Source of the DNA: Acidimicrobiales bacterium
GTDB lineage: Bacteria > Actinomycetota > Acidimicrobiia > Acidimicrobiales > Bin134
Direction of reading: 5' to 3'
DNA length: 64,000 nucleotides
NCBI GenBank assembly: GCA_965231915.1
Contig: OZ246892.1
Span: 1,536,151-1,600,150, forward strand
A program made the translations under genes and the position numbers. Of the stretch, positions 1 through 64,000 are shown one piece after another. How positions within the stretch are numbered: the first letter of the stretch is position 1; every line of letters begins with the position of its first letter. The notes beneath the pieces were generated by a model. That model was given only the letters and a program-made list of their open reading frames with translations, did no database searches and was not told where the DNA came from.

Positions 1-894
1 GGGCTTGAACTCCACCACCAGCGCCTCGCCCTCGCCGATGCGCCAGTAGCCGAACTCGAAGTGGCGGTCATCGGGGGAGCCGCCCACTCGGAGGTAGTGC
101 TCGGTGGTGAGCTGCAACTGGTTCTCGGCTTTCACCAGCGTGTCGGTCCAGTCGGCGTAGTCGGACTGAACCGACAGCACCATCTGGGCCGCGATAGCCA
201 GCCGCTTCGACATCTCGGCCGCATCCGGGGTGTGAATCACCGGGGTGGGCTCGAGTGGCTCGATCATCAGCCGAGGCGACGACTGGGCGTCACGGTCGTC
301 GTAGACGATGCGCATCATCAGCTCCCGCGTCTCCAGGGCGACCTGCATCCAGTTGTCGACGCCGGGATCGTCCACCGAGAGCACGAAATCAACGTTTCCG
401 GCGCCGTCGGTGAACTCGTCGAGCAGGGCGGTGAACGGCGTCTGCGACCAGCTCGGATTGAACTCCTCCAGCACGGCGACAGCCCGGTCGCCCACCGAGT
501 CGACCCCAACCCAATCGGGCACCTTCGGAGTCCACGCCGACATGTGGACATAGGGGGCAGAGCCCCGTTGGCCGGTGACCCGGTACCGCTTGGCCGCGTC
601 AATGGGCTGCACAATGTGATCCTGGTCGGGCGACTGCACCCCCTGGCCGCCCTTCATGGGCGGCGGGATCACCCAAATCGCCGTCTTCTCCATCGGGGGA
701 AGGTTCTCGATGCAGCGCATATAGGCCATCAGCGACATGCGGGTCAGGTAGCGGAACCCCTCCACTCGGTCTTGCTCGTTGGCGTTGGGGGTGCGGTCGA
801 TCACCACCTGGCCTGCGGCTCGCATCGTGTCGCAGAAGTCGTTCCATGCCTCCCCGGTCATCAAGCGCTCGCGTGCGGCTACATCGTTCGTCAT
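1..894 (-). CDS. conserved hypothetical protein, N-terminal part only; runs off the left edge (DUF1214-like, tentative)
   Basis: The minus-strand frame is open from ATG 894..892 to position 1. It is absent from the ORF track because it has no stop in the window. My translation is MTNDVAARERLMTGEAWNDFCDTMRAAGQVVIDRTPNANEQDRVEGFRYLTRMSLMAYMRCIENLPPMEK... Composition is normal, unlike the antisense ORF 61..900(+). Confidence 0.6.
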   Translation of the reverse strand, partial: MTNDVAARERLMTGEAWNDFCDTMRAAGQVVIDRTPNANEQDRVEGFRYLTRMSLMAYMRCIENLPPMEKTAIWVIPPPMKGGQGVQSPDQDHIVQPIDAAKRYRVTGQRGSAPYVHMSAWTPKVPDWVGVDSVGDRAVAVLEEFNPSWSQTPFTALLDEFTDGAGNVDFVLSVDDPGVDNWMQVALETRELMMRIVYDDRDAQSSPRLMIEPLEPTPVIHTPDAAEMSKRLAIAAQMVLSVQSDYADWTDTLVKAENQLQLTTEHYLRVGGSPDDRHFEFGYWRIGEGEALVVEFKP

Positions 895-968
895 GGCTGA
901 CCCTTCCTCAAGCTCCCGCTTACTCTAAGCGGCCCGATAGCGATAGAAAGAAGCATCGGAGGTACCCC

Positions 969-1817
969 ATGAAGCTCGCGTTCAAGACCATGCCCCAGAA
1001 CATCGAGTGGTCGGTCATGCTGGAGACGTGGCAGGAAATCGACGCCGATCCTCGCTATGAGTCGGCTTGGCTGTTCGACCACTTCTATCCCATCTATGGC
1101 AGCGAAGAAGGCCCGTGCCTGGAGTCATGGGTAGCGCTGAGCGCGCTGGCCCAGGCCACCCACCGCATTCGGATCGGGTCGATGGTCAATGCGGCCCCCT
1201 ACCGCAATCCCGGATTGTTCGCCGCCATGGCCTCGACGCTCGACATCATCTCCAGCGGCCGACTCGACCTCGGCCTCGGTGCTGGCTGGAACGTGTCAGA
1301 ATCCAGCGCTTACGGGATCGATCTCGGTACCTTGACCGAGCGCTTCGACCGGTTTGAGGAGTACTTGGAGTGCGTGGTCTCGCTGCTCAGCCAGCCGGTC
1401 ACCAACTTCCAAGGCCGCTACTACGCCCTCACCGACGCCCGCAATGATCCCAAGGGGCCCCAGCAGCCTGCCCCGCCCATCGTCATCGGCGGTGCCGGCC
1501 CCCGTCGCACCATGCCCCTGGTGGCCCGATGGGCCGACCACTGGAACTTCCCCATGGGCAAGGTGGACAAGTTTGCCGAGATCAAAGCTCGGCTGGCCGA
1601 GTGCTGTGAGGAAATCGGCCGCGACTTCGCCGAGATCACAACGTCGACCCACCTGATCTACCGAGCCGAAGACTCCATCGGCAAAATCTTGGCTCAAGCC
1701 GAGCAATACAAAGAGGCCGGCCTCGACCTCGCCATCCTCTACCCCTTCTCACCCGTCGACCCCGCCTCCGTCCACGACATGGCCGACGCCCTGGAACCTC
1801 TGATTGAGGCCGTCTAG
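969..1817 (+). CDS. LLM-class (luciferase-like) F420-dependent oxidoreductase
   Basis: Starts MKLAFKTMPQNIEW and contains GRLDLGLGAGW, a typical luciferase-like monooxygenase pattern. GGAGG lies just upstream of ATG 969. Track ORF 846..1817 carries a spurious N-terminal extension. Confidence 0.85.
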   Translation: MKLAFKTMPQNIEWSVMLETWQEIDADPRYESAWLFDHFYPIYGSEEGPCLESWVALSALAQATHRIRIGSMVNAAPYRNPGLFAAMASTLDIISSGRLDLGLGAGWNVSESSAYGIDLGTLTERFDRFEEYLECVVSLLSQPVTNFQGRYYALTDARNDPKGPQQPAPPIVIGGAGPRRTMPLVARWADHWNFPMGKVDKFAEIKARLAECCEEIGRDFAEITTSTHLIYRAEDSIGKILAQAEQYKEAGLDLAILYPFSPVDPASVHDMADALEPLIEAV

Positions 1818-1828
1818 ACGACGTCCCT

Positions 1829-2236
1829 TCACCGTCGGGCGTCTACGACGCGGGCGGGGCCGTTCCAGGCGATCATTTCCGAGTCGGTGGTTACCAGTTG
1901 GCTGTTGGTGAGCAGGGCTGTGGCCATGATGAACCGGTCGGCGGGGTCTTTGTCGGCCCATTCGCTGCGGAGTTGCACGGCCCGGGCGGCGATATTCCCG
2001 TCTATGGGAATGGTGATCACTCGTTCTTCCTTCAGTCCATCCAGGAATGCGGCAAAATCGACTTGGAGCTTTCCCTTGGCGGTTTGCTCTCCGATTTCCC
2101 AGACAGTGGCGGCGCTGATGGCGGCCTCACCTCGTCGCTGGGCGTCGACCACGAATTCTCTGGCATCCTGCGAGATTTCTTCCACACCTCGTCTAGTACC
2201 GAAGCGCAAGATCACATTTGTGTCCAGGATGATCAT
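1829..2236 (-). CDS. vapC: PIN-domain ribonuclease toxin (VapC-like)
   Basis: Has the MIILDTNVIL N-terminus and a conserved acidic residue near the C-terminus (VTTDSEM). It is 135 aa. Its ATG overlaps the stop of the upstream antitoxin gene as ATGA (2233..2236). Confidence 0.85.
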   Translation of the reverse strand: MIILDTNVILRFGTRRGVEEISQDAREFVVDAQRRGEAAISAATVWEIGEQTAKGKLQVDFAAFLDGLKEERVITIPIDGNIAARAVQLRSEWADKDPADRFIMATALLTNSQLVTTDSEMIAWNGPARVVDARR

Positions 2237-2595
2237 GCTTGTCGGTTTCCGCTATCTGACATGTACTTGCGGTAGTTTTCTGAGCGCTCCCAACTAGCAT
2301 CCATCTGCTCCTCCCAATCGGGGTCGCAGGCCGTCATGTTGTCCATGTCGAAATCGTCGGGAATGTGGATGATGCCCTCGAGAAAGCCTTCGAATGACGG
2401 CACCAGGTACTTCGGAGGGAGGATGTGGGCTATGACCTTGCCGTTCTTGGTGAGGGTGATCTCCTTGTAGTCCTCTCCGAGTTCGTCGAGCATTTGGGAG
2501 ATGTTGCCCCGGAACTTGCTGACCGGGACGCTGAGAACCTCGATCATGAATTTGGAGGTATCAGTATGGCGGGTGAAGTCAGAATCCATAGGCAA
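2233..2595 (-). CDS. type II antitoxin (Phd/YefM-like N-terminal domain)
   Basis: VPVSKFRGNISQMLDELGEDYKEITLTKNGKVIAHILPP resembles the Phd/YefM fold. It sits immediately upstream of the PIN toxin and overlaps it. The start may instead be the internal MIEVL (2547). Confidence 0.7.
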   Translation of the reverse strand: MPMDSDFTRHTDTSKFMIEVLSVPVSKFRGNISQMLDELGEDYKEITLTKNGKVIAHILPPKYLVPSFEGFLEGIIHIPDDFDMDNMTACDPDWEEQMDASWERSENYRKYMSDSGNRQA

Positions 2596-2597
2596 AA

Positions 2598-2612
2598 TTG
2601 TACAATGTGTAC
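2598..2612. promoter_or_regulatory. palindromic candidate operator upstream of the antitoxin-vapC operon
   Basis: TTGTACAA (2598..2605) and GTACA-ATG-TGTAC (2600..2612) lie in a locally AT-rich patch directly 5' of the antitoxin start. Confidence 0.3.
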
Positions 2613-2687
2613 GAACTGGCGACAGCCTGGTTTTTCTCCCGGTGCCGGATCATCGGGTTGGGCAGGTCGTTGGGTACAGTCGGATGT

Positions 2688-3965
2688 GTGCCGGGTGAGG
2701 GGGCGATAACCGATGAGGCCATTGGCCGGTTGCGGGCTCGGATCGGGATCGCCCAGCCGCATCCGCAGCCTCCGTGGTATCGGGAGCCCAACACCGATGC
2801 GTTTCGCCAGGTTGCGGAGGCGTTCGGCGACGACAATCCGCTGTGGTGCGATCCCGACTACGGCGCCGGCACGGTGTGGGGAGGGCCGATCGCCTCGCCC
2901 AACATGAACGGGGGCGACACGCTCATCGGGGAGAACGAGGTTCGAAGGCTCGACCCCGATACCAGGGCGCTGCTCAAAGGCGACCCGCTGAAGGGGGCCC
3001 ACGCCTACTACTCGGGGAGCTACCGGGAGTGGTGGGTGCCGCTGCGACCGGGGATGCGGGTCACCCGCAGAAACGCCCTCGTCGGAGTGGATGAGAAGGA
3101 GAGCGAGTTCGCGGCCCGCACCGTCCACGAGTGGACCGCGGAGGTGTTCGCCGCCGAGGATGCCGTGCTGTCGGCCCAGTACCGGCTGATGATCCGCACC
3201 GACCGGGGGGCGGTGGAGCGCAAGGCCGACGAAGGCGGGGGCAAGTACGACGGCATCGAGATCGAGCCCTACACCGATGAGCAGATCGCCGAGATCACTG
3301 AGGCGGCGAGCACCGAGTCCGAGCGCCGCCGGGGGGCCGAGTCCCGCTGGTGGGAGGACGTGCAGGAGGGCGACGAGCTGCCGCCGCTGGTCAAAGGGCC
3401 CATGCGGGTGACCGACATGGTGGTGTGGCACACCGGTATGGGCATGGGCCTGTACGGGGTCAAAGCGCTGCGGCTCGGCGTCCAGCAGCGCCAGCGGGTG
3501 CCGGGGTTCTTCCGTCCCGACGATCTCAACATCCCCGACGTCCAACAGCGTGTCCACTGGGATCCCGAGTGGGCCCGGCGGGCAGGCAACCCGGCCGTCT
3601 ACGACTACGGCCGGATGCGCGAGACCTGGCTGGTACACCTGTGTACCGACTGGATGGGCGACGACGCCTGGCTGGCCGCCCTCGATGTGCAGTTCCGCCG
3701 GTTCAACTATGTGGGCGACACTCACTGGATGCGGGGCACGGTGACCCGCAAGTATCTCAACGACGAGGGCGCGCCGGCGGTCGACCTCGACATCTGCGGC
3801 GAGAACCAGCGGGGCGAGACCACCTGCCCTGGCCACGCCACGATCTTGTTGCCCAGCCGAGAGCATGGCCCAGTGCGACTGCCGATGCCGCCAGGAGGGG
3901 CGACAACCGCCGCTGAAGCACTCGAAGCCCTTGTCGAGCGATTCGGCGAGATGTCGGCGGAATGA
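2688..3965 (+). CDS. MaoC/FAS1-like double hot-dog acyl dehydratase family protein
   Basis: ITDEAIGRLRARIGI N-terminus, with a C-terminal half typical of MaoC-like hydratases (DELPPLVKGPMRVTDMVVW...YDYGRMRETW). The GTG at 2688 was chosen as start; the track ORF begins at TTG 2598, abutting the divergent gene. Confidence 0.7.
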   Translation: MPGEGAITDEAIGRLRARIGIAQPHPQPPWYREPNTDAFRQVAEAFGDDNPLWCDPDYGAGTVWGGPIASPNMNGGDTLIGENEVRRLDPDTRALLKGDPLKGAHAYYSGSYREWWVPLRPGMRVTRRNALVGVDEKESEFAARTVHEWTAEVFAAEDAVLSAQYRLMIRTDRGAVERKADEGGGKYDGIEIEPYTDEQIAEITEAASTESERRRGAESRWWEDVQEGDELPPLVKGPMRVTDMVVWHTGMGMGLYGVKALRLGVQQRQRVPGFFRPDDLNIPDVQQRVHWDPEWARRAGNPAVYDYGRMRETWLVHLCTDWMGDDAWLAALDVQFRRFNYVGDTHWMRGTVTRKYLNDEGAPAVDLDICGENQRGETTCPGHATILLPSREHGPVRLPMPPGGATTAAEALEALVERFGEMSAE

Positions 3966-5236
3966 CTTCCGACCGCCTCCGAATCGGCGAGACCAGCAGC
4001 GACGAAGAGATTCGTGCCGCGGTCTCCCAATGGGTCACCGAGCACGTTCCCGAGGCGTGGCGCGATGCCGCACCCCGAGGGCGGCGGGCCATCCGAGAGG
4101 TCCGACCACGAGGCGACTACGAGGCCTGGTATCCCACGCTCGCCGCATCCGGGCTGGCGGTGGCCACCTGGCCCGTCGAATACGGGGGACTCGACCTGCC
4201 CCCAGCCAAGGCCCGGGTGGCCGAGGGAGTGCTCGCCCCGCTCAACTTGGGGCGGTTGAACCCCCTGGGACTGCACAACACTGCCCCGGCGCTGTTCGCC
4301 CACGGCACCGAGGAGCAGCGGCTGCGCTTCTTGCCACCCATGGTGGCCAACCAGGAGCGGTGGTGCCAGATGTTCAGCGAGCCCGGCGCCGGTTCCGATC
4401 TGGCCTCGCTGGCCATGCGGGCCGAGCGCGACGGCGACGAGTGGATTCTCACCGGCCAAAAGGTGTGGAGCACCTGGGCTCATGAGTCTGAATTCGCCAT
4501 CTGCCTGGCTCGCACCGATCCCAACGTTCCCAAGCGCCGGGGCATCACCTATTTCCTGGTCGACTTGACCTCACCCGGCGTCGAAGTTCGGCCCCTTCGC
4601 CACATCGGCGGCGAGATCGACTTCAACGAGGTGTGGCTAGAAGATGTTCGGGTACCCGACTTCCACCGGGTGGGTGCCGCGGGCAACGGGTGGCGAGTGG
4701 CCGCATCCACCCTGGCCGCTGAGCGACAGATGGTGGCCGGAGCGGGATCGGGCGGTGTTGACCGCATTGGGGGAGGGGGGATTGAGAGCCTGCTCCAACA
4801 GGCTCGCCAAACCGGCATCGGCGGAGTCGGGCGAGATCGGCTGATGCGCATCTATTGCGAGGAAAAGGTGCGGTCGTGGACCAACGAGCGGGTTCGGGCC
4901 ACGGCCAAGGCCGGGGAAACACCGGGGCCGGACGCATCCATCGGCAAGGTGCAACAAAGCCAGCTCAACCAGGCTCTCCAGTTGGCCGCCGCCGACCTTA
5001 TGGGCATGGCGTCGGTGGCCTGGATGACCGGAGAACCGGCCGACGGGCAAGACTCCATCGAAGCCTGGGCCACGGCTATGCCCTATGCCGCCAAGGGCAT
5101 GCTGCGGAGCCGGGCCAACACTATTGAGGGGGGAACCACCGAGGTCAACAAGAACGTGATCGGCGAGAAGGTGCTCGGCCTGCCCCGCGAGCCCGACCCC
5201 TATCACGACATGGCATGGCAGGAAGTTCCGAGATAG
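3962..5236 (+). CDS. acyl-CoA dehydrogenase family protein
   Basis: Contains WCQMFSEPGAGSDLASL and the C-terminal GGTTEVNKNVIGEKVLGLPREP motif. There is an ATGA overlap with the upstream dehydratase gene. Confidence 0.9.
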   Translation: MTSDRLRIGETSSDEEIRAAVSQWVTEHVPEAWRDAAPRGRRAIREVRPRGDYEAWYPTLAASGLAVATWPVEYGGLDLPPAKARVAEGVLAPLNLGRLNPLGLHNTAPALFAHGTEEQRLRFLPPMVANQERWCQMFSEPGAGSDLASLAMRAERDGDEWILTGQKVWSTWAHESEFAICLARTDPNVPKRRGITYFLVDLTSPGVEVRPLRHIGGEIDFNEVWLEDVRVPDFHRVGAAGNGWRVAASTLAAERQMVAGAGSGGVDRIGGGGIESLLQQARQTGIGGVGRDRLMRIYCEEKVRSWTNERVRATAKAGETPGPDASIGKVQQSQLNQALQLAAADLMGMASVAWMTGEPADGQDSIEAWATAMPYAAKGMLRSRANTIEGGTTEVNKNVIGEKVLGLPREPDPYHDMAWQEVPR

Positions 5237-5267
5237 CCAAGGGCTAGGAGCGAAAGGAGCGACACTC

Positions 5268-6005
5268 ATGTTCGAGCTCAATCAGAAAACGGCGCTGGTA
5301 ACTGGCGCGGGCCAAAACGTCGGCGCAGGTATCGCCCGTACGCTGGCGTCCCAGGGGGCCCACGTTTTGGTCAACGACATCGTCGTCGACCGGGCAGGTG
5401 AAGTGGCTGATCAGATTGCGGCCTCCGGCTGCTCCGCAGAAGCGCTGCCCTTCGACGTCACCGACGGCGACGATGTGCGGGCGGCCATCGCCGATCGGCC
5501 CATCGACATCCTTGTCAACAACGCCGGCAACAGCGGGGCCGAAATGATGCAGGTCAAGCCCTTCGCGGAGACTGAGCCAGCAGACTGGGCAGGACCCCTG
5601 GCCGTCAACCTAGATGGGGTCATGAACTGCACCCACACCGTTCTCCCCGGGATGATCGAGCGGGGCTGGGGCCGAGTCATCGGCGTCGTCTCAGGGGCTG
5701 GCACCGTCGGCGTAAACATCGGCGTGGCGGCCTATTCGGCGGGCAAAGGCGGTGCGGCCGGGTTGTTGCGCTCAGTGGCGCTTGAGGTGGCCAAAACGGG
5801 AGTCACAGTGAACTCCATCGCCCTCGGACTGATGTCGAACACCGGCGACACCGGTGTCACCGACCAACTGGCCAGGGCCATCCCGACCCGCCGTTTGGGC
5901 ACCCCCGAAGACGTCGCCGCCCTGTGCGCCTACCTCGCCTCCGAGGAAGCCTCCTGGATGACCGCCCAAACCATCCCCCTCGCCGGAGGCTCCATCACCA
6001 GCTGA
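5268..6005 (+). CDS. SDR family oxidoreductase
   Basis: Has the TGAGQNVGAG dinucleotide-binding motif, NNAG, and YSAGK (YxxxK). Confidence 0.9.
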   Translation: MFELNQKTALVTGAGQNVGAGIARTLASQGAHVLVNDIVVDRAGEVADQIAASGCSAEALPFDVTDGDDVRAAIADRPIDILVNNAGNSGAEMMQVKPFAETEPADWAGPLAVNLDGVMNCTHTVLPGMIERGWGRVIGVVSGAGTVGVNIGVAAYSAGKGGAAGLLRSVALEVAKTGVTVNSIALGLMSNTGDTGVTDQLARAIPTRRLGTPEDVAALCAYLASEEASWMTAQTIPLAGGSITS

Positions 6006-6029
6006 ACCCCAACCGCCTAGTCTGCGGAG

Positions 6030-7157
6030 ATGGCAATATCCACCGAGGCCGCCGTCTTGCGGGCGGTAGGGGAGCCGCTGTCTATAGAGGCGATTCAGGT
6101 TCACCCGCCCTCTCACGGTGAGGTGATCTTGGAGATGGGGGCCGCGGGAATATGCGGCTCGGACCGCTATGTGATCGAGGGCACGTACCCGGTGGAGCCG
6201 CCCGCGGTTTGCGGTCACGAGGGCGCCGGGGTGGTGGCCGAGGTCGGACCGGGCGTGCGGTCGCTGGAAGTTGGAGACAGCGTTGTCCAGATATTCATCG
6301 GGCCGTGCGGTACCTGCCGGAACTGCCAGAGAGGGCTCAAAACCTTCTGCTCCACAGGTATGGACGCGTCGGGGCGGTTGCGCGACGGCACCTATCGCAT
6401 GTTCGACCAATCGGGGGCTGCGGTGGGGACCCATCTCGGGCTTGGGAGCTTTGCCCGCTACACCGTCACCCCTGAGCGCCACCTGGTGAAGATTCCCGAC
6501 GGGGTGGAGCCCGCAGTGGCGGCCCTGGTCTCCTGCGGGGTATCGACGGGCGTCGGAGCGGCGGTAAATGTCGCCCGCGTCCAGCCCGGTGATGCAGTGC
6601 TGGTGCTCGGCTTAGGCGGGGTGGGAGCAGCGGCGGTGATGGGGGCGGCGCTGGCGGGCGCGGAGCGAATCGTGGCCGTGGATGTCAAGGCCGAAAAACT
6701 CGCCCTCGCCTCTGAGTACGGGGCAACCGACGTCGTGGATGCCAGTGCCGACGACGTTGCCGATGCGGTGGGGGAGTTAACCGGCGGTCGGGGAGTGGAC
6801 GCGGTGTTGCTCACCCCAGATCGGGTCCGTCCCGAGCACTACGAGACGGCCATTGCCTGTCTCGCCCCGGCCGGGATAGTGGTGCAAGTGGGCGGCACGT
6901 CGCACGGGATGGAATCGATCCCGATTTCCCCCAATGCGCTGTTGGCCCAAAGGGCCATTGTCGGCACAACGATCGGAGGTCCCGACCCCGCAAGAGACGT
7001 TGTGCGCTGGATCGACCTCTACCTAGCCGGAAGGCTGCCGCTGGAGAAGCTCGTCACCCGGCGCTACCCCCTCGAAGAAATCAATACCGGCTTCTCCGAC
7101 TTGGCCGCGGGCCGCAACATCCGAGGGGTCGTCGCCATGACGGGCGACATGGACTGA
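6030..7157 (+). CDS. zinc-dependent alcohol dehydrogenase family protein
   Basis: Has the GICGSD and CGHEGAGVV zinc-ligand motifs and the LGLGGVG Rossmann motif. Confidence 0.9.
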   Translation: MAISTEAAVLRAVGEPLSIEAIQVHPPSHGEVILEMGAAGICGSDRYVIEGTYPVEPPAVCGHEGAGVVAEVGPGVRSLEVGDSVVQIFIGPCGTCRNCQRGLKTFCSTGMDASGRLRDGTYRMFDQSGAAVGTHLGLGSFARYTVTPERHLVKIPDGVEPAVAALVSCGVSTGVGAAVNVARVQPGDAVLVLGLGGVGAAAVMGAALAGAERIVAVDVKAEKLALASEYGATDVVDASADDVADAVGELTGGRGVDAVLLTPDRVRPEHYETAIACLAPAGIVVQVGGTSHGMESIPISPNALLAQRAIVGTTIGGPDPARDVVRWIDLYLAGRLPLEKLVTRRYPLEEINTGFSDLAAGRNIRGVVAMTGDMD

Positions 7158-7242
7158 AGTTGACGACCTGGCCATAGGCATAGATGCGACTACTAGCACA
7201 GCCAGTACAGGTTGGGCGCTGTCTGTTGCTTTTGGGATCATC

Positions 7243-7278
7243 TGACATTACATTGATGTCAAACAACTCGATTGACAT
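7243..7278. promoter_or_regulatory. candidate relBE operator/promoter (TGACAT half-sites)
   Basis: TGACAT (7243..7248) and ATGTCA (7256..7261) form an inverted repeat. A third TTGACAT lies at 7272..7278, about 22 nt upstream of the antitoxin ATG. Confidence 0.3.
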
Positions 7279-7299
7279 CCAGTCGACCAAGGAGTCCAC

Positions 7300-7521
7300 A
7301 TGAGCCAAATCACCGCCCGGGTTCCCAGCGAGCTTGTTGAGGCGCTGGATGCGGCCGCTGAGGATTTGAAGCGCAGTCGGGCTGACATAATTCGCCAGGC
7401 CTTGGAACGCTATTTAGAAGATTACGACGATCTCGACGTCGCCCTTGAGCGCCTGCGAGATCCAGCCGATCCGGTGCTCGATTGGGACCAGGTCAGACAT
7501 GATCTGCTCAATTCGGATTGA
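7300..7521 (+). CDS. relB: ribbon-helix-helix (CopG/RelB-type) antitoxin
   Basis: ITARVPSELVEALDAAAEDLKRSRADIIRQALERYL is a classic RHH motif. It lies directly upstream of a RelE/ParE toxin gene. Confidence 0.85.
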   Translation: MSQITARVPSELVEALDAAAEDLKRSRADIIRQALERYLEDYDDLDVALERLRDPADPVLDWDQVRHDLLNSD

Positions 7522-7567
7522 ACGCAGCGCGTTCCGAGAATTGGTGATGGCGCAGAAGCCGTAGCCG

Positions 7568-7831
7568 ATGGCCGCATACCCAGTTCGGATCAAGCGCAGC
7601 GCGACCCGCGACTTGGAGCAGATTGCTCGCCAGGATCGTGAGGGCATTGTGTATGCCATCGATCGTCTTGGCGAGCAACCGCATGCGGGCTACCCGTTGA
7701 AAGGAGACTTGCGGGGCCTTCGCCGAATACGCGTCGGCGACTACAGGGTGGTGTACGAAGTGCTCGACGATGAACTGGTGGTCCTCGTGGTTCGAGTCGC
7801 CCATCGCCGGGAGGTCTATCGCCGCCGTTAG
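7568..7831 (+). CDS. relE: RelE/ParE family toxin
   Basis: LKGDLRGLRRIRVGDYRVVYEVLDDELVVLVVRVAHRREVY is the RelE/ParE signature. An in-frame TAG at 7562 fixes the start. Confidence 0.9.
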   Translation: MAAYPVRIKRSATRDLEQIARQDREGIVYAIDRLGEQPHAGYPLKGDLRGLRRIRVGDYRVVYEVLDDELVVLVVRVAHRREVYRRR

Positions 7832-7862
7832 TACGGCCGCCAGGAAAGACCAGGCCCAACCA

Positions 7863-16163: not shown

Positions 16164-17849
16164 TTAAGGGTTTAGGAGTTCATCGCGCACTTGGCGTTTT
16201 AGGTATTTGCCGGAGGCGTTGCGGGGGAGGGGGGTTTGTTGGAACCAGATGTGGGCGGGGATCTTGTGAGGGGCTAGGCGGCCGTCGAGGTGAGTTCTGA
16301 GGCCGTGGGCGTCGAGCTCGCGGCCGGGGAGCAGCACCACCGCGGCGCCGGGCACCTCGCCGAGTCGCTCGTCGGGCACGGCGAACACGATGGCCTCGGC
16401 CACCGCGTCGTGCTGGTAGATGGCGTTCTCCACCTCGGCGCAGGCGATGTTCTCACCGCCTCGGATCACGAGGTCTTTGGCCCGGTCCACGATGGCGATG
16501 AACCCGTCTTCGTCGATGGTGGCGATATCCCCGGTGTGGAGCCAGCCGTCGACGATGGCCTCGGTGGTGGCCTCAGGTTTGTTGAGGTAGCCCCGGATGA
16601 CGATGGGCGAGCGCACCAGCAGTTCTCCTGGCTGGCCAGGTGCCAGTTCAGCGCCGTTGTCGTCCACCACCTTGGCCTCGACGGTGGGCAGCGGCTGGCC
16701 CACGGTTGTGGGCTTGTCCACGTAGATCCGCCCCACGTTCATGGTGACCACTCCGCTGGTCTCGGTCAGGCCGTAGCCGGTTCCTGGGTTGCCGCTGGGA
16801 ATCGAACGGGCGATCTTGTCCACCAGGTCGGGGTGTAGGGGCGAGCCTCCGCCCCCGAGCGAGCCCAGGCTGGAGGTGTCGTATTGGTCGAAGTCGGGGT
16901 GCAGCACTATCTCCCGGGACATGGCCGGCACCGCGGCAAGGGTGCTGGGCCGCTCAGCGTCGATCAGCTTCAGTGCCTCGGTGGCGTCCCAGCGGTACAT
17001 GAGCACCAGCTTTCCGCCCACCGCGGTGGTTGGGAGCAGGTAGCAGTTGCACCCGGTGACGTGGAACAGCGGCACGCACACCAAACCGGCCGGCTGATCC
17101 CGCTGGTCGCGGGGGATGGGCGCCCTTTCGTTGATCAAGCCCAAGGCCGCCGAGTAGAAGCCCATGTTCATCACGTTGTGCACTGCCGCCCGGTGGGTCA
17201 TCACCGCTCCCTTGGGGAACCCGGTGGTGCCCGACGTGTAGAACACGCACAGGTCGTCGTCGGGGCCGATGGTCACCTCGGGCAGCTGGGGCGGGTCGGG
17301 GTCGGCCACCGTATCGGCCCATCGGATCACGTCGCCGGGCAGTTCCTCCTCGCAGCGGGTCACGATCACCGGGACATCGGGTCGGGGGTCGAGGGATTGC
17401 AGGAGCTCCCAGCGCTCGCCGTCCACCACCAGCACCCTCGGGGCGCTGTCGTCCAAGCCGTAGGCCATCTCCGCTGCGGTCCACCAGGCGTTCATTCCCA
17501 CCACCACTGCCCCCATCGACACCGTCGCCCAGTAGGCGATGATCCACTCGGGGTAGTTGCGCATGGAGATGGCCACCCGTGCGCCCTGGCCCACACCGTT
17601 GGCGGCCAGCCACGTGACCAGGGCACCCACCTGGCGATGGGCCTCGGCATACGACAACCGTTCGTCGCGAAAAACCAGGTAATCGGCCTCACCGTGAGCC
17701 GCGGTGCCGACAAAGAAGTCCCGCATGGAATCGGGCGCGTGGTCGAAAATCCGCAGGGGGACGCCGTTTACCTCCTGCACCGACCAGGAGAAGAGCTGGC
17801 CCGGCGCGGTGACCTGCTCCGCGGCCTCATTCCAGGCGGCGAGGGTCAT
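16164..17849 (-). CDS. AMP-dependent acyl-CoA synthetase/ligase
   Basis: Contains the FYTSGTTGFPKGAVMTH AMP-binding signature, GYGLTET, and a C-terminal LPRNASGKYLKRQ. Confidence 0.9.
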   Translation of the reverse strand: MTLAAWNEAAEQVTAPGQLFSWSVQEVNGVPLRIFDHAPDSMRDFFVGTAAHGEADYLVFRDERLSYAEAHRQVGALVTWLAANGVGQGARVAISMRNYPEWIIAYWATVSMGAVVVGMNAWWTAAEMAYGLDDSAPRVLVVDGERWELLQSLDPRPDVPVIVTRCEEELPGDVIRWADTVADPDPPQLPEVTIGPDDDLCVFYTSGTTGFPKGAVMTHRAAVHNVMNMGFYSAALGLINERAPIPRDQRDQPAGLVCVPLFHVTGCNCYLLPTTAVGGKLVLMYRWDATEALKLIDAERPSTLAAVPAMSREIVLHPDFDQYDTSSLGSLGGGGSPLHPDLVDKIARSIPSGNPGTGYGLTETSGVVTMNVGRIYVDKPTTVGQPLPTVEAKVVDDNGAELAPGQPGELLVRSPIVIRGYLNKPEATTEAIVDGWLHTGDIATIDEDGFIAIVDRAKDLVIRGGENIACAEVENAIYQHDAVAEAIVFAVPDERLGEVPGAAVVLLPGRELDAHGLRTHLDGRLAPHKIPAHIWFQQTPLPRNASGKYLKRQVRDELLNP

Positions 17850-19276
17850 CAGTTGGACAGCCCCCAGCTCTCCATCACAATCGGGAGAAGGACATCCATC
17901 AATTCACCCATGTCGGGATCGGGAGGCAAGACGTTGGCGTTGGCCGCCAGCGTAAGATCCAACTCGGGGATGTAGAGCGCCCTGGTGCGAAATGCCGGCG
18001 TACCGCCTCCGTGGCTGTAACCGAGCAGACCGTCGAGATCGTCGATCCCCACACCGAGCCCGTAGCCCGGGTTGACTCCACCAGAGGTCATCTCAGCCAG
18101 GGACTCATCGCTTATGAGCCCTCCGGTGAACAGCCCTCGGAACATCGTCGGAACGTCGCCGATCAGGGTCTCAATCCCCCCGCCCGTCCAGCCGGCTGTT
18201 TGCAGGAACTCCTGGGGATAGCTGTTGGTGGAGATGTATGTGTTGCCCAAGTATTCGTGGCGGGCTTCGTCGGGAACTCTGGTCAGCGAACTGAAAGCGG
18301 TGTACAGGAGCCCGCCGTTGTAGCTGTTGGCCACTGGCTCGGGAGGCAGCTCGCCGGGGGGCAGGTAGGTGTTCTCCAAGCCCAGGGGATCGAGGACTCG
18401 GGACCTGATCTCGACGTGGGCGGGATTGCCGGTGACCGCCTCGATGATCATCCCGGCGACCACATGTCCGGCAGTGCTGTAGTTGTACTCGGTTTCGAAG
18501 TCGGACACCGGTCCGTAAGTGGTTGTGAACCGCACTATCTCCTCAGGGGCGATGGGAACGTCCAGCCGAGAAGAGGCAAGGATGAAAAACCCCGGGTCGA
18601 ATGCGTATTCCACAAACCCTGCGGTGTGGCCCATGAGGTGCCGGAGAGTGATGTCGGGTCCGTGCTCGTATGACCCGTACCAGTCGTCGCCCAGATAGGC
18701 GGTGACCGGTGCGTCCAAGTCGAGGAGGCCTTCTTCCACCATCGACAGCACCGCCACGGTGGTGACCGGTTTGGTGACCGAGCCGATGCGTACATAGTTG
18801 CCCGGCGTCATTGGTGCTTGGGTGTCGAGATCGCTGACGCCCCAGCCAAATGTCCACGGGTCCTCGTCGCCTAGGGCCACAGCCAATACCAGCCCGGGTA
18901 TTCCCGCCGATTCCATCCAGTCGGCTGCCGCTGCGTTGATGGCGGCGACGTCCAACCCTGATGGGTGGGTCTCGGGTTCGGGAGCGGTCGTAGCCTCGGG
19001 AGTGGGTTCCTCGGTGGGTTCGGGTTCGGGAGAGGCCTCAGAAACGGGGGCTTCGGTGGGAGCGGATGTGGCCTGTGGGGTTGGCTCGGGGGTTGGCTCC
19101 GGCTCTGAGGTGGCCTCGGGTTCGGGAGCTTCGGTTGGCTCCGGGGTGGCTTCGGCAGTTGGATCGGCAGTTGGCGGCGGCTCGGCGGTTCTGTCGTCGT
19201 TTCCGCAGGCTCCGGCCACCAGGGCCATGGCCAGCAGCAGTGCCCAGAACAGTTTGGTGGCAGAAGACCGCATCAT
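17849..19276 (-). CDS. serine hydrolase (beta-lactamase/transpeptidase-like) lipoprotein
   Basis: Signal peptide with a lipobox (LLAMALVAGAC), a P/E/T-rich linker and the SVTK (SxxK) motif. The stop overlaps the start of the acyl-CoA synthetase gene (TGATG). Confidence 0.85.
   Translation of the reverse strand: MMRSSATKLFWALLLAMALVAGACGNDDRTAEPPPTADPTAEATPEPTEAPEPEATSEPEPTPEPTPQATSAPTEAPVSEASPEPEPTEEPTPEATTAPEPETHPSGLDVAAINAAAADWMESAGIPGLVLAVALGDEDPWTFGWGVSDLDTQAPMTPGNYVRIGSVTKPVTTVAVLSMVEEGLLDLDAPVTAYLGDDWYGSYEHGPDITLRHLMGHTAGFVEYAFDPGFFILASSRLDVPIAPEEIVRFTTTYGPVSDFETEYNYSTAGHVVAGMIIEAVTGNPAHVEIRSRVLDPLGLENTYLPPGELPPEPVANSYNGGLLYTAFSSLTRVPDEARHEYLGNTYISTNSYPQEFLQTAGWTGGGIETLIGDVPTMFRGLFTGGLISDESLAEMTSGGVNPGYGLGVGIDDLDGLLGYSHGGGTPAFRTRALYIPELDLTLAANANVLPPDPDMGELMDVLLPIVMESWGLSN
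18955..19195 (-). repeat. low-complexity coding repeat (Pro/Glu/Thr/Ala-rich linker)
   Basis: Encodes EPPPTADPTAEATPEPTEAPEPEATSEPEPTPEPTPQATSAPTEAPVSEASPEPEPTEEPTPEATTAPEPE. At the DNA level it shows reiterated GGTTCGGG/GGCTCGGG-type units. Confidence 0.9.
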
Positions 19277-19297
19277 CGCCTCAGGCTACGCTGCGGC

Positions 19298-19768
19298 ATG
19301 GCCAAGATGCGCTTCAACCACATGGAGCTGACGCTTCCCCTGGGAACATTGACCGACGAGTACCGGGCCGAGGTGCGCGAATTCTACGGCGATGTCTTCG
19401 GATGGGCGGCGACCGACACCCAGATTCTCAGGCAGACCGCACTATTGCTGTCCTCCGACGCCGCCACCAGCCAGTTCATCCTGCTGGCCGAGCACCAGGA
19501 CCCCATGGCTCCGCCGCCGTTCGACCACCTTGGGCTGCTTTTCGAAACCCGGGAAGAAGTCGATACATGCCTGGCCAAGTGCGAGGCCTGGCAGGAGAAG
19601 GACCCCCGGGTGGAGATCAAGCGCTACAACGACTTGGTGATGCCCACGGTGACCGTGCACGCCTTTTACGTGCGGCATCTGCTGCCGATTCATTTGGATG
19701 TGCAGTGCATGGAGCGGCCTGAGGGAGTGGCGGCTCCGTCGGGACGTTGGATCTGGGTCGAAGACTGA
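19298..19768 (+). CDS. VOC (glyoxalase/bleomycin-resistance/dioxygenase) family protein
   Basis: Contains RFNHMELTLP, FYGDVFGW and FDHLGLLF, which are typical VOC beta-alpha-beta-beta-beta module motifs. Confidence 0.7.
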   Translation: MAKMRFNHMELTLPLGTLTDEYRAEVREFYGDVFGWAATDTQILRQTALLLSSDAATSQFILLAEHQDPMAPPPFDHLGLLFETREEVDTCLAKCEAWQEKDPRVEIKRYNDLVMPTVTVHAFYVRHLLPIHLDVQCMERPEGVAAPSGRWIWVED

Positions 19769-21009
19769 TGGCTGACGAGCGGATTTCTCAGCTGATCGGC
19801 GTGGACGCGCCGGAAACGGCGCTGGAGGTGACCGACCGGATTTGGATGGCTGTCGGCACGGCCAACGCCTACAAGGTGGCCACGCCCGAAGGCAGCGTGA
19901 TGATCGACGCGGGACTGGCCGGCGACGCCCGTCGCTTCCACCAGCAGCTTTCGGCCGTTCCCGGCAATCCGGTGCGATACATCGTCTTGACCCACGCCCA
20001 TGAGGACCACATTGGCGGTCACCGGCGCTGGGCGCGGGAGGGAGCCCAGGTGGTGGCCCATCGACTGTGCCTCCAACGAGACGAGCAGTACCGCCAGCTC
20101 ACCCAGTTCCGGGTGGATCGGGCCAAGATCCTGTGGGGGGCGGCCATGGACCTCCGCACCGACTCTGGCCGGGTGGAGCCCACCCCGCCCATCGAGGTCG
20201 ACATAGTGGTCGACCGCTCCCACACCCTCGAAGTGGGCGACCTCACCTTCGAGGTGATGCATACCCCCGGCGCCGAGGGCCCTGACGGGCTCACGGTGTG
20301 GGTGCCCGAGTTGCGGGCCGCCTTTGTGGGCGACCTGTGGGGTCCGATCATCGACGCCTTTCCCAACCTGTTCACCCTGCGGGGCGAGCCCTACCGCGAC
20401 GCCCAGCAATACATGGAATCGCTGCGCGAGGTTCGCGACCTCGAGCCCGAGATCGCCCTGGCCGGCCATTTCGAGCCGGTGGTGGGCAAAGAACAGGTCA
20501 AAGGGGTGCTAACCCGGATGCACGACGGCGTGGAATGGGTGTGGGACCGAGTAGTAGAGGGCATGAACGAGGGCAAGGATCCCTACACGCTGATGAAGGA
20601 GATCCGCCTGCCCGACGACTTGGCCTTGGATGAGACGTATGGTCGGGTGGACTGGGGCGTGCGGGCCATCTGGGAGGGGCTGGCCGGCTGGTTCACCTAC
20701 CGCTCGGTGCTGGATCTCGATGCCACGCGCCCCGAATCGGTGTATCCCGATGTGGTGGCCTTGGCCGGAGCCGATGCCCTGGTGGCCCGTTCTGAGGAGC
20801 GGTTGGCTGACGGCGACCGCTTGGAGGCACTGCATCTGGTCGAGATAGTCCTGGCCGACGATGCTGGCCATGCCGGCGCGCTGCGGGCCAAGCTGTCGGT
20901 CTTGCAGTCGCTCTTTGACGACTACGGCCAGCGGAACTTCCAGGAGGCCGGGTGGTATCGGACAGAGATCGGCCAAGTCGAACAGCAGCTAGATGCCGCT
21001 CAGGGATGA
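19768..21009 (+). CDS. MBL-fold metallo-hydrolase (alkyl-sulfatase-like)
   Basis: Contains the LTHAHEDHIGG (HxHxDH) motif. ATG 19768 overlaps the upstream stop (TGATG). The track ORF starts at 19747. Confidence 0.8.
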   Translation: MADERISQLIGVDAPETALEVTDRIWMAVGTANAYKVATPEGSVMIDAGLAGDARRFHQQLSAVPGNPVRYIVLTHAHEDHIGGHRRWAREGAQVVAHRLCLQRDEQYRQLTQFRVDRAKILWGAAMDLRTDSGRVEPTPPIEVDIVVDRSHTLEVGDLTFEVMHTPGAEGPDGLTVWVPELRAAFVGDLWGPIIDAFPNLFTLRGEPYRDAQQYMESLREVRDLEPEIALAGHFEPVVGKEQVKGVLTRMHDGVEWVWDRVVEGMNEGKDPYTLMKEIRLPDDLALDETYGRVDWGVRAIWEGLAGWFTYRSVLDLDATRPESVYPDVVALAGADALVARSEERLADGDRLEALHLVEIVLADDAGHAGALRAKLSVLQSLFDDYGQRNFQEAGWYRTEIGQVEQQLDAAQG

Positions 21010-21055
21010 CGACCCGGGGAGCTAGAGCAAGAACCGCCGACCATAGGAGAATCTG

Positions 21056-22063
21056 ATGCGAGCTGCAGTGATCGCCGACGACAGAACGCTGGAAGTGGCC
21101 GAAGTCGAAGATCCGACTCCGGGGCCAGGGGAATTGGTCTTGGCCGTGAAGGGATGCGGTATCTGCGGGTCGGATCTGAAAGTCGTCGAACATCTGCCCT
21201 TCGGCTACACCATGGGCCACGAGTTCTCCGGCGAGGTGGTGGCGGTGGGGGCCGATCCGGTGGGGGACTGGAAAACCGGCGATGCGGTTTGCGCGCTGCC
21301 GCTGGTGGGGTGCGGGAGATGTCAGCACTGCTGGGACACGCTGCCGGTCCACTGCCCGCACTCGGAGATGATCGGCACCGGTAACCGGCCGGGGGCCTAT
21401 GCCGAGTATGTGACCGTGTCCAGCGCGCAGACTTTCCGCCTGCCTGAGGGATGCGGCTACGACGTGGGTGCTCTGGTGGAGCCGTTGGCGGTCGGGCTCC
21501 ACGCGGCAGACACCGCGGGCATTGCCACCGGCGACGATGTGCTCATCGTGGGGGGCGGACCGGTGGGCCTGGCCGTTGCCCTGTGGTCTCGCCACATGGG
21601 GGCTCGAAGTGTTGTGGTCAGCGATCCGGTGGTAGTGCGGCGGGAATCGGCGGCCGATTTCGGAGCTACTGGCGTCATCGATCCTGTATCCGAGGAGCTG
21701 GCGCCGGCCTTCGAGCGTCTAGCCGGATCTCCACCCAATGTGGTGGTGGAAGCGGTGGGCAAACCGGGCATCATCCAGACCTGCATCGAAGCGGCGGCCC
21801 ATCGGGGCCGGGTTGCGGTGGTGGGCATCTGCTCTGGACCCGACCCCATCATCCCGGTGTTCGCATCGCTCAAAGAGCTGACCATGACCTTCCCCGTGTA
21901 CTACCGCCATCAGGACTATGCCCACACCCTGGCCATGATTGAACAGGGCCGGATCGAACCAGCCCCCTTCATTACCCACACCGTGGACCTCGACGGACTC
22001 CCTGACGCATTCGAGGCCATCAAATCACCTACCGACCAGTGCAAAGTGCTGGTTCGCCCCTAA
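21056..22063 (+). CDS. zinc-binding alcohol dehydrogenase family protein
   Basis: Contains the GCGICGSDLK, GHEFSGEVV and VGGGPVG motifs. Confidence 0.9.
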   Translation: MRAAVIADDRTLEVAEVEDPTPGPGELVLAVKGCGICGSDLKVVEHLPFGYTMGHEFSGEVVAVGADPVGDWKTGDAVCALPLVGCGRCQHCWDTLPVHCPHSEMIGTGNRPGAYAEYVTVSSAQTFRLPEGCGYDVGALVEPLAVGLHAADTAGIATGDDVLIVGGGPVGLAVALWSRHMGARSVVVSDPVVVRRESAADFGATGVIDPVSEELAPAFERLAGSPPNVVVEAVGKPGIIQTCIEAAAHRGRVAVVGICSGPDPIIPVFASLKELTMTFPVYYRHQDYAHTLAMIEQGRIEPAPFITHTVDLDGLPDAFEAIKSPTDQCKVLVRP

Positions 22064-22081
22064 TCGATTTAGCCTGTCCCC

Positions 22082-23290
22082 GTGGATTTCGGCGACACTC
22101 CCCAAGAAGCAGCATTTCGGGCTGAGGCCCGGGCCTGGCTAGAGGCCAATGCGCCGGTAAAGGGCTCACCCGAGGCGTTTGATCACATGAGCAGTCCGGG
22201 ACGAAGCGAAGAGCTGGAAAGAGAACTTGCTAATCGGGCCCGGGCCTGGCAGTCGAAGCTGGCTGCCGACGGCTGGGCCTGCTTGGATTGGCCGCCGGAG
22301 TACGGGGGACGGGGTGCCTCCACGGTGGAGACGATCATTTTCGAGGAAGAGCAGAGCCGTTTCGGTGTGTCGAGGTCGATATTCATGGCCGCGCTCGACA
22401 TGGCTGCTCCCACCCTTATGTCGTGGGGCACCGACGAGCAGAAGCAGAAGTTCTTGAACCCCATCCGCCGGGGAGAAACGGTGTTCGCCCAACTGTTTAG
22501 CGAGCCCAACGCCGGCTCTGACTTGGCCGGGCTACAGACCAGAGCAGTCCGAGACGGCGACGTGTTTGTGGTCAACGGCCAGAAGGTATGGAACTCGTAT
22601 GCCCATCTGGCCGACTGGGGCATTCTCTTGGCCCGCACCAATTCGGACGTTCCCAAGCACCAGGGGCTCACCTATTTCTTTGTGGAGATGGACAGCGAGG
22701 GCTTGGACCCGCGGCCATTGCGTCAGATGACCGGTGGGGCCGAGTTCAACGAGACCTTCTTCGACAATGTGCGGATCCCGGTGGAGAATGTGATCGGCGG
22801 GGTCAACAACGGATGGGCGGTAGCCCAGACCACCCTCAACAGTGAGCGGGCTGCGGTGGGCGCCCAGACGTCAGTCGTCGATGTCCCCACGTTGGTGGAG
22901 CTGGCCAAGACAAAGGGTCAGGCCGGCGACCCCGCGGTTCGCCAGGCATTGGCCGAAGCGTGGATTAGGTCGGAACTGCTCCGCTATCTGGGCATGAGGG
23001 TATACACCGCGCTGAGCCAGGGCACCGAGATCGGGCCGGAGGCCTCGATCATGAAGATCCTGACTGGCGACCACATCAGGGACACCAGCCAAACGGCTTT
23101 GGAGCTTCTGGGGCCGGAGGGGATGCTGAACGATGATGTCTGGGTGACGCGGATGGTCAGCCACTTCGCGCACAAGATCGGTGGCGGCACTCCCGAGATC
23201 CAGCGCAACGTGATCGGCGAGCGCATCTTGGGCCTGCCCCGCGAGCCCCGAGCCGACAAGGGCATCCCCTTCCGCGAACTTAAAGTGTGA
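22082..23290 (+). CDS. acyl-CoA dehydrogenase family protein
   Basis: Contains FAQLFSEPNAGSDLAGL and the C-terminal GGGTPEIQRNVIGERILGLPREP. It is a paralog of 3962..5236. Confidence 0.9.
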   Translation: MDFGDTPQEAAFRAEARAWLEANAPVKGSPEAFDHMSSPGRSEELERELANRARAWQSKLAADGWACLDWPPEYGGRGASTVETIIFEEEQSRFGVSRSIFMAALDMAAPTLMSWGTDEQKQKFLNPIRRGETVFAQLFSEPNAGSDLAGLQTRAVRDGDVFVVNGQKVWNSYAHLADWGILLARTNSDVPKHQGLTYFFVEMDSEGLDPRPLRQMTGGAEFNETFFDNVRIPVENVIGGVNNGWAVAQTTLNSERAAVGAQTSVVDVPTLVELAKTKGQAGDPAVRQALAEAWIRSELLRYLGMRVYTALSQGTEIGPEASIMKILTGDHIRDTSQTALELLGPEGMLNDDVWVTRMVSHFAHKIGGGTPEIQRNVIGERILGLPREPRADKGIPFRELKV

Positions 23291-24558
23291 GCGTGATGAG
23301 CCCATCGGGCGTCAGGCCAGTTCTCCTGGCCGCGCTGGTGCTCTTTGCCTGCACCGGGTGTGGCCTGTTCAGTGAGGGAACGGTTATCAGCCCTGCCCCT
23401 ATAACTGAAGAAGAGGGACAGGCCGACGTCGAGAGCACCCCATTTGCTACCGCCACACCAGCCGGGGTGCCGCTACCCGCCGATGCCATCGTGATCGGCG
23501 CTTTGATGGCCACCACCGGTTTCTTGGCTGACTACGACGAGCCCGCTTTGGTGGCGGCCAAGAACCGGATCAACGCGTTGAACGAGGCCGGCGGCCTACT
23601 GGGACGGCCAGTGGTATTGCGACACATCGACAGCCACACTGAGCTGTCCATCATGAGAGACGGTGCCGAACAGCTGCTACTGGACGGTGTCGACCTCATC
23701 CTGATGACCTGTGATGCCGTCTACGCCCGTCCGGCTCTCGACGCCCTCAAGAGCTCGGGGACTCTGGTGATCAGCCCCTGCGGAAACGACGACTACTGGG
23801 TCAGCGGTGATCTGGGCGAACGGGTCTTCTCCGTCGGCACGCCGGTGAGCACCGAAGTGGGGATGTTGGCTTCAATGGTTGCTGAGCGGAATCTTGGCAC
23901 CGCGGCGGTGATCATCGATGAAACCAGCACCGAGGCGGTAGCGGTCTGCGAGGCATTCGGGCCGCGCTTCGAGGAATCCGGCGGTCAGATTGTCGGCTTG
24001 TATCGCTACCAGCCGACCGATCCTGGCCTGCTCGACCCGATCTTGTCGGGGTTGAGCAGCGCCGATCCTGAATCCATCGTGTTTTGCGGCACCCGCCTGG
24101 TTGCGCCCGAAATCCTGGCGCCGGTCAGGGCCGCGGGTTTTGCCCAGCCCGTCTTCGCAAGCTCAACGATGGACGGAGACCATTGGATCGGCCATGTTCC
24201 CGGTATCGGCGACTTCACAATGCTCTCGTACGCATCGGTTTACACCGACTCCCCCGATCCCAGCCCTGCGGTTCGCGAGGTGCTAGCGGATTATCTCGAG
24301 GCCACCGGTCATCGAGCCCGGGACGGCCGGGCGATCACCGGCCACGATGCCATCGAAGCCTATGTCCGGGCGGTGGAGCGGGCTGGCACCATCGACCCGG
24401 GCCCAGTGACCGCCCAGTTGGAACGGTTCGACGGCGAAGATCTGGTAGCAGGGTCCGTCACGTACAGTTCCAGTGTCCATGCCGCGCTGGGGCGTCCCAT
24501 GAGGGTGATCACCATCCAAGATCCCTACGCCCAATACGACCGAATTATCAGCCCCTAG
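23287..24558 (+). CDS. ABC-transporter substrate-binding lipoprotein (branched-chain amino acid-binding family-like)
   Basis: Signal peptide plus lipobox (LVLFACTGCG) and a periplasmic-binding-protein-like body. No permease or ATPase genes are adjacent. Confidence 0.6.
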   Translation: MSVMSPSGVRPVLLAALVLFACTGCGLFSEGTVISPAPITEEEGQADVESTPFATATPAGVPLPADAIVIGALMATTGFLADYDEPALVAAKNRINALNEAGGLLGRPVVLRHIDSHTELSIMRDGAEQLLLDGVDLILMTCDAVYARPALDALKSSGTLVISPCGNDDYWVSGDLGERVFSVGTPVSTEVGMLASMVAERNLGTAAVIIDETSTEAVAVCEAFGPRFEESGGQIVGLYRYQPTDPGLLDPILSGLSSADPESIVFCGTRLVAPEILAPVRAAGFAQPVFASSTMDGDHWIGHVPGIGDFTMLSYASVYTDSPDPSPAVREVLADYLEATGHRARDGRAITGHDAIEAYVRAVERAGTIDPGPVTAQLERFDGEDLVAGSVTYSSSVHAALGRPMRVITIQDPYAQYDRIISP

Positions 24559-24572
24559 CAGCCCGAGACTGC

Positions 24573-25505
24573 TCAATAGCCGAGATCGACGTCGACGGGG
24601 CCGAGCAGTTCCTCACCGGTGATGTAGCGGCGAACGTTCTCGGTAACCCGGAGGGCGAGGAGCCTCAATCCCATTTCGGGGGTGTTTCCCACGTGGGGGG
24701 TGATGAGGCAGTTGTCCATGGTCCACAGGGGGTGTCCGTCTGGGAGAGGCTCGGGGTCGGTCACATCGAGGGCGGCGCCGTCGATGGACCCGTCGGCCAG
24801 CGCTTCCACCAAGTGGTCAGTGACCACGTGGCCGCCTCGTCCCACGTTGATCAGCCAGGCATGGGACGCCATGGCATCGAGCGCATCGGCGTCGATGATG
24901 CCGGCCGTCTCAGAGGTCAGCGCCAGCGCTACGACCACGACATCGGCGTCGCTCAGGGCGTCGTAAATTCCTTCGGGGCCGACCACCCGATCGACGCCTT
25001 CCATAGGTTCCGGATGTCGGCGCAGCACGGTGATGTGGCAGTCCCACGGGACTAGCAGACGCACCAGCGACTCGGTGATCCCCCCTCCGCCCAGCACGGT
25101 TACCCGACCGCCGAGCAGGTTCCGGCCCTCGGGCGGCGACCATGTGCGGGCCCGGGTGAAGCGCCCCATTCCCCGCAGTCCGGCCAGGGCCAGCATCAGC
25201 GCATGCTCGGCCACTGGCTCGGCATACACCCCCTTGCCGCAGGTCCAGAGGTGGTCGCGGTCTAGCAGATGGGTCAAGTTCTCGATGCCGGCGTAGGGGA
25301 GCTGCACCCACTCGATGCCGGGTCCGTCCTCCAGCACACCGGGCAAGAGCTCGGGGGCTGCGGGCTCGGCCCAAACCAGGGCCTCGGCCTCGGCGGGGCT
25401 GGACACCGTGCCCCCACCGGCGACCACCGCGTCGGCCAGCGCCGGTCGACGCCAGCATTCGGGCTCCACCGCGACGTTGGGAGGTGTGATGCGAAGCCGG
25501 TTCAT
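24573..25505 (-). CDS. D-isomer-specific 2-hydroxyacid dehydrogenase family protein
   Basis: NAD-binding VTVLGGGGITESLVRLL, followed by RGGHV and a C-terminal ITPHVG motif. Confidence 0.85.
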   Translation of the reverse strand: MNRLRITPPNVAVEPECWRRPALADAVVAGGGTVSSPAEAEALVWAEPAAPELLPGVLEDGPGIEWVQLPYAGIENLTHLLDRDHLWTCGKGVYAEPVAEHALMLALAGLRGMGRFTRARTWSPPEGRNLLGGRVTVLGGGGITESLVRLLVPWDCHITVLRRHPEPMEGVDRVVGPEGIYDALSDADVVVVALALTSETAGIIDADALDAMASHAWLINVGRGGHVVTDHLVEALADGSIDGAALDVTDPEPLPDGHPLWTMDNCLITPHVGNTPEMGLRLLALRVTENVRRYITGEELLGPVDVDLGY

Positions 25506-25520
25506 GGCAACGGGTAGCTT

Positions 25521-26903
25521 ATGGGCGTGGAGGTCGCTGACTCGATCCTCGACCTCATTGGGAACACTCCGCTGGTGCGAATGCGGCGCATCGCCGAAGG
25601 GGTGTCATGTGAGGTTTTGGCCAAGCTGGAGATGCTGAACCCGGGCGGCAGCGTGAAAGACCGGCCCGCGGTGGCCATGATCGACACGGCCGAGCGGGAG
25701 GGGCTGCTGAAGCCCGGCGGGACCATCATCGAGCCCACCTCAGGCAACACCGGAGTGGGACTGGCCTTGGTGGCCGCCCAGCGGGACTACCGCTGCATCT
25801 TCGTGATGACCGACAAGGTGAGCGATGAGAAGGTGCAGCTCTTGAGGGCTTACGGCGCCGAAGTGGTGGTGTGCCCGGTGGCGGTGGACCCCGAAGATCC
25901 CGAGTCGTATTACTCCACTGCGGAGCGGCTAGTGGCCGAGACCCCCGGCGCCTACCGGCCCAACCAGTACTTCAACCAGGTGAACCCCCTTTCTCATGAG
26001 CAGACAACCGGCCCCGAGCTGTGGAAACAGACCGAGGGGCGCATAACCCACTTCGTGGCCGGAGCGGGCACCGGCGGAACCCTCAACGGAGTGGGCCGCT
26101 ACCTCAAGCAGCAAAACCCCGACATCCAGATTGTGGCCGGCGATCCCGAGGGCTCAGTATTCAGCGGTGGCACGGGCCGCCCCTACCTTGTGGAGGGGAT
26201 CGGCGAGGACTTCTGGCCCGAGACCTACGATCCCAGTGTGGTCGACCGGGTGATCCCCATCTCCGACCAGGATTCCTTCGACATGGCCCGACTCGTGACC
26301 CACAGGGAGGGTCTTTTGATCGGCGGCTCGGGGGGCACCGCGATCGTCGCCGCCTTGGAGGTAGCCCAAGACTGCGGCCCCGACGACGTGGTGGTGGTGC
26401 TGCTGCCCGACGCCGGCCGGGGCTATCTGTCCAAGGTGTTCAACGACGACTGGATGGCGTCGTATGGGTTCTTGATCGGCGGGCACCCCTGTGTGAAGGA
26501 CGTGCTCGATGCCAAAGAGGGGGCGCTGCCCCCGCTTGTCTATGTCAAGCCTGAGGATCCGGTCAGCCTGGCCGTGACTCAGATGCGCGACCACGGGGTT
26601 AGCCAGCTACCCGTGGCCAAAGGAGAGATGCCCTTGGCCGCGGCCGAGGTCACGGGATCGGTGCACGAGCTTCAGCTCATGGCCCTGGCCTTCGACGGCG
26701 ATCTGCTCGGCCAGCCGGTGGAGAACGTGATGAGCCCGCCATTGGAGCAAATCGGCATCGGGGAACCGGTGGCGCTGGCTGTGACCAAGCTGGAGCGCTC
26801 ACCCGCACTGCTGGTGCTCGACGGCGGTCGTCCCCGAGCGGTGATGACCAGTACCGACGTGCTCAGCTTCTTGTCCTCGGGCGCATCCAGCACAGAATCA
26901 TGA
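25521..26903 (+). CDS. cbs: cystathionine beta-synthase (PLP domain plus CBS-pair)
   Basis: Contains LNPGGSVKDRPA and PTSGNTGVGLA (cysteine-synthase fold), plus a C-terminal ~130-aa CBS-pair-like region. 460 aa. Confidence 0.85.
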   Translation: MGVEVADSILDLIGNTPLVRMRRIAEGVSCEVLAKLEMLNPGGSVKDRPAVAMIDTAEREGLLKPGGTIIEPTSGNTGVGLALVAAQRDYRCIFVMTDKVSDEKVQLLRAYGAEVVVCPVAVDPEDPESYYSTAERLVAETPGAYRPNQYFNQVNPLSHEQTTGPELWKQTEGRITHFVAGAGTGGTLNGVGRYLKQQNPDIQIVAGDPEGSVFSGGTGRPYLVEGIGEDFWPETYDPSVVDRVIPISDQDSFDMARLVTHREGLLIGGSGGTAIVAALEVAQDCGPDDVVVVLLPDAGRGYLSKVFNDDWMASYGFLIGGHPCVKDVLDAKEGALPPLVYVKPEDPVSLAVTQMRDHGVSQLPVAKGEMPLAAAEVTGSVHELQLMALAFDGDLLGQPVENVMSPPLEQIGIGEPVALAVTKLERSPALLVLDGGRPRAVMTSTDVLSFLSSGASSTES

Positions 26904-28054
26904 GCAGCTCCGGATCTGGCCAGTGGGGCTTCGACACGCGGGCCATCCACGTGGGCCAAGAGCCCGACGAGGCCACCGGGGCCATCACCGTGCCCATCCA
27001 TCTGGCCACCACCTTCGTGCAGGCCGCGCCGGGACAGCATCAGGGCTTCGAGTACGCCCGCACCTCCAATCCCACCCGGGTAGCGCTGGAGCGATGCGTG
27101 GCCGGGCTGGAGGGGGCCAGCCATGGCATGGCGTTTGCCAGCGGCATGGCCGCGGAGGACGCCATTGTGGGCATGATGCGCCCCGGCGACCACGTGGTGT
27201 TGGGGACAGACGCCTACGGGGGCACGTTTCGGCTCATCGCCGGGATTTACGGCGAGCGGGGCATCGAGTGGTCCGCGGTGGATCTGACCGATGTGGATGC
27301 ACTGGCCGCCGCCATCCGCCCCCAGACTCGCCAGATATGGGTGGAGACCCCCACCAACCCGATGCTCACAGTGGTGGACATCGCCGCGGTGGCCGATGTG
27401 GCCCACGCCTCGGGAGTCGACGTGGTGGTGGACAACACCTTCGCCACCCCGTACCTCCAGAACCCGCTCGCCCTGGGCGCTGATGTGGTGGTGCACTCAA
27501 CCACCAAGTACCTGGGCGGCCACTCCGACGTGGTGGGCGGATTCATCGCCGTGAACCGGGATGATCTGGCCGAGCGGCTGTCGTTCGTGCAGAACGCGGT
27601 CGGCGCGGTTCCCAGCCCGTTCGACTGCTATCTGCTGTTGCGGGGAGTGAAGACGCTGGGGGTTCGCATGGATCGCCACTGCGACAACGCCCAGGCGGTA
27701 GCCGAGTTTTTGGCCGGCCATGCCGCGGTCGACCGGGTGCTGTTCCCCGGCCTGCCCGATCACCCGGGATATGGGGTGGCGGCCCAGCAGATGCGCCGTC
27801 CAGGGGGAATGGTTTCGTTCATCCATGGCGGGGGAGAGGCTGCTGCGGTGGCCGCGGTGAGCGCCACCCGGGTGTTCCGGCTGGCCGAATCTCTGGGCGC
27901 GGTGGAGTCGCTTATCGAGCAGCCCTCCACGATGACCCACCTGTCGGTGGCCGACTCTCCTTTGGCGGTGGACCCTGGGTTGGTGCGCTTATCGGTCGGA
28001 ATCGAGACTATCGACGATTTGCTGGCCGACTTGGAGCAGGCTCTGGGTTCGTAG
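26900..28054 (+). CDS. cystathionine gamma-lyase/gamma-synthase (Cys/Met-metabolism PLP enzyme)
   Basis: Contains VVHSTTKYLGGHSDVVGG (the PLP-lysine motif). There is an ATGA overlap with cbs, consistent with a trans-sulfuration pair. Confidence 0.9.
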   Translation: MSSSGSGQWGFDTRAIHVGQEPDEATGAITVPIHLATTFVQAAPGQHQGFEYARTSNPTRVALERCVAGLEGASHGMAFASGMAAEDAIVGMMRPGDHVVLGTDAYGGTFRLIAGIYGERGIEWSAVDLTDVDALAAAIRPQTRQIWVETPTNPMLTVVDIAAVADVAHASGVDVVVDNTFATPYLQNPLALGADVVVHSTTKYLGGHSDVVGGFIAVNRDDLAERLSFVQNAVGAVPSPFDCYLLLRGVKTLGVRMDRHCDNAQAVAEFLAGHAAVDRVLFPGLPDHPGYGVAAQQMRRPGGMVSFIHGGGEAAAVAAVSATRVFRLAESLGAVESLIEQPSTMTHLSVADSPLAVDPGLVRLSVGIETIDDLLADLEQALGS

Positions 28055-28059
28055 TCGCC

Positions 28060-28956
28060 TCAGTCCTGCATGGGCAGAAGGTCGTCGGCCAGGGCTTCGA
28101 TCTCGGCGTTCCAGTCCGGAGGCTCCCCCAGCGGCATTACCACGAACTTGGAAGCGCCGGTCTCGATAAACGCCTCAATCCTGGACCGCAGCTCATGGCG
28201 GCTCGTTGCCACCAAGTCGCCGGGGTTCTTGTCGGGTTGCCGCAGCTTGATGAGCTCGAGGAACCGGTCGGGCAGGGGGCCGTCGGTGTAGGTCAATAGC
28301 GCCCCGTAGTGCTCAGGGTCGATTTCCCTGTCTGCCTCGCCAGCATGCTGTTTGATGGCAGCAATCCCATCTCGCACGTCACTGGGGGTGACGAAAGAGG
28401 GCAGCCAGCCGTCGCCCAGCCGGCCGACCCGGCGCAGCTCCGAGGGGGCGATTCCCCCCATCCACACATCTAAGGGCTGCTGCACTGGCTTGACGTCCAC
28501 CCGGGCGGCGTCCACATGGAAGCGAGGTCCATGGTGCTCGACTTCGTCCTCAGTCCACAGCCGGCGCATGAGCGGAAGGGCCTCGTTGAACCAGGCCGCC
28601 CGGTCCATGCGGGCCACCCCGAAGGCCTGGTGCTCGGCGGCGTCGGCCACGCCGAGGCCGAATGCGGGCAGCAACCGCCCGTTAGAGATGCGGTCGAGGC
28701 TGGCCATGGTCTTGGCCAATAGCACCGGGTTGCGGCCGGGCAGCACCATCACGCTGGGGCCGAACTTGATCTGGGTGGTTCGAGCGGCCGCGAAGGTCAT
28801 GGCCACCACCGGGTCGAGCGCTGGTCCGCTGGCTCGTTCGGCCACCCACAGCGAGTCGAATCCCAACCGCTCCAGTCCATCCACCACGGTGGCGAATGCC
28901 TCGGGATCTCCTGAGGCCACCCCGCCGCCCACGCCAAAGCCGATTCGGACTCGCAT
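28060..28956 (-). CDS. LLM-class F420-dependent oxidoreductase
   Basis: Starts MRVRIGFGVGGG, with DSLWVAER and GRLLPAFGLG motifs. The start was taken at internal ATG 28956, 1 nt after the rpiB-like stop. Confidence 0.85.
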   Translation of the reverse strand: MRVRIGFGVGGGVASGDPEAFATVVDGLERLGFDSLWVAERASGPALDPVVAMTFAAARTTQIKFGPSVMVLPGRNPVLLAKTMASLDRISNGRLLPAFGLGVADAAEHQAFGVARMDRAAWFNEALPLMRRLWTEDEVEHHGPRFHVDAARVDVKPVQQPLDVWMGGIAPSELRRVGRLGDGWLPSFVTPSDVRDGIAAIKQHAGEADREIDPEHYGALLTYTDGPLPDRFLELIKLRQPDKNPGDLVATSRHELRSRIEAFIETGASKFVVMPLGEPPDWNAEIEALADDLLPMQD

Positions 28957-28957
28957 G

Positions 28958-29368
28958 TCAGTAGAGCTTGGCGATCTCGGGGGACTCGTCTGGGTCGGGC
29001 TCGGTGGCCAAAAAGGCATCGAGCATCTCGGCGGCCACTTCGGAGGACACCAGGCGCAGGCTCAGGGCCAAGACGTTGGCGTCGTTCCAGCGACGGGCGC
29101 CCCTGGCAGTCTCGGCATCGGTACACAAGGCGGCCCGCACTCCGGGGACCTTGTTGGCCGCGATCGACACTCCGGTGCCGGTCCAGCAGCACACCACCCC
29201 GATGTCGGCGCTGTCTCCGACCACCGCCTCGCCGACGGCCCGGCCCACGTCGGGCCACGGAGCCCCCTCTGCGGCGGCCGCCAACACGTCGTGTCCCCCG
29301 TCGACCAGATGCTGCTTGATGGCATCGGTCAGGGCAGTGGGCTCGTCGGTCCCGAAGGCGATGCGCAT
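28958..29368 (-). CDS. rpiB: RpiB/LacA/LacB-family sugar-phosphate isomerase
   Basis: Starts MRIAFGTDE and contains VVCCWTGTGVSIAANKVPGVRAALC, a typical RpiB active-site region. Confidence 0.85.
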   Translation of the reverse strand: MRIAFGTDEPTALTDAIKQHLVDGGHDVLAAAAEGAPWPDVGRAVGEAVVGDSADIGVVCCWTGTGVSIAANKVPGVRAALCTDAETARGARRWNDANVLALSLRLVSSEVAAEMLDAFLATEPDPDESPEIAKLY

Positions 29369-29372
29369 CCTG

Positions 29373-30536
29373 TTATCCCGATAGATCGGCTTCAAGGAGG
29401 TCGAGGTCGAAGCCGTAGAGGGCGGCGCAGTTGTCCCTGAGGATCATCCGCTGCTCGTCGGCGGGCACGTCGGCCAGTGTCTCGGCCACCACCTCCCGGG
29501 ACCGGGGGAAGGTGGACTCGGTGTGGGGGTAGTCGGAGCCCCACATAAGCGTGTGGGTGCCAAAGGTGTCCCGCACCCGCACGCCCACCGCATCTTCTTG
29601 GAAGCTCACGAAGCAGTTGGAGCTGAAGTAGTGGCTGGGGCGGGCGTCGGGATCGACGAAGCGGTGCCAGTCGCCCCGCAGCGGCCGGTCGGTGTAGCAG
29701 TAGTCCATCTGGAACAGCCAGAACGGGATCCACCCCACCTCGTGCTCCACCGATCCCACCTTGAGATTCGGGTGGCGCTCGAACACTCCGGAGAAGATCA
29801 TCTCGCCCAGCGACTTACGCACGAAATGGTCTTGCAGGTAGAACGCCGCCTCCGTCACCACCCTCACGTCATTCTTGGTCTGGCCGCTGGCGCTGGCGAG
29901 CATCCGGCCGGTGGCCACGTGCATCGACAGGGGCACGTCGAGGTCGACTGATGCCGACCAAAACGGCTCATAGCGGGAGTTGTCGTATCCCTGACCCGCT
30001 GGGGGCATCACGGAGACCATCGCCCCGGCCAAGCCCATGTTGCGGCACCGAGTCAGCTCGGCGATGGCCTCGTCGATATCGTCGAGGTTGATCAGGGCGA
30101 TGCCCTTCAGCCGCTGTGGGTCGTGGGCGCAGAACTCGGCGATGAAGTCGTTGTAGAGCGCCATGGTCACAGAGCACAGCTCGGAGTCGGGGATGCTGTA
30201 GGCCAACAGCGCCTCGCTGGGGTAGATCACCGAGGCGGCCACTCCATCGGTGCGGTTGTCGGCGATGAACTTCTCGGGGTCGTAGGCCCCCGGGCGAACC
30301 TCGTCGAACGATGCCTCTATGCGGAGCTTGGTGGGGTCTTGGTCGAAACGGTTGCCGGCCTGAAAGCCCAGAAACGACATGGAGCGCTGGCCGTCGATGT
30401 ACCACCAGTCGCCGCCGGGCTCTCGGCGCACCTGCGGGACCCGCTCGGCCATCGGCCCGGTGGCCCGCTCGGTCCACAGGTCGGGCGGTTCGATGATGTG
30501 GGAGTCGGACGAGATCATCATGGCAGTGGGGCTCAT
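29373..30536 (-). CDS. amidohydrolase family protein (amidohydrolase-2)
   Basis: Contains ISSDSHIIEPPDLW and WGSDYPHTEST. A strong RBS (GAAGGAG) lies upstream of ATG 30536. The track ORF extends to 30557. Confidence 0.85.
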   Translation of the reverse strand: MSPTAMMISSDSHIIEPPDLWTERATGPMAERVPQVRREPGGDWWYIDGQRSMSFLGFQAGNRFDQDPTKLRIEASFDEVRPGAYDPEKFIADNRTDGVAASVIYPSEALLAYSIPDSELCSVTMALYNDFIAEFCAHDPQRLKGIALINLDDIDEAIAELTRCRNMGLAGAMVSVMPPAGQGYDNSRYEPFWSASVDLDVPLSMHVATGRMLASASGQTKNDVRVVTEAAFYLQDHFVRKSLGEMIFSGVFERHPNLKVGSVEHEVGWIPFWLFQMDYCYTDRPLRGDWHRFVDPDARPSHYFSSNCFVSFQEDAVGVRVRDTFGTHTLMWGSDYPHTESTFPRSREVVAETLADVPADEQRMILRDNCAALYGFDLDLLEADLSG

Positions 30537-30557
30537 AGCACTCCTTCGGTCATGCAT

Positions 30558-32102
30558 CTATTGCAGCAGTTCTGCGGCCCGCTCGCCCAAAGCGATGCAG
30601 GTCAGGTTGGTGTTGGCCCGGGGGATCATGGGGAGGATAGAGGCGTCGAACACCGACAGGCGATCGATGCCGTGGACTCGGCCGAAGTCGTCGACGACGT
30701 CGCCGGCGTCGGGGTCGGGCCCCATTCGGCATGTGCCTGAGGCGTGGTACCAGGGAAAGCTGAACTGTTGGGCGTAGTCGGCCAGGTCTTCGTCGTCCCC
30801 TTCGGCGAAGGCTGACTCGTCGAGGACTGCCACCCGTTCGAACCTCTCAGACAGCGCCTCGTGAGTGGCCAACCGGTGGCAGAGCCGCAGTCCGGCCGTG
30901 AGCTGGGCGAGGTCTTCGGATTCGTCAAGCAGGTTCAGATCGATGACCGGTGGGTGGCCGGGGTCGGGGGACAGAACCCGGAGGCGTCCTCTTGAGCGGG
31001 GGGATTGGATGCCGGCGCAGATGCCCCAGATCAACTGGGCACCGCACACCTCGGCCAATGCCGGGTTCCCGTACAAGTCCCAGTGGTTCATCATGCCGAT
31101 CTGCATGTTGTTGGTCACCGGGCTGTCGGGCGAGCTGTATCGCACCAACAGCTGGTGCTGGACTATGTCGGTGGTCACTTTTCCTTCCGGGGGAACTACG
31201 AAAACGAACGCCCCCACGTGCTCCATCAGGTTGGCGCCCACGCCTGGGAGGTCGGCGACCGAGCGGATGCCGATGGCCTCGAGGTCTCGCACCGACCCAA
31301 TTCCCGAGCGCATCAACAACGCCGGTGAGTTGAAGGCGCCGGCGCACACCACGATGTGTCGGCCTCGGACCTGCTCCACGCTGGTGCCTGCGCCCGTGGA
31401 GTAAGCCACCGCGGTGGCCCGGTCCCGTTCGATCACGATGTGGTGGGCGTAGGCCCCGCCGACGATCTCCAGGTTCTTTCGACCGTCGGCGGGGTGCAGG
31501 TAGCCCATGGCGGTTGACACCCGCACGCCGTCCACCACGTTTTGGGGCGACGGGCCGATGCCTTCCGACACGCCGTCGTTGTGGTCGTCTACCCACCCCA
31601 GACCATTGTCCTGGGCCGCGGCCAGCAGTTGTCGCTGGGGAGCGACCAGATCGTCTTTGGCCGCCCGATGGATGGGAATGGGGCCGCCGGTGCCGTGGAG
31701 CTCGCCTCCCAGGGGGTCGTCTTCCAGTCGGCGAAAGCACGGGGCCATGGCCTCCCAGCTCCAGTTGGGGCTGGCCCAGGAGTCGTAGTCGCTGGGCATC
31801 CCCCGCAGCGCCACCCCGCCGTTTACCGCCGACCCCCCGCCAAGCGTCCGGCCCTGCGGGTAGGGGGCAGTGGCCTCGCCAGAGGTGCGGGCCTGAAAGC
31901 CCCAATCGCGCCCGGTGTGGGAGAAGTCCACCGCGCCCAGGCGGTCGGCGTCGGGATCGGGCTCGACAGGACCGGCCTCCAACAGCAGTACCGTTGTGCC
32001 CGAGTTCTCCGACAGCCGGGCGGCCAGGACTGCTCCCGTAGAACCCCCTCCGACGATCACGAAGTCGTAGATCATGCGCGGCGACCGGTGGCTATTGGTC
32101 AA
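30558..32102 (-). CDS. GMC-family FAD oxidoreductase (choline dehydrogenase-like)
   Basis: Contains the YDFVIVGGGSTGAVLAARLSE FAD motif and a C-terminal HASGTCRMG motif. Confidence 0.9.
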   Translation of the reverse strand: MTNSHRSPRMIYDFVIVGGGSTGAVLAARLSENSGTTVLLLEAGPVEPDPDADRLGAVDFSHTGRDWGFQARTSGEATAPYPQGRTLGGGSAVNGGVALRGMPSDYDSWASPNWSWEAMAPCFRRLEDDPLGGELHGTGGPIPIHRAAKDDLVAPQRQLLAAAQDNGLGWVDDHNDGVSEGIGPSPQNVVDGVRVSTAMGYLHPADGRKNLEIVGGAYAHHIVIERDRATAVAYSTGAGTSVEQVRGRHIVVCAGAFNSPALLMRSGIGSVRDLEAIGIRSVADLPGVGANLMEHVGAFVFVVPPEGKVTTDIVQHQLLVRYSSPDSPVTNNMQIGMMNHWDLYGNPALAEVCGAQLIWGICAGIQSPRSRGRLRVLSPDPGHPPVIDLNLLDESEDLAQLTAGLRLCHRLATHEALSERFERVAVLDESAFAEGDDEDLADYAQQFSFPWYHASGTCRMGPDPDAGDVVDDFGRVHGIDRLSVFDASILPMIPRANTNLTCIALGERAAELLQ

Positions 32103-33294
32103 AGGGCAGGTGCAACATCTTGATGGCGTTGCCCCGCATGATCTTGTAAATCACCTCGTCGGATAGCCCTTCGCACTGCTTCTCGGCCACTTCTTTGGTG
32201 TGGGGCCATGTGCTGTCGGAGTGGGGGTAGTCGGTCTCGAACGTAACGTTGTCCTCCCCGATGGCATCGAGGTTGGCCAAACCGAAGCGATCGTCGAAGA
32301 AGCAGCCGTACACGTGGTCGGCGAAGTAGCTGCTGGGCGGCTCGGGGATCACGCCCCACACCCGATTCCACCCCCGGTTGTGCTCCCACACCACGTCGGC
32401 CCGCTCCAAGATGTAGGGGATCCAGCCGATCTGACCCTCGCTGTAGGCGATCGTGATGTCGGGGTAGCGGATGAACGCCCCGGAGAACAGCCAGTCGGCC
32501 AGCGATCCCATGGCGTTGTTGAAAGTGAGGGTGGAGGGCACCGCCGGCGGGGCGTCGGGGGAGGTGGACGGCATGCGCGACCCCGAGCCGATGTGCATGC
32601 ACAGCACGGTGGCTGTCTCCTCGCAGGCCGCGAACAGTGGCTCCCAGTGCCCGTCAGAGTCGTGGATGGACGCCAGCCCGAGGTTGGTGGGCAGCTCGGT
32701 GAACGCCACCGCGTGGGCGCCTCGGGCGGCGTTGCGGCGGACCTCGGCGGCGGCCAGATGAGGATCCCACAAGGGCATCAGAGGCAGGGGAATCAGCCGG
32801 CTGTCTGTGCCGGCGCACCACTCCTCGATCATCCAGTCGTTGTAGGCCTGCACACACAGCAGGGCCAGTTCTTTGTCGGCCGCCTCCATGAAGGTTTGGC
32901 CGCAGAAGCGGGGGAACATCGGAAAGCACATGGAGGCTTCGACGTGGTTGATATCCATGTCGTCGAGGCGGGCCTTTTGCTGCCAGCAGCCGGGGCGCAT
33001 CTCCTCGTAGTTGATGGGCCGGGCGTCGACCTCCTCTTTGGGATAGCCGGAGGCTGCGCTCAGCCGGATAAGGGGGCGCTTGAGGTCTTCGTACATCCAG
33101 AAGTCCACCGACCGCTCCACGTCGCTGTCCACCCACACAGGCTCATGGTCGACAACCACCATGTCCTTGCGGACAGTCTCCCGCACTACCCGGGGTCCCA
33201 CGTCGGAGTATTTGCGGGGCAATCGGTCGGTCCAGAGGGTGGGCGGCTCTACTATGTGATCATCCACCGAGATGATCTTGGGGATCTCTGGCAT
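32092..33294 (-). CDS. amidohydrolase family protein (amidohydrolase-2)
   Basis: Contains IISVDDHIVEPPTLW and ETDYPHSDSTWP. Its 3' end overlaps the GMC gene start by 11 nt. Confidence 0.85.
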   Translation of the reverse strand: MPEIPKIISVDDHIVEPPTLWTDRLPRKYSDVGPRVVRETVRKDMVVVDHEPVWVDSDVERSVDFWMYEDLKRPLIRLSAASGYPKEEVDARPINYEEMRPGCWQQKARLDDMDINHVEASMCFPMFPRFCGQTFMEAADKELALLCVQAYNDWMIEEWCAGTDSRLIPLPLMPLWDPHLAAAEVRRNAARGAHAVAFTELPTNLGLASIHDSDGHWEPLFAACEETATVLCMHIGSGSRMPSTSPDAPPAVPSTLTFNNAMGSLADWLFSGAFIRYPDITIAYSEGQIGWIPYILERADVVWEHNRGWNRVWGVIPEPPSSYFADHVYGCFFDDRFGLANLDAIGEDNVTFETDYPHSDSTWPHTKEVAEKQCEGLSDEVIYKIMRGNAIKMLHLPFDQ

Positions 33295-33370
33295 GGGCCG
33301 AGCGTACTCGGCGGCATAAGGGCCACGGCCTGCTGGGGAGCTTGTCAGCGCGCTGGCCTATTGTTGCGCC

Positions 33371-35086
33371 ATGCTGGATCTAATCATCAAGAACGGCACT
33401 GTGGTGGACGGCACCGGATCGCCGGGGTTCGTCGCCGATGTGGGCATCAGCGGCGGAATAATCACCACCATCGGGTCGGTTGACGAGGCCGCGGCCCGCG
33501 TCATCGACGCCGATGGGCTGGTGGTGGCGCCGGGATTCATCGACGCCCACACCCACTACGACGCCCAGCTGTTTTGGGATCCGCTGGCCACACCCTCCAA
33601 CGAGCACGGGGTGACCACCGTGTTGGGCGGGAACTGCGGGTTCACGCTGGCCCCCCTCAAGGCCGACGACGCCGACTACATCCGCCGGATGATGGCCAAG
33701 GTGGAGGGTATGCCCCTGCCCGCCCTGGAGCAGGGCTTGCCGTGGAACTGGTCGAGCTTCGCTGATTACCTGGATGCGCTGGAGGGGCGAATCGGAGTGA
33801 ACGCCGGTTTCCTGGTGGGGCACTCAGCTCTGCGCCGCTTTGTGATGGGGGCCGAGGGCACCGGCAATGCGGCCTCTTCCGAACAGGTGGCCGAGATGGT
33901 GCGGGTGCTGCACGGGGCCCTGGAGGCCGGCGGGCTGGGGTTCTCGTCGTCGCAGTCCACCACCCACTCCGACGGCAACAACGACCCTGTGCCGTCGTAT
34001 TTCGCTGACCGCGACGAGATGCTGGCCCTTTGCGACGCGGTGTCTGATCATCCCGGCACCTGGCTGGAGTTCATCATCACCGGCTGCAATGCGTTCTTCA
34101 GCGACGAAGAGATCGACTTGATGACCCAGATGTCGGTGCGGGCCCAGCGTCCGCTGAACTGGAATGTCCTTTCCCACGCCTCCACCATGATGGACCGCAC
34201 CCGCCACCAGCTCCGGGCGTCGGATGCGGCTGCTGAGGCCGGGGGGCGCATCGTGGCCCTTTCGATGCCGACCATCGGCGGGCTGAAGATGAGCTTCGGC
34301 AGCTACTGCGCCCTGTATCTGCTGCCCAACTGGGGCGATGTGCTGTACCTGGACCACGACGAGAAGAAGGCCAAGCTGGCCGACCCCGCGGTGCGCCAGT
34401 GGCTGGCTGAACAGGCCCGTAGCTCCGAAGGCCCGTTCCAGTTCATCTCCACCTGGGCCAACATGGAGATCGGCGACACTTTCGCCCCGGAGAATGCCGG
34501 GCTGACCGGGCGCAAGGTGGGCGACATCGCTGCCGATCGGGGAGTAGCCCCGTTCGACGCCCTGCTCGACATCGTGGTGGCCGACGACCTGCGGACCGCG
34601 CTGTGGCCCCTGTCGTCCGACGACATCGAACTGGCTTGGCAGCAGCGGGCCGAGTTGTGGCGGGACCAGCGGGTGCTGGTGGGCGGCTCCGACGCCGGCG
34701 CCCACCTCGACCGCATGTGTGGGGCCCGTTTCCCCACCGAGATGCTGGCCATCGCGGTGCGCGACCGGGGCCTGCTGTCGATGGAGGAGTGCGTGCAGCT
34801 CCTGACCGACGAGCCCGCCCGCCTATTCGGCCTCAAAGACAGGGGCCGGGTAGCCGAGGGATACTGCGCCGATGTGGTGGTGTTCAACCCCGACACTGTG
34901 GCCTCAGAGCCCATCGTGGAGCGCACCGACCTCCCCGGAGGCTGCGAACGCCTCTACGCCGGCGCGGTGGGCGTAGAGCACGTGCTGGTCAACGGCACCG
35001 AGATCATCACCGCCGGCCACCCCACCGGCGCCACCCCCGGCACCCTCCTCCGCTCCGGCCGCGACACCGAGACTGTGCTGCCGTAA
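33371..35086 (+). CDS. N-acyl-D-amino-acid deacylase (D-aminoacylase) family amidohydrolase, copy 1
   Basis: Contains IKNGTVVDGTG and APGFIDAHTHYD. The C-terminus is GATPGTLLRSGRDTETVLP. Confidence 0.85.
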   Translation: MLDLIIKNGTVVDGTGSPGFVADVGISGGIITTIGSVDEAAARVIDADGLVVAPGFIDAHTHYDAQLFWDPLATPSNEHGVTTVLGGNCGFTLAPLKADDADYIRRMMAKVEGMPLPALEQGLPWNWSSFADYLDALEGRIGVNAGFLVGHSALRRFVMGAEGTGNAASSEQVAEMVRVLHGALEAGGLGFSSSQSTTHSDGNNDPVPSYFADRDEMLALCDAVSDHPGTWLEFIITGCNAFFSDEEIDLMTQMSVRAQRPLNWNVLSHASTMMDRTRHQLRASDAAAEAGGRIVALSMPTIGGLKMSFGSYCALYLLPNWGDVLYLDHDEKKAKLADPAVRQWLAEQARSSEGPFQFISTWANMEIGDTFAPENAGLTGRKVGDIAADRGVAPFDALLDIVVADDLRTALWPLSSDDIELAWQQRAELWRDQRVLVGGSDAGAHLDRMCGARFPTEMLAIAVRDRGLLSMEECVQLLTDEPARLFGLKDRGRVAEGYCADVVVFNPDTVASEPIVERTDLPGGCERLYAGAVGVEHVLVNGTEIITAGHPTGATPGTLLRSGRDTETVLP

Positions 35087-35091
35087 CCGCC

Positions 35092-36153
35092 ATGGATGAG
35101 CAGAAGACGACTGAGGTGCCGACAGCCTGGTTGGTTCGCGCCGGCAAGACCGGCGAGGACGAAGAATCTGCTCTTGAGACGGGTCGCCTGCTAATTGGAT
35201 TCAATCACGTTTCTGACCTGACTGAGGCCACTTCTCGCGGCGCGGTGAGAGACATTGTCCAAGCCTCCGTTCCTGAAGACGCCCCAGTTGCCAGGGTCTC
35301 AAATTGGACTGGTCAGTTATGGGCACTGCGTCGCGTCAAGCAGGGCGATCTAGCTGTCCTCCCTCTAAAGACGACATCTCAGATTGCTCTAGGCATTGTC
35401 GAAGATGATTACAAGTTCATCACCGATGAAGATGGACGCAAGCGGCACTCGATTTTCATCAATTGGCAGCGAACAGATGTCCCACGAACAGCTGTGCGAC
35501 AGGATCTCCTGCATTCTCTCGGTGCCGTCCAAACGGTGTGCCAGATAAAGCGCAATGACGGGGCTTGGCGCTTGCAAAGGCTCATGGAGACAGGAGTGGA
35601 CCCCGGTGCACGAGTCGAAGCAGCAGGAACCCCGGTTGAAGAGGATATGGATGTTCTCGACACGTCCGAATCAACTCTTGACCTTGAACGGATCGGACGC
35701 GATCAGATACAGGCGTTTGTCGCCGAAAAGTTCGCTGGTCACGGTCTTGAGAGGCTCGTTGCCGCTGTCCTATCCGCTGAAGGGTTTTTCACTCAAGAAG
35801 CCCCTCGGGGAGCTGACGGAGGTATCGACATCTTCGCCGGTAGAGGCTCGCTGGGGTTCGACAGTCCTCGTCTGATCGTCCAGGTGAAGTCGAGCCCAAC
35901 GCCAGTCGACGCGGGAGTCGTCCGGGAGTTGCACGGGGTTTTAAGCACTCACGGCGCTGATCAGGCATTGCTCGTTGCTTGGGGAGGCGTCAACAAGGTA
36001 GCTCGCCAAGAGCTCCGCAATCAGTTTTTCCGTGTCCGAGTGTGGGATTCCGAAGACCTCCTTAATGCCGTCCTCCGCAATTACGAGAAGTTCAGGGAAG
36101 AACTCCGCGCCGACCTCCCGCTAAAGCGACTTTGGTCCCTCGTAGAGGAGTAA
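35092..36153 (+). CDS. Mrr-like restriction endonuclease (Mrr_cat C-terminal domain)
   Basis: The C-terminus GADGGIDIFAGRGSLGFDSPRLIVQVKSS...ALLVAWGG matches the Mrr catalytic D-(D/E)xK core. The N-terminal ~170 aa (TAWLVRAGKTGEDE...) resemble the usual N-domain of this family. ATG 35092 lies 5 nt after the upstream stop. GC is visibly lower here. Confidence 0.8.
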   Translation: MDEQKTTEVPTAWLVRAGKTGEDEESALETGRLLIGFNHVSDLTEATSRGAVRDIVQASVPEDAPVARVSNWTGQLWALRRVKQGDLAVLPLKTTSQIALGIVEDDYKFITDEDGRKRHSIFINWQRTDVPRTAVRQDLLHSLGAVQTVCQIKRNDGAWRLQRLMETGVDPGARVEAAGTPVEEDMDVLDTSESTLDLERIGRDQIQAFVAEKFAGHGLERLVAAVLSAEGFFTQEAPRGADGGIDIFAGRGSLGFDSPRLIVQVKSSPTPVDAGVVRELHGVLSTHGADQALLVAWGGVNKVARQELRNQFFRVRVWDSEDLLNAVLRNYEKFREELRADLPLKRLWSLVEE

Positions 36154-36582
36154 TTCAGATCGGGGTGCCTCTCGGCTGTGTAGCGCTCCACATCCTGAAT
36201 GCAGCTTCGAAAGAGCTACTGGGTGGCTGGCAGCCATCCGGCTGGTGCTTGAAGGGCGATGCCATCAGGCGTGATCACGGGGTCGGGGAAACGACCGCGC
36301 CCTGTGGATAGGATAGGGATAACCCCGCCGGGGTGAGCAGCCCCGGCCCGACGGCCCCGACTTCGGTCTGGGCTGTTTCGCGCTGGGAAGATTGCCAATC
36401 AGAGGTCTTCGATGATGGCGAAGAACGCGTCCTCTTCCTCGAGGGTCAAGTCCCCGATGGCGAACTGACTCGGATCGCCCATCGGCTCTAAATCGCTGAT
36501 GATCTCTGTGACCGCTGTCGGGAGAGGCACGAATACTCCTGCAATGAAATTCCTGGATCGCGTTCCGGGCAGTTCCTGGCGC

Positions 36583-36613
36583 AAAAAAGGGACCCCGTGA
36601 GTTCCGGGGTCCC
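36583..36613 (-). terminator. rho-independent terminator (minus strand)
   Basis: On the minus strand: GGGACCCCG-GAACTCA-CGGGGTCCC followed by TTTTTTG. That is a 9-bp GC stem, a 7-nt loop and a U-tract. Confidence 0.7.
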
Positions 36614-36911
36614 GTCGTCTCGGTATGTCGGCTGCATTCGGCTTACGCCTACTAGCCGGACCGCAGGCAATAGTCACTGTACCGATGCCGCTACGGGGAT
36701 GTCAACGGTTTTTTAGATCACAGTGATCCTGTTGGTGTAGGGCCTACGTGCGTAGGTGGCGGCGTTTATGTCCTGAGGCAGTGTGCGACTAGCGCTTGGA
36801 GCTGAAGCGGTGCGGTGGTGTCGAGGGCCATAGGGTGATACATCCTGCGTTTGCGGATGCTGGCCGTGTAGACGGTGCAGTCGAACTGGCCCACAATGCG
36901 CTTGGGCGGGA

Positions 36912-37350
36912 TCATGCTGGGGTCCATAGGGCGTCGAGGGGCAGGAGGGTGAGGCGGTCGCCGAGGCTGATTCTGGTGGGTCCGGTGTTAAGGACGAAAC
37001 CGTGGGCGAAGTCGGTGCCGAAGCGGTCGAGGCGGTCTCGGAGCCAGATGAGCCATCGGGCGGCATCGGGGCCGGGGGAGATCGCGGCCTTTACTTCGAT
37101 GGCCACGATGCGCCCATCGGGGGCTTCCAGGATGAGGTCTATCTCCGCACCGCTTCGGTCTCGGAAGTAGTGGAGCCGAGTTCCGCTGTCGTCCCACGTC
37201 AGCTACTTTGCGATCTCGTTGGCTGCAAATGTCTCCACCAGCCCGCCGACCGACGTGTCTGCTGGCCGGGCCAGCGCAGCGGGACGATTGCATCGGCACG
37301 GCGGATATCGCCCATCTCGACGATGTCGCGCTGGGCAACGGTTTGCAGAA
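36912..37350 (-). pseudogene. decayed AAA-ATPase/DUF4143-family gene (C-terminal part only, with an in-frame stop and a frameshift)
   Basis: The C-terminus reads ...TWDDSGTRLHYFRDRSGAEIDLILEAPDGRIVAIEVKAAISPGPDAARWLIWLRDRLDRFGTDFAHGFVLNTGPTRISLGDRLTLLPLDALW. It is preceded by VETFAANEIAK-TAG-LTW (a nonsense codon) and an out-of-frame LQTVAQRDIVEMGDIRRADAIVPL segment. The P-loop N-terminus is missing. Confidence 0.65.
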
Positions 37351-37514
37351 TCTATGCTAATGAACTTTTTGTCCAAGAAGTAATGCTGTTTTCGTCTGCC
37401 ACCTGATGCGTGTTTTGTCCCAGTGCCGTTGAGTCTAGTTTCGTGCATGGCGGCGGCTGTGTCTTGAGGCAGTGCGTGGACGGCAGTAACGGTGTCTCAC
37501 TGAGCGGCTCTTTC

Positions 37515-37919
37515 CTATGTCTCCTTGTTCTCGGTGCCTAGAGTGAGAGCGCGGAGCTCGCGGGCGATGGTGTCGATTTCCAGGTGTTCTGTGGCAACGC
37601 GGAGCACCAAATCCACAGCGTCAGATGACGTGATGTGGCTGGTTGAGTATCCAACTCGGGTGAGAAAAGCCGTTGCTGCGAGCCAACCCAGTCGTTTGTT
37701 GCCGTCAACTAGTGGGTGGTTTGAAACGATTGTTCTGAGCAGCACAGCGGCCTTGTCCCAGGGACTGGGGTAGGCGTCTTCACCGAAAACCGTGACATAG
37801 GGCTGGGCAGCCGCGGACTCCAAGAGGCCGATTTCACGTATCGGTAACGGTGATCCAAAGTACTCCTCGGCGATGGCCAGCAGTTTCGGGAGGTTGAGGG
37901 GGCCGGGTGGGTTGGTCAT
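37515..37919 (-). CDS. doc: Fic/Doc-family toxin (death-on-curing)
   Basis: Contains the Fic motif HPLVDGNKRLG. ATG 37919 overlaps the antitoxin stop (ATGA). The track ORF extends to 37982. Confidence 0.9.
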   Translation of the reverse strand: MTNPPGPLNLPKLLAIAEEYFGSPLPIREIGLLESAAAQPYVTVFGEDAYPSPWDKAAVLLRTIVSNHPLVDGNKRLGWLAATAFLTRVGYSTSHITSSDAVDLVLRVATEHLEIDTIARELRALTLGTENKET

Positions 37920-38116
37920 TCTCCAAGGAGTCGCAGGGTCTCCGCGTGGTCGGCAACATTTTGACGAGCGGCCGCACGCCATTGCTCCAAGTCTTGCTGC
38001 TCGACGAAGGCTTCGATGGCTAGGCGAGCTGTCTCATCCACGGTACACCCGGCTTGCTGGGCGGCGGCCCGCAACGCCGCTTCACAGTCAGGGCTGAGGT
38101 CAAGTTCCACGACCAT
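37916..38116 (-). CDS. phd: Phd-type / RHH-like antitoxin of Doc
   Basis: A 66-aa acidic protein directly upstream of doc and overlapping it. Confidence 0.7.
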   Translation of the reverse strand: MVVELDLSPDCEAALRAAAQQAGCTVDETARLAIEAFVEQQDLEQWRAAARQNVADHAETLRLLGE

Positions 38117-38201
38117 GCGACAACTCTACTGGTAGACCCTTTGTTTCGGCAGGCCCATTTCGCCAGGGGATTTGTCATGGGGCGCGCCTACTGTGGGGGG
38201 C

Positions 38202-39914
38202 ATGTTTGATTTGGTGATTCGGGGCGGCACGGTGGTGGATGGGACTGGGGCTGCTCCTGTTGCGGCTGATGTGGCCATTTCTGGGGGGCGGATTGCAGCG
38301 ATCGGGCAGGTGGACGGGGCAGCGGTCCGGACGGTGGATGCCGACGGTCTAGTGGTGGCGCCGGGGTTCATTGATCCCCATACTCACTACGACGCCCAAT
38401 TGTTCTGGGACCCGGCGGCCACACCGTCGCCGATGCACGGCGTGACCACCGTGCTGGGGGGCAACTGCGGGTTCTCTCTGGCTCCGGTGAATCCCGACGA
38501 CGCCCGATACCTGCAAGAGATGATGGCCATGGTGGAGGGGATGCCCCTGCCGGCGCTGGAGCAGGGATTGCCGTGGGACTGGGAGACGTTCGGAGAGTTC
38601 CTAGACCGCCTCGACGGCCGCACCGCGGTCAACGCGGGATTCCTGGTGGGCCACTCGGCCCTGCGCCGCTACGTGATGGGGTCCGACGCCGATCAGCCCG
38701 CCAGCCCTGGTCAACTCGACCAGATGGTGCAAGCCCTCCATGACGGTCTGAACGCCGGCGGCATGGGGTTCTCCACTTCGTTGGCCTACACCCATTGGGA
38801 CGGCGACAACCAGCCGGTACCCAGCCGGTTCTCCTCCACCGAAGAGGTGCTGGTCTTGTCTGGGGCAGTGTCCGATCACCCCGGCACCTGGCTGGAGTTC
38901 ATCACCTCGGGCTGCCTCAGCATGTTCAGCGACGAGGAGATCGAGCTTATGAGCCAGATGTCGGCTCGGGCTCGGCGGCCCTTGAACTGGAACGTGTTGA
39001 CGGTGAGCGCCGACACCAAAGACCGGACCAACCACCAACTCGGGGCAGCCGATGCCGCTGCTGAGGTGGGCGGGCGAATCGTGGCGTTGTCGATGCCCAC
39101 CATCGGCGGGTTGAAGCTGTGCTTTGCCACCTATTGCCCTCTGTACAACATGCCGGGGTGGAAGGACACCATGAACCTTCCCCACGAAGAGAAAATGGCC
39201 GCGCTGGCCGACCCGGAGAAGCGGCGGTGGCTCAACGAACAGGCCCAGACCGGCAGCGGTGGCTTCTACCACATGGCCCAGTGGGAGAACATGGAGATCG
39301 GCACCACTTTTGCCCCGGAAAACGACGGGCTTACCGGGCGGCAAGTGGGCGACATCGCCGCTGAGCGGGGTCAGGAACCGTTCGACACCCTGTGCGACAT
39401 CGTGCTCGCCGACGACCTGCGCACCGACCTGTGGCCTATCAACGCCGACGATTCCGCCGAGAGCTGGGCCCATCGGACCGAGCACTGGCGGGATCCCCGA
39501 GTGATCGTGGGGGGCTCCGACGCTGGTGCCCATCTCGACCGCATGTGCGGCACCCGATACTTCACCATCATTTTGGGCGACATCGTGCGCAATCGGGGGC
39601 TGCTTCCGCTAGAGGAGGCAATACGGCTGATGACCGACGTGCCCGCCCGCCTGTTTGGCTTGAAGGACCGAGGCCGGGTAGCCGAAGGGTGGCACGCCGA
39701 TCTGGTGGTATTCGATCCGTCTACCGTGGCATCTGATCCTATTGAGGCCCGCACCGATCTGCCCGGCGACTGCATGCGCTTGTTCGCCGGCGCCCAGGGC
39801 GTCCGCCGGGTGCTGGTGGGGGGTACCGAGATCGTGGTCGACGGGCAGGTGACCGGGGCCACCCCGGGAACCATTCTGCGTTCCGGTCGCGACACCGAGA
39901 CCGTCCTTCCCTAG
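38202..39914 (+). CDS. N-acyl-D-amino-acid deacylase (D-aminoacylase) family amidohydrolase, copy 2
   Basis: Contains MFDLVIRGGTVVDGTG and APGFIDPHTHYD. The C-terminus is GATPGTILRSGRDTETVLP. It is colinear with copy 1 over its full length. Confidence 0.85.
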   Translation: MFDLVIRGGTVVDGTGAAPVAADVAISGGRIAAIGQVDGAAVRTVDADGLVVAPGFIDPHTHYDAQLFWDPAATPSPMHGVTTVLGGNCGFSLAPVNPDDARYLQEMMAMVEGMPLPALEQGLPWDWETFGEFLDRLDGRTAVNAGFLVGHSALRRYVMGSDADQPASPGQLDQMVQALHDGLNAGGMGFSTSLAYTHWDGDNQPVPSRFSSTEEVLVLSGAVSDHPGTWLEFITSGCLSMFSDEEIELMSQMSARARRPLNWNVLTVSADTKDRTNHQLGAADAAAEVGGRIVALSMPTIGGLKLCFATYCPLYNMPGWKDTMNLPHEEKMAALADPEKRRWLNEQAQTGSGGFYHMAQWENMEIGTTFAPENDGLTGRQVGDIAAERGQEPFDTLCDIVLADDLRTDLWPINADDSAESWAHRTEHWRDPRVIVGGSDAGAHLDRMCGTRYFTIILGDIVRNRGLLPLEEAIRLMTDVPARLFGLKDRGRVAEGWHADLVVFDPSTVASDPIEARTDLPGDCMRLFAGAQGVRRVLVGGTEIVVDGQVTGATPGTILRSGRDTETVLP

Positions 39915-39922
39915 CAGAGCCG

Positions 39923-39966
39923 TTCCGCCCCCGACCGCAAAGGGGGTGACGCGGCCGGGGGCGGAA
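39923..39966. terminator. GC-rich hairpin between convergent genes (bidirectional terminator candidate)
   Basis: A perfect 11-bp inverted repeat, TTCCGCCCCCG (39923..39933) and CGGGGGCGGAA (39956..39966), with a 22-nt spacer. Confidence 0.5.
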
Positions 39967-39980
39967 GACCTGGGGTGGGG

Positions 39981-40196
39981 TTAGGCGGCGAAGTGCTCGT
40001 CTTCCGAGCGGTAGTGCTCAGCCAGGCCGCTGAGAGCAGGGTGGCAAAGCTCTGAAGGCCTGAAGCGGACTGATCCGCCGATGTTGTAGGCGGGCACGAG
40101 GCCGTCGTTGATGCCTCGCAGCAAGTTCTGCAGTTCAACGCCCAGCAGCCGGCAAGCGGCGGCTGGCCCGATGAGGTTTTCCACAGGGTGGTTCAT
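39981..40196 (-). CDS. excisionase-family (MerR-like HTH_17) DNA-binding protein
   Basis: LIGPAAACRLLGVELQNLLRGINDGLVPAYNIGGSVRFRPSEL fits the Xis/HTH_17 pattern. A strong RBS (AAGGAGA) lies 6 nt upstream of ATG 40196. Confidence 0.7.
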   Translation of the reverse strand: MNHPVENLIGPAAACRLLGVELQNLLRGINDGLVPAYNIGGSVRFRPSELCHPALSGLAEHYRSEDEHFAA

Positions 40197-40425
40197 TGTT
40201 TGTCTCCTTTTCTTTGCATTGCCTCAGACGCTGAACACGGCCAAGACCCAATTGGAGCGGCAATTTTTGCAATCCAAATTGTCAAATGACTCCCACCGGG
40301 ACGGATTTTGGTGTGGGAACTTGCCGTTTTCGTCCTTTTGGTTCCAATTTCCCGGTATCAGCAAGGCTCCGAACTTGCATCTGACCTGGGATTTTGCCTG
40401 GTTGGGTCGAACGCGGCGGAAAAGG

Positions 40426-40471
40426 TTGCGAAAATTCAGATTTTTTGTTGAAAATCACAGAATTTTCGCAA
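40426..40471. promoter_or_regulatory. nested AT-rich palindrome (terminator and/or operator candidate)
   Basis: A perfect 12-bp inverted repeat, TTGCGAAAATTC (40426..40437) and GAATTTTCGCAA (40460..40471), encloses an inner GATTTT/AAAATC repeat (40439..40456). On the minus strand it lies ~40 nt after the LLM stop and is followed by CCTTTTCC. Confidence 0.45.
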
Positions 40472-40510
40472 AATCAACAGAAATGGGACAGCAAGTGTCG
40501 CGCCGAGTAC

Positions 40511-41404
40511 TCAGAATCGAGAGATCACTTCGGCCCCAAAGCGGTCTAACACGGCCTGGGAGGAGGCCAAATCGGGCTCATGAATGCTGTAAATCATGCG
40601 AGTTGCCCCCAGGTCACTCAGGAACAGGGCATCGTCGAGAGTGGCACCGAAACCCTGAAGTTCGCAGGCTCCCGCCCGTCCGGCATCGGCAGCCTGGCGC
40701 TGCACTTCGGCCCAAATGACAGGCCACTGGTCCCGATTCTGCGAGGCGGAGAAGGCGGGCAGAAAGGCATCGCCTCGTTGTCCGGCCCGACGCAGCGCCG
40801 GCGGGGAATGGCCCCCCACGATGATGGGGATGCCATCGGGCTGGCGGGGGAAGGTGGTGAGCTGAATGTTGTGGAACGAAATGGTCGGCCCCGCAAAGCT
40901 GGCCACCCGGTTTCCCCACAGTTCTCGCATTACGTCGATGTACTCGTCGGTGCGGGCGCCACGGTCGGCGAACGAATAGCCCAGGGCGTCGAACTCGTCG
41001 GCCAGCCATCCCGCGCCGATACCCAACTCAGCTCGACCTCCCGACAACACGTCGATGGTGGCGAGCTGTTTGGCCAGCAGCATCGGGTGGCGCTGGGGCA
41101 ATACCAAGACTGCGGTTCCGAACCGCAGAAACTCGGTGACCCCGGCCAAAAAGGCCATCAGCGCCAGCGGCTCGGGAAGCTGGGTGTGCTCGTTGTCCCA
41201 CGGATACTCACCCGACTGGGCGTAGGGGTACGGCGCTTGTTTGGCGGCGGGAAACACGATGTGGTCGGCGAAGAACAGCGAATCACACCCCACCTCCTCA
41301 GCGTGCCGGGCAAACCCCGCCAAGAACTCCGGATCGGCTATCGGCGCCGCCGGAGGCCCCGACAACCCTGTCGCACTGCCAATGAGATACAGCCCGAACT
41401 TCAT
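40511..41404 (-). CDS. LLM-class F420-dependent oxidoreductase
   Basis: Starts MKFGLYLIG, with SLFFADHIVF and GGRAELGIGAGW motifs. The start was taken at ATG 41404; the track ORF extends to 41461. Confidence 0.85.
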   Translation of the reverse strand: MKFGLYLIGSATGLSGPPAAPIADPEFLAGFARHAEEVGCDSLFFADHIVFPAAKQAPYPYAQSGEYPWDNEHTQLPEPLALMAFLAGVTEFLRFGTAVLVLPQRHPMLLAKQLATIDVLSGGRAELGIGAGWLADEFDALGYSFADRGARTDEYIDVMRELWGNRVASFAGPTISFHNIQLTTFPRQPDGIPIIVGGHSPPALRRAGQRGDAFLPAFSASQNRDQWPVIWAEVQRQAADAGRAGACELQGFGATLDDALFLSDLGATRMIYSIHEPDLASSQAVLDRFGAEVISRF

Positions 41405-41449
41405 TCCCGTAGCCTCCCACGGCTGGTCCACCCCTACCCTGGTGGGGCC

Positions 41450-43555
41450 ATGTCCGCTCATCCATCACTTGGTGATTTCATGCCCGATGCGGGCGATCCC
41501 GATGAGCTGCTGGGAGCCTTCTGCGACTGGGCCGAGGCCGCGGAACTGGAGCTGTACCCCCATCAGGAAGAGGCGGTGCTTCGGCTGCTGGCGGGTGACA
41601 ACGTGGTTCTGGCCACGCCCACCGGCTCGGGCAAGTCGCTGGTGGCGCTGGCCGGGGCGTTTGCGGCGCTGGCCCAAGGGCGCCGGACGGTGTACACCGC
41701 GCCGATCAAAGCGCTTGTCAGCGAGAAGTTCTTTGAGCTGGTAGCGGCTTTCGGAGCCGAGAGAGTGGGGATGGTCACCGGCGACGCTGTTGTGAACGGG
41801 AATGCGCCGGTGATTGCCTGCACGGCCGAGATCCTGGCCCAGCGGGCCCTGCACTCTGGTAGCGAGGCCGACGCCGACCTCGTGGTGATGGATGAGTTCC
41901 ACTATTACGGAGATCGGGATCGGGGCTGGGCCTGGCAAGTGCCGCTGCTTGAGCTGAGCCGCCCCCAGTTCCTGTTGATGTCGGCCACTCTGGGCGACAC
42001 CACCGCCCTTCGCCGGGACCTCAGCCAGCGCAATGGACGGCCTACCGCGCTGGTGGCCTCAGCCCAGCGGCCGGTGCCGCTGGATGTGGAGTACCGGGAG
42101 ACGGCGCTTCACGTGTCCATTGCTGAGTTATTAGCCGCCGACAAGGCGCCGGTGTACATCGTCCACTTCACCCAGCGGGAGGCCACAGCACAGGCCCAGA
42201 GCCTCACCAGCCTTGACGTGTTGGGCCCCCACGCCAAGGCGGACGTGAAGGAGGCGATCGGCGGTTTCCGGTTCGATACCCCGTTCGGCAAGGACTTGCG
42301 CCGTTTCGTGCTGGCCGGGGTGGGAGTACACCACGCCGGGCTGCTGCCCAAGTACCGGCTGCTGGTGGAGAAGCTGGCCCAGCAGGGGCATCTCAAGCTG
42401 ATCTGCGGCACCGACACCCTGGGCGTGGGGGTGAACGTGCCCATCCGCACCGTTTTGTTCACCCGCCTGTACAAATACGACGGGCGCCGTACCCGGGTGC
42501 TGTCGGTGCGGGACTTCCAGCAGATCGCGGGGCGGGCCGGACGGCGAGGGTTCGACACCGAGGGCAGCGTGTGGGTGCAGGCCCCCGAGCATGTGATCGA
42601 GAACCGCCGGGCCGAGGCCAAGGCCGCTTCCGACCCGATCAAGCGCCGCAAGCTGAAGAAGAAGAAGCCGCCTGACCACAATTACGCCCACTACGACGGC
42701 GACACCCTCAACCGACTGTGGCACGGCCAACCTGAGACCTTGGAGTCGAGCTTCGCAGTCACCCACTCCATGATGCTCAATGTGCTCGACCGACCCGGCG
42801 ACGGGTGTGCGGCCATGAAGCGCCTCTTGACCGACAACCACGAGCCCCGCGCCCGCCAGAGAGTCCACATACGCCGGGCGGTGGGGGTGTTCCGATCGCT
42901 GATCGACGCCGAGATCGTGGAAGTGCTTGATGCCCCCGATGGGCCGGGGCGCCCGGTGCGGGTGAACCTCGACCTGCAAGACGAGTTCCGGCTCAACCAG
43001 CCGCTCGGGCTGTTCGCGGTGGAGGCGCTGGACGCGCTCGACATGGAGGTGTCCGACTATCACTGGCAGGCACTCAGCGTGGTGGAGTCGGTTCTGGAAG
43101 ACCCATCGGTGGTGCTGCTCGCCCAGCGGGACAAGCTCCGCGACGATCTCATGGCCCAGCTCAAGGCCGAGCGGGTGCCCTACGAAGAGCGCTTGGAGCG
43201 GCTGTCGGAGGTCACCTGGCCCCGCCCCGAGGCCGAGTTCATCGATCCGGCCTTCGCGGTGTTCGCCCGCTACCACCCCTGGGTGGGCCACGACCGTCCC
43301 AGCCCCAAGTCGGTGGCCCGCGACCTCATGGAGGTCGGCGACACCTTCAACCAGTACGTCTCCCGCTACGGCATCAAACGCTCCGAGGGCGCGCTATTGC
43401 GCTACTTGTCCGACTGCTACAAGGCCCTGGTCCAGACCATCCCGGCCGCTGCCGTCAACGACGCCCTCGCCACCCTCACCGCCGAGCTCCGCACCCTGCT
43501 CCGCACCACCGACTCCAGCCTCCTCGACGAATGGGAAAGCCTGCGCCAGGGATGA
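41450..43555 (+). CDS. DEAD/DEAH-box (Ski2-like) helicase with a DUF3516-like C-terminal region
   Basis: Contains YPHQEEAV, Walker A LATPTGSGKSLVA, VMDEFHYY (DExH) and HHAGLLPKY. Track ORF 40580..43555 has a 290-aa spurious N-terminal extension antisense to the LLM gene. Confidence 0.85.
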   Translation: MSAHPSLGDFMPDAGDPDELLGAFCDWAEAAELELYPHQEEAVLRLLAGDNVVLATPTGSGKSLVALAGAFAALAQGRRTVYTAPIKALVSEKFFELVAAFGAERVGMVTGDAVVNGNAPVIACTAEILAQRALHSGSEADADLVVMDEFHYYGDRDRGWAWQVPLLELSRPQFLLMSATLGDTTALRRDLSQRNGRPTALVASAQRPVPLDVEYRETALHVSIAELLAADKAPVYIVHFTQREATAQAQSLTSLDVLGPHAKADVKEAIGGFRFDTPFGKDLRRFVLAGVGVHHAGLLPKYRLLVEKLAQQGHLKLICGTDTLGVGVNVPIRTVLFTRLYKYDGRRTRVLSVRDFQQIAGRAGRRGFDTEGSVWVQAPEHVIENRRAEAKAASDPIKRRKLKKKKPPDHNYAHYDGDTLNRLWHGQPETLESSFAVTHSMMLNVLDRPGDGCAAMKRLLTDNHEPRARQRVHIRRAVGVFRSLIDAEIVEVLDAPDGPGRPVRVNLDLQDEFRLNQPLGLFAVEALDALDMEVSDYHWQALSVVESVLEDPSVVLLAQRDKLRDDLMAQLKAERVPYEERLERLSEVTWPRPEAEFIDPAFAVFARYHPWVGHDRPSPKSVARDLMEVGDTFNQYVSRYGIKRSEGALLRYLSDCYKALVQTIPAAAVNDALATLTAELRTLLRTTDSSLLDEWESLRQG

Positions 43556-43720
43556 GAACTTTGGAAGCCCGTCGTCGGGGATCTGCATGTTGTCCTTGTA
43601 GCGGCCGCAGATACCGGTCGCTTCCCGGGCAGTGTTCATCGGTGCCGCAGCCATAAGGCCAGCTGCCTCGACCATAGGCGGTGACCATGATTGAATGGGA
43701 GCGTCTGCGGGACAAGTGCT

Positions 43721-43981
43721 TCAGTGGCCCTCAATAGCCCGCGGCGAGAGGAGGATGTGCTCCTCTCCATAGGCTTGGCCCTGGTTGTACTGCTCGATTG
43801 CCTCGTGGACATTGGCTGGTATGTCCTTGTGTCCGTTGAACCAGACTTTGCGGAGATACCGGCGAGCAGCTTTCGTTGCAGAGGCCTCGTCGTGGAACAA
43901 ATGAAGGTCGGCGCCATCATGTACGCCCCGCTCGATCAGCAGGACCCAGACACGGTGGTGATCATCAGTGGCGGTGGTCAT
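43721..43981 (-). CDS. hypothetical small protein (86 aa)
   Basis: MTTATDDHHRVWVLLIERGVHDGADLHLFHDEASATKAARRYLRKVWFNGHKDIPANVHEAIEQYNQGQAYGEEHILLSPRAIEGH has balanced composition. The upstream 80 aa of track ORF 43721..44221 are Arg/Pro/Val-rich and antisense to the next gene. I do not recognise a family. Confidence 0.45.
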   Translation of the reverse strand: MTTATDDHHRVWVLLIERGVHDGADLHLFHDEASATKAARRYLRKVWFNGHKDIPANVHEAIEQYNQGQAYGEEHILLSPRAIEGH

Positions 43982-43990
43982 GGGGTTTAA

Positions 43991-44200
43991 TTGTGCCCTT
44001 ACCCGACGTCGGGATGGTGGCACACTGGGTTGGTGGTCCCTGATCTGATCGTGTGTGTGGACTGCGGGGGGCAGTGCCACCGGATCACACACTGGCCTGA
44101 GGACGACCCGCCTGTGCCCGGCGACTCGGTGGCCTACCGGTGCTCGGACTGCGGTGACCGCTGGGACATGGTGCTCGACCCGGAGGATTTCGACGACTGA
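43991..44200 (+). CDS. hypothetical zinc-ribbon protein (two CxxC pairs)
   Basis: Contains CVDCGG...24 aa...CSDCGDRWDMVLDPEDFDD. It is divergent from the 86-aa gene. The start is uncertain: TTG 43991 or an internal GTG near 44033. Confidence 0.45.
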   Translation: MCPYPTSGWWHTGLVVPDLIVCVDCGGQCHRITHWPEDDPPVPGDSVAYRCSDCGDRWDMVLDPEDFDD

Positions 44201-44279
44201 TCGTCTCAGTTGCCTCGTCACTGGTGATTCGTATGATCTAGTGTCGAGTTAAGTTACACTTTTAGTTATAGGTAGTTAT

Positions 44280-45107
44280 ATGCCGGGCAGCACGCCTCCA
44301 TTCCCCAACCCGCCTCTGGTCTTGACCGTGCTGGAGATCCGCTATCCCGAGATTGCAGACGGGCTGGGAGACAGCGAGCGGGTGGGCCTCAAGAACTCAC
44401 TGAACGAGTATTTGCCCCTGATGGAGTCCAAGATCGAAGAACAGTTCGCGGTGGCGGTCGGGGCATCGGGCCCTGCGTCTGTTCAGCGCCGGATGTTCCC
44501 GCGGTTCGGCACTCGGGATCGGACCACAGCCCTGTTGGTCAAGCAGGATGCCCTTGTATTGGAGACTACGGCCTATGCGGGCTGGGAGGAGCACTTTCGC
44601 CCCCTTGTGGGCGAAGTGGTTGCCGCGCTGGAGCGGGTGAGCCGACCTGACGGTGTGCTGAGAGTCGGGCTTCGCTATATCGACGAAATCCGAGTTCCCG
44701 GCATCGAGTCGGCGCCAGGCGATTGGCGGGGCTACATCGACAAGCATCTGTTGGCAGGGGCTGCTCCCGAATTCATCCCCGAACACATGCGACCATCCGT
44801 TTGGCAGGGAGTAGCGCAGTACCAGACGACGACCGGCTCGACACTGGCCGTCCGCTACGGCCCACAGGAGGGCTACGCAGTGGATCCCCAGAGTCCGACA
44901 CGCCGTAAGAATCCGCCTCGTTCGGGACTCTTTTTTCTGCTGGACTCAGATTCATACTGGCTGGGGGACGAAGAGGTGCCGGAGTTCAATGCAGACTGGA
45001 TTCTTGAGCGTTGCGACCTGCTGCATGCACCGGCTCGGGAGTTTTTCAAGATCGCAGTTACTGACAAGCTGCGTGACGAAGTGTTCAGCCAACCAGTGGG
45101 GGAGTGA
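44280..45107 (+). CDS. TIGR04255-family protein (uncharacterised)
   Basis: The N-terminus NPPLVLTVLEIRYPE, the central LRVGLRYIDEIRV and the C-terminal FFLLDSDSYW match my memory of the TIGR04255 pattern. It is preceded by an AT-rich stretch with no obvious SD. Confidence 0.7.
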   Translation: MPGSTPPFPNPPLVLTVLEIRYPEIADGLGDSERVGLKNSLNEYLPLMESKIEEQFAVAVGASGPASVQRRMFPRFGTRDRTTALLVKQDALVLETTAYAGWEEHFRPLVGEVVAALERVSRPDGVLRVGLRYIDEIRVPGIESAPGDWRGYIDKHLLAGAAPEFIPEHMRPSVWQGVAQYQTTTGSTLAVRYGPQEGYAVDPQSPTRRKNPPRSGLFFLLDSDSYWLGDEEVPEFNADWILERCDLLHAPAREFFKIAVTDKLRDEVFSQPVGE

Positions 45108-45110
45108 GTA

Positions 45111-45779
45111 ATGGGAAAAGCTGACTTGATCGGGCAGTCGCCAACTGGTGCATCGATCGGCCGCCACTGGGACATCGATCCCCCTACTCGAACGATCAGC
45201 GATGTGGTCGAAGAGGCTGGCCATCTGAGGAACCAGACGAAGCTCTTGGCTGATGACACAAGCCAACTGCACTTGTCGGTAGATGTGCTGCATTCCGATG
45301 CGTTGGCGGTCGAGTTGCAGGCTTCGGCCATTCAACGGGCCAGGGAGGATCTGACCGGGCTGCTTCAGCAACTGAACGGGTTGGGGTTCTCGTGGCGGGC
45401 TATCGCCCGTGTCGCCCAAGTATCGGTCCCCGCTTTGCGAAAGTGGCGCATGGGCTCGCCTGCCACCGGCGAGAACCGCAGGCGGGTGGCTCAGATGGCA
45501 GCCCTCTGCCAAATGGCCAGCGACAAATATCTGATTGAGGACATTGCTGGTTGGCTGGAAACGCCCTTGCACGCTGACGCACCGATCACTGGGTTGGACC
45601 TGCTAGCAGGAGATCGTTCAGACCTTGTGCTGCGGCTGGTCTGTGACCGTGGAGAGAACCCTGAGCATGTGCTGGACGATTTTGAATCGGGATGGCGAGA
45701 TCGCTACGCGTCAGCAGTCGAGGTTTTTACCGCGCCTGATGGTTTGCCAGGAGTGCGGCTCGTCGAGCAAGAGGGTTGA
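45111..45779 (+). CDS. HTH (Xre-like) protein with a DUF2384/ParS/MbcA-like C-terminal antitoxin domain
   Basis: Contains the HTH GFSWRAIARVAQVSVPALRKWRMG and the C-terminal GWLETPLHADAPITGLDLLAGDRSDLVLRLV (DUF2384-like). The ATG lies 3 nt after the upstream stop, with GGGGGAG inside the upstream gene's 3' end. Confidence 0.65.
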   Translation: MGKADLIGQSPTGASIGRHWDIDPPTRTISDVVEEAGHLRNQTKLLADDTSQLHLSVDVLHSDALAVELQASAIQRAREDLTGLLQQLNGLGFSWRAIARVAQVSVPALRKWRMGSPATGENRRRVAQMAALCQMASDKYLIEDIAGWLETPLHADAPITGLDLLAGDRSDLVLRLVCDRGENPEHVLDDFESGWRDRYASAVEVFTAPDGLPGVRLVEQEG

Positions 45780-45996
45780 AGTAGCGAGTTGCCGCAGGAA
45801 GAACTCGAGTGCCCAGCCTCAGCTTCAGACCTCTACCTCGCAGCATCGCCAGAAGAGGTGGAGGCTGCCCGCCCTGTGCTGACCGGTGATGTCTTTCCCG
45901 GTCTTCAGATGAATCGGGGGCAACTCGACAAGATCAGATCAAGGCACCGCAGCGGCGAGCGGGGTTGCGGCGGCAGATGAGGAGTCACCTGCGGGC

Positions 45997-46968
45997 CTAG
46001 CGCAGTAGCGAGGCGACCCAGGTGTCGATGCGGGCGGCGTGGGTTTTGGCCATCTCGGAGGGGAAGACTATGAAGCCGTGGGGGGAGTCGGGGTAGACGG
46101 CCAGCTCCACTGGCGACTCGGCGGCGGCCAGTCGGGTGGCGAAGAACAGCGAGTCGTCCAGCAGGTGGTCCAAGGTGCCCACCGACACCAGGCAGGGGGG
46201 AAGCCCGGATAGATCGGCGAACAGGGGTGACACGTCGGGGTCGCGCTTTTCGGCCTCGGACATGTCGGGAATGAACGACTCGAGCATCATCTGCATTTCC
46301 TCGGGGCTCAACATATCGGGCCGGCCGCCGTTGCCGAAGATGGACGGGGTCCCCCGCAGGTCGTACCAGCCGAACACCAGATTGGCTCCAAGCACCCGGT
46401 CGATGGCCCCGAGCCGGTCTCGCGCCCGAAGTAGGGTGACCGCGGCCAGATGCCCGCCAGCGGACTCGCCCCCGATGAACATCTTGTCGGTTCCCCAGCG
46501 CTCGGGGCCGTGCTCCAGCATCCAGGCCGCGGCCGCCTCGCAGTCGTCGGGACCGGCCGGATAGGGGTGTTCGGGGGCCAGACGGTAGTCCACCGACAAA
46601 ACGGCCAGTCCGTGGTGCTTGGCCAAGTGCTCGTTTTCGAGGTCGGAGATCTGGGGACGGCCCACAATCCAGCCTCCCCCATGGATGTGCAGGAACATGG
46701 CCCGGGGCTCGTCGGGCACGAACAACCGCACCGGGATCTCGCCAGCCGGTCCCGGAATGGCGGCCTCGACTGCCATCGGCGATGGGTCGGGCTCAAACTG
46801 GATGATGTACTGCCGCCGAGCCTCGAGTTGCTGCCGCTTAGCCTCGGCTTGTTCCACCGGGTCGTCAATCTGTTGCTGCGCGCCCTCTCCTTCGGCTGAG
46901 GGGATGTGGTCCAGCATGGCTCGGGCCTCGGCACGGTATCCGTCGATCGTGTCATCCCAGAGTCTCAT
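45997..46968 (-). CDS. alpha/beta hydrolase (hormone-sensitive-lipase-type esterase)
   Basis: Contains the HGGGW oxyanion motif and the GESAGG nucleophile elbow. ATG 46968 is preceded by AGGAGA 5 nt upstream. The track ORF extends to 47031. Confidence 0.85.
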   Translation of the reverse strand: MRLWDDTIDGYRAEARAMLDHIPSAEGEGAQQQIDDPVEQAEAKRQQLEARRQYIIQFEPDPSPMAVEAAIPGPAGEIPVRLFVPDEPRAMFLHIHGGGWIVGRPQISDLENEHLAKHHGLAVLSVDYRLAPEHPYPAGPDDCEAAAAWMLEHGPERWGTDKMFIGGESAGGHLAAVTLLRARDRLGAIDRVLGANLVFGWYDLRGTPSIFGNGGRPDMLSPEEMQMMLESFIPDMSEAEKRDPDVSPLFADLSGLPPCLVSVGTLDHLLDDSLFFATRLAAAESPVELAVYPDSPHGFIVFPSEMAKTHAARIDTWVASLLR

Positions 46969-47056
46969 CGGTGTCTCCTGTCTAGTCGGGTTGCAGCGTG
47001 CTGCTGGCAGACTCGCCTCGTGCCTCCGCACCAGGCGGTACTACGTTGCCCCTTTT

Positions 47057-47860
47057 GTGGGCGACGATGCCATTTTCTACATGGACGGCGACACCGTCGT
47101 CCCGACTATCAACGCGCAGGGACCGTGGGACCTTGGTGCTCAGCACGGCGGGGCGGTAGCCGGGCTGTTGGCCCGGGCGGTGGAGCAAGTGCCCACGCCG
47201 GTGCCGATGCGGGTGGCCCGCTTCACCCTCGACATGCTGCGGCGGGTGCCGGTGAAGCCGCTGGCCGTCTCCACTGAGGTGCTCCGCACCGGCAAGCGGA
47301 TCCAAACAGCGCGGGCCAACCTTTGCGACGGAGACCGGTTGGTAGCTTCCGCAGTGGCGGTCTCGGTGCGCACCGGTGCTGAGATCGAGGTCTTTCCCGA
47401 CCGCCAGCCCGACGCTCCGCGGCCTCCTCCGCCGGGCAGCGCCGAGAAGCCCCTGGCATTCAACCCCCGGGAGTCGATGCCCGAGGGCTTTCCCCACGTG
47501 GTGGAGTTCGACCGGGTGGTGGGCAGCCACCGCAGCGGCACACCCAGCAAGACATGGGTTCGCCTGTTGGTGCCGTTCATGAGGGGTGAGGTGACGTCGC
47601 CGCTGGTCAACCTGATGGCCATGTCTGACTTCACCAGCGGCTTGGGGTCTTTTCTGCCCTTCGACCAGTACGTGTCCATCAACACCGACCTGAGCATCCA
47701 CGTACTGCGCTATCCGGCCGGCGAACACATCGGCATCGACGCCGAGACTTGGGCCGACGCCGATGGGATCGGCCAATCCCGAGCCCGGCTGTTCGATGAG
47801 GCCGGCCTGTGCGCCCTCAGCAACGCGTCCCTGTTCATCGAGACCCGCAGCCGCTACTGA
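47057..47860 (+). CDS. thioesterase-superfamily protein (acyl-CoA thioesterase-like)
   Basis: GPWDLGAQHGGAVAGLLARAVE plus a second hot-dog-like half. GTG 47057 was chosen as start. Track ORF 46619..47860 is antisense to the esterase gene at its 5' end. Confidence 0.55.
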   Translation: MGDDAIFYMDGDTVVPTINAQGPWDLGAQHGGAVAGLLARAVEQVPTPVPMRVARFTLDMLRRVPVKPLAVSTEVLRTGKRIQTARANLCDGDRLVASAVAVSVRTGAEIEVFPDRQPDAPRPPPPGSAEKPLAFNPRESMPEGFPHVVEFDRVVGSHRSGTPSKTWVRLLVPFMRGEVTSPLVNLMAMSDFTSGLGSFLPFDQYVSINTDLSIHVLRYPAGEHIGIDAETWADADGIGQSRARLFDEAGLCALSNASLFIETRSRY

Positions 47861-47879
47861 GCGGACAGCACTAGCAAGG

Positions 47880-48665
47880 TCAAGGTCCGCTAAGCGCGGC
47901 GATGTCGTCGAAGCCCACCACATGGCCGCTCCAGTCGTCGGGCTGGAGGATAATCCAGTCGGCGCACTCTGCGGTGTATTCGGGGGTCTTCAGGGTCTCG
48001 AGTCCGGCCCCGCCGGTGGCGATCTCCGCGCCCTGGGTGTTGTAGACGTGCCACCACCCCTCGGTGGACACGATGGCGTCCACCCGCAGCACGTTGAACG
48101 CCACCCCCTTACCCCCCAACTCCAGGTGCATGGAGGCGTTCCAGCGCTCCATGGCCTGCTTCGAGGTTGAGTACAGCGCCAGATTGGGGCTGATGGCGGT
48201 GGCCGACCCCGAGCTCACGCTGAGCACCCGGCCCGAACCCCGCTCCAGCATTCCCGGCACGAAGCCCTGGCAGAGCTGCATCGGCCCTACCACCTGCACC
48301 CGGAAAGCCCGCTCCCAGCGCGACCAGGGCACGTCGATGATCGGGCCGTTGGAGGTGTAGCCCGCGTTGTTCACCAAGATGTCGCATCCCCCGTACCACT
48401 CCAGCGTCTGTTCCACGATGCGGGCGGTGTCGTCGGGCGAGGTCAGGTTGGCCTGTACGCTGCGGGCCTCGATCCCCTCGGCGCCCAGGGCAGCCACTAC
48501 TTCGGGCAGCGATCCCGGAAGCACGGCTTCAGGATCGTCGGTCCCGGTACGGCCTACCACCACCAGTCGGGCGCCGGCTCGGCCCAGCCGGAAGGCGATC
48601 TGGCGGCCGATGCCCCGAGTGGCCCCGGTGACCACGGCCACCGATCCTTCGACAGAAAACGACAT
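47880..48665 (-). CDS. SDR family oxidoreductase
   Basis: Contains the VTGATRGIGR, NNAG and YSTSK motifs. Confidence 0.9.
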   Translation of the reverse strand: MSFSVEGSVAVVTGATRGIGRQIAFRLGRAGARLVVVGRTGTDDPEAVLPGSLPEVVAALGAEGIEARSVQANLTSPDDTARIVEQTLEWYGGCDILVNNAGYTSNGPIIDVPWSRWERAFRVQVVGPMQLCQGFVPGMLERGSGRVLSVSSGSATAISPNLALYSTSKQAMERWNASMHLELGGKGVAFNVLRVDAIVSTEGWWHVYNTQGAEIATGGAGLETLKTPEYTAECADWIILQPDDWSGHVVGFDDIAALSGP

Positions 48666-48675
48666 GCCTGGACCT

Positions 48676-48841
48676 TAGTGGTGTGTCTTGGGTTTATTCG
48701 CGCGTGTCCTGCTAGGCATCGACGTCCCTCGCTGCGTTGCTCCTCCTTGCCGTACGCTCCGGGTATGGCTGCGTCGGTGCGCCTTGCGAGGAACGCCGCT
48801 GCCGTCGCAATCCACGGCGCTAAACCCAAGACACACCACTA
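48676..48841. repeat. 166-bp element bounded by perfect 21-bp terminal inverted repeats (MITE-like)
   Basis: TAGTGGTGTGTCTTGGGTTTA (48676..48696) is the exact reverse complement of TAAACCCAAGACACACCACTA (48821..48841). The interior is an imperfect long palindrome. The element fills the ppgK-SDR intergenic gap. Confidence 0.85.
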
Positions 48842-49606
48842 GTGGTGGGATGCGGCTCCGCCGACCGACGCCATAGCCGCTCCGACGATCCCGGCGTTGT
48901 TGCGCATCTGGGCGACGACGAACTCGGTGTCAATGTCCAACAACGGGCCCCATTTGTCGAAGTTCTTGCTGATGCCGCCGCCGAGTATGAACAGGCCAGG
49001 CGAGATGATCTTCTCAAGATGCTCCAAGTACTCCTGCACTCGACCAACCCACGTTCGCCAGTCCAAGTCATCCCGCTGGCGGACCCTGGCTGCCGTGTAC
49101 ATCTCCACGTCGTCGACATGGCCAGCGAGGTAGAGGTGGCCGAACTCGGTGTTGGGCACCAGGCTCCCGTTCACGAATACCGAGCTGCCGATTCCCGTGC
49201 CAAAAGCGGTAAAGCACACAGTCCCCGAGCGGCCCACTCCGGCACCGTGGGTCATTTCGGCGATTCCCGCGGCATCGGCGTCGTTGATGATCGTCACTGG
49301 GGCGCCGATCCGGTCGCTCATCGTCTTGGCGATATCGACGCCGGCCCATGAATCGTCCAAGTGGGCCACCCACTTGACGGTGCCCCCGGTAATGGGTGCG
49401 GGAAAGGCGCACCCCACCGGGCCATCCCACCCGAACGATGTCACCAGGTCAGCCACCACATCGGCCACCTTGTCGGGAGTGCCTGGTTTGGGAGTGGGGA
49501 TCCGGTAGCGCTTCCCGAGGAGATCGCCGGATTCCACATCCACCGGCGCGGCCTTCATGCCGCTTCCCCCTATGTCGATTCCGAATGCTGCGCTCATTGC
49601 CGTCAC
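48839..49606 (-). CDS. ppgK: polyphosphate glucokinase (ROK family)
   Basis: Contains FGIDIGGSGMKAAPVD and a ROK-family body resembling actinobacterial PPGK. The start is GTG 49606 or ATG 49597. Confidence 0.85.
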   Translation of the reverse strand: MTAMSAAFGIDIGGSGMKAAPVDVESGDLLGKRYRIPTPKPGTPDKVADVVADLVTSFGWDGPVGCAFPAPITGGTVKWVAHLDDSWAGVDIAKTMSDRIGAPVTIINDADAAGIAEMTHGAGVGRSGTVCFTAFGTGIGSSVFVNGSLVPNTEFGHLYLAGHVDDVEMYTAARVRQRDDLDWRTWVGRVQEYLEHLEKIISPGLFILGGGISKNFDKWGPLLDIDTEFVVAQMRNNAGIVGAAMASVGGAASHH

Positions 49607-49738
49607 CGGTTTCCCGCCCGACGAAAGTACCAGCGGCCCTCCTCACTAGGGGAGTCGAGCGCGGGTTGCGCGAAGCTGGAGAGCGGAGCTGAGGGCTGGG
49701 ACACACCCGAAGCTGATCACCGGGACGGAGGACGAGCA

Positions 49739-50533
49739 ATGGTTGGCATGCTGGATGGACGGGTGGCGCTGGTGTCGGGGATCGGGCCTGGTCTGGGAAT
49801 CGAGATCGCCCGGCTGTATGCCCGGGAAGGGGCCGACATCGTGTTGGGCGCCCGCCGTACCGAGCTGATGGAGTCGCTGGCTGCGGAAATAGAGGCGATG
49901 GGCCGCCGCACGGTGTGGCAGTCGACTGACATTACTGATGCCGCCCAGTGCCAGGCGCTGGTCGACGCCGCAGTGGAGAAGCTGGGGCGGCTGGACGTCT
50001 GTGTGAACAACGCCTTCAACGACGGCTTTCCCGTCATCAACGTGGAGGACGCCGACCTGGACCGCTGGAGAAGCGTGTTCGACGTTAACTTCTTCGGTTC
50101 GCTGAACATGACCCGGGCGTGCATTCCCGCCCTGAGAGCATCCGAAGCCGGGCGCGTCATCTTCATCAACACCATGTCCATCCGCATCCGGCAGGCGGGA
50201 TGGGGGGCATACAGCAGCTCCAAGGCCGCGTTGGAGAACATCACCAAGATCCTGGCCAAGGAGCTGGGTCCCGACGGCATCCGGGTGAACAGCGTTCTTC
50301 CCGGCTACATCTTTGCCGACGCGGTCCGCAACTTCCTCGAGTCCCAGGCCGACGCCCGTGGGGTGGACTACCAGGTGGTCTATGACGAGACCGCCGGCGA
50401 GACCGCGCTGAAGTACCTCCCTGATGCCGACGAGATCGCCGGAGCAGCCCTGTTCTTCGCTTCTGACCTCTCATTGCCCATTACCGGGGCCTCTTTGGAC
50501 GTCAACGCCGGGCACTGGATCGGCGGTTCGTGA
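49739..50533 (+). CDS. SDR family oxidoreductase
   Basis: Contains VSGIGPGLG and YSSSK. GGAGGA lies upstream of ATG 49739. Track ORF 49361..50533 is over-extended. Confidence 0.85.
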   Translation: MVGMLDGRVALVSGIGPGLGIEIARLYAREGADIVLGARRTELMESLAAEIEAMGRRTVWQSTDITDAAQCQALVDAAVEKLGRLDVCVNNAFNDGFPVINVEDADLDRWRSVFDVNFFGSLNMTRACIPALRASEAGRVIFINTMSIRIRQAGWGAYSSSKAALENITKILAKELGPDGIRVNSVLPGYIFADAVRNFLESQADARGVDYQVVYDETAGETALKYLPDADEIAGAALFFASDLSLPITGASLDVNAGHWIGGS

Positions 50534-50558
50534 CCGGCAAGCGTCCGTCGAGGGCCGC

Positions 50559-52262
50559 ATGAGCGACGGCACCCCCGCTGGAATCGCCGTCGCCGAGGTG
50601 CTGGCCGAATCGGGGATTACCCACGTGTTCGGCGTGCCCGGTGGATATTCCATCAAGGTGTTCGACGGGCTGAGGACAGTGGCCGACCGGGTGCGCAGCG
50701 TGAGGGCGGCCCACGAGCATCAGGCGTCGGTCATGGCTGAGATGTATGGCCGCCTCACCGGTCGCCCAGGGGTGTTCACCGGCCAGGGGCCGTTCGCCGC
50801 CTCCTCCGGCGGATTCGGATTGATGGAGGGATACCTGTCGGGCACTCCCATGCTGGTCCTCACCGAGATGACCGACCACGGCATACCCCAGCACGCCCCC
50901 ACCCAGGGCACCACCGGCGACTACGGGTCGGTGGATTTGCCCCGCATCCTGTCGGGGATGACCAAGTACATGAGCGTGGCCACCACCCCCAACGAGGCGG
51001 TGCATGCCGTGGAGCTGGCCATCCACCACGCCACCTCGGGCCGTCCCGGCCCTGCGGCGGTGGTGTTCCGCCTCGACGCCATCTTCCGGCGCACCGATGA
51101 CTCTCGCCATCCCCGCCTCTACCGGCGAACTCGGGTGTCATCGGCAGCCCCACCCCGTCCGGACGCGTCGGCAGTGACTGCGATGGCCGATCTGCTGTCC
51201 ACGGCCCAGCGTCCGGTGGTTGTGGCTGGCAACGGCATCCACCAGGCCCAGTCTTACGACCAGTTGGACGCCCTGGCCCGCCGAGCCGCCGTACCGGTGG
51301 TGACCACGGCCAAGGCCCGTGGAGTCATCGCCGACGACCACCCGTGGGCGGGCGGGCCCCTCAGCCCGTTCGGCTGGCAGGGGGCATTCGAGCTGCTGGC
51401 CCGAGCTGACGCCGTGGTTGTGCTGGGATCGCGCCTCAACCCCCACGACACCCTGGTGGAGTCGCCCACCTGGCTGGACGCCGACCGCCAGCGCATCGTG
51501 CAGGTAGACATCGAGGCTGCCAACTTGGGGGTGAGCTTCCCAGTGGAGCTCGGCGTGCATGCCGACTTGGGTACCCTCCTGGGCGAGCTCGTGCCCGCGG
51601 TGGGCGTGGACGAGGAACTGGCCGCCGACCGGTGGGCCGACCTGGCCGACATCAAGTCGAGGGCCGAAGATCCTCCGGTGCTGCACGAGTCGGCCAGCCC
51701 GGTGCCACCCCAGCGGGTGATGCAGGTGCTCAACGATGTGTGGCCGTCCGATGGCCGTATCACCCTGGATGCCGGCAACAACCGAATCTTCGCCTACCGC
51801 TATCTCAAGGCTCGCACCCCGGGGCGGCTTCACTTGCCGGGCGGGCATCTGGGCATGGGCTGGGGTCCGCCCGCGGCGCTGGCTGCGGCCATGGTTCACC
51901 CCAGCGAAAGGGTGCTGTCGATCAGCGGCGATGGCGGGTTCTTGATGTCGTTACACAACTTGGCGACCGCGGTGGAGTACGACCTGCCGGTCACTTTCTT
52001 GGTGCTCAACAACCGGATGCTGGGGAACGTCTACGACTTCCAGGGGCCGGACCGCCGCACTGCGGTGGATATCGGCGACCACGATTTCGCTGCGGTGGCC
52101 CGAGCCTTCGGCATGGACGGCCACCGGGTGGACGACGACACCTCGCTGGCTGACGCCCTCGCCTCGTCGCTTTCTGCCGATGGTCCAGTGCTGATCGAAG
52201 TGTCCACTGACCCCGACCAGTCGTCCGACCTCGTGCGGGTTCGCGACTCCCGCTCATCGTGA
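50559..52262 (+). CDS. thiamine-pyrophosphate-dependent enzyme (acetolactate-synthase-like)
   Basis: Contains GITHVFGVPGG at the N-terminus and the TPP-binding motif GDGGFLMSLHNLATAVEYDLPVTFLVLNN. Confidence 0.85.
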   Translation: MSDGTPAGIAVAEVLAESGITHVFGVPGGYSIKVFDGLRTVADRVRSVRAAHEHQASVMAEMYGRLTGRPGVFTGQGPFAASSGGFGLMEGYLSGTPMLVLTEMTDHGIPQHAPTQGTTGDYGSVDLPRILSGMTKYMSVATTPNEAVHAVELAIHHATSGRPGPAAVVFRLDAIFRRTDDSRHPRLYRRTRVSSAAPPRPDASAVTAMADLLSTAQRPVVVAGNGIHQAQSYDQLDALARRAAVPVVTTAKARGVIADDHPWAGGPLSPFGWQGAFELLARADAVVVLGSRLNPHDTLVESPTWLDADRQRIVQVDIEAANLGVSFPVELGVHADLGTLLGELVPAVGVDEELAADRWADLADIKSRAEDPPVLHESASPVPPQRVMQVLNDVWPSDGRITLDAGNNRIFAYRYLKARTPGRLHLPGGHLGMGWGPPAALAAAMVHPSERVLSISGDGGFLMSLHNLATAVEYDLPVTFLVLNNRMLGNVYDFQGPDRRTAVDIGDHDFAAVARAFGMDGHRVDDDTSLADALASSLSADGPVLIEVSTDPDQSSDLVRVRDSRSS

Positions 52263-53269
52263 GCACCACCCTCGAAGCTGAGATCAGTCCGGGAATGAGC
52301 ACCGCTGATGCGGTGGGGCTGGCCCAGCTTGTGGAGGACGCCGGCTTCTCCCGGCTGGGCATCTCCGATGTGGTGTATTGGCCCGACTGCTTCATGCTCC
52401 AGGCCCTGTGCGCTCAAGCCACCCGCCGGATCGCGGTGGGGGCCATGGTGACCAACCCCTACACTCGCCATCCGGTGGTGCTGGCCGGGGCCCTGGCCAC
52501 CCTGGACGACATCGCCCCCGGCCGGGCGTTCTGCGGGCTTGGAGTGGGGGCTGGTTTGGAGCCGCTGGGCATCGACTACCCCAAGCCGGTTGCCGCGTTG
52601 CGCCAGGCGGTGGGCGATATCCGCACGCTGTTGGACGGGGGAGAGGTGGGCGGCGAGCGCCTTATCCGTCCTGCTTCTCATCCGGTGCCTATCTCGATAG
52701 GCACCCGCAGCCCTCAGGTGATGCGTTTGGCCGGCGAGGTGGCCGATATCGCCTTGGTGGGCGGTCGCTTTCTGTCGGCTGATCTGGCCGACGCCTACCT
52801 GGGGTGGCTGGCCGAGGGTGCTGCTCGAGCCGGGCGCACCCTGGACGACTTCGAGACCGCCCCACGCCTCACGCTGTGCTGCTCTGAAGACGGCGACCTG
52901 GCCAGACGCAGCGTCAAGCGCTACGCCGCTCACTATCTGACCATCATCCGACCTCCCGAGCTGGATGTGCCTGCCGACCGCATGGCCGCAATCGAGGCCG
53001 CTTTGGCCCGCAGCCGGGGCTGGTACTTCGACCACAGCCGGTTCGACGATCCGGAGTTGGACCGCTTGATCGACGACCGCTTGGTGGAGGCGTTCACCAT
53101 CGTCGGCACGCCGAGCGAATGCGCCGACCAGCTGGCCGCCGTGCTGGACATGGGCTTCACCAGCGCCAGCCTCAACCTGGCGGCCACTGCCCGGTCGACA
53201 GCGGCGGAGGGTCTGGCCGAGACCATCACCAGTATTGCCCCGGTGGTGGAGTCGCTCGCTGGCTCTTAG
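52259..53269 (+). CDS. LLM-class F420-dependent oxidoreductase
   Basis: Luciferase-like pattern (FSRLGISDVVYWPD, GRAFCGLGVGAG). The GTG start overlaps the upstream stop (GTGA). Confidence 0.8.
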   Translation: MSTTLEAEISPGMSTADAVGLAQLVEDAGFSRLGISDVVYWPDCFMLQALCAQATRRIAVGAMVTNPYTRHPVVLAGALATLDDIAPGRAFCGLGVGAGLEPLGIDYPKPVAALRQAVGDIRTLLDGGEVGGERLIRPASHPVPISIGTRSPQVMRLAGEVADIALVGGRFLSADLADAYLGWLAEGAARAGRTLDDFETAPRLTLCCSEDGDLARRSVKRYAAHYLTIIRPPELDVPADRMAAIEAALARSRGWYFDHSRFDDPELDRLIDDRLVEAFTIVGTPSECADQLAAVLDMGFTSASLNLAATARSTAAEGLAETITSIAPVVESLAGS

Positions 53270-54252
53270 CTGCCGGTCAGCCGGGAATAGGCCTGACGGT
53301 AGAAGTCCAGCGCAATGGAGCAGGGATCGGGGCTGCCTGCCAGAGCGGCGTAGGGCAGCGACGCCCCGGTGAAAGCGGTGCCGTTCCAGAACGGGTCGTT
53401 TGAGTCCACCGGCCCCCACGGCCCGACGTACAGGTAGGGCTCAGGATGGGCGGCGTCGCCCGGCGAAGCGCCGTAGGTGGCCCGGGTAACCGGGTCTCCG
53501 TCGGCATCGCCGATCTCAACCGCGGGGTCGAAGTGTCCCGGCCAAAGCTGCACTCGACTGGGGTCCGCCGCTCCAGGGGTGCAGCGCAGCTCTTCCAAGG
53601 TCGCGGTGGCCATGCCGAACCAGTCTCCGATGAACGCCACCAGCTCATCGTCAACGGTCAGCGGGCGGTCCAAGTCGCCCAGCGCCACGGTGTCGTGTTC
53701 GGCCTGATCGCCGGTGGCCTCGACCCCCAAGAACTCCGCCGCGTCTCGCAGCGTGGTGATCGGGCGGCTGTCCACGCGGTCTGCCTGCTGGAGCACCAGC
53801 AGGCGGCCTTCTACCCGAACCTGGATGTCGTCGCCGAAGAACGGAGTCCCGAAGCCACCCATGGTCCAGCGCAGGCCGAACTTGCCGTTGGCGGCTTTGC
53901 GGGCGTTGGACACCACCCCGTAGGCCAGCCGGTGCAGGTCGTCGCGCCGCACCGGGTAGTGGTCGGGTACCGCCGACAGCGCCTTGTGGTTGGCCAGCCA
54001 GCGGGGCTGGCAAAAGGCGGCCACTGCGTCGTCGGCTGCGGCCAGATCGGCCCATCGCAGATCCCCCGCGCTGGTGGGGGTCACCACCGGGACGTTCGCC
54101 TGATCCGCATCGCCTGCCGCGGCAGGGTCGTCAGCAAACCAGGGGCCGGAGAGCACTGCCGGCGGCGACGGCTCCAGCACCCGGGCGATTCGACCGTCGC
54201 CCACTAGAGCGTTTGCTTCGGCTTGCGGGTTTCGGCAAATGGGGGTCGTCAC
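53266..54252 (-). CDS. conserved hypothetical protein
   Basis: A ~329-aa ORF from GTG 54252 with normal composition (…KFGLRWTMGGFGTPFFGDDIQVRVEG…VQLWPGHFDPAVEIGD…). I do not recognise a family. Track ORF 53266..54495 extends into the divergent promoter. Confidence 0.5.
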   Translation of the reverse strand: MTTPICRNPQAEANALVGDGRIARVLEPSPPAVLSGPWFADDPAAAGDADQANVPVVTPTSAGDLRWADLAAADDAVAAFCQPRWLANHKALSAVPDHYPVRRDDLHRLAYGVVSNARKAANGKFGLRWTMGGFGTPFFGDDIQVRVEGRLLVLQQADRVDSRPITTLRDAAEFLGVEATGDQAEHDTVALGDLDRPLTVDDELVAFIGDWFGMATATLEELRCTPGAADPSRVQLWPGHFDPAVEIGDADGDPVTRATYGASPGDAAHPEPYLYVGPWGPVDSNDPFWNGTAFTGASLPYAALAGSPDPCSIALDFYRQAYSRLTGS

Positions 54253-54358
54253 ACTTATCTGCAACCTATCGGCGATTGACGCCGATCGCACTGCTATGAG
54301 ACTGAGCCGCGAACTGTCGCTAGAGTCTCCCGACGACCGCGACGAGGAGGACATACTC

Positions 54359-55144
54359 ATGGGAAGACTGGACGGCAAAGTTGCCCTGGTAACCGGAGGC
54401 GGCGGCGGCCTGGGCACCGCCATCAGCGTGTTGTTCGCCAGCGAGGGTGCCAAGGTGGTGGTGCAAGACCTCAACGAGGCTGCCGCCGCGGCCACCGCCG
54501 ATCAGGTGATCGCCAGCGGAGGCGAGGCCATGAGCGCGGCCTGCGACGTGTCCGACAGCAAGGCCATCGAGGCCATGTTCGCCGACATCGACGCCCGCTT
54601 CGGGCCCGTCACCGTGCTGGTGAACAACGCCGGGGTGGACAGCACCCCTGGTGACGGCTCTGGGGAGGGCAATACCGGCGGTGACCGCCAGATCGTGGAC
54701 ATGAGCGACGACGGCTGGCAGCGGATGCTCGACATCCACCTCAACGGCGCCTTCTACTGCACCCGGGCCATGTTGTCCCGGATCATTGACACCGATCTGA
54801 AGGGTTCGGTGGTCTGCATGTCGTCGATCGCCGGTCTGTCCGGTTGGGGGCCAGTGCATTACGCCACCGCCAAGGCCGGGCTCTTGGGGTTCATGCGGGC
54901 GATGGCCCGGTTCTGCGCCCCCCACGGCATCCGGGCCAACGCAGTGTGCCCCGGCGTGATCGACACCCCCATGGTGGCCGGGGTGGACACCGCCATGATC
55001 GAGGGCCTCAAGATGATCACCCCCGCCGGCCGCATCGGCGTCCCCAACGACATCGCCTATGCCGCCCTCTACCTGGCCTCCGACGAGAGCGACTTCGTAA
55101 CCGGCGAAACCATCACCCCCAACGGAGGCCTAGTCATCGGCTGA
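54359..55144 (+). CDS. SDR family oxidoreductase (3-oxoacyl-ACP reductase-like)
   Basis: Contains VTGGGGGLG, NNAG and YATAK. GAGGAGGA lies upstream of ATG 54359. Confidence 0.9.
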   Translation: MGRLDGKVALVTGGGGGLGTAISVLFASEGAKVVVQDLNEAAAAATADQVIASGGEAMSAACDVSDSKAIEAMFADIDARFGPVTVLVNNAGVDSTPGDGSGEGNTGGDRQIVDMSDDGWQRMLDIHLNGAFYCTRAMLSRIIDTDLKGSVVCMSSIAGLSGWGPVHYATAKAGLLGFMRAMARFCAPHGIRANAVCPGVIDTPMVAGVDTAMIEGLKMITPAGRIGVPNDIAYAALYLASDESDFVTGETITPNGGLVIG

Positions 55145-55218
55145 CCGACATGGACAGCTGTGACCATCTGACGAAATATCAGCACCCCAATCTATGGGGT
55201 GCTGGGTACAGTAGGAGC

Positions 55219-55449
55219 ATGAGCGTGGTCTTTGACCTCTCTGAGAAAGCAGTCAAGCGGCTCTGGGAAGAAGCCTCGCGTCGTCGGATAAGCGTTGAGG
55301 AGCTCATTGGAGAACTGGCGGACAGCCTGCCAGCGGGTGATCCACTGGAAGCGTTCATCGGCTGTGGGGAGTCTGGTCAAATGGAGCCTTTCGATATTCA
55401 TCGCGAACGGACTGAGCTGGCTGCCAGCAGGCACGACACGGCTGTTTGA
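55219..55449 (+). CDS. ribbon-helix-helix-type antitoxin (VapB-like)
   Basis: Starts MSVVFDLSEKAVKRLWEEASRRRISVEELIGELADSL. It lies directly upstream of a PIN-domain remnant. Confidence 0.6.
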   Translation: MSVVFDLSEKAVKRLWEEASRRRISVEELIGELADSLPAGDPLEAFIGCGESGQMEPFDIHRERTELAASRHDTAV

Positions 55450-55455
55450 GCCTTC

Positions 55456-55590
55456 GTGCTCCTCGTCGATACCGGCGTATTCGTATCTGCCGCTGACCGC
55501 AGAAATATTTCCACTGTTGCAACCCTCAACCGCAGGGATTTTGCAGTGGTGCAGCCAGACCACGGGGAATGGGGTTTCCGGCATGGCTGA
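55456..55590 (+). pseudogene. internally deleted PIN-domain (vapC) remnant
   Basis: Only 44 codons: VLLVDTGVFVSAADRR (a PIN N-terminus) is joined directly to NISTVATLNRRDFAVVQPDHGEWGF (a PIN C-terminus). The central ~90 aa of a normal PIN domain are absent. Confidence 0.6.
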
Positions 55591-56329
55591 GTCGGCCATT
55601 GAGTGGACCGACGCAACTTGGAACCCCACCACCGGATGCGACCAGGTTTCACCGGGGTGCGACCACTGCTATGCCTTGACCATGGCTGGCCGCCTTAAGG
55701 TGATGGGTCAGGCAAAGTACCAAACAGATGGCCATCCGAGGACAAGCGGCCCTGGCTTTGGACTGGCCTGCCACCCGGAGACCCTGGCTCTTCCTGCGAC
55801 TTGGGCAAAGCCCCGCATGATCTTCGTCAACTCGATGAGTGACCTCTTCCACAAGGAAGTGCCAGTTGAGTTCATACAGGACGTGCTTGACGTAATGCGG
55901 GACACCCCCCAACACACCTACCAGGTGCTGACCAAACGTTCCCACCGGCTCGCACGACTCAGTGATGCCTTGGAATGGCCCCCCAATGCGTGGGTCGGGG
56001 TCAGTGTGGAGTCTGCTCGCTATTTGTTCCGATTGAGGCACTTGCAGGAGACCGCAGCTTATGTCCGTTTCATCAGCGCCGAACCGCTTCTTGGGCCACT
56101 GGGAGCTCTTGACCTCACCGGCATCGACTGGCTGATTGCCGGAGGCGAAAGCGGCCTCGGCGCTAGGCCCATGTCGCCAGAATGGGTGACCGGCCTTCGC
56201 GACCGCTGCGTCGAGGCCGGAGTTCCATTCTTCTTCAAGCAGTGGGGTGGCCGCTCGCCCAAGGCCGGGGGTCGCCATCTTGAGGGTCGGACCTGGGATG
56301 AGTATCCGTTGACTGCCCTGGCCAATTGA
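55583..56329 (+). CDS. DUF5131 (phage Gp37/Gp68) family protein
   Basis: Contains IEWTDATWNPTTGCDQVSPGCDHCYA (the three-Cys motif), FVNSMSDLFH, ISAEPLLGPL, IAGGESG and FFFKQWGG. Confidence 0.85.
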   Translation: MAESAIEWTDATWNPTTGCDQVSPGCDHCYALTMAGRLKVMGQAKYQTDGHPRTSGPGFGLACHPETLALPATWAKPRMIFVNSMSDLFHKEVPVEFIQDVLDVMRDTPQHTYQVLTKRSHRLARLSDALEWPPNAWVGVSVESARYLFRLRHLQETAAYVRFISAEPLLGPLGALDLTGIDWLIAGGESGLGARPMSPEWVTGLRDRCVEAGVPFFFKQWGGRSPKAGGRHLEGRTWDEYPLTALAN

Positions 56330-56381
56330 TCATTGGCGGGCCAGAGAGGCAGCCATCAGCCGAGGCATCTACCATGACACG

Positions 56382-56750
56382 ATGTCATTGCAGGAGACCC
56401 TGGCGAGAATCCGCTCCTCGCCCCGTCCCAACAACGAGGAGTCGGCCAAGTTTCAGGTGATTGCTCCGATCCTCCACGCGCTGGGATGGGATACCTCTGA
56501 CGGAGAACAAGTGCTGTTCGAGCACTCAGTGGGCGGCAAGAAGGGTGGAAGAGTCGATATTGCCCTAAAGGAGAGGGGTCGCGTTCTTGCCCTAATTGAA
56601 GCTAAGGCACCTCATTCTGATCTGACTACCCATGTAGAGCAGGTACTGGGTTATGCCTTTCATGAAGGGGTGGATATCTGCGCACTGACCACGGGGGAGG
56701 AGTGGTGGCTGTTTCTTCCCCGTGAACGTAAGGCGGTCACCATGGCCTAG
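56382..56750 (+). CDS. HsdR-N-terminal-like PD-(D/E)XK nuclease domain protein
   Basis: NEESAKFQVIAPILHALGW...GRVDIAL...LALIEAKAP...ALTTGEEWWLF fits the type I restriction enzyme R N-terminal (HSDR_N_2-like) D..ExK pattern. It is only 122 aa. Confidence 0.6.
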   Translation: MSLQETLARIRSSPRPNNEESAKFQVIAPILHALGWDTSDGEQVLFEHSVGGKKGGRVDIALKERGRVLALIEAKAPHSDLTTHVEQVLGYAFHEGVDICALTTGEEWWLFLPRERKAVTMA

Positions 56751-56895
56751 CCGGGAACCGGCTTCACTGCTGGGATATGGTCGAAATATGAATGCGGAGT
56801 TCCAGTCCAGCGCGAGTCGGCAAAGCTGAGCGTTCGAGATCCAAGCCCGTTCCTACACGTCCGCCCAGTACCTCAGCGGAGCCTGATGCCTGGGA

Positions 56896-58200
56896 CTAGC
56901 TCTTCTGTCGGTTGGTGGAGGTGGTTTGCAGGCAATCGGATGCTCTTTGCTTGAGCCGATCTTTGAATAGTTCGAGCGCGCCAGTGGTGGGGACGCCGGA
57001 GGGCAGTGCGCTGATCTCACTTTCCGTGGCCGAGACGACTCCTGAGGCGAATTCCTCGGCGCGGTTGATTGTCTCGTCCAGCGGGATCATCAGATATGCG
57101 GCCAGGCTGGCCAGCGAGTCTTTGGCCCCGGCTCGGTAGACGGTGAAGTCCGACCCGAAGCGCATGGCCATCTCCAACGCACCGATTCTCTTGTTGGCGA
57201 ATGGCAGGGCCGAGCTGATGTCGTAGAGGGGAGCGAGTTTGATGCTCCTTGAGTCAATGGTGATGCTGTAGTTGCGGGCATGGCCGTCGCGGTTCACGAT
57301 TATCCAGTAGTAGAGCAGTGCGTCGCGGAACCTGCGGAGGTCGGCGTCGGGATCGGCTGAGAACCGCTGGATGGCATCGCCGATAGGCGCAATGCCCGGC
57401 CCACCGTGCTTCTCATACTTCTGCTGCGGAGAGCGGCCCAAGGCTTGGCACATATCCTCCTGGTGGACACGCTCCCAGCCGGTGTCAGTCTGTACCCGGT
57501 CATAGCGGGTGACGATGGCTGTCGGGTGCTCTGCGTAGACGGCGATTTCGGACTCGGCAGCGTGCAGCCCAAGCCGCCGGGCAACCGCCAAGCAGAGATG
57601 CTCTACAACCGCCTGATCGGGCCGTCCTGCGGGCGAGGGTTTGAGTATGTGCGTCGTGGGGGTGTTCCCATACGGTCTTGCCCACCCGTCGGCCAGCCAG
57701 TGCAAGGCAGTCTTCGCTTGGAATCCTCCGAGGCTGAAGTAGGCGCTCTCATCGTCGGGCAGCCACCTCGCCGTGTCCGATGCCATCAGCGCGATCTCAT
57801 CTTCGACCTCTGCCTGCGTCAACGAACGCAGACCGCTTTCCCGGTCGCTCAGCGATTGTTCGTTGCCCGCAGGACAGAACTGGACCGCACCGGCGCAATC
57901 GTGCCCGACGCGTGTCGCGATCAATCCGAGGGCGGTGGGTGGCGATACCCCTTCGTTTTGGTACCAGCGCTCCAGCACTCGCTGGTTGTCGGGCAGCAGG
58001 CCGTCGATCCACCGCATTGTTGCTTCCGAGGAGAATGGTTGATCGCGAAACGGCAGGGACATGGACAGAGGGATTGATGCTCTGTTGAGCAGATAGTCGT
58101 GGTCGTAGCAGAACTCGGCACGGCCAGTGCCGGTGACGTGCAGCTTCCCGGCGGGGACACCGTTGAGCAGCACCGTGAGTGCTTCAATGGCGTTGCTCAT
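56896..58200 (-). CDS. hipA: HipA-family serine/threonine kinase toxin
   Basis: N-terminal LTVLLNGVPAGKLHV (couple_hipA) and C-terminal IVNRDGHARNYS (the HipA_C catalytic loop). ATG 58200 overlaps the hipB stop. Confidence 0.9.
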   Translation of the reverse strand: MSNAIEALTVLLNGVPAGKLHVTGTGRAEFCYDHDYLLNRASIPLSMSLPFRDQPFSSEATMRWIDGLLPDNQRVLERWYQNEGVSPPTALGLIATRVGHDCAGAVQFCPAGNEQSLSDRESGLRSLTQAEVEDEIALMASDTARWLPDDESAYFSLGGFQAKTALHWLADGWARPYGNTPTTHILKPSPAGRPDQAVVEHLCLAVARRLGLHAAESEIAVYAEHPTAIVTRYDRVQTDTGWERVHQEDMCQALGRSPQQKYEKHGGPGIAPIGDAIQRFSADPDADLRRFRDALLYYWIIVNRDGHARNYSITIDSRSIKLAPLYDISSALPFANKRIGALEMAMRFGSDFTVYRAGAKDSLASLAAYLMIPLDETINRAEEFASGVVSATESEISALPSGVPTTGALELFKDRLKQRASDCLQTTSTNRQKS

Positions 58201-58439
58201 CTGTTGGGCTCGGGCGGGCGGTCGAAACGCAACTCCAAACCCAGGGAGCGTGTTACCCGCATGAGGTTTCCCAGTTCGCCGCCCCCGTGCCCTCTCTCGG
58301 CGAGGCTGATCCACCGGCGGGATACCCCAGCTTGCTCTGCCAGCTCAGCCTGAGTCAGGCCTGCTACTACTCTGAGTCGGCGCAGCTCCATTCCGAGATG
58401 CCCGATTGTGCTGAATCCTCGGAAGAACTCCGGTGCCAT
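58197..58439 (-). CDS. hipB: Xre-family HTH antitoxin (HipB)
   Basis: Contains the HTH LRRLRVVAGLTQAELAEQAGVSRRWISLAERG. There is an ATGA overlap with hipA. Confidence 0.85.
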   Translation of the reverse strand: MAPEFFRGFSTIGHLGMELRRLRVVAGLTQAELAEQAGVSRRWISLAERGHGGGELGNLMRVTRSLGLELRFDRPPEPNR

Positions 58440-58520
58440 TCCTCAAGCATAGGATGTAAGGGAACCGCGCCACTATAAATTTGAGAAGGAACCTTCACAT
58501 AAGATGCATGTAAGGATATC

Positions 58521-60950
58521 CTAGCTTTCCAGCTGCGGGACTTCTAGGGCGCCCATTTCGACTAGGCGGTCTACTTCGGCGGGGTCCATGTTGAGTTCTT
58601 CGGTGCAGATTTGGCGGGTGTGCTCGCCGAGGAGGGGGGCGGCGTGGACTGGGGGGGTGGGCATCTCGCTGCCGTAGAAGCAGGGGCCTTCCAGAACCAG
58701 GTTGCCGGCGCCGGGCTGGAAGACCTCCAACGGGAAGCCTCGCTGGGTGAGTTGGGGGTCGGTCATGTGGTCGAGGGCGGTGAGCATGGCCGCGCCGGGG
58801 ACGCCGACCGCCTGGCAGGCGTCTTGGACTTCCTGTGGTGACAGGCTGGCGGTCCACTGGGCCACTCCGGCGTTGACTGCCTCTCGGGCGGCCATTCGGC
58901 CCTCAGCGGTGCCATAAGCGGGGTGATCGGCCCACGCCGGGTTCCCCATGGCCTGCTTGAGCGCGGCCCAGTCGGCGTCGTCGCGTACGCACACCACGCT
59001 CCACTGCTGGTCGCCGTCGCACTGGAACACTCCCCACGGGGCGCCCTGGTCGGAGTCGTTGCCCACCGGCTGCACTGAGCCGGGGCTTAGCGACTCGGCC
59101 ATGAACAGATCGCCCAAAGTGTTGACCAAAGCCTCGGCCTGGCTGATCTCGGCGTGGGCTCCTTCGCCCCTTCGCTCCTTGCTCAACAGCCCGGCCAGGG
59201 CTCCTAGAGCACACAGCCGTCCGGCCAAGTGATCGGGGTGGATGGCGTTGGACCCCGGCGGCGGGTCGCCGTCGGTGAAGTTCCACAGGTACTTGATGCC
59301 CCCCACCGTCTGGATGGTGGGCCCGTAGCCGATCCAGTCGGCATAAGCCCCGGTTGAGCCCATGAGCTGGCTGCTGGCCATGCACACGCCGGGGTTGATC
59401 TCTTTGAGGGTCTCATAGCCCACCCCCATTGCGTCCATGGTGCCGGTGGAGTTGTTCTCGATCACGATGTCGGCCGTCTTCACCAGCTCCTTCAGCACGG
59501 CCAAACCCTCGGGGATCTTGGAGTTGACCCCGAAGCTGCGCTTGGTGCGGCTTGAGGAGGCGAACGACGGGGTCATCTCGGTGCCGGTCACCAGCCGCAT
59601 GAAGTCGGGATAGGTGCGGGTCTCGATCTTGATCACGTCGGCGCCGTACTCGGCCAGCATCCGCCCGCCCTCCACGCCCACGCCGCCATGGCCGAAGTCC
59701 AGCACCCGCAGTCCGGCCAGCGGCTGATTCTGCTCGCCGGCGGCGGGGACAGGACCGCGAGGCTCGGCGGCAGCCGCCTCTGAGGCCACTTCGGCGTTGT
59801 GCTCGCCCACCGCAGGCGCGCCGAACCGGAATCCTTGGCGCTGGCGGTCGATCTCCATGAACCCCGAGGCCACCTCGGCCTCTGTGCTGGGGGCCACCTC
59901 TACCGGCACGAAAGTGGACCGGGACACGTAGTGCTCGTTCACCAGGATGTCGGACGGCTTGAGCATCGGGGTGACCACCACGCCCCGGCGCTGGGCCTCG
60001 GCCGCGGCCTCCTCCATCAGCATGGGAGCGAAGTGCTCGGCGATGACCGGATTCAACACATCGCCGTTCATCAGCCGGGTGAGGGTCTCGCCCCACATCT
60101 CGTCGGCGAACGCCTCGGGACGGCCCAGCCACTCCCACATGGCGAACCACTGGCGGGGGCTGAGGATCACCATGGTGATGAAGCCGTCGGCTGTCTCGAA
60201 CAACGGATACACCACAGTGGTCCCCGACCGGACGACGGGTGGATCCATTCCTGCGTCCAATGTGGGCTGCATGTTGGCGAGCTGCCAGGTGTTGAGGTGG
60301 ATGGCCGCCTCCAGCACCGAGAAGTCGAGGTGCTGGCCCCGCCCGGTCCGCTGCTTGGCCACCAGGCCGATGAGCACCGCCAGCGCCCCCACTATCCCGG
60401 CAGCGTCGTAGGCAAAAGCGCCGGGGATGAAAAGGGGCGGCTTCTCCGGGATGCCCGAGGCGGCCAGGTGCCCGCTCATGGCCTGGATCACCTCGTCGGT
60501 GGCCTCGAACTGGGCGTACGGCCCCTCCTGGCCGAAGTCGGTGACCGACAGCACCAAAAGGTGCCCGAACTCGGCGGATACCTCCCGTGGGTCCAGCCCG
60601 TAGGGGGCCAGCGCCCCCGGCTTGGTCGACTCGATCCATACGTCTGCGCCGGCCAGCAGCTCTCGCAGCTGGGTCTGGCCTTCAGCAGTGGTCACGTCCA
60701 CGGTGACCCCCCGCTTGTTGAAGTTGCGGAAGGCGAAATACAGGCTGGTGTCGCCGTCAGGGGCAAATGGCGGCATGTTGCGGGATGCGGCCCCGCTGGG
60801 CGGCTCCACCCGGATGACGTCGGCACCGTGGTCGGCCAACAGTCGTCCGGCCAGCTCGCCCTTGACGTCGGCCATGTCGATGACCCGGAGGCCGCTCAGC
60901 GGCAGTTCATTCGAAGACACGGTTCGCGACACTACCCCCAGCATTCCCAT
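58521..60950 (-). CDS. tandem-fused CaiB/BaiF (family III) CoA-transferase
   Basis: Two copies of the family N-terminal signature are present: LSGLRVIDMADVKGELAGRLLADHGADVIRVEPPSG and LAGLRVLDFGHGGVGVEGGRMLAEYGADVIKIE. The start is uncertain (60989, 60965, 60950 or later). Confidence 0.8.
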   Translation of the reverse strand: MGMLGVVSRTVSSNELPLSGLRVIDMADVKGELAGRLLADHGADVIRVEPPSGAASRNMPPFAPDGDTSLYFAFRNFNKRGVTVDVTTAEGQTQLRELLAGADVWIESTKPGALAPYGLDPREVSAEFGHLLVLSVTDFGQEGPYAQFEATDEVIQAMSGHLAASGIPEKPPLFIPGAFAYDAAGIVGALAVLIGLVAKQRTGRGQHLDFSVLEAAIHLNTWQLANMQPTLDAGMDPPVVRSGTTVVYPLFETADGFITMVILSPRQWFAMWEWLGRPEAFADEMWGETLTRLMNGDVLNPVIAEHFAPMLMEEAAAEAQRRGVVVTPMLKPSDILVNEHYVSRSTFVPVEVAPSTEAEVASGFMEIDRQRQGFRFGAPAVGEHNAEVASEAAAAEPRGPVPAAGEQNQPLAGLRVLDFGHGGVGVEGGRMLAEYGADVIKIETRTYPDFMRLVTGTEMTPSFASSSRTKRSFGVNSKIPEGLAVLKELVKTADIVIENNSTGTMDAMGVGYETLKEINPGVCMASSQLMGSTGAYADWIGYGPTIQTVGGIKYLWNFTDGDPPPGSNAIHPDHLAGRLCALGALAGLLSKERRGEGAHAEISQAEALVNTLGDLFMAESLSPGSVQPVGNDSDQGAPWGVFQCDGDQQWSVVCVRDDADWAALKQAMGNPAWADHPAYGTAEGRMAAREAVNAGVAQWTASLSPQEVQDACQAVGVPGAAMLTALDHMTDPQLTQRGFPLEVFQPGAGNLVLEGPCFYGSEMPTPPVHAAPLLGEHTRQICTEELNMDPAEVDRLVEMGALEVPQLES

Positions 60951-60979
60951 TGATTCGAAGAACATGGTCAACTGGTGGC

Positions 60980-61393
60980 GTGAGCGCACAGACCAACCTG
61001 GAAATCCTCCAATCGGTGTTCGATTCCATGGGCGACGCCGACGCCGTGGTGTCCCATTACACCGACGACTACGTGCTGGAGTTGCCCTACGCGAGCGTCG
61101 ATGGCCCTGATCGCACCGAGGGCAAAGAAGTAGTGCGGGAGCGACTGGTGCAGGCCTTCAAGATCTTCCGCTTCACCCTGCACATCACCGAAGCGCACCC
61201 CTGTGCTGATCCCGACCTGCTGATTGCCGAGTACACCAGCGAGGGCGAAGTCATCCCCACCGGGCGCCGCTACTCCAACCGCTATATCGGTCTGTGGCGC
61301 TTTCGCGACGGCAAGGTTTGCTTCACCCGGGAGTACCTCAACCCGGAAATGGCCCGGGCCGCCCTAGCGCCGTCCGGTGAAGAAGGCGCCTAG
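60980..61393 (+). CDS. SnoaL-like / NTF2-family protein
   Basis: ~137 aa. NLEILQSVFDSMGDADAVVSHYTDDYVLELPY...RYIGLWRFRDGKVCFTREYLNP fits the NTF2-like pattern. The start may be 60950 or GTG 60980. Confidence 0.65.
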   Translation: MSAQTNLEILQSVFDSMGDADAVVSHYTDDYVLELPYASVDGPDRTEGKEVVRERLVQAFKIFRFTLHITEAHPCADPDLLIAEYTSEGEVIPTGRRYSNRYIGLWRFRDGKVCFTREYLNPEMARAALAPSGEEGA

Positions 61394-61396
61394 AGG

Positions 61397-62269
61397 CTAG
61401 AAGCGCCCGCTGCCGAAGCCTCTCATCAAGGGGCCTTGGGACTTTTGATGGAAGGTGTCGTTGATGCCGGAGCTCTCGAAGCCCATGGGCACCTGGCCCG
61501 TGGTGGCATACAGGTAGAGGGCCATCTGGAAGATGGCGGTGAGCGTGCTGATCACCACCGACACCAGGGCAATCCACACCACGCCGATGCCGATCCCGAC
61601 CACTGCGCCGACCCCACCTGCCGAGGCGCCAAGGGCGAAGATCAAGATGCCGGGGATGGCGGCCACAATGCCGATGATGCCGAAGCCCACCTGGGCGATC
61701 AGGTTCTCGCCCCACGTATTCCTCAGCAGCTCACCCGAGCGTCTCACCGAGCTGAACGGGCCGGTTTGCTCCACAACCAGGATGGGTACCACCAAAAAGG
61801 TGAGCACTCCCCAAGCCATGTTGAGGAGGCTGCCCACGATTCGGGCAAAGGCGTTGTCAGAACTCTGAATGGCCCGCAGGATCATTCCGACGGTCAGGGC
61901 CAGAATCGCCCAGGGCACGATCACGTGCAGCCGGGAAAAAGCCCCCTTGATCGCGCTGGAGATGGTGGGGTCTCCGCCGCTGAATCGCTCCCTGGCCCCC
62001 GATACCACCGCGGCATTGAAAAACACGGTGATGACGGTGATGGCAAACAAGATGATGATTCCGCCGATCCACAGCATGGGCTCGCTGCCGGTGCTGCTTC
62101 CACCATCGTCGATCCCGTCGGTTGACAGCCAGATGGGGATGCCGATCGCGGCGATAACCCCCAAAGAGGCAATCGCCCCCAAAATCGGCAAAACCGCCAA
62201 CTCTCGATCATGCTGCAGTACCGCCCAGGAAGCCTTGGCAGTGTCCATCGTTCGGCGAAATCGACCCAT
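61397..62269 (-). CDS. DUF6159-family integral membrane protein
   Basis: Starts MGRFRRTMDTAKASWAVLQHDRELAVLPILG and has several hydrophobic helices. Confidence 0.7.
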   Translation of the reverse strand: MGRFRRTMDTAKASWAVLQHDRELAVLPILGAIASLGVIAAIGIPIWLSTDGIDDGGSSTGSEPMLWIGGIIILFAITVITVFFNAAVVSGARERFSGGDPTISSAIKGAFSRLHVIVPWAILALTVGMILRAIQSSDNAFARIVGSLLNMAWGVLTFLVVPILVVEQTGPFSSVRRSGELLRNTWGENLIAQVGFGIIGIVAAIPGILIFALGASAGGVGAVVGIGIGVVWIALVSVVISTLTAIFQMALYLYATTGQVPMGFESSGINDTFHQKSQGPLMRGFGSGRF

Positions 62270-62321
62270 GGCGCAACGCTACCAGCGCATGCCTACATAT
62301 TCGCGTCGATGGGATAGGGGC

Positions 62322-63422
62322 CTATTGAACAGGCATCACCAGCGGAATTTCACAGGCCTGGTCTAGGTCGATCTCCACGGTTAGGTGGCCGTTGCCGTGG
62401 GGGCCGGCGCCCCAGGAGGGCATGACGGCGGAGTACAGACCGGTGCCGCCAGCCACCAGGATGAGCAAGGCATCGGGGCTGCTCAGCGCGGGTACAACCA
62501 AGTCCGGGTCTTCGCCCTGGCGGCGCTGGTGGCGGTTGATGCCCGAGCCTCGGGCCCGCACCGTGGACAGTTCTGACCAGGAGCGCTTGGCCCGCTCATG
62601 CATGGCCTCGGCAATGGTGGTGCGGTCGTGGCCCACGTCGGCTAGGGCGATGGCGTGGTCGGGGTTGAGCACCAGCACCTGGGTGCCACGGGCAAAGTGA
62701 GTGTTGTTGGCTCCCAGACCCGACAACGAGGCGGCCAGCACGTTCAGCAGGTGTTCGGCATACACTTCGGGATCGTCGTCGGGAAAGCACAGCACCGAGT
62801 GAGGCCCTTCGGTGCAGGCCACCGTTACCGTGCTCTGGTCGATGTCGTAGCCCAAAGATGTGTGCAGCGGGGGCCAGGGGCTGGCCTCCTCGTCTTCACC
62901 CAGGCAGAACGTGAACTTGCCGGGATGGCCGAGCAACGCCATGTCAGAAGTGCCAGGCCGCCCGCCGCCGATGTTGATCATGGCCAAGCGCACTGCCCGG
63001 CCTATTGAGGCGTTGGCCCGGTGGCCGGGGCCCAGCGCGCCGAACCCCGAAGCAATCCCGCAGGCATCCACTGCGGGACCGTTCACGATGAGCAGCGGTC
63101 CCAGGTTGTGGGTGGTGGCTTGCACCTCGGTCATGTCCATGCGAGGGTCGGACACCGCCCGCACTGCGGCCACTACTGCCGGGAAGTAATCGGGCAGACA
63201 GCCGGCCATCACCGAGGCGATAGCGGCCTTTTCCACGGTGGCCTCTCCCAGATTGGGTCCGAGCTGTCCTAGGGAAACGTCAGCGTCAAGTCCAGAGGCC
63301 AGCACCATCCGCTCTACCCGGGCGGTGGTGGGTATCACCACTGGCAGCCCGTCGGTGCAGCCCGCCTCGTGGAGCTGTTCGAGTGCGGCCTCTTCGGATA
63401 CGGCGGTGAGCTGGCGGGTCAT
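62322..63422 (-). CDS. conserved hypothetical protein, translationally coupled to the UGSC gene
   Basis: A 366-aa ORF with conserved-looking blocks (CTDGLPVVIPT, VEKAAIASVMAGCLPDYFP, GPGHRANASIGRAVRL, GHPGKFTFC). Its ATG overlaps the upstream stop (ATGA at 63419..63422). Confidence 0.7.
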   Translation of the reverse strand: MTRQLTAVSEEAALEQLHEAGCTDGLPVVIPTTARVERMVLASGLDADVSLGQLGPNLGEATVEKAAIASVMAGCLPDYFPAVVAAVRAVSDPRMDMTEVQATTHNLGPLLIVNGPAVDACGIASGFGALGPGHRANASIGRAVRLAMINIGGGRPGTSDMALLGHPGKFTFCLGEDEEASPWPPLHTSLGYDIDQSTVTVACTEGPHSVLCFPDDDPEVYAEHLLNVLAASLSGLGANNTHFARGTQVLVLNPDHAIALADVGHDRTTIAEAMHERAKRSWSELSTVRARGSGINRHQRRQGEDPDLVVPALSSPDALLILVAGGTGLYSAVMPSWGAGPHGNGHLTVEIDLDQACEIPLVMPVQ

Positions 63423-63964
63423 CCGGTGGCGCCCAGCGCCTGAAGCACCTCGTCAGCGATGTCGTCGGCCACCATCTTCATGGCCTTCTCGCCGGTGCCG
63501 GCCACCGGGTGGGGGAGCTTCACCCTGGGAATGTCGGGCATTCCCGCCGATCGGGACACAAAGTCGCCCTGGGGGGAGAACTTTGTGGTCACCAAGGCCA
63601 CCGCCGGGGTGTCGAGGCGGGCGGCCTTGATGGCGTCACGCACGGTGCCGCTGGTGCAGCTTCCTCAATGGCCGTATGCGGCCACTACCGCGTCGCACTC
63701 CTCGGTGATCTCACCCATGAGCTCGTCGTCGGCCACCATCGAGGCGTTGCCCTTGTTCCAGGCCCGAACTTCCACGTCGGGACGCACCCGGCGAAGACTC
63801 TCGCCCACCGCATCCATGAAAGGGACTGAGTCGGGAAATCCGTTGGCCAACAGCCCGATGGTGAGTGCTCCGTCTCTCGCAGAAAGCTCGTAGGGGGTAA
63901 CCGGCTCTCCTGGATCTGCCTGGGGGTCCAGATATTCGATCTCCATGCCTCTACGGTAGTGCAA
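63419..63964 (-). CDS. UGSC-family (seleno)protein with an in-frame TGA (Sec) at 63667..63665
   Basis: Track ORFs 63665..63964 and 63419..63643 are in the same frame. Read-through gives ...AVVAAYGH-U-GSCTSGTVRDAIKAARL..., about 181 aa in total. The start is uncertain: TTG 63964 or ATG 63946. Confidence 0.65.
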
Positions 63965-64000
63965 GTGCGTATGTGGAGAGCATGGGCTGTGATCGCGGTA

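What the first reader, a model, noticed from the sequence alone, without database searches (positions are those of the whole stretch)
44280..45779. Tightly coupled TIGR04255-family + HTH/DUF2384-like cassette: candidate undescribed toxin-antitoxin or defence module
**Seen in the sequence**
- A 275-aa protein matching my memory of the uncharacterised TIGR04255 family (NPPLVLTVLEIRY, LRVGLRYIDEI, FLLDSDSYW).
- Three nt later comes a 222-aa protein with an Xre-like HTH and a C-terminal GWLETP...APITGLDLLAGDRSDLVLRLV segment. That segment resembles the DUF2384 toxin-binding domain of ParS/MbcA/Xre antitoxins.
- The second gene's SD (GGGGGAG) lies within the first gene.
- The cassette sits in a lower-GC islet behind an AT-rich, SD-less leader.

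**Established knowledge**
- DUF2384 antitoxins normally sit upstream of RES-domain toxins.

**Inference**
- Here the partner and the gene order are both different. The TIGR04255 protein could therefore be a new effector or toxin partner, or a sensor controlled by this antitoxin-like regulator.
Basis: partly seen in the sequence, partly recalled or inferred. Interest (0 to 1): 0.75.

Follow-up and report, generated by a model that had tools for sequence, protein, structure and literature searches.

The report
Decayed three-gene TIGR04255 antitoxin-like cassette
The two genes are real, but they are the first two genes of a widespread, mobile three-gene cassette that nobody appears to have described; its third gene, the likeliest toxic part, has been largely deleted in this genome.

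Summary
Both ORFs exist exactly as described. Gene A (44280-45107) is a firm TIGR04255 member (125.9 bits, cutoff 30). Gene B (45111-45779) is an HTH protein. By sequence its link to DUF2384/MbcA is below threshold, but its predicted fold matches RES-Xre antitoxins: NatR, MbcA, VPA0769 and P. putida Xre are the top six PDB hits.

In the window only a remnant survives (45789-46000), with a ~466-nt internal deletion.

The order A-B-C holds in 78/79 A-seeded genome loci. It holds in every C-seeded metagenome or viral locus with enough upstream sequence. It also holds, by annotation and size, in 10/10 inspected records from five phyla (nine plasmids, one phage-labelled contig). Flanking genes vary and include integrases, transposases, relaxases, type I restriction-modification and other defence genes.

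A 12-nt-periodic GGTTAC repeat lies upstream of A in 51/78 loci, against 3 matches in 2.1 Mb elsewhere. C is broken or absent in 16/74 loci, while A and B are always intact.

Best reading: an autoregulated, tripartite toxin-antitoxin-like or defence cassette, incomplete here. B is the antitoxin-repressor and C the probable effector. Function is inferred, not shown.

The parts
44210..44237 (+). Promoter-like site: TTGCCT, 16-nt spacer, TATGAT
   Evidence: Consensus scan. It is the only + strand hit in 43500-46100, where shuffles give 0.6. It is a consensus match only.
44247..44279 (+). Operator-like direct repeats: AGTTA units at 44247, 44252, 44264 and 44274, running up to the ATG of A
   Evidence: Read directly from the sequence and found as repeats. 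The strict motif [AG]GTT[ATG][CT]N6[AG]GTT[ATG][CT] occurs once in the 64-kb window, at 44252. It occurs within 100 nt upstream of A in 51/78 related loci, against 3 matches in 2.1 Mb elsewhere. Binding by B is inferred.
44280..45107 (+). Gene A: TIGR04255-family protein, 275 aa, predicted TBP-like duplicated fold
   Evidence: NCBIfam hit of 125.9 bits against a cutoff of 30. AF2 model with pLDDT 86 and pTM 0.85, showing two S1-H1-S2-S5-H2 halves. Only weak TBP and AdoMetDC fold hits. dN/dS is 0.07-0.16 against relatives.
45098..45104 (+). Shine-Dalgarno sequence GGGGGAG for gene B, lying inside gene A
   Evidence: Read from the sequence.
45111..45779 (+). Gene B: HTH protein with an Xre/MbcA/ParS-type antitoxin-like core (about residues 80-180). 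It also has an N-terminal long helix (29-77) and a C-terminal extension
   Evidence: Family-level HTH hits. AF2 model with pLDDT 84.5. The top six Foldseek PDB hits are all RES-Xre antitoxins, with probability 0.85-1.00 and target TM 0.48-0.63. MbcA is the top PDB hit by sequence profile, but at E 0.32. dN/dS is about 0.14.
45789..46000 (+). Pseudogene of cassette gene C. The first ~38 codons and the last ~32 codons remain; profile positions 41-193 are deleted
   Evidence: C-profile hits at 45780-45977 (positions 3-40) and 45890-45997 (positions 194-225), in different reading frames. BLASTN shows a ~466-nt gap relative to L002 and L004. Intact C is present at this position in 58/74 related loci.
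45899..45905 (+). Deletion junction inside C, at a short CGGT microhomology
   Evidence: Overlapping BLASTN segment ends. Side-by-side sequences of the window, L002 and L004.

Best explanation
The two ORFs are genes 1 and 2 of a self-contained, horizontally mobile three-gene operon:
- A, a TIGR04255 protein with a TBP-like duplicated fold.
- B, an HTH protein with the fold of Xre/MbcA/ParS antitoxins.
- C, an unannotated ~230-aa protein with an invariant Cys motif ((T/Q)HPC(S/A)).

The most likely mechanism is inferred, not shown. B represses the operon by binding the 12-nt-periodic GGTTAC repeats that overlap the promoter. B also neutralises a partner protein through its MbcA-like C-terminal domain. 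That partner is most probably C, which occupies the toxin position downstream of the antitoxin gene. A is then an obligate accessory, acting as a sensor, adaptor or co-effector. Together they would form a tripartite toxin-antitoxin-like or abortive-infection-type module.

In this window C has been inactivated by a ~466-nt internal deletion. Only the A-B pair remains intact, and it is under purifying selection.
For: Shown:
- A is TIGR04255.
- B's fold matches NatR, MbcA, VPA0769 and Xre as the top six PDB hits. Sub-threshold sequence hits point the same way.
- B lies immediately downstream of A in 78/79 genome loci, at 94% down to 34% identity to A.
- C follows B with a gap of -4 to +9 nt in most loci.
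- C-seeded scans find A and B upstream wherever the contig allows: 80 metagenome and 5 viral loci.
- The same annotated triad occurs on nine plasmids (Vibrio, Acinetobacter, Klebsiella, Pseudomonas, Robbsia, Rhizobium, Gloeocapsa, Meiothermus, Rhodococcus) and on one contig deposited as an Acinetobacter phage.
- The distant B proteins are homologous to B: hhalign probability 95.6%, E 1.3e-8.
- A conserved repeat motif lies upstream of A in 51/78 loci, against 3 matches in 2.1 Mb elsewhere.
- C is partial or absent in 16/74 loci. A is full-length in 79/79. B is full-length in 77/78, the exception being cut by a contig end.
- dN/dS is 0.07-0.16 for A and about 0.14 for B.
- Flanks are variable and carry integrases, resolvases, transposases, a MobF relaxase, type I restriction-modification genes (hsdM abuts C in L048-type loci and L080), ZacC-like helicases, AAA_21 and PIN genes.

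From established knowledge: in MbcTA, NatRT, ParST and Xre-RES systems, the Xre-type antitoxin gene precedes the toxin gene, and the antitoxin autoregulates the operon.
Against: - No toxicity, neutralisation, DNA-binding or phage data exist.
- B's DUF2384/MbcA link is not significant by sequence: TIGR02293 scores 13.5 bits against a cutoff of 57, PF09722 is hit in 1/51 members, and MbcA scores E 0.32. Foldseek E-values are weak (0.1-0.6).
- C has no detectable similarity to RES or to any Pfam, NCBIfam, PADLOC or PDB entry.
- The third genes of the non-actinobacterial triads are not demonstrably homologous to C (hhalign E 0.097).
- Preferential loss of C could simply reflect its position as the last gene of the operon.
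- A was intact by construction in the A-seeded set. In C-seeded loci A is partial in 4.
- Many neighbouring genes are housekeeping genes, and no formal enrichment test against a background was run.
- No PADLOC model matches A, B or C.
Confidence: 0.5

Rival explanations
1. One reading: a two-component toxin-antitoxin pair in reversed order. The TIGR04255 protein A is the toxin or effector, B is its antitoxin, and C is a dispensable accessory.
For: A and B are never found apart. They are translationally coupled: the gap is 3 nt here, and A's and B's coding regions abut or overlap in many loci. A carries family-wide conserved charged residues on beta strands (the RxGLRYxD and LDxD motifs), which could form an active site. 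Toxin-first order is known in higBA, mqsRA and hicAB. C can be lost while A-B persists under purifying selection.
Against: C lies in the canonical toxin position relative to an MbcA-like antitoxin. C is almost always present and is obligately linked to A-B. A's fold is TBP-like and has no resemblance to any known toxin. In a few C-seeded loci A is truncated while C is intact (L135, L145, L166, L168).
Confidence: 0.2
2. A non-toxic regulatory or maintenance module of mobile elements. B is an ordinary Xre-type repressor. A is a ligand- or nucleic-acid-binding sensor. C is an enzyme or anti-repressor, for example a Cys-dependent protease acting on B. There is no addiction or defence function.
For: B has an HTH and there is a conserved operator-like repeat. 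A has a TBP-like fold, typical of nucleic-acid or ligand binders. C has an invariant Cys. The cassette sits on plasmids, in prophage-like contigs and next to integrases. PADLOC gives no hit.
Against: No conserved cargo or target genes accompany the triad; only A, B and C are conserved, and the flanks differ among loci. B's closest structural matches are antitoxins specifically, ranking above generic Xre repressors. A self-contained, autoregulated cassette that hops between unrelated contexts is the hallmark of toxin-antitoxin and defence modules.
Confidence: 0.2
3. A TAC-like toxin-antitoxin-chaperone system, where A is the toxin, B the antitoxin and C a dedicated chaperone needed for B to work.
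For: The three-gene order resembles higB-higA-secB. B has extra N- and C-terminal extensions beyond the MbcA-like core, as chaperone-addicted antitoxins do.
Against: C has no SecB or other chaperone signature. C is lost in 16/74 loci and in the window, while A stays intact and under purifying selection. If C were required to keep the toxin in check, this should not be tolerated.
Confidence: 0.05

Closest known systems
RES-Xre type II toxin-antitoxin systems (MbcTA of M. tuberculosis, NatRT of P. aeruginosa, ParST, P. putida Xre-RES, VPA0769/0770)
   Same: B's predicted core (an HTH plus a helical C-terminal domain) is structurally closest to these antitoxins. A gene of unknown function follows it immediately, in the toxin position. 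The operon is tightly coupled and has an operator-like repeat at its promoter. Distribution is patchy and mobile.
   Different: There is no RES/ART-like domain in any partner. An obligatory extra upstream gene, TIGR04255, is present. B is about 100 aa longer than MbcA or NatR. PF09722 and TIGR02293 are not reached by sequence. The operator is a set of direct repeats, not a palindrome.
Tripartite toxin-antitoxin systems (TAC HigB1-HigA1-SecB; HipBST; paaR-paaA-parE)
   Same: Three co-directional, tightly spaced genes, with an Xre-type HTH protein in the middle.
   Different: Neither A nor C is related to HigB, SecB, HipS/T or ParE. The pattern of gene loss argues against a chaperone role for C.
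NCBIfam TIGR04255 ('sporadically distributed' uncharacterised family)
   Same: A is a full-length member, and database homologues carry that name.
   Different: The family has no assigned function, no Pfam model and no literature hit. The obligate HTH and third-gene partners shown here were not found described in any source searched.
TATA-box-binding-protein-like duplicated alpha/beta fold
   Same: A's model has two tandem S1-H1-S2-S3-S4-S5-H2 halves. TBPs, including giant-virus TBPs, are recurrent Foldseek hits at probability 0.7-1.0.
   Different: TM-scores are only 0.2-0.5 with rmsd above 9 A. This is topological resemblance only, and no evidence of DNA binding.

Membership tests
NCBIfam TIGR04255 (gene A) | Whole-protein HMM score at or above the curated cutoff of 30 bits, over the full length | tested here: met
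   125.9 bits, E 2.3e-36, residues 8-267 against profile positions 2-250 of 252.
Xre/MbcA/ParS antitoxins (gene B) | Xre-type helix-turn-helix DNA-binding domain | tested here: met
   The window protein itself has no Pfam hit at E <= 1. At family level, 44/51 homologues hit HTH_23 (best E 3e-7) and 30/51 hit HTH_3. The AF2 model shows an HTH at residues 81-113. Distant triad B proteins hit PF20432 (Xre-like-HTH) below threshold.
Xre/MbcA/ParS antitoxins (gene B) | C-terminal toxin-binding domain (PF09722 / TIGR02293) at or above the curated threshold | tested here: not met
   TIGR02293 scores 13.5 bits against a cutoff of 57. PF09722 is hit in 1/51 members at E 0.0037. The profile search against PDB puts MbcA first, but at E 0.32.
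Xre/MbcA/ParS antitoxins (gene B) | Fold similarity to solved antitoxins of the family | tested here: met
   The top six Foldseek PDB hits are 8qnl (NatR), 6fkg_C (MbcA), 8gug (VPA0769) and 9r35 (Xre). Probability is 0.85-1.00 and target TM 0.48-0.63 over 94-136 columns. E-values are weak, 0.1-0.6.
RES-Xre toxin-antitoxin systems | An adjacent RES-domain (PF08808) toxin | tested here: not met
   No RES hit at E <= 1 in A, in 8 C proteins, or in the distant third-gene proteins. C's fold was not determined.
Type II toxin-antitoxin module (generic) | Small, tightly linked co-directional genes with patchy, mobile distribution | tested here: met
   Gaps are mostly -4 to +9 nt. Flanks are shared only with the four closest genomes. 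The cassette occurs on plasmids and next to integrases and transposases.
Type II toxin-antitoxin module (generic) | Autoregulation by the antitoxin at an operator in the promoter | tested here: inconclusive
   A conserved 12-nt-periodic GGTTAC repeat lies upstream of A in 51/78 loci, against 3 matches in 2.1 Mb elsewhere. Binding by B was not tested.
Type II toxin-antitoxin module (generic) | One product is toxic and is neutralised by the cognate antitoxin | not testable with these tools
   This needs expression experiments. The only indirect evidence is that C is lost in 16/74 loci while A and B are kept.
Known anti-phage defence systems (PADLOC-DB v2.0.0) | A match to any system model | tested here: not met
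   No hit for A or B at E <= 1. C gives only chance-level single-member hits, the best at E 0.011.
Anti-phage defence systems (generic) | Location in defence islands | tested here: inconclusive
   Matches among 138 nearest neighbours from 72 loci:
- 5 type I methyltransferases
- 5 ZacC-like
- 4 integrases
- 3 resolvases
- 3 PIN
- 2 AAA_21
- 2 DUF4007
- 2 transposases
Many neighbours are housekeeping genes. No background comparison was made.
TAC (toxin-antitoxin-chaperone) | A SecB-like chaperone as the third gene, required for antitoxin function | tested here: not met
   No SecB or chaperone hit for C. C is lost while A remains intact.

The most novel reading that the evidence does not exclude
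The TIGR04255-HTH-third-gene triad is a previously unrecognised, cross-phylum family of tripartite abortive-infection or anti-phage (or plasmid-addiction) systems. It would combine three parts: a TBP-like-fold protein that senses a nucleic acid or nucleotide signal, an MbcA-fold antitoxin-repressor, and a new Cys-dependent effector unrelated to RES.
Probability: 0.3. Interest if true: 0.8.

Novelty: new variant of a known kind. Interest (0 to 1): 0.62.

Why it matters
TIGR04255 is a named family with no known function, and C has no model in the four profile libraries searched (Pfam, NCBIfam, PADLOC, PHROGs). C is nonetheless large: 783 clusters at 50% identity.

Several features together turn two orphan families into a concrete, testable candidate for a new toxin-antitoxin or defence system:
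- Both families are locked into one conserved operon with an MbcA-fold regulator.
- The operon occurs across at least six phyla when the chromosomal loci are counted.
- It sits on plasmids, in prophage-like contigs and beside restriction-modification systems.

If confirmed, this would extend Xre/MbcA-type antitoxins beyond RES toxins. It would also add a TBP-like-fold component to bacterial conflict systems.

For annotating this genome specifically, the local copy should be recorded as an incomplete cassette with a pseudogenised third gene.

Tried and rejected
- **Sequence-level DUF2384.** I tested this with Pfam, NCBIfam and a PDB profile search. Results were sub-threshold only, so the link rests on fold.
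- **RES or other known toxin domain in A or C.** None was found.
- **Known defence systems.** PADLOC gave no hit.
- **Solved-structure relatives of A.** Only weak TBP and AdoMetDC topology matches turned up. I noted a TTM/CYTH resemblance in low-probability BFVD hits and did not pursue it.
- **A B-C fusion as a Rosetta stone.** P0486 (479 aa) looked like one, but it is a frameshift artefact with an out-of-frame Arg-rich linker.
- **Homology between actinobacterial C and the third genes of proteobacterial and cyanobacterial triads.** Not significant (hhalign E 0.097). Only a short N-terminal motif resemblance remains.
- **Literature.** Searches for TIGR04255, IPR026349 and protein accessions returned 0 papers. 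Searches on tripartite and Xre toxin-antitoxin systems found nothing matching.
- **E. coli genomes.** The Klebsiella triad has no match.
- **Phage collection.** The window's A gives no hit. The Vibrio A hits only a contig labelled as an Acinetobacter phage.
- **tRNA or att site near the cassette.** None was found.
Full report
**1.

ORF A (44280-45107, +, 275 aa) and ORF B (45111-45779, +, 222 aa) are present and contain the quoted peptides.
- They are 3 nt apart. GGGGGAG (45098-45104) lies inside A, 6 nt before B's ATG.
- The leader before A is AT-rich and has no Shine-Dalgarno sequence.
- GC falls to 0.59-0.62 across 43500-46000, against 0.65-0.68 in the flanks.

**2. Domain calls.**

A is a clear, full-length TIGR04255 member: E 2.3e-36, 125.9 bits against a cutoff of 30. 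It has no Pfam or PADLOC hit.

B on its own has no Pfam hit. Its only signal is a sub-threshold match to TIGR02293, the DUF2384-type antitoxin family (13.5 bits against a cutoff of 57). Evidence from B's 169 homologues (alignment A1):
- 44/51 hit HTH_23 and 30/51 hit HTH_3.
- Only 1/51 touches PF09722.
- A profile search of PDB sequences ranks MbcA first, but at E 0.32.

The AF2 model of B (pLDDT 84.5) settles the matter at fold level. The six best PDB matches are all RES-Xre antitoxins: NatR 8qnl, MbcA 6fkg_C, VPA0769 8gug and P. putida Xre 9r35. They score probability 0.85-1.00 and target TM 0.48-0.63, and cover nearly the whole antitoxin. Compared with them, B adds a long N-terminal helix (residues 29-77) and a C-terminal extension.

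The AF2 model of A (pLDDT 86, pTM 0.85) consists of two tandem S1-H1-S2-S5-H2 halves. It has only weak, TBP-like or AdoMetDC-like topology matches in PDB and BFVD. It does not resemble RES or ART toxins.

**3. The cassette has three genes, and the third is broken here.**

A genome scan seeded with A returned 79 loci across Actinomycetota, plus one Chloroflexota, at 94% down to 34% identity. In 78 of them a B homologue lies immediately downstream on the same strand. The single exception is a contig that ends 120 nt after A.

Clustering the neighbouring ORFs showed only one other conserved gene. This is a + strand ORF of about 220-240 aa, here called C. It starts -4 to +9 nt from B's stop in most loci.

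What is known about C:
- Its invariant motifs are RPxxTGDV and (T/Q)HPC(S/A)(M/I)R.
- It has no Pfam, NCBIfam, PADLOC or PDB-sequence match.
- Public sources call it 'hypothetical'.
- The family is sizeable: 783 clusters at 50% identity at E <= 1e-3.

In the window, C survives only as a remnant. Profile positions 3-40 (45780-45977) and 194-225 (45890-45997) are present in different reading frames. Relative to L002 and L004, about 466 nt are missing, with the junction at 45899-45905 on a CGGT microhomology. The finding's end coordinate therefore cuts off a pseudogenised third gene at 45789-46000.

**4. The triad is obligate and crosses phyla.**

Scans seeded with C returned 80 metagenome loci and 5 IMG/VR viral loci. 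Every locus with enough upstream sequence carries B and A in the order A-B-C. A is partial in four of them.

tblastn against plasmids and phages, followed by inspection of the deposited annotation, found the same layout in all ten records inspected: a 'TIGR04255 family protein', then a 165-230-aa HTH or hypothetical protein, then a 235-287-aa hypothetical protein. In Rhodococcus the third gene is annotated shorter, at 150 aa. Nine of the ten records are plasmids and the tenth is a contig deposited as a phage:
- Vibrio
- Acinetobacter baumannii
- Klebsiella
- Pseudomonas luteola
- Robbsia
- Rhizobium etli
- Gloeocapsa
- Meiothermus
- Rhodococcus
- a contig deposited as an Acinetobacter phage

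The distant middle genes are homologous to B: hhalign probability 95.6%, E 1.3e-8 over the HTH and the region after it. The distant third genes share only a short N-terminal motif pattern with C, namely a hydrophobic strand followed by [ST][HQ]xC[DS]. Homology between them is not demonstrated (E 0.097).

PHROGs holds unannotated families that match the Vibrio A and the Klebsiella third gene.

**5. Genomic context.**

At the DNA level, only 44204/44253 to about 45900 is shared with loci beyond the four closest genomes. The flanking genes differ.

In the window the neighbours are ordinary chromosomal genes:
- a DEAD/DUF3516 helicase
- a luciferase-like monooxygenase
- an alpha/beta hydrolase
- an acyl-CoA thioesterase
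- a short-chain dehydrogenase

The site is indel-prone among close relatives.

Across 72 loci, matches among the 138 nearest neighbours include:
- 5 type I methyltransferases
- 5 ZacC-like helicases
- 4 tyrosine integrases
- 3 resolvases
- 3 PIN proteins
- 2 AAA_21
- 2 DUF4007
- 2 transposases
- housekeeping genes as well

In L048, L050, L052, L060 and L080, hsdM starts at or next to C's stop codon. Plasmid copies sit beside a MobF relaxase, integrases, IS elements and a tape-measure gene. This suggests a mobile or defence-island lifestyle, but I did not test it against a background.

**6. Regulation.**

A promoter-like site, TTGCCT-16-TATGAT, lies at 44210-44237. Four AGTTA(C/T) units between 44247 and 44279 run up to the start codon.

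The strict motif [AG]GTT[ATG][CT]N6[AG]GTT[ATG][CT] behaves as follows:
- It is present within 100 nt upstream of A in 51/78 loci.
- It is found only 3 times in the remaining 2.1 Mb, counting both strands.
- It is found once in the whole window, at 44252.
- Its consensus is GGTTnCnGTTnnnGGTTnCAGTnnnGGTAnnAT, and it sits a median of 39 nt before the start codon.

Such deep conservation of non-coding repeats next to a conserved HTH gene points to an operator for B. This is an inference.

**7. Which gene is expendable.**

In the A-seeded set:
- C is intact in 58 loci, partial in 12, absent in 4 and not assessable in 5.
- A is full-length in 79/79.
- B is full-length in 77/78, the exception being a contig end.

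A was intact by construction, because it was the search seed. B was not, and B is never lost.

In the window, and against its relatives, A has dN/dS of 0.07-0.16 and B about 0.14. This includes the comparison with L001, where C is also broken. So A-B persists under purifying selection after C is lost.

This pattern fits C as the costly or toxic component. It argues against C being a chaperone needed to restrain a toxin. It could also simply reflect C's exposed position as the last gene of the operon.

**8. Interpretation.**

The anatomy is well supported: an autoregulated, mobile A-B-C operon, with C a pseudogene here. The function is inferred.

The best-supported mechanism is a tripartite toxin-antitoxin-like or abortive-infection-type module. 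B is the antitoxin-repressor. C, in the canonical toxin position, is the probable effector. A is an obligate accessory: a sensor, adaptor or co-effector. A carries family-wide conserved RxGLRYxD and LDxD strands.

Three rivals remain:
- A non-toxic regulatory module of mobile elements.
- A TAC-like system.

**9. Novelty.**

No paper in the searchable library mentions TIGR04255 or IPR026349. PADLOC v2 has no model for any of the three proteins.

The triad is therefore an undescribed variant of Xre/MbcA-type antitoxin systems, with two uncharacterised partner families. It does not qualify as a member of the RES-Xre family: the RES toxin and the PF09722 threshold were both tested and not met.

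Interest is moderate to high as a testable candidate system. It is tempered by the complete lack of functional data and by the decayed state of this particular copy.

Noticed in passing
window 43721-43981 (-) and 43991-44200 (+): Two small divergent ORFs lie between the helicase and the cassette. One is an 86-aa protein with no family hit. The other is a 69-aa CxxC...CxxC zinc-ribbon-like protein with only weak Pfam and NCBIfam hits. At DNA level they are conserved only in the four closest genomes, so they are not part of the core cassette.
   Followed up: partly
L001 and L002, about 6678-7396 (between the helicase and gene A): The closest relatives carry an extra pair of small minus-strand genes here, absent from the window. 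By eye they look like a PIN/VapC toxin and a Phd/YefM-type antitoxin. PIN hits appear in the neighbour scan. The site seems to be a hotspot for toxin-antitoxin-type insertions.
   Followed up: partly
L048, L050, L052, L060 (about 10160-16300) and L080 1277-2443: In Galactobacter, Kocuria, a Micrococcales genome, Propionicimonas and one metagenome contig, C is followed directly by hsdM, with start and stop overlapping or abutting. L048 carries a full hsdM-hsdS-hsdR set downstream. In the four genome loci a large serine recombinase lies upstream. This looks like a shared mobile island coupling the triad to type I restriction-modification.
   Followed up: partly
window 40000-40750 and 39981-40196 (-): GC dips to 0.53 over about 700 nt with no convincing ORF. 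The dip is next to a 71-aa HTH_17 (excisionase-type) ORF. It may be a remnant of an integrative element. No tRNA lies nearby; the only one in the window is tRNA-Leu at 13322-13409.
   Followed up: no
window 40511-41461 (-) and 45997-47031 (-): The luciferase-like monooxygenase gene and the alpha/beta-hydrolase gene that flank the region are absent from L001 and L002. The hydrolase is present in L003 and L004. The neighbourhood is indel-rich even among genomes about 90% identical.
   Followed up: partly
L015-L019, about 4000-7420 (upstream of A): A ~1119-aa SNF2-like helicase matching PADLOC ZacC at E = 0 lies directly upstream of the triad in several sponge-associated Acidimicrobiia.
   Followed up: no
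L007, L020, L023, L024 (for example L007 9707-11631): An AAA_21-type ATPase and, judged by eye, an RloB-like small protein (an AbiL-like pair) recur next to the triad. In L007 they sit where C would be.
   Followed up: no
L082 3540-4031 (Gloeocapsa plasmid): A SLATT-domain gene (SLATT_4, E 2.6e-5) lies about 760 nt upstream of the cyanobacterial triad.
   Followed up: no

Follow-up and report, generated by a model that had tools for sequence, protein, structure and literature searches.

Two open reading frames on the minus strand, 63665..63964 and 63419..63643, lie near one end of the 64-kb window (the whole stretch of DNA that was analysed). They share one frame (63964 - 63643 = 321 = 107 x 3), and their sole separator is the TGA at 63667..63665. 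Seven sense codons (GGA AGC TGC ACC AGC GGC ACC) stand between this TGA and the GTG at 63643, and the peptide obtained by reading through is ...EECDAVVAAYGH-(TGA)-GSCTSGTVRDAIKAARLDTPAVALVTTKF.... These sequence statements had been made in a preliminary description, and all of them were confirmed by re-reading. Its interpretation as one selenocysteine (Sec)-containing gene, rather than two genes or a pseudogene, is supported by a full-length Pfam match, the pairing of Sec with Cys in homologs, the retained TGA and a conserved stem-loop. It is very probable that 63946..63419 on the minus strand is a single UGSC-family selenoprotein gene in which UGA codon 94 is recoded as Sec. From the sequence comparison, its start is likely ATG 63946 rather than TTG 63964 of the ORF list; this ATG is kept in relatives, including the closest one. 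The host is a sponge-associated member of the Acidimicrobiia and is close to 'Candidatus Poriferisocius'. When the window was scanned for TGA codons with high-GC3 sequence around them, no other credible candidate for a recoded TGA emerged, and a megablast search of the locus against plasmids gave no match. The features of the locus are collected in Table 1.

Table 1. Features of the UGSC locus. Offsets (+) are counted from the U of the UGA.
Feature	Position	Strand	Remarks
Complete UGSC-family (seleno)protein gene	63419..63946	minus	ATG 63946, putative Sec codon 94, stop TGA 63421..63419, 175 residues; from translation, Pfam PF24696 and NCBIfam NF041046
In-frame TGA, putative Sec U94	63665..63667	minus	Opens the U-G-S-C motif (codons 63667..63656); aligned with Cys of full-length homologs
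GTG taken by ORF callers as start of a second gene	63641..63643	minus	Corresponds to G25-U26-G27 of the predicted SECIS apical loop; codons from TGA to GTG evolve as coding sequence
Conserved putative SECIS hairpin, +17..+35	63633..63651	minus	3 bp, G20.A32 mismatch, 3 bp; apical loop C24-G25-U26-G27-C28 (63644..63640); invariant core 63650..63634
Hairpin GCUGC-ACCA-GCGGC of the preliminary description, +8..+21	63647..63660	minus	Clade-specific alternative fold, in competition for the 5' arm of the conserved hairpin; in the window MFE
Obligate partner gene, 366-aa protein	62322..63422	minus	No Pfam/NCBIfam model; C75 and C173 invariant across the family
ATGA overlap of UGSC stop and partner start	63419..63422	minus	Same overlapping or abutting junction in related loci

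UGSC-containing proteins are already established as a selenoprotein family, of which GOS contains 255 Sec and 21 Cys forms (PMC2398784; PMC13188914). The family has been described as identified by bioinformatics only (PMC13188914), and no experimental selenium incorporation in any UGSC member was found in the literature. The locus described here is a new member of this known family. With U replaced by C, the protein matched Pfam PF24696 (UGSC) with 141.3 bits (cut-off 25), its residues 6-172 lying on profile positions 3-171 of 172. The RefSeq name 'UGSC family (seleno)protein', which the preliminary description had used, does exist; it corresponds to NCBIfam NF041046 (an equivalog model), and NCBI applies it to homologs. 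The window protein scored 102.6 bits with this model, which is under the curated cut-off of 125. Two homologs that carry the NCBI name scored 104.9 (P0020) and 84.8 (P0025), the HTCC2080 protein scored 107.5, and among the proteins scored only the Natrinema type passed (146.9 bits). The shortfall is therefore attributed to a subfamily difference rather than to non-membership: the window protein is of the AYGH-U-GSCT-[ST]GTVRD subfamily, whereas the model fits the ...GD-C-GSCTSW... subfamily of Natrinema better. It resembles the family as originally reported (Zhang & Gladyshev 2008, PMC2398784) in being a single domain of about 175 aa with U/C-G-S-C at the same alignment column, and in that Sec forms far outnumber Cys forms.

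The homologs were of two kinds, either containing ..AYGH-C-GSCT.. or cut off exactly at ..AAYGH. Alignment with UGSC/CGSC homologs, a check proposed in the preliminary description, placed the TGA on the Cys of the full-length proteins. Given this position and the Pfam match, read-through is supported far beyond chance. At this codon, TGA was present in 157 of 168 homologous loci, making 158 TGA forms with the window, and Cys (TGC/TGT) in 11. By source, TGA was found in all 81 genome loci and in 76 of the 80 metagenome loci. It was also kept in 33/33 sequences of the close clade, which consists of sponge-associated Acidimicrobiia ("Ca. Poriferisocius").

A hairpin spanning +17..+35 was predicted by RNAalifold. 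Its central 17 nt (+18..+34), six third-codon positions among them, were invariant in 81 distinct sequences, and this invariance spans Actinomycetota, Gammaproteobacteria, Planctomycetota and Syntrophales. Across 128 distinct sequences, the stem was paired in 99.7% of cells, with compensatory changes in three pairs (C-G/G-C at 17-35, C-G/U-A at 18-34 and G-C/A-U at 19-33). Within the clade of 33 sequences, none of the 6 third positions in the hairpin was polymorphic, against 74 of 92 elsewhere (P about 6e-5), and pS in the hairpin was 0.022. The element was degraded in the Cys forms, which use CGC, GAT, ACG, GTC or GTT and have a broken stem. The comparison demonstrates a conserved, apparently structured element 3' of the UGA. 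The preliminary description had made its reading depend on a stem-loop conserved in orthologs, and such a hairpin was found, covarying and lost in the Cys forms. It is weak (-6.0 kcal/mol), and only 16 of the 128 sequences had it in their single-sequence MFE. Folded as a single sequence, the 71 nt that follow the TGA did no better than shuffled sequences (z = 0.68), so that in this GC-rich coding sequence the SECIS cannot be identified by thermodynamics alone. Rfam searches, covering the whole window at gathering thresholds and 63540..63720 by E-value, revealed no SECIS-type match, which is uninformative because Rfam has no suitable bacterial SECIS model.

The hairpin resembles the SECIS of E. 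coli fdhF in several respects. Both are located within the coding sequence, directly downstream of the UGA, and in both an upper stem of 3 + 3 bp, interrupted once, carries a small apical loop containing G-U (+25/+26 in a loop at +24..+28 for UGSC; +23/+24 in a loop at +22..+25 for fdhF). However, the UGSC loop is a CGUGC pentaloop instead of GGUC, the interruption is a G.A mismatch instead of a bulged U, an extended lower stem is absent, and the sequence is invariant across phyla. The spacer between the UGA and the hairpin is 13 nt in UGSC and 11 nt in fdhF. SelB would bind to the hairpin at +17..+35.

Sec could also be inserted with a different fold as the working SECIS, a possibility that we consider unlikely. 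One candidate is the hairpin at +8..+21, which the preliminary description had pointed out without judging whether it is a real SECIS. This hairpin does exist in the single-sequence MFE, where it is the favoured element of the window (-7.7 kcal/mol vs -6.0 for the conserved hairpin), but it is specific to the clade and is broken in most other lineages. As a conserved element it was rejected: only 79% of cells were paired, no covariation was seen (62 and 128 distinct sequences examined), and the closing pair was broken in 39 and the outer pair in 23 of the 62 sequences. The other candidate, a stem of +10..+14 with +25..+29 enclosing a 10-nt loop, can pair in 100% of the 128 sequences and may be an alternative conformer, but it was set aside because it shows no informative variation. 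This stem leaves unexplained the invariant third positions +18, +21, +30 and +33 and the covariation at 17-35, 18-34 and 19-33. Moreover, what the Cys forms drop, through a change of CGU to CGC, is precisely the 22-30 pair of the +17..+35 hairpin.

Neither selA, selB, selD nor tRNA-Sec was found, whether in the 64-kb window or within the 12-20 kb surrounding the gene in 32 relatives from the clade, and tblastn with E. coli SelA, SelB and SelD as queries gave no match in the window or the clade loci. The related MAG bin134 (90% complete), which carries a UGSC locus with the same TGA and hairpin (L025), is listed with SelA = 0, SelB = 0 and SelD = 1 in a published COG table (Slaby et al. 2017, Table S4). 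If the lineage had lost selA and selB, the UGA might be recoded at this site without canonical SelA/SelB or without Sec, for example as Cys or another residue by a non-canonical tRNA or factor that needs the hairpin. We regard this as distinctly unlikely. With bin134 only 90% complete, one absent contig would remove both selA and selB, which are usually adjacent; the table is noisy, with several bins containing SelA and SelB yet lacking SelD; and SelD is present in bin134 itself. The SelB of another Acidimicrobiia order scores under annotation thresholds (10.64898/2026.04.03.716425). In addition, the hairpin is identical to that in lineages where selC-selB-selA adjoins the UGSC gene. This arrangement was seen at two loci (L125 and L138), selA/selB were found beside UGSC at four others (L087, L089, L121 and L122), and in Paracoccus ferrooxidans pFER4 a TGA-form UGSC gene has selB at a distance of 3.3 kb. 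That the Poriferisocius/Sva0996 clade truly lacks selA and selB, and has kept the UGA and a maintained SECIS-like hairpin for site-specific decoding by another factor or tRNA as Cys or another residue, appears highly improbable. Under the preferred reading, the residue inserted at the UGA would be Sec.

The TGA might instead be a true stop, leaving either a pseudogene or two separately translated polypeptides, the second from GTG 63643. Gene callers give exactly these two ORFs, a GTG does lie seven codons past the TGA, and the public records of relatives show the gene split, with both halves listed as separate hypothetical proteins. However, the TGA has been retained throughout the clade and in 157 loci overall although Cys is one substitution away. 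In the 33-sequence clade, pN/pS was 0.167 upstream and 0.119 downstream of the TGA, and the off-frame values were 2.7 and 3.9. Codons +1..+5, which include the motif's invariant G-S-C and are unreachable from GTG 63643, varied at third positions only (pN 0, pS 0.426). Because purifying selection in the same frame continues past the TGA in these close relatives, the downstream part is, judged by its codon evolution, translated. The GTG itself falls within the 17-nt block whose invariance has its cause at the RNA level, and these comparisons identify it as bases of the predicted apical loop and not as a start codon. Fused and unsplit Cys homologs form one continuous domain. A true stop is thus extremely unlikely, and the comparative data demonstrate that the two ORFs are parts of one gene. 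A sequencing or assembly error in an ordinary Cys (TGC/TGT) gene would require only a single-base difference, but its probability is negligible given the same TGA in 157 independently assembled loci, complete long-read chromosomes included. Gene callers miss the UGSC Sec gene. It should be annotated as a single selenoprotein gene carrying a transl_except for codon 94, both here and in at least 32 related sponge-symbiont genomes, where it is now split into two "hypothetical proteins".

The gene for the 366-aa partner adjoined UGSC in 146/146 loci, and natural UGSC-partner fusions occur in some organisms; gene order thus demonstrates the linkage of the two. The 4-nt ATGA overlap indicates that their translation is coupled. 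Because such fusions were found directly, the 'Unknown_1' fusion domain of the 2008 paper (PMC2398784) is likely this partner. The partner family is large, with >6000 homologs and 4592 representative clusters, and the protein has no match to any Pfam or NCBIfam family. Its AF2 model had a pLDDT of 84.5, and a Foldseek search with this model against the PDB revealed no match at E <= 1e-3, the best being a class-I fumarate hydratase (E 3.4e-3, TM about 0.3). PDB sequence searches with the UGSC protein and the partner returned nothing meaningful. In Arthrobacter, the operon order is trxB-trxA-partner-UGSC. UGSC and its unnamed partner of about 360 aa most likely make up a widespread two-component (seleno)enzyme. 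A link to thioredoxin is probable, and the catalytic subunit would lack a recognisable fold.

The structure of the UGSC protein was modelled on a Cys homolog (P0003) that is 53% identical to the window protein. The AF2 model (pLDDT 93.7) is built of five beta-alpha units, and its motif follows strand 3. A Foldseek search using this model revealed flavodoxin-like domains as the best PDB matches (TM about 0.5), together with azoreductases, and there was no thioredoxin among the best 50 PDB matches. A flavodoxin-like alpha/beta fold is therefore predicted for the UGSC protein. In the model, Sec94 and Cys97 of U-G-S-C would lie in the loop from strand 3 to the N-terminus of helix 3, where redox-active pairs are usually found. 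A thioredoxin fold, that is, a mixed sheet with CxxC after strand 1, was considered and rejected, as the model has five beta-alpha units and flavodoxin-like matches. The Trx-like fold suggested in 2008 (PMC2398784) is thus not borne out by the P0003 model.

The predicted site is similar to that of the thioredoxin-fold UxxC/CxxU selenoproteins (Trx-like, Prx-like and SelW-like), which also have Sec-x-x-Cys at a strand end and helix N-terminus and a presumed thiol/selenol redox role, whereas UGSC is predicted to be a five-stranded beta-alpha-repeat (flavodoxin-like) sandwich. The glycine and proline reductase systems (GrdA/GrdB, PrdB) combine a small Sec redox component with a separate catalytic protein. 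UGSC resembles them by analogy only, as a small, putatively Sec-containing redox component that would act with a separate protein, and in having thioredoxin and thioredoxin reductase genes in its operon in some organisms, for example Arthrobacter. However, no sequence or fold similarity was detected, and neither a Pfam GRDB match nor such a PDB match was obtained.

A working model for the locus may be proposed. The hairpin, 13 nt past the UGA, would present the invariant CGUGC loop in a position and architecture like those of a SelB-binding bacterial SECIS. SelB with Sec-tRNA(Sec) would dock on it and give Sec to the UGA in place of release factor 2. Translation would then run on through GSCTSGTVRD... 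to the real stop, which the ATGA overlap would couple to the partner gene. The UGSC protein and the partner may act as a two-component enzyme, which is one fused polypeptide in some organisms. The Sec/Cys pair would probably exchange electrons with the invariant cysteines of the partner and be re-reduced by the thioredoxin system.

A specialist in selenoproteins would find nothing here very surprising. The UGSC family is among the most abundant aquatic selenoprotein families, and the putative 19-nt SECIS hairpin, which is unchanged in at least four phyla, can serve as an easy search pattern and as a well-defined mutagenesis target. The obligate Pfam-less partner with its two invariant cysteines, the natural fusions and the thioredoxin/thioredoxin reductase operons provide new handles on UGSC function. 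Cultured hosts for genetics include Paracoccus ferrooxidans/versutus, where selB is close to the Sec form, and Arthrobacter, Variovorax and Natrinema, which have Cys forms.

The preliminary description had proposed that two minus-strand ORFs sharing one frame, separated by a TGA and seven sense codons, represent a single selenocysteine (Sec)-encoding gene rather than two genes or a pseudogene. The sequence bears out this arrangement, the intervening codons being GGA AGC TGC ACC AGC GGC ACC. The start ATG 63946 is conserved, while the upstream TTG of the ORF list is not kept in the nearest relative, and the read-through product runs ...AVVAAYGH-U-GSCTSGTVRDAIK.... It is very probable that 63946..63419 is one Sec-encoding gene of the UGSC family, a reading supported by the constraint past the TGA, the family match and a conserved SECIS. 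UGSC proteins are of a known kind, and the gene in the window is a new member that is mis-annotated at present; what we add is the exact SECIS, a corrected hairpin candidate, an obligate partner and a fold assignment.

Coordinates of the UGSC locus and other features in the window
Feature	Coordinates	Strand	Remarks
First ORF	63964..63665	minus	terminates in TGA 63667..63665
Second ORF	63643..63419	minus	frame identical to first ORF
Full UGSC gene	ATG 63946 to stop 63421..63419	minus	175 residues on reading through TGA
Partner gene, 366 aa	63422..62322	minus	ATGA overlap with UGSC stop
Invariant SECIS block, +18..+34	63650..63634	minus	C GGC ACC GUG CGU GAC G
Alternative hairpin, +8..+21	63660..63647	minus	GCUGC-ACCA-GCGGC
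tRNA-Leu (anticodon UAA)	13322..13409	minus	single tRNA in window
HipA-like toxin kinase gene	56896..58314	minus	HipA_C and Couple_hipA domains
DUF5131 phage-type gene	55295..56329	plus	

With U replaced by Cys, the read-through product matched Pfam PF24696 (UGSC) over residues 6-172 with 141.3 bits (cut-off 25 bits). The name "UGSC family (seleno)protein", cited in the preliminary description, is real and belongs to NCBIfam NF041046, against which the product scored 102.6 bits, under the curated 125; proteins named UGSC by NCBI score 85-105 bits, and 125 is reached only by the ...GD-C-GSCTSW... subfamily. A protein search recovered 118 relatives. The full-length ones read ..AYGH-C-GSCT.., so that the TGA column aligns with Cys, while dozens of about 97 aa have ..AAYGH as their very end, and certain C-terminal fragments start just past there. 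One relative (P0002) has Trp at the Sec position (..AAYGHWGSCT..), probably because a gene caller applied a code with TGA = Trp to a Sec codon. The "UGSC-containing protein" is an established selenoprotein family with a UxxC motif, abundant in aquatic metagenomes, with 255 Sec and 21 Cys forms counted in GOS (PMC2398784); it is also listed in a 2026 review (PMC13188914).

A genome scan, in which each species was represented once, gave 80 loci. The closest, with 80-94% amino-acid identity, came from Acidimicrobiia associated with sponges, as MAGs and as complete chromosomes under the name Candidatus Poriferisocius, and the remainder from Halieaceae/Luminiphilus (including HTCC2080), other Acidimicrobiia, Planctomycetota and one Syntrophales MAG. 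TGA occupies the Sec codon in 81/81 genome loci and 76/80 metagenome loci; besides the window, the total set comprised 157 loci with TGA and 11 with Cys, 7 of the latter fetched on purpose. In the 33-sequence Poriferisocius clade, pN/pS was 0.167 before the TGA (pS 0.376, pN 0.063) and 0.119 after it (pS 0.285, pN 0.034), compared with 2.7 and 3.9 for the same DNA in the two other frames. Codons +1..+5 (G-S-C-T-S) had a pS of 0.426 and a pN of 0, hence a pN/pS of 0. Translation gets to these five codons solely by decoding the TGA. This rules out a pseudogene, and also a separate polypeptide starting from GTG 63643, which they precede.

A conserved stem-loop was found 3' of the UGA in the orthologs. 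Counting the U of UGA as +1 (window coordinate = 63668 - p), the block +18..+34 does not vary among 81 distinct sequences that span several phyla, and it covers six third-codon positions; adjacent third positions have 1.2-1.9 bits of entropy. RNAalifold pairs +17..+19 and +21..+23 with +29..+31 and +33..+35, leaving a G20.A32 mismatch and a C24-G25-U26-G27-C28 loop, whose G25-U26-G27 is the GTG taken as a second start by gene callers. Across 128 distinct sequences 99.7% of cells are paired, with compensatory double changes in 3/6 pairs: 17-35 (C-G 104, G-C 23), 18-34 (C-G 111, U-A 16) and 19-33 (G-C 127, A-U 1); pair 21-31 is a U.G wobble in one sequence. Within the clade, the third position is polymorphic in 74/92 amino-acid-invariant degenerate codons but in 0/6 hairpin codons (P about 6e-5), and pS of the hairpin codons is 0.022. 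Cys forms that encode the identical GTVRD peptide do so with the codons ACG, GTC/GTT, CGC and GAT. CGC replaces CGU in 10/11 Cys loci (9/10 leaving out L136) versus 0/107 distinct Sec sequences, and the A22-U30 pair is thereby lost. Locus L136 (JAAUYB010053764.1, TGT at 611..613) is the sole one of the 11 Cys forms with the 17-nt core intact, apparently because Cys replaced Sec very recently, unless the TGT is a sequencing error. The geometry resembles that of E. coli fdhF, whose folded real sequence has a GGUC apical loop (+22..+25) and, below it, an upper stem of 3 + 3 bp broken by a bulge, with an offset of 2 nt.

The hairpin singled out in the preliminary description is present and is the MFE element in the window (-7.7 kcal/mol, the conserved hairpin having -6.0); it is not, however, the element that is conserved. 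It contests the 5' arm of the conserved hairpin and requires G17, the variant specific to the clade in the covarying pair 17-35. Beyond the clade, 39/62 sequences break its closing pair and 23/62 its outer pair, and it shows no covariation. As an alternative fold it may be harmless or regulatory. A further stem, +10..+14 with +25..+29, is pairable in every sequence and shows no informative variation.

No tRNA-Sec was found in the 64-kb window, and E. coli SelA, SelB and SelD queries (tblastn) matched neither the window nor the clade loci. In other lineages the UGSC family is physically linked to Sec machinery: selC-selB-selA adjoin UGSC in two contigs (L125, L138) and selA/selB in four (L087, L089, L121, L122), all nearest to Planctomycetota, and selB lies 3.3 kb downstream of a TGA-form UGSC on pFER4 of Paracoccus ferrooxidans. 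Outside evidence on the clade is mixed. The related MAG bin134, whose locus L025 shares the TGA and hairpin of the window, has SelD = 1, SelA = 0 and SelB = 0 (Slaby et al. 2017, Table S4), the MAG being 90% complete and other bins in that table showing the opposite inconsistency; throughout another order of the Acidimicrobiia the machinery is present, with SelB under annotation thresholds (10.64898/2026.04.03.716425). That the hairpin is under selection within the clade makes the presence of a SECIS-binding factor likely.

A partner homolog lies directly 3' of UGSC in 146/146 loci with sufficient downstream sequence. The partner has no Pfam or NCBIfam match, yet it has >6000 homologs with ~60% identity across phyla (4592 representative clusters at E <= 1e-3). 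Its AF2 model (pLDDT 84.5, pTM 0.87) had no PDB match at E <= 1e-3. Residues invariant in 15 divergent partners include D24, T32, C75, R135, N137, R142, C173 and E176. The pair occurs in Cys form in the archaeon Natrinema, in reversed order with trxB nearby in Variovorax, and as trxB-trxA-partner-UGSC in an Arthrobacter operon. There are also single polypeptides of 533-560 aa, with a UGSC domain at the N-terminus (130-152 bits) that retains the CGSC motif; they are presumably the "UGSC/Unknown_1 fusion" of the 2008 paper (PMC2398784). We infer that UGSC and its partner may act together as a two-component redox enzyme: the UGSC Sec/Cys pair would exchange with partner cysteines and be recycled by a thioredoxin system. 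Recurrent neighbours (phosphosulfolactate synthase, PEP-mutase/isocitrate-lyase family proteins, enolase and aconitase X) give weak hints of small organic-acid metabolism. Five partner-family proteins of about 710-740 aa (P0249, P0259, P0278, P0283, P0309) matched the query in two stretches, which suggests that the partner domain has been duplicated in tandem; P0249 contained no Pfam domain.

The AlphaFold2 model of P0003, a Cys homolog 53% identical to the window protein (pLDDT 93.7, alignment of 37 sequences), has five beta-alpha units, and the Cys that corresponds to U sits where strand 3 leads into the N-terminus of helix 3. Because its best Foldseek PDB matches are flavodoxin-like domains of flavodiiron proteins and azoreductases (TM about 0.5), the predicted fold is flavodoxin-like, and not thioredoxin-like as guessed in 2008.

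On pFER4 (CP038202.1, 5435..7092), from a cultured bacterium, a TGA-split UGSC (..VGLAN*GSCTSWSVHD..), annotated as two "hypothetical proteins" (5435..5722 and 5762..6004), is followed by the partner; genes for DsrE, TusA and cysteine desulfurase are found upstream, and the UGSC sequence past the UGA differs from the invariant SECIS core of the window set. A similar TGA-form UGSC, not annotated as such, is on plasmid p2-T1 of Acidovorax sp. T1. Vibrio europaeus pVEu (4323..6008) encodes a 561-aa UGSC-partner fusion adjoining aconitase X, DUF126 and enolase genes; ADMGTSV replaces GH-U/C-GSC, and with the redox motif lost, the UGSC-like domain may also have a non-redox, structural role. An Arthrobacter sp. 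ERGS1:01 plasmid (6006..6821) encodes a 271-aa UGSC protein whose C-terminal extension gives a borderline NifU-like domain hit (27.2 bits, cut-off 27) with a CxxC inside. In the window, the HipA-like and DUF5131 genes sit between a CoA-transferase and an SDR gene and are missing from the closest relative locus (L001), which is elsewhere syntenic; 55295..58314 therefore resembles a small insertion of mobile or toxin-antitoxin type.
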